Source of the DNA: Candidatus Wukongarchaeum yapensis
Lineage (GTDB): Archaea; Asgardarchaeota; Wukongarchaeia; Wukongarchaeales; Wukongarchaeaceae
Length of the DNA stretch: 7,445 bases
Reading direction: 5' to 3'
NCBI GenBank assembly: GCA_016840425.1
Contig: JAEOSI010000110.1
Location: forward strand, 1 to 7,445
The position numbers and the translations under genes were made by a program. Below the pieces are notes generated by a model. That model had not been told where the DNA came from. It ran no database searches and saw nothing but the letters and a program-made list of their open reading frames with translations. Shown here piece by piece: positions 1 to 7,445 of the stretch. How positions within the stretch are numbered: position 1 is the first letter of the stretch; each line of letters begins with the position of its first letter.

Positions 1-132
1 CTTCAGCTTAAAATATTGGAATGGGCGCCAGAAACACGGGCTACTTTTATCTTTATTGACATTCTTGTTATTGCGTATTTAGGGGTAGAGATATACAGGG
101 AGATATGGAGAAAACAAAAAAAAGAAAAGTAA
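1..132 (+). CDS. 3' end of a hypothetical membrane protein (partial, runs off the window)
   Basis: Frame 1 is open from base 1 to TAA at 130-132: LQLKILEWAPETRATFIFIDILVIAYLGVEIYREIWRKQKKEK*. It has a hydrophobic helix followed by a basic tail. Not in the ORF track because the start is missing. Confidence 0.7.
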   Translation, partial: LQLKILEWAPETRATFIFIDILVIAYLGVEIYREIWRKQKKEK

Positions 133-180
133 TGCCAAAACAAAGAGGATTCGGATGATTATTAGTGTCACTATCTTACT

Positions 181-1320
181 TTATTTTGAATTATTGAGAA
201 TCGAGATGGTTTGCTCGATTTCCTCGAATGTATTATAGAGATGTGGAGAGAAGCGGAGGTTACCTTCGCGTAGTGCAAGGTCAATTCCATTATTTGTCAA
301 GAGATGGAAGATTTCGCGATTATGGTCCGAGCGTCGGTGACTTACGATTATAATTGCCGTTCGCTCTGGACATTCCTTTGGACTGAGGACAGAATATTTG
401 TTCGAATCAAGACCTTGAAGGAACCTTTCTACTAGCTTATCGTTGAATTGTTGAATCTCCGTAATGCCTTGAGCGAGCAGGTACTCAACGGATTTTGTCC
501 AGGGGACGAAGTTGAAGAAATTGGCTGTGCAAAAAACATCATATCGTTCTGCTCCTACATCATCCCTAATTTGATAATCGCGGATTTGGTCAAAGTCTCG
601 GTCGTCTTTCATCACGATCCAATACATCTGATTGTACTCAAGAACAGCGAGAAGCTCTGGTTGCAACCAGCAAAAACCCGTGCCGTAAGGCCCACAAAGC
701 CATTTATAACCACAACTGGTAACACCGTCAACGGGCATCTTAGAAACATTTAATGGACGTGTTCCAAGGGCTTGCGTGCCATTAAGAAGAAACCATACTC
801 CATTATCACGGCAAAAATTTCCAATTGCCTTCACATCGAGAGCAAAACCAGTAAAGGAGTCCACCCAGGTCGCACACAGCACCTTCGTGGAATCTGTCAG
901 ATGAGCTTTTACATCATCAACGTGAAGCACCGGACCCTTAGGTTGAATCTCCTTTACAATAATACCTTGTTTTCGTAGACCAAGCCAGGGTAGTATCGTT
1001 GCGGGAAAATCGCCTTTAACCAGAAGAATTTCATCACCACGATTGAAAGGTAGACCATTGGCCCATAGATGCAGCCCATAGGAAGCGCTATTGCCCAAAA
1101 TAATTTCCTGAGCCGGTGTACCGATAAGACGTCCTAGAGCCTCCTTCAGTTTTAACGGTACATCATGGAAAATTTCCTCTGATAGGTGAGAGGGTGTAAC
1201 ATTCCATGAAATGGCCTCATGTGCAGCTTCAATTGCTACCTTTGGCATAGCCCCAATGCTGGCGGCATTCAGCCAAATACGTCCTCCAAAGGGTCCAAAA
1301 TCGTCAGAATATGGAGGCAT
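181..1320 (-). CDS. Aminotransferase class V-fold PLP-dependent enzyme (kynureninase/C-S lyase/CefD-like; not a canonical cysteine desulfurase)
   Basis: Motifs WLNAASIG, GDFPA..LPW, NGTQALG, PLP-lysine motif DGVTSCGYKWLCGPYGTGF (Lys codon 703-705) and C-terminal LRFSPHLYNT. ATG at 1320 preferred; the ORF track starts at TTG 1335. Confidence 0.88.
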   Translation of the reverse strand: MPPYSDDFGPFGGRIWLNAASIGAMPKVAIEAAHEAISWNVTPSHLSEEIFHDVPLKLKEALGRLIGTPAQEIILGNSASYGLHLWANGLPFNRGDEILLVKGDFPATILPWLGLRKQGIIVKEIQPKGPVLHVDDVKAHLTDSTKVLCATWVDSFTGFALDVKAIGNFCRDNGVWFLLNGTQALGTRPLNVSKMPVDGVTSCGYKWLCGPYGTGFCWLQPELLAVLEYNQMYWIVMKDDRDFDQIRDYQIRDDVGAERYDVFCTANFFNFVPWTKSVEYLLAQGITEIQQFNDKLVERFLQGLDSNKYSVLSPKECPERTAIIIVSHRRSDHNREIFHLLTNNGIDLALREGNLRFSPHLYNTFEEIEQTISILNNSK

Positions 1321-1374
1321 TGGAATCTCATCCAATCGCTTTAAAAGCTAGGAAGTTATTTTCTCCTAAAAAAA

Positions 1375-2292
1375 TTAAAACTTTTCTTTGAGCTTTTCTT
1401 CTATCTGAGAGCATATATCCTGCGCCTCATCGTTGACAGGAATGACTTCTATTTCGTCTGGTCTTGAAGATCCTAAACCCAGTTCTGTTGCCCTGGCTAA
1501 TTGTTCTTGCTGAAATATCTCACCCGTGGAAACGTTGCTGGTGGTACCGTAAATCCTGAGAACAGCTACTCCTACTGCATCCAATGCTACCCTATCATTA
1601 CTAGCTATTATAATTCCTGGTTCTATCAGTGTTCCATCCTCAGGACCTCCTGTTGAAAAACCTTTTATCCCGTCCATTATTACAAATGGGGGTTTGTAAG
1701 CTGTGTTTATCTCCGCTATCATGTACCTCTGATACCTGGAGCTGTGAAGCTCACGCATGTAGTTGTAACCGTCATCTGGATCGAACTTTGCCACCATGCC
1801 AACGCTGTTCTTAAGGCTCATGGTAATGTGACCGCCGAATCTATGGGTCTTCAGGCAACAGGTTTGTACTATCGTTTCAGCTTCCTTGAATACTTTTGGA
1901 AATAGAAAGCCCCTACTCCAATGACTTCCTTCTGGATTTTCCTTGATCCAATCTTCGCTCTTTAAATCGTCAAGTATCACCAAATCAAATCCTTGTTTCT
2001 CGGCGAGCTCTATGACTCCCATATCCTCAAGAACGCTTTTAGTGTCTCCCATGCCACTTCTCTCAGGCATAACCAAACTGGCACCTTTTTCTTTGAGAGC
2101 AACAACTATGGCTGAAAGAGTATCTATGTGCGTAGAAGCGGGAAAAGGATCGGCACTGTTGTAATTGGCCTTTAGGGCAACTTTTTTACCGGATAAACTG
2201 GCAAGATTAAAATGTTTCAATAACTCTCTTATACCCTCTCCTCTGTCGGAGGTTTTGATCACATATACCTTCGATTTCATGGATTTTTTCAA
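1375..2292 (-). CDS. DUF362 domain-containing protein (no fused ferredoxin domain)
   Basis: Motifs KKVALKANY, PASTH, CLKTH...TMSLKNSVG, IMDGI, GxEDG, IIASNDRVALDAV. SD-like GAGGT lies 7 nt upstream of TTG 2292; alternative ATG at 2280. Confidence 0.85.
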   Translation of the reverse strand: MKKSMKSKVYVIKTSDRGEGIRELLKHFNLASLSGKKVALKANYNSADPFPASTHIDTLSAIVVALKEKGASLVMPERSGMGDTKSVLEDMGVIELAEKQGFDLVILDDLKSEDWIKENPEGSHWSRGFLFPKVFKEAETIVQTCCLKTHRFGGHITMSLKNSVGMVAKFDPDDGYNYMRELHSSRYQRYMIAEINTAYKPPFVIMDGIKGFSTGGPEDGTLIEPGIIIASNDRVALDAVGVAVLRIYGTTSNVSTGEIFQQEQLARATELGLGSSRPDEIEVIPVNDEAQDICSQIEEKLKEKF

Positions 2293-2330
2293 GGATAAGA
2301 CCTCTTTGACAAAGCTTCGAAAAGGTGAAT

Positions 2331-2338
2331 TTTAAAAG
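2331..2338 (-). promoter_or_regulatory. Putative TATA box for the DUF362 gene
   Basis: TTTTAAAA on the minus strand about 40 nt upstream of the TTG start, in the 57-bp intergenic gap. Confidence 0.35.
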
Positions 2339-2349
2339 GTCATAGCCTG

Positions 2350-2946
2350 TTATCTTTCTTCTTTCCATGGATCGCCGCGATTGTGATACCCACGAGACTC
2401 CCAGAATCCTGGTCTATCTTTGTCCGTGAATTCAAAGCCTGTGACCCATTTGGCACTTTTCCAAAAATAAAGCCTCGGAACTACAAGCCTTACTGGATAA
2501 CCATGTTCTGGCGTCAGTGGCTTATTATTATGTTTAACAGCAAATAAGACATCTGGTTCGAAAAAATCGCTTAAAGTAAGATTTGCTGTGAAACCTCCAA
2601 CTGCATGAACTATGGCGAATTTAGCCTCAGGAAGTATGTTAACAAGCTCCTTTATTGTGCTAGTGCTTACTCCTTCCCACAGATTATCAAGTTTTGACCA
2701 CCCCGTAACACAATGTATATCCGATAAAACTTTCACTTGTGGAAGTGATATGAATTCTTCAAAATTAAGCATTTTTTCCTCTTCAACCAAACCTGAAATT
2801 GTAAATGTCCATTTAGAAATATCAATTTTTCGTGTTCTTCCATGATGTAGAATCGGGAAATTTTCTCTAATTTCTTGACCTGGCGGGAGTCTGTTTTCTC
2901 TTAGGGTGTCCGGACTTTTAATCACTTTTTCGTCTTCAATAAGCAT
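2350..2946 (-). CDS. Sulfite oxidase-like molybdopterin-dependent oxidoreductase (Oxidored_molyb; YuiH/MsrP-type catalytic domain, cytoplasmic)
   Basis: RLPPGQ N-terminus, DIHCVTGWS with the Mo-ligand Cys, HGYPVRLVVP.LYFWKSAKWV, GFWE.RGYH.RGDPW. No Tat signal. ATG 2946 (AGGGT 6 nt upstream) preferred to TTG 2961. Confidence 0.92.
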   Translation of the reverse strand: MLIEDEKVIKSPDTLRENRLPPGQEIRENFPILHHGRTRKIDISKWTFTISGLVEEEKMLNFEEFISLPQVKVLSDIHCVTGWSKLDNLWEGVSTSTIKELVNILPEAKFAIVHAVGGFTANLTLSDFFEPDVLFAVKHNNKPLTPEHGYPVRLVVPRLYFWKSAKWVTGFEFTDKDRPGFWESRGYHNRGDPWKEER

Positions 2947-3002
2947 AACGTTACCCTTCAAGTTTCTTTAACTGGAATGCTGGTTTCATGGCTTCTAGAA
3001 TT

Positions 3003-3031
3003 AAAAAACTTTCTTTATTGCAAAGTTTTTT
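3003..3031. promoter_or_regulatory. 10-bp perfect inverted repeat in the divergent intergenic region (paired TATA-like elements or regulator site)
   Basis: AAAAAACTTT (3003-3012) and AAAGTTTTTT (3022-3031) with a 9-nt spacer. AT-rich, so chance occurrence is possible. Confidence 0.35.
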
Positions 3032-3152
3032 TAATGTTGTTTAGTGTTTAGATTATTTAGTTAGGTTTTTGAGTATTGTCGGTTTATCTTTTACATATTT
3101 GTTTTTAGTTTTCAAATTTTTTTCAAATTTTAAGGTGTATAGGTGATTGTTG

Positions 3153-3899
3153 ATGCATGATGATCACGTTGATAGTGAAAAGGATGTTATTTATCTGGAA
3201 GACCACCACCACGAGGGTGAACATGATGAGGAGGATCATATTCACATCTGTAGTATTGAGGTGGATGCAGATATTTTTGCCAAGTTGAAGGAGAAGGCTT
3301 TGGAGAATCGGGAGATCTTTCGTTCTCTGGGTATTAAGGCTTTTAACATAATGGGATCTATTGGTTGTGGTAAAACAGAGCTTATTGTTAAGATGAGTGA
3401 GATTTTAAATCAAGGCGCCCATATAGGGTTTATTGCGGGTGATGTGGCTACTACTGTCGATTATGAAAGGGTAAGGAGTGTTGTCGACCGGGGAATACAG
3501 ATTAATACAGGTAAGGAATGTCATCTTGACTCTATAGTGATTAGCAAGGCCCTTGAAAGGATTCTCGGTCATGAGGAGGACGCTGGTATAGATATTTTAT
3601 TTATTGAGAATGTGGGTAACTTGATCTGTCCTTCTGATTTTGACCTTGGGGAGGAAAAAAGGGTTGTGGTGGTGAGTGTTGACCAAGGTCCTTGGATAAT
3701 ACGTAAACACCCGATTCTTATAAAGACCTGTGACGTGATCGTTATTAATAAAGCAGATTTAGCAAAAGCAATGGACATCGATGTAGAAAAATTAGTAGAA
3801 GATGCAAAAAGAATAAATCCAAGGGCAAAAGTAGCTGTAACAAGCGCTAAAACAGGGGAAGGGATTGAAGAGTTAATCAAGACTTTGGAAATAAAATAG
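3153..3899 (+). CDS. hypB: Hydrogenase nickel incorporation GTPase HypB
   Basis: P-loop GSIGCGKT, GDV...D.ER, metal site TGKECHLD, ENVGNLICP, KHP, NKAD, SAK; His/Asp/Glu-rich N-terminus. GGTGA SD at 3142-3146 lies 6 nt before ATG 3153 (track start TTG 3147). Confidence 0.93.
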   Translation: MHDDHVDSEKDVIYLEDHHHEGEHDEEDHIHICSIEVDADIFAKLKEKALENREIFRSLGIKAFNIMGSIGCGKTELIVKMSEILNQGAHIGFIAGDVATTVDYERVRSVVDRGIQINTGKECHLDSIVISKALERILGHEEDAGIDILFIENVGNLICPSDFDLGEEKRVVVVSVDQGPWIIRKHPILIKTCDVIVINKADLAKAMDIDVEKLVEDAKRINPRAKVAVTSAKTGEGIEELIKTLEIK

Positions 3900-3943
3900 T
3901 TAAGAAACGGATTGATCAAGAAAAATAGAGGGATTAAGACAGG

Positions 3944-3970
3944 TTTTTCTTCTTCCCTTTTTCATTTTTT
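3944..3970 (+). terminator. Oligo-T tract, probable archaeal terminator of hypB
   Basis: tttttcttcttccctttttcatttttt begins about 45 nt after the hypB stop, at a convergent gene junction. Confidence 0.45.
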
Positions 3971-4051
3971 ACGATTATCTTTTTCAGTATTTTTATGGTT
4001 TATTGGGAAAGAAAAGAGCGATAAAAAGAGCGATATTTTTTGATAGGGGGA

Positions 4052-4414
4052 TTATGCTGGAAGGATGCAACGTTGTAACACGCCCATTTCTGTGAGTTTT
4101 TTGATTATGTTTTCATAGGTTTCCTCGTCTTCTAGGGCTTGGTTTATTATTTCTTCTTGCATGTGAGTTCCTGGTTTGGTGGTTACGGTGATTTTTTTGT
4201 CTGGGAGTGCGTCTATGAGGACTTTTTTTATCACAGCACCTATGACTCCTCCTGCAGGGCAGAAGGGTGTCGTGGGGGTGAATTCTACCTTTATTTCGTC
4301 GTCTTTTATTTCAACGTCTTCTGGTGTGACTATTCCCATATCTGTTACTGGGATGGGGTATTCTGGATCTAAAACTCTGCCGATAATCTTCATTAATTGT
4401 TCTTTATCGACCAT
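4052..4414 (-). CDS. DUF59/MIP18-family Fe-S cluster assembly/targeting protein, CIA2/FAM96 (CIAO2)-like
   Basis: DPE.P, FTPTTPFC, IG..IK..L...LP, PGTH..E..N..L.D.E and a C-terminal Cys. GGCGA lies 6 nt upstream of ATG 4414 (track start TTG 4420). Confidence 0.88.
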   Translation of the reverse strand: MVDKEQLMKIIGRVLDPEYPIPVTDMGIVTPEDVEIKDDEIKVEFTPTTPFCPAGGVIGAVIKKVLIDALPDKKITVTTKPGTHMQEEIINQALEDEETYENIIKKLTEMGVLQRCILPA

Positions 4415-4445
4415 TTTCAATCGCCTGCCAATCTAAACTACATGG

Positions 4446-4499
4446 GAAAGTTAAAAAAGCTTCTTGTTCTCAAATTTTAGAATAACTTTTTTAACTTTC
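4446..4499. promoter_or_regulatory. 14-bp perfect inverted repeat; each arm resembles BRE+TATA of a bidirectional promoter
   Basis: GAAAGTTAAAAAAG (4446-4459) and CTTTTTTAACTTTC (4486-4499), 26-nt spacer, between the divergent CIA2-like and ribophorin-like genes. Confidence 0.55.
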
Positions 4500-4554
4500 T
4501 TTGTTTTATTGGGTGGTATTGTTTTTTTATTATTATTATGGTGATGAATGGTTG

Positions 4555-6480
4555 ATGCGTTTTAAACGGGGTTTATTGTGTTTTACGTTCCTTTCTTTGA
4601 TGATAGGCACCATATTTCTTTTTCCTTTTGTGATGGACAGCGTTAGTGGGATCCATGGAGAGGAAGGCTTAATAGACGAGGGAAAGGGAGGTTTGGAGGG
4701 GGCAGGGACAACGGGGGTTGTTTCTAGGTCTTTGCCTGAAAATTTGACTTTGAGCGTTAATCGTACGATTACGGTTAATATCTTTGGTCTGGTTTTGATT
4801 GAAGATAACTACCTTTTTAATGATACTCGAGTAGATGGTGCTGAGGCTCAGAATGTGACGCTTATTTTGGCTATAAGGGCAGGTGATGCTTCTAAATTGA
4901 GTTATACAAAGGTTTTTGATTATGAGACTAATGAGACCGCTGCTTTAAGGCTTGAAGAGGAGATGGATAATTACACCTATTATTCTTTTAATGTTACAAA
5001 TATTGGGGGAAATACGGCGAGAGAGATAGGTGTTTGGTCAGGATTTGCATACTATATTGAAACATCTTTGAGAGGTGGTGACCAATATTTTGCGCTTAAT
5101 ACATCTCTTTATCCTGTTATTAATGCGGAGATTTTTAATTCTACGATAACTTTTGAGTTGCCTGAGGGTGTTGGCGAGCCTGTTTGGGATCAGACTTTAC
5201 CAGTGAACTTTACGCATACCGCACCTTTCACTTTTAACGGTACAACTGCTAATATTTCGGCTTTTAATGATACGGCTTTTTATCTTGTTTATACTTCGAA
5301 TACGCCTATTATTCATTATAGTCGGGTTGAATCTAATCTTGATGTGAGTCCTTATGGGTATGTTCATGTGAGGGATGAATATTGGATTCAAACTCTTACA
5401 CCGAACACCGACATAAATAACAGAAACTTTCAGATTGGTGAGGTCTCGATACGGCTTCCCGGATACGCTGAGAGTGTTACGGTTAAGGATAGTGTAGGCA
5501 GATTAGCCGATGTAGAGCCTCAAGAGGTAGAGAATAAAACCCTCGTAGTGATTGATTTTAGGACTCCTTTAATTGTTGAAAATAATAGTTATCATTTAAC
5601 TGTAACTTATAAGTATCATTTAAGCGAGGCTTTAGAAAATGACGGCAATAAGTATCGGTTGACTACGTGGATTCTCTCTTCGTTTAACTGGACGATTGAA
5701 GAGTTTGTTTTAAAGATTACTTTGCCTGAGGGAGCCAGCGGCATAAACCCTTCAAGCGATGTTTCTTCCCTTGATCTTGGAAGTTTTAAGGTGGATTCTC
5801 AGCCCGCTTTTCTACACATCGGTAGCCGTCCTGTATTGAAAATTACGTTGAAAAAGTTGTTGCCCTGGCATCATACTACAGCTTTTCAGGTTGAGTATAA
5901 TTACTCTTGGTTAAATAAACTGAAAATGCCTTTACTTATTATCCTTGCTTGTTTTGGCGTAGGTTTGATGTATGTAGGTGTTAGGTCTTTAGCGGGGAAA
6001 ACAAAAATCGGGGTGGTTGTCAAGCCTACTCGGCTGGAAATGATCCCGGTGGATATCCTTGAAAGTTTGACTAAAAATTATGAGGAAAAACTGGCGCTAA
6101 AGAATCAGGTGAAGGAGCTTGGGGAAAAGGCTCGAAGAAGAAAAATATCAAAAGCTTCTTACGTTAAACAAAGAAGAACCTTTGAAAAGAGAATTGAGAG
6201 TTTGCAATCAACTTTAAACACAGTAACTTCCCAAGCTAGGAAGTATGGCAAGAGGTATGTGGAGATCCTCAGAACTTTAGATCTAACCGAGGCTGAAAAA
6301 GATACCATAGAACAGAGTATAAAAGATTTAGATCGAAGAAAGAGGGAACGAAAGATAAAGAAGGAGACTTACGAATCATTAAAGAAGGATTTAAATAAGC
6401 GTTTAACACGTTGTGAGAGAACCTTAAACAAGACCCTTTTAGATTTAAGGGAAGAACTTGAAAGAAGAAGAGTAAAATAA
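4555..6480 (+). CDS. Ribophorin I (RPN1/Ost1)-like oligosaccharyltransferase accessory subunit, type I membrane glycoprotein
   Basis: N-terminal signal helix; beta-rich ectodomain with ribophorin-I-like segments (DVSPYGYVHVRDEY, LPGYAESVTVKDSVG, DFRTPL, ITLPEGA, SRPVLKI...H...FQVEYNY....LKMPL); single TM helix at 5926-5982; basic helical cytoplasmic tail; 17 ectodomain N-X-S/T sequons. GGTGA SD at 4540-4544 supports ATG 4555 over TTG 4501. Confidence 0.78.
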   Translation: MRFKRGLLCFTFLSLMIGTIFLFPFVMDSVSGIHGEEGLIDEGKGGLEGAGTTGVVSRSLPENLTLSVNRTITVNIFGLVLIEDNYLFNDTRVDGAEAQNVTLILAIRAGDASKLSYTKVFDYETNETAALRLEEEMDNYTYYSFNVTNIGGNTAREIGVWSGFAYYIETSLRGGDQYFALNTSLYPVINAEIFNSTITFELPEGVGEPVWDQTLPVNFTHTAPFTFNGTTANISAFNDTAFYLVYTSNTPIIHYSRVESNLDVSPYGYVHVRDEYWIQTLTPNTDINNRNFQIGEVSIRLPGYAESVTVKDSVGRLADVEPQEVENKTLVVIDFRTPLIVENNSYHLTVTYKYHLSEALENDGNKYRLTTWILSSFNWTIEEFVLKITLPEGASGINPSSDVSSLDLGSFKVDSQPAFLHIGSRPVLKITLKKLLPWHHTTAFQVEYNYSWLNKLKMPLLIILACFGVGLMYVGVRSLAGKTKIGVVVKPTRLEMIPVDILESLTKNYEEKLALKNQVKELGEKARRRKISKASYVKQRRTFEKRIESLQSTLNTVTSQARKYGKRYVEILRTLDLTEAEKDTIEQSIKDLDRRKRERKIKKETYESLKKDLNKRLTRCERTLNKTLLDLREELERRRVK

Positions 6481-6570
6481 AACTTAGAAAGGCATCCCAT
6501 AGTTGTTATGGCTCAACTGTTTAATGAGCGAAAGAAAGATTTAAAAGAAGGGCGGTCTTAATTTTTACGG

Positions 6571-6722
6571 CATCGGGGGTTTTTAAAGAGCAGTGATAGC
6601 CCCATAAAAGCCTAGAAATCTTAGAGAAGAACACGCTAAAAACACTCCCATTAGAAAAATCTTCCTAAGAAAGGGGTTTCCTGATTCCTTCCTTTGAATC
6701 CTGCTTAAAAAACCCCCCGATG
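6571..6722. other. Unannotated 152-nt element closed by a ~22-nt imperfect inverted repeat, with nested internal helices (candidate ncRNA)
   Basis: CATCGGGGGTTTTTAAAGAGCAG (6571-6593) pairs with CTGCTTAAAAAACCCCCCGATG (6701-6722). Four further internal helices were found by hand. Confidence 0.5.
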
Positions 6723-6875
6723 TAATCCTTTTAACAACAAATTTTTAGGTTTCTAGACAAGCTTTAAACTGGTGTTAAACCTGTTTTTTCAAATTGTAGA
6801 AAGCAAATCTTAGCCTTCATATTCATAATAATCTTGCCTTAGATGTCTAACTACGTTTAATAATCAAAAAGCATC

Positions 6876-6882
6876 AAAAAAA
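6876..6882 (-). terminator. Oligo-T (T7) terminator downstream of tRNA-Gln
   Basis: Seven A on the + strand about 20 nt past the tRNA 3' end, with a second A5 tract at 6866-6870. Confidence 0.5.
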
Positions 6883-6903
6883 GCCTGTTTAGTGATTTTA
6901 TTA

Positions 6904-7007
6904 TGGTAGCCCGGGCCAGATTCGAACTGGCGTTTCAGGGTCCAAAGCCCTGAATGCTTAACCGTAAAACTTTTTTTGCGTTTCTTTGGCCGCTACACCA
7001 CCGGGCT
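6904..7007 (-). tRNA. trnQ: tRNA-Gln (anticodon TTG) with a 28-nt intron in the D-loop (position 21/22; 6958-6985) and encoded CCA
   Basis: Minus strand reads AGCCCGG TG GTGT AGCGGCCAA [AGAAACGCAAAAAAAGTTTTACGGTTAA] GCAT T CAGGG CTTTGGA CCCTG AAAC GCCAG TTCGAAT CTGGC CCGGGCT A CCA. The mature product is 76 nt and all stems pair. A1-U72 is typical of archaeal tRNA-Gln. Confidence 0.95.
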
Positions 7008-7050
7008 TTCAAGGTTTTAGTATTAGTAAGATCTTCTAACATTGACACAG

Positions 7051-7060
7051 TTTTAATAAA
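7051..7060 (-). promoter_or_regulatory. Putative TATA box of the tRNA gene
   Basis: TTTATTAAAA on the minus strand, 44-53 nt upstream of the mature tRNA 5' end. Confidence 0.4.
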
Positions 7061-7236
7061 CAGCAAACTATTTTATATTTATTCATTTCAGAATTTAAAA
7101 AATTTTTACATTTTTAGGTTTTTGGTTGGATTAACTTAACTTATTGTTGGCAGAAGAAAAAATAAAATCGGTTCCAAACGCTTTATTAAAGTTATATATC
7201 AGAGAGAATAAAACTTGAACGGGGAGATGTAGATGC

Positions 7237-7445
7237 TCAACCAAGTTTACTTTGTCTTTTACGTTTGATAGGGTGTTTCTTTTTCGCCCCTATATTGGTT
7301 AAGGCTAATTTTATGATATTGGCAACCTTTTTTTCAACTTGGGTTTCAATATCTTCTGAAGTGGGGGCAACAATTATTACCAGTTGAAAATCTTTATCGT
7401 TCAATACTTTTATACTGTTTATAACCCTAAGTAATGTGCCTTCGC
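7237..7445 (-). CDS. 3' end of a CDS running off the window; weak resemblance to a GT-A/GT2 glycosyltransferase N-terminal region, possibly truncated
   Basis: Frame open from 7443 to TGA at 7239-7237: EGTLLRVINSIKVLNDKDFQLVIIVAPTSEDIETQVEKKVANIIKLALTNIGAKKKHPIKRKRQSKLG*. The family resemblance is a weak impression only. Confidence 0.5.
   Translation of the reverse strand, partial: EGTLLRVINSIKVLNDKDFQLVIIVAPTSEDIETQVEKKVANIIKLALTNIGAKKKHPIKRKRQSKLG

Follow-up and report, generated by a model that had tools for sequence, protein, structure and literature searches.

The DUF59 Gene and Its Locus

The window analysed here, a stretch of 7,445 nucleotides, is contig C102 of a 2.16-Mb MAG that is 92% complete. 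The host genome belongs to the Hodarchaeales, within the Asgard archaea. On the minus strand of the window the open reading frame list and its translation give a frame that runs from an ATG at 4414 to a TAA at 4052-4054 and encodes a 120-amino-acid DUF59 protein (P0001), the product of the only DUF59 gene in the host genome. Relatives start with MVDK or MDK, which makes ATG 4414 the likely start; initiation at an alternative TTG, at 4420, would lengthen the protein by two residues ('MK'). The gene and the element upstream of it are as follows.

4052..4414, minus strand: coding sequence of a CIA2/MIP18-type DUF59 protein (open reading frame list, Pfam, PDB matches, AF2 model and Foldseek).
4451..4458, minus strand: putative archaeal TATA-like promoter element, an A/T-rich TTTTTTAA box that may serve the gene from about 37-44 nt upstream of the ATG (our reading of the minus strand).

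The DUF59 gene is monocistronic, lying between a convergent hypB gene (3147-3899, plus strand) and a divergent ribophorin I-like gene (4501-6480, plus strand). Since hypB is convergent to it, the two do not form an operon. No suf or paa operon was found around the DUF59 gene, its neighbours being hypB and the ribophorin I-like gene, and the SufB/D genes are located on other contigs. Neither a tRNA nor an Rfam family was detected in the window.

The gene is native to the host genome. The order of genes in a MAG of the same genus is identical (ribophorin I-like, DUF59 gene, hypB, molybdopterin oxidoreductase, DUF362), and four of the five matched genes at this locus have protein identities of 84-92%; the ribophorin I fragment, which covers 36 residues at the locus end, is 75% identical. 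The GC content of the gene (41.6%; window 38.9%) is near that of the genome (38.0%) and thus gives no sign of contamination. A word-indexed homologue search with the DUF59 protein returned two near-identical proteins only.

Similarity to Eukaryotic CIA2

The protein matches Pfam family PF01883 (E 2.5e-10; 40.9 bits against a cut-off of 23.5). Among proteins in the PDB its best sequence match is Drosophila CIAO2B (galla-2; E 2.6e-15), which aligns over residues 3-117 with no large gaps, followed by human FAM96A (E 5e-10, residues 8-118); the bacterial protein TM0487 matches residues 2-64 only (E 3e-5). The galla-2 alignment lies far beyond chance. An AF2 model of the protein (pLDDT 94.2), produced from an alignment that included eukaryotic CIA2 sequences, was compared with solved structures by Foldseek and superimposes on CIAO2B as seen in the CIA targeting complex (6tbn/6tbl/6tc0) with a TMq of 0.91 and an rmsd of 1.7-1.9 Å over 122 columns. 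TM scores to the B. anthracis and T. thermophilus DUF59 structures are 0.56-0.59.

Exhaustive HMMER searching of 1.84 billion representative proteins gave 654 matches, in which about ten short archaeal proteins come first and are followed mostly by proteins of 150-330 aa with the domain at the C-terminus. Eukaryotic-CIA2-like proteins make up 131 of the best 150 of these 654 matches, a label that was assigned by BLAST similarity to four sequences (named MIP18, galla-2, AE7-like, or choanoflagellate) and not from source records. Taken with the predicted fold, these comparisons indicate that the window protein is a CIA2/MIP18-type DUF59 protein along its full length.

With the eukaryotic proteins CIA2/CIAO2B/FAM96B/MIP18 (including galla-2 and plant AE7) and CIAO2A/FAM96A the window protein shares about 30-35% identity over residues 3-118. 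Common to both are DPE(H/Y)P, FxPTxPxC with its reactive cysteine, PG(T/S)H, E87, N91 and D96, as well as three C-terminal helices with a terminal cysteine and, for the predicted fold, the TM score of 0.91 to CIAO2B. Unlike its eukaryotic counterparts, the window protein has neither an N-terminal extension nor the NKQL.DKERV.AALEN signature, and reads F-C-P instead of H-C-S; it also falls outside the eukaryotic clade (100/100, see below), and no CIA1, MMS19 or Nar1 was detected in its host genome.

Conserved Motifs and Residues

The original prediction held that CIA2/FAM96 hallmarks run along the full length of the protein. This agrees with the galla-2 alignment and the predicted fold described above, and all of the strings it quoted are present in the translation of 4055-4414 (minus strand): DPEYP (residues 16-20), VEFTPTTPFC (43-52), IGAVIKK, DALPDKK, PGTHMQEEIINQALEDEE (81-98) and VLQRCI (112-117). 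The principal elements are located as follows.

4355..4369, minus strand: DPEYP motif, residues 16-20, of which D16 and P17 do not vary in the family (alignments A1, A3 and A4; motif table).
4256..4282, minus strand: FTPTTPFCP, residues 45-53, with the DUF59 'reactive' Cys52; C52 is invariant in 58 sequences (per-group residue counts).
4163..4174, minus strand: PGTH, residues 81-84, at the site of DPPW in short DUF59 proteins (sequence reading, alignments and motif table).
4067..4156, minus strand: C-terminal helical extension, residues 87-116, as assigned by DSSP to the AF2 model; the C-terminal helices of galla-2 and FAM96A align to it, and SufT-type DUF59 proteins lack it.

DSSP places the predicted helices of the extension at residues 87-95, 97-109 and 112-116, of which the last residue is Cys116 (4067-4069). 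Ten positions are common to eukaryotes and all archaeal groups with the PGTH motif, namely F45, P47, T48, C52, G82, (T/S)83, H84, E87, N91 and D96, and in long forms G82 and H84 are near-invariant (at least 90% conserved in 58 sequences). Among eukaryotic representatives 87% have C116, and so do the Hod, Sif, Bathy, Hadar, Mcell and Thermococci groups along with half of the Jord group; it is absent from the Thor, Hermod and Mnemosynella groups. As Thor- and Hermodarchaeia homologues are missing this cysteine, it is not an essential ligand for the family.

The surroundings of Cys52 differ between the window protein (F-C-P) and eukaryotes (H-C-S). Eukaryotic representatives have H at position 51 and S at position 53 in 89% of cases each, and V at position 100 in 88%; the corresponding residues of the window protein are F, P and Y. 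Archaeal proteins have F, Y, M or Q at the eukaryotic H51 site and P at the S53 site, with H51 occurring in 23% of Thorarchaeia sequences.

Short DUF59 Proteins and a Bacterial Long Variant

Relatives of this domain include short proteins such as SufT (S. aureus), TM0487 (T. maritima), Rv1466 (M. tuberculosis) and PaaD, which have the same N-terminal DUF59 core, DPE..P and a conserved Cys-Pro, and which share with the window protein a presumed accessory role in Fe-S protein maturation. The short forms differ from the window protein in being about 100 aa long, in having DPPW and a single short terminal helix, and in matching residues 1-80 only. The contrast with DPPW-type proteins that had been drawn originally is a real one: in other Asgard genomes the short DUF59 proteins have ...VFDPPWTPD... 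or ...VWDPPWSPE... as their ending at the PGTH site, and the window protein has 36 residues after PGTH. The NCBIfam models score far under their cut-offs (TIGR02945, 36.1 against 143.4 bits; TIGR02159, 30.3 against 108; TIGR03406, 25.9 against 202.6), and the branch to which the protein belongs is separate from the short forms at 100/98-100. By these measures the protein is not one of the ordinary SufT/PaaD short forms, as had been anticipated.

A long variant with GH(Y/F)Q is found in MAGs of Dehalococcoidales/Chloroflexota and Deltaproteobacteria, on contigs up to 1.18 Mb. These bacterial proteins have the same length and a C-terminal helical extension that mostly ends in Cys, but DPEHP is replaced in them by DPD(Y/L).D, the His is not preceded by Thr/Ser, and the cysteine is set in Y..(A/G)P.CP. 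They score about 40 bits with a profile built from eukaryotic sequences only, and form a clade of their own (99/91-99). Within the order of the window, the one other family has this variant of bacterial type, in a genome with 9% contamination, so that both transfer and mis-binning are possible there.

Distribution of the Long Form Among Archaea

Archaeal long DUF59 proteins of the PGTH type have the same length, motifs and architecture as the window protein, at 36-55% identity, and are the family to which it belongs. Its nearest relatives are from Sifarchaeum (53%) and Hermodarchaeia (47-53%). Thor- and Hermodarchaeia proteins of this type have no terminal Cys, and about a quarter of the Thorarchaeia sequences have a eukaryote-like P-H-C.

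The long form is present in 75 of 400 genomes of the Asgard phylum (E of at most about 2e-20), with carrier families in the Hod-, Sif-, Hermod-, Jord- and Thorarchaeia. The largest Asgard families are almost without it (one of 135 genomes in f9 and one of 31 in f4, both being partial matches to profile positions 2-82 only), none was found in families f14, f21 and f23 in the same 400-genome survey, and some families carry the short DPPW form only. Because most of the Asgard genomes searched, including those of the largest families, are without the gene, it is dispensable.

When one genome per GTDB species was scanned by pattern, 199 relatives were identified, and the best 80 of these include full-length homologues with 41-49% identity from Bathyarchaeia, Hadarchaeota, Methanocellales, Mnemosynella and Thermococci MAGs; Bathyarchaeia homologues are on contigs up to 1.07 Mb. 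These non-Asgard proteins read, for example, ...VKPGTHVSEDAIN...LSDMGLLKRCVKVK, with the same PGTH and terminal Cys helix. In the phylum that holds Bathyarchaeota archaeon B24 (Thermoproteota), 13 of 401 sampled genomes have the long form. The long-form family is thus enriched in Asgard archaea, yet is wider than Asgard.

The eukaryote-only profile scores every archaeal PGTH group at 82-91 bits, the window protein having 88.1; medians are 89 bits for Bathy, 90 for Hadar, 91 for Hermod and 85 for Thor, compared to about 40 for the bacterial variant and about 27 for short forms. These scores and the shared motifs indicate that the 'eukaryotic hallmarks' extend across a patchily spread archaeal subfamily and are not special to eukaryote-related archaea. 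The original prediction had named in advance, as an observation that would count against it, a widespread occurrence of PGTH and the terminal Cys helix outside the eukaryote-related archaea, and their presence in Bathyarchaeia, Hadarchaeota, Methanocellales and Thermococci MAGs is contrary to it.

Clustering of neighbouring open reading frames over about 120 loci showed no partner gene conserved across lineages. Within lineages there are recurrent neighbours: GNAT, coiled-coil proteins and ThiF in Thor and Hermod, and LarC with a carbamoyltransferase in Jord.

Phylogenetic Position of Eukaryotic CIA2

Two trees were constructed. Tree 1 (89 rows, 128 columns; LG+C20+F+G4 PMSF) left out incomplete domains, P0050, P0052, and near-duplicates with more than 85% identity (prokaryotes) or more than 62% (eukaryotes). 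Long and short forms are split at 100/98 (100/98-100 over both trees), the bacterial variant is a clade at 99/99, and the eukaryotes constitute a single clade at 100/100 on a stem of 1.53, with the window protein outside it. The eukaryotes fall within a group with Hod, Sif, Hermod and Thor (81/85), adjoining Thor at 96/66. Tree 2 (96 rows, 122 columns) includes non-Asgard archaea, with 15 long-branched or surplus eukaryotic rows and P0126 dropped. Its backbone collapses to a polytomy, and in the ML tree the eukaryotes are beside Thor with a bootstrap of 22 and an SH-aLRT of 95.

Constraining the eukaryotes to group with Hod and Sif was not rejected in the AU test (p 0.377), nor was grouping them with the non-Asgard archaea (p 0.609, with a likelihood above that of the free search) or with the bacterial variant (p 0.602). 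Since all three constraints pass, the 122-column alignment is powerless to place the long eukaryotic stem. A sister grouping of the window protein with eukaryotic CIA2, as first proposed, is therefore not singled out by the phylogeny and the AU tests, in which an Asgard, a non-Asgard and a bacterial partner are all unrejected. Two results nevertheless stand: eukaryotic CIA2 is to be placed among the long forms, and in similarity the PGTH type of archaea is far closer to it than the bacterial type is. The long-form family is the closest prokaryotic relative of eukaryotic CIA2.

CIA Partners and Fe-S Machinery

The original prediction included a possible proto-CIA system, and a check of the host genome for its partners. 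In the host genome, an incomplete MAG (92%) in which absence is not proof, there is no match to WD40 (PF00400) or to the Nar1-type Fe-hydrogenase domain (PF02906). MMS19_N (PF14500) also gave no match in the host genome, albeit in a search whose control was silent too and which is uninformative alone. The host genome encodes two Mrp/Nbp35-type ATPases (one at L022:1435-2274), in which the cluster-bridging CxxC motif is present and a DUF59 domain absent. It also encodes two SufB/D homologues; IscU was not found.

In a set of 41 Asgard genomes, families without the long-form gene commonly have WD40 proteins. None was found in the genomes of Jord family f7 or of Sif that carry the long form, and of the two genomes searched in Jord family f18, where the long form is present, one has WD40 proteins. 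The presence of WD40 across Asgard genomes thus does not track the long-form gene, and with WD40, MMS19_N and Nar1-type matches lacking in the host genome, a proto-CIA system is not supported. A WD40 gene located 6.6 kb from a Hermodarchaeia homologue was considered as a CIA1 candidate and rejected, as the protein is generic and chiefly WDR5-like, and CIAO1 is not among its 60 best solved matches.

Function and Origin of the Archaeal Protein

The window protein is probably a stand-alone, single-domain member of the long CIA2/MIP18-type DUF59 (FeS_assembly_P) family and a late Fe-S maturation factor. The DUF59 proteins characterised so far (SufT, CIA2, HCF101) all function in the maturation of Fe-S proteins (PMC4982691), and by homology with SufT and CIA2 we infer that the window protein would be an accessory factor late in this process. 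The predicted structure combines a DUF59 alpha/beta core bearing Cys52 with a PG(T/S)H turn and three extra helices in place of DPPW, as in CIAO2B. A cluster built on the SUF-type scaffold could be carried by the two Mrp/Nbp35-type ATPases and so reach the window protein, where Cys52 would hold it or hand it over, with His84 or Cys116 as possible candidate co-ligands. The protein would act alone or as a homo-oligomer, outside any CIA1-MMS19 complex. Observations that run against this explanation are that no operon ties the gene to Fe-S assembly, that Cys52 is in an F-C-P context, that no neighbour is conserved across lineages, that Cys116 is lacking in Thor- and Hermodarchaeia homologues, and that the gene is missing from most of the Asgard genomes searched.

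A role other than Fe-S maturation, with the protein as a small subunit or chaperone of another metal or redox system such as nickel handling or a PaaD-like oxygenase, appears quite improbable. It could account for the convergent hypB, for the LarC-type nickel insertion gene that adjoins a Jordarchaeia homologue, for weak NCBIfam PaaD matches, and for proteins elsewhere in which the long domain is fused to OsmC or to a HAD hydrolase. However, hypB is convergent and hence not in an operon with the gene, neighbours differ in every lineage, the PaaD models reach 30 bits where their cut-offs are 108-180, and the characterised DUF59 proteins are all in Fe-S maturation (PMC4982691).

Two further explanations concern the origin of the likeness to eukaryotic CIA2. 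We think it unlikely that the protein represents an evolutionary intermediate peculiar to Asgard archaea, adjacent to the ancestor of eukaryotic CIA2 and already part of a proto-CIA complex with CIA1-like and MMS19-like partners, although several observations are consistent with this, including likeness to CIAO2B over the full length in a Hodarchaeales genome, the published 'clear association with Asgard' of CIA1 and CIA2B (PMC12338589), the placement of eukaryotes beside Thorarchaeia in both ML trees (96/66; 22/95), the failure of the AU test to reject a clade of eukaryotes with Hod and Sif (p-AU 0.377), and a long form that is commoner in Asgard (75/400) than in sampled Thermoproteota (13/401). 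The same hallmarks and the same eukaryote-profile scores are nonetheless seen in non-Asgard archaea, and a grouping of eukaryotes with non-Asgard archaea (p-AU 0.609) or the bacterial variant (0.602) is at least as likely. The distribution of putative partners also argues against it, in that the 92% complete host genome is without WD40, Nar1-type and MMS19_N matches, Jord- and Sifarchaeia carriers are without WD40 (one of two f18 genomes has it), WD40-rich families are without the gene, and the only WD40 gene near a homologue, in Hermodarchaeia, encodes a generic WDR5-like propeller; moreover, the other family in the window's own order has the bacterial-type variant instead. Scarcely credible is the reverse scenario, in which a eukaryotic CIA2 gene was transferred into archaea and then spread, so that the likeness would be silent on the origin of CIA2. 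A patchy distribution over distant archaeal phyla, trees that are unrooted within the long-form family, and AU tests of little power would all fit such a transfer, but the eukaryotes are a single clade (100/100) that lies on a long stem apart from every archaeal sequence, the proteins from archaea are diverse (36-55% mutual identity) and span at least four phyla in addition to the bacterial variant, and the archaeal forms keep the prokaryotic C-P and are without H-C-S, NKQL.DKERV and the N-terminal extension.

Returning to the stand-alone archaeal maturation factor, we see about an even chance that archaeal PGTH-type long DUF59 proteins are the direct stock of eukaryotic CIA2, and were already stand-alone Fe-S delivery factors without CIA1, MMS19 and Nar1. 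If so, the CIA targeting complex would have been assembled around a pre-existing archaeal protein, and the donor need not be from Heimdall/Hodarchaeales, as Thorarchaeia, Bathyarchaeia and Hadarchaeota versions are equally close. It would also give one archaeal root to the CIA pathway that Freibert et al. (2017; PMC5216125) described as 'largely bacterial in character'.

Relation to Previous Work

How the eukaryotic cytosolic Fe-S assembly (CIA) pathway arose is poorly understood, and Freibert et al. left the relation of Cia2 to its prokaryotic homologues unresolved (PMC5216125). In the later analysis of Tobiasson et al. (2025), CIA1 and CIA2B are both stated to show a 'clear association with Asgard', and MMS19 went undetected (PMC12338589). 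The suggestion that the protein might already be catalogued in Asgard surveys is thus partly correct: this 2025 survey gives the Asgard association of CIA2B but does not describe the proteins themselves, and there is no CIA2 entry in the portion of its text supplement that was available. A literature search of incomplete coverage found no paper on the archaeal subfamily, its motifs, or its occurrence outside Asgard.

What is added here is that the hallmarks belong to an archaeal subfamily as a whole, and that the gene occurs in a genome where the rest of the CIA targeting complex was not detected. The window gene is a real but modest clue to the origin of CIA2. An archaeal counterpart is now concrete, as a protein of 115-125 aa with the full CIA2 architecture; at the same time, these findings call for caution in treating the gene as a eukaryotic signature protein or in citing it for a 'proto-CIA complex'. 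The family is small, soluble and easily expressed, so that the core chemistry of CIA2, which is still unclear in eukaryotes, can be studied in isolation. We note that the archaeal PGTH-type proteins are annotated merely as 'iron-sulfur cluster assembly protein' or 'metal-sulfur cluster biosynthetic enzyme'.

Genes around the DUF59 gene

Besides the DUF59 gene (4052-4414, minus strand), the window contains:

181-1335, minus strand, class-V aminotransferase
3147-3899, plus strand, HypB nickel-insertion GTPase (TIGR00073 at 7.9e-69)
4501-6480, plus strand, ribophorin I-like protein of 659 aa (PF04597 at 2.4e-24, residues 193-492)

A ThiF-family E1-like gene is found recurrently at a distance of 1-3 kb or less from DUF59 homologues, at 23 loci from Thorarchaeia, Hermodarchaeia and unclassified Asgard archaea; L157 (G012:C2:31500-41500) is one example among many Thorarchaeia and Hermodarchaeia loci. 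In Hermodarchaeia a cysteine desulfurase-like class-V aminotransferase (a strong match, at 2.8e-99) lies alongside. The window likewise has a class-V aminotransferase (181-1335), and this pattern may point to a connection with sulfur trafficking.

The hypB gene is convergent with the DUF59 gene, and its product has an N-terminus rich in His, Asp and Glu (HDDHVDSEKDVIYLEDHHHEGEHDEEDHIH). In Jordarchaeia the homologue is adjoined by a gene for LarC (L125:1602-2840), also a nickel-insertion protein; the presence of nickel-insertion genes beside DUF59 in these two settings is probably coincidental.

The ribophorin I-like gene and the DUF59 gene are divergently transcribed. Its product, which is an Asgard eukaryotic-signature protein, has an apparent transmembrane helix followed by a long coiled-coil-like C-terminal tail rich in Lys, Arg and Glu. 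The remaining ∼960 bp to the end of the window (6481-7445) contain only short ORFs, the longest of 68 aa, and searches of this segment for tRNA and Rfam matches returned none.

Variation among long-form DUF59 proteins

A eukaryote-like His precedes the reactive Cys (PT.PHCP or PTVEHCP) in 23% of the Thorarchaeia sequences, this subset being represented at Thorarchaeia and unclassified Asgard loci L127, L131, L134, L136-L138 and L140-L143. In all Thorarchaeia sequences the last helix, together with its Cys, is absent, and the C-terminus reads ...RGM(I/L/M). P0126 (locus L015 of G021, family f17; …DKSVITADYWNSQLSNEE…KYFITE), a long-form relative that has diverged very strongly, retains neither the His of PGTH nor the terminal Cys. 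It has a branch length of 3 and may be a neofunctionalised copy.

One Hodarchaeales MAG, of the same order as the genome studied here, carries a bacterial-type GH.Q long DUF59 in place of the PGTH type (L014 / L048, G002:C31:6554-6901). This protein falls within a Chloroflexota/Deltaproteobacteria clade (86/88-96/90), and reflects either horizontal transfer or contamination; genome contamination of this MAG is 9%.

Bacterial long forms and fusions are represented by loci L059-L066 and proteins P0013, P0011 and P0022. Among them, long forms bearing a C-terminal Cys helix are found in Dehalococcoidales and Deltaproteobacteria. P0011 (320 aa) fuses a HAD hydrolase to a long DUF59, with one cluster member labeled Nanoarchaeota, and P0013 (295 aa), present on several contigs, is an OsmC-long DUF59 fusion that hints at thiol or peroxide chemistry.

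Follow-up and report, generated by a model that had tools for sequence, protein, structure and literature searches.

A conserved structured element on the + strand beside a ribophorin-like gene of an Asgard archaeon, possibly antisense to a gelsolin mRNA leader

What is the structured stretch of 154 nt that lies between a ribophorin-like gene and a tRNA gene in the Asgard archaeon Candidatus Wukongarchaeum yapensis? An earlier note, made from the DNA letters only, had folded it by hand into five helices (P1 to P5) and proposed a novel structured ncRNA or 3'-UTR element, possibly with a K-turn for L7Ae, with a MITE remnant as the alternative. It had named folding against shuffles, an Rfam scan, BLAST within the genome and complementarity to rRNA or tRNA as checks. 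The DNA analysed here (the window) is a whole contig of 7,445 nt from a genome bin of 2.16 Mb (277 contigs, 92% complete, 38% G+C); the gene content of this host genome is that of a typical Asgard archaeon. The features that we discuss are collected in Table 1. The placement of the element was borne out on both sides. Its start is 90 nt downstream of the stop codon of the ribophorin gene (6480), on the same strand, and it sits in a gap of 425 nt between that codon and a tRNA gene, which is real, is convergent on the - strand and scores 26.2 bits in Rfam.

Table 1. Features of the locus, with positions in the window
Feature	Position	Strand	Basis or detail
Ribophorin I-like protein gene, 659 aa	4501..6480	+	ORF; Pfam PF04597 Ribophorin_I, E 2.4e-24
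Putative archaeal promoter: purine-rich BRE-like stretch, then TATA-like TTTAAAAG (6540-6547)	6534..6547	+	sequence
Structured element, 154 nt	6570..6723	+	folding z -5.29; consensus fold with sister-species contig L063; 137/154 identical to L063
P1a 5' arm	6570..6579	+	pairs with 6714-6723, 10 bp
P1b 5' arm	6588..6593	+	pairs with 6701-6706, 6 bp
P2 5' arm (RRCCCC)	6598..6603	+	pairs with GGGGUU 6673-6678
Long arm	6619..6670	+	P3 6619-6630/6660-6670, P4 6636-6639/6651-6654
Stretch antisense to gelsolin-1 mRNA leader (-36..-13)	6620..6644	+	24/25 bases, exact 18-mer 6627-6644
46-nt block	6637..6682	+	zero differences between window and L063
P5 hairpin	6683..6700	+	in MFE fold of the window, not conserved
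T-tracts, candidate archaeal termination signals	6731..6749	+	T4 6731-6734, T5 6745-6749; L063 keeps TTTT, with T6 further on; function putative
Convergent tRNA gene, probably Gln(UUG), with insert in D-loop region	6904..7007 (about)	-	Rfam tRNA model, anticodon loop CUUUGGA

We found that all five hand-drawn helices were present in the minimum free energy (MFE) fold that RNAfold gave for 6571-6722 on the + strand. This fold reached -46.0 kcal/mol, compared with -28.0 +/- 3.4 for 200 dinucleotide shuffles, none of which was as good (z -5.29, 0/200). The - strand of the same interval folded to -48.0 kcal/mol against -38.3 +/- 3.8 for its shuffles (z -2.55, 4/200 as good); its weaker z is explained by the fact that shuffles of the G/U-rich - strand fold well themselves. 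The outer nine pairs of P1 are perfect, as had been drawn, and a tenth pair (G6570-U6723) extends them by one base on each side. The G-U pairs 6588/6706 and 6599/6677, which had been described as working on the + strand only, indeed become C-A mismatches on the - strand. P2 has a competitor, an alternative hairpin of 6671-6678 with 6683-6690. At the apex of the long arm, positions 6631-6635 and 6641-6650 are predicted to be open, with an unpaired probability of ~0.9 or more. A cmscan of the whole window with Rfam 15 at E <= 1 returned only the tRNA (6915-6971, -); no family was matched over 6570-6723.

BLAST of 6540-6760 against the host genome gave only the element itself as a significant match, the next being a 25-nt piece (E 0.0014), and two covariance models (R1 and R2) also matched only the element there. 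It is therefore single-copy in the 2.16-Mb assembly, in which, at 92% completeness and 277 contigs, repeats could be under-assembled. Searches elsewhere were negative: BLAST of 6480-6910 against 41 genomes returned only chance pieces of 20-40 nt, R1 found no copy outside the element itself in 60 other Asgard genomes (61 with the host), and exact 22-mers of the invariant part had no match in genome_contigs (two scans) or viral_contigs. R2, built from two sequences, was run on 150 other genomes (151 with the host), and its best foreign match (24.8 bits, per-genome E 0.0038) is at chance level because 150 genomes were searched. The three best foreign matches of this model contained many non-canonical pairs, and the one checked for context lay inside an ORF.

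Relatives came from metagenomes. A protein-seeded scan of metagenome contigs yielded two contigs, L063 and L064, with ribophorins 83-84% identical to that of the window and with the same order of ribophorin gene, element and tRNA. L063 and L064 show no difference from one another where they align, and therefore count as one additional (sister) species, with ~13% DNA divergence from the window. Contigs from three public DNA runs (X6, X7 and X16) carried two strain-level variants of the element. The one other genome of the same genus (G001, 87% complete) contained no copy, but it is uninformative either way, since a contig end truncates its ribophorin gene after codon 49 and its sole match to the window tRNA is a Gln(CUG) paralogue in another context. 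As far as these data reach, the element is confined to one genus-level Asgard lineage.

The tRNA gene and the spacer before it gave several observations of their own. The tRNA was matched by Rfam over 6915-6971 (-), below the cut-off of 29 bits, and ARAGORN with default settings called no tRNA in the window; with the intron option it called a doubtful Arg(ACG) with a 7-nt intron. Both the low score and the default miss are due to the insert. This insert, of ~25 nt, is also found in the sister species, with a different sequence. The paralogue in G001 (contig C36, 828-930; anticodon CUG read directly from the sequence) is 83% identical to the window tRNA, carries an insert at the same D-loop position and has a different gene neighbourhood. 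In the whole host genome, ARAGORN with the intron option called 18 tRNAs only, 16 of them with introns; standard settings probably miss many tRNAs of this lineage. L063 lacks ~100 nt of the spacer that separates element and tRNA in the window (~6800-6900). A motif AAAGCCTGTTTA...TTTTA adjoins the tRNA, and a weaker repeat of it lies at 6777-6799. One contig from a metatranscriptome library (run X20; 171 nt, depth 2.8, 4 differences) spans 6762-6932 only and leaves the element uncovered. It reaches from the spacer into the 3' part of the tRNA, and may represent a tRNA precursor or trailer, or DNA carry-over.

Comparison with the sister species showed that both sequence and pairing are conserved. 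Overall identity of the element to L063 is 89%, rising to 94% (82/87) in its 3' half. As yardsticks, third codon positions of the ribophorin gene are 77.8% identical, the spacer 6481-6533 68% (36/53), the region 7009-7236 77% and the tRNA 95% (97/102). Window and L063 have the same apical loop sequence in the long arm, and the L063 prediction leaves the apex similarly open. On its + strand the L063 element folded with z -3.10 (0/200 shuffles as good) and on its - strand with z -1.34 (20/200 as good). Both the MFE fold of L063 and the two-sequence consensus chose the alternative hairpin over P2.

When the 37 pairs of P1a, P1b, P2, P3 and P4 were scored in the window and L063, 72 of 74 cells were paired, against 36-58% when the partners were slid by 1-3 columns. 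One pair had changed on both sides and seven on one side while still being paired. This evidence comes from two distinct species sequences and two strain variants, and with n=2 the shuffle control was flat (260/500). In P1a, 6571/6722 is C-G in the window and U-A in L063, and 6570/6723 is G-U in the window and G-C in L063, X6, X7 and X16. The change 6715 C>T in X6 and X16 gives a G-U pair, as does the strain change 6712 A>G (partners taken from the MFE fold of the window). In P1b, L063 has A-U for G-U at 6588 and U-G for C-G at 6591, the latter paired on the + strand only. P2 shows G-U for A-U at 6598 and A-U for G-U at 6599, and in P4, C-G at 6636 becomes U-G. At eight one-sided sites (6570/6723, 6588, 6591, 6598, 6599 and 6636, and in strains 6712 and 6715) both states pair on the + strand and one of them is a C-A mismatch on the - strand.

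Not all of the fold was preserved equally. The lower six pairs of P3 are invariant; in upper P3, changes at 6626, 6628 and 6629 break two pairs in the fixed register, and a register shift by one base would restore pairing with four Watson-Crick pairs kept. The three-base strain change TGA>GTT at 6594-6596 (X6 and X16) breaks either of the pairings proposed for 6595-6596. P5, which had been drawn as one of the helices, failed as a conserved one: L063 carries the changes 6683 G>A and 6696 G>A, so that its + strand has A-C mismatches in place of both G-C pairs of the window, and the pairing persists as G-U on the - strand. One of these changes also strengthens the alternative hairpin 6671-6678/6683-6690. 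Taken together, the z-score, the lack of an Rfam match, the single copy, the conservation above neutral-like sites and the changes that preserve pairing on the + strand only support a structured + strand RNA, and we regard selection on such a structure as likely. The structured element outside known families stands from the earlier proposal, as either a separate gene or part of the ribophorin 3' UTR.

Sequences around the element suggest how it could be transcribed. The TATA-like TTTAAAAG starts 30 nt upstream of G6570, where the pairing of the element begins. Identity to L063 is 14/16 over 6534-6549 against 36/53 over 6481-6533, and by comparison with the archaeal consensus 6534-6547 is a putative promoter. 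No clear consensus emerged when the regions upstream of tRNAs served as the template for a promoter. A G+C-rich patch GGGCGGTCTT (6550-6559) lies after the TATA-like box and before the element; it is 9/10 identical in L063 and falls outside the promoter reading. A T5 tract before the element (6562-6566) is lost in L063, X6 and X16, so that read-through from the ribophorin gene is possible. The transcript probably ends at the T-tract 6731-6734, judging from the sequence.

A candidate target came from the second-best BLAST match of the element in its own genome. The stretch 6620-6644 matches contig C23 of the host (8573-8596) at 24/25 bases on the same DNA strand. This site lies before gelsolin-1, a - strand gene (AUG at C23:8560) whose product of 195 aa contains two Gelsolin repeats by Pfam (E 1.3e-24); a second gelsolin gene follows it in tandem. 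As the match is on the + strand and the gene on the opposite one, an RNA from the + strand of the element would be antisense to gelsolin-1 mRNA, and the predicted duplex abuts the Shine-Dalgarno GGAG of this mRNA. Perfect sites of the 18-mer number exactly two in the host genome, the element and the gelsolin leader. G001 has one perfect 18-mer, in its own gelsolin leader, with one change within the 24-nt site; it also has four near-matches to the 18-mer, of which two were examined and one lay in coding sequence. The leader of gelsolin-1 is apparently ~80-90 nt long, with a TATA-like ATAAATAT ~105 nt upstream of the AUG; over its last 40 nt, the host genome and G001 agree at 38/40 positions.

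The significance of this match depended on how it was scored, with p from 0.007 to 0.09. Gapped blastn over the whole genome gave 6/300 shuffles as good, and exact-run blastn-short 26/300. A wobble-aware local alignment against -45..+15 of 2284 ORFs (>= 100 aa) scored 67, with 4/624 shuffles as good, in a restriction to 5' regions that was chosen after seeing the gelsolin match. The gelsolin site came 4th when the whole genome was scanned in tiles with a permissive, wobble-aware scoring, which was too loose and produced long spurious alignments. The predicted duplex energy with the gelsolin leader was -55.7 kcal/mol, against -44.8 for the next-best region, and co-folding with the leader predicted a net gain of -6 kcal/mol. 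When the L063 version of the element was compared with the leaders of the host, the gelsolin leader again ranked first (64 vs 55). At the same time, no other part of the element varies as much as the antisense stretch: L063 has a different base at 4 of the 18 positions of the exact match, and the complementarity that L063 retains was matched or beaten by 24% of random transition sets. An inverted duplication of a longer gelsolin 5' fragment was rejected, as the flanks of the 25-nt core were no better than shuffles (388/2000 and 2000/2000 as good). The seed-like apex is predicted to be unpaired in both the window and L063. We consider it possible, though doubtful, that gelsolin mRNA is the true target of the predicted RNA.

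Our preferred explanation is a lineage-specific regulatory RNA from the + strand that would act through the gelsolin leader, and to the whole of it we give a probability of roughly 40%. In this explanation, of which we infer the transcription, the RNA ends and the regulatory effect, an RNA of ~155-165 nt would run from about G6570 to the T-tract 6731-6734. It would arise from its own TATA/BRE promoter (6534-6547), or be cut from or carried on the 3' UTR of the ribophorin mRNA. P1a (10 bp) and P1b would clamp both ends and carry a junction with the P3/P4 long arm and the G-rich segment 6673-6678, which could pair with either of two C/U-rich partners, in P2 or in the hairpin 6671-6690. In the long arm, the weakly paired apex (6631-6650) would nucleate antisense pairing with the gelsolin-1 leader, on the first of two tandem two-domain gelsolin mRNAs, and the duplex over -36..-13 beside GGAG would change the translation or stability of an actin regulator. 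The strongest form of the idea, that an Asgard archaeon might control a two-domain gelsolin with a dedicated hairpin antisense RNA whose targeting arm carries a copy of part of the leader, seems unlikely to us.

Several other readings of the locus have to be set against this regulatory RNA. In one of them the element belongs to the 3' UTR of the ribophorin mRNA as a structured segment with a role in cis (3'-end protection, stability, termination or localisation of this membrane-protein mRNA) rather than in trans as an RNA of its own. The short same-strand distance of 90 nt from the ribophorin stop fits this reading, as do the loss in L063, X6 and X16 of the T5 (6562-6566) that could have ended the mRNA, the retention of T-tracts after the element, and the ribophorin-element order kept in L063 and L064. 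It is nevertheless improbable in our view, given a TATA-like box and purine-rich stretch at canonical distance, better conserved than the preceding spacer, and a helix that closes exactly at the predicted start. Both of these points would be compatible with a 3' UTR origin as well, and the own-promoter and 3' UTR readings may both hold, as in a 3' UTR-derived sRNA. A different weight is placed on the 3' half if the element is a protein-binding or scaffold RNA with its function in the invariant 3' half (6637-6722), the gelsolin match being chance or a relic of a duplicated fragment. The 46-nt invariant block, a 3' half as conserved as the tRNA, the variability of the antisense stretch and the dependence of the gelsolin p values on scoring all point this way. 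We still find it rather unlikely, because the 24/25 match falls exactly beside a ribosome-binding site in antisense orientation, the element showed no known protein-binding motif, its K-turn-like strings are unconserved and no Rfam family was matched. That the functional product comes from the - strand, as an RNA or as a small ORF of 22 codons (ATG at 6651, stop ~6584), is scarcely credible. This strand folds too (-48 kcal/mol), keeps the P5 pairing through G-U and contains a short hydrophobic ORF; against it stand its z of -2.55, falling to -1.34 with 20/200 shuffles as good in L063, and the C-A mismatches that the eight one-sided changes leave on it. The ORF as such was rejected: L063 shows ~8 amino-acid changes against 1 synonymous change and has lost the stop codon.

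The remaining readings assign the element to known classes, and each of them is less likely than the regulatory RNA. The note had pointed to a box C-like GUGAUAG (6593-6599) and a box D CUGA (6681-6684) flanking the arm. Both strings are present in the window, and L063 even has a perfect GUGAUGA, but they are kept in neither the sister species nor the strains: the box C of the window is flawed, L063 has CUAA for box D, and X6 and X16 carry the TGA>GTT change at 6594-6596. A C/D box sRNA (RUGAUGA and CUGA required) was therefore rejected, as both boxes are intact in no genome seen, and the K-turn reading falls with it. Upstream of box D/D', guides of this type have 10-12 nt that can pair with rRNA or tRNA. 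In the element, uninterrupted Watson-Crick complementarity reached at most 9 nt with 16S, 9 nt with 23S and 7 nt with the neighbouring tRNA, with 14, 29 and 23 of 40 shuffles as good, and the element, at ~155 nt, has ~3 times the usual length of archaeal C/D sRNAs. A C/D-like or other L7Ae K-turn guide is thus the least likely of all readings considered. An H/ACA sRNA was rejected too: P1 is followed by GAUGUAAUCC and not by an ACA, the lower stem and loop take ~37 nt per side compared with an H/ACA spacing of ~14-15 nt, and no Rfam H/ACA model matched. Two further candidates were discarded, a SECIS (there is no stop codon within the ribophorin reading frame that could be recoded, and Rfam gave no match) and a miRNA-like precursor loaded into Argonaute (PF02171 had 0 matches in the 92% complete host genome). 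Finally, a fossil palindromic mobile element (MITE or IS200/IS605-type mini-element), or another DNA palindrome free of RNA function, would account for the 9-10 bp inverted repeats at the ends, for the T/A runs after them and for the overall hairpin layout. We think it very unlikely. The element has one copy in its genome and none in 150 other Asgard genomes, the exact 22-mers of its invariant part are absent from genome_contigs and viral_contigs, and it occupies the same site in a ~13% diverged species, more conserved than neutral-like sites. As the note had stated, no target-site duplication is seen (flanks ...TTTTTACG|G and U|AATCCTT, with no direct repeat), and one-sided changes that give wobbles on one strand are not expected from selection on a DNA palindrome.

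The regulatory RNA reading would make the element a candidate for an orphan RNA family whose fold is clear, whose position is conserved and for which a specific putative target can be named. Gelsolin, which regulates actin, is among the genes that make Asgard archaea interesting for the origin of eukaryotes. If the target link is true, the element would offer a first way into the post-transcriptional control of the Asgard cytoskeleton; if the antisense reading holds, a eukaryote-signature cytoskeleton gene would be riboregulated, in the closest archaeal relatives of eukaryotes, by an undescribed RNA family. If the link is false, what stays is an ordinary lineage-specific structured RNA of two species. 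The listings and opening lines of abstracts returned by a literature search described no regulatory small RNAs of Asgard archaea.

The element can be compared with four kinds of known system. With MITEs and IS200/IS605 palindromic mini-elements it shares a terminal inverted repeat and a hairpin shape, but it differs from them in its single copy, the lack of a target-site duplication, its fixed syntenic position, purifying selection and strand-specific wobbles. Archaeal C/D box sRNAs resemble it in box-like strings and in pairing of the 5' and 3' ends, whereas in the element the boxes are unconserved, no guide complementarity was found and the size is ~3 times larger. Bacterial 3' UTR-derived sRNAs and those with C-rich loops, such as RsaE/RoxS, are a further comparison: like them, the element lies just after a coding gene on the same strand, and its C/U-rich motifs GCCCCA, CUCCCA and UUCC, together with the apical CACUCC, could pair with G-rich ribosome-binding sites. 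Unlike them it is archaeal and non-homologous (no Rfam match at E up to 1), and its C-rich motifs are partly sequestered by its own GGGG segment. Archaeal trans-acting antisense sRNAs were also compared, such as sRNA162 and sRNA41 of Methanosarcina mazei, which pair with 5' leaders and ribosome-binding sites of mRNAs. The element is like these in being a candidate small intergenic RNA with a stable terminal structure and, by prediction, in exposing a loop complementary to a leader near the Shine-Dalgarno sequence of an mRNA encoded elsewhere; it is unlike them in belonging to an Asgard lineage with no sequence or Rfam relationship to either, in its unusually long contiguous complementarity (24/25), in its greater length and in its three-way junction.
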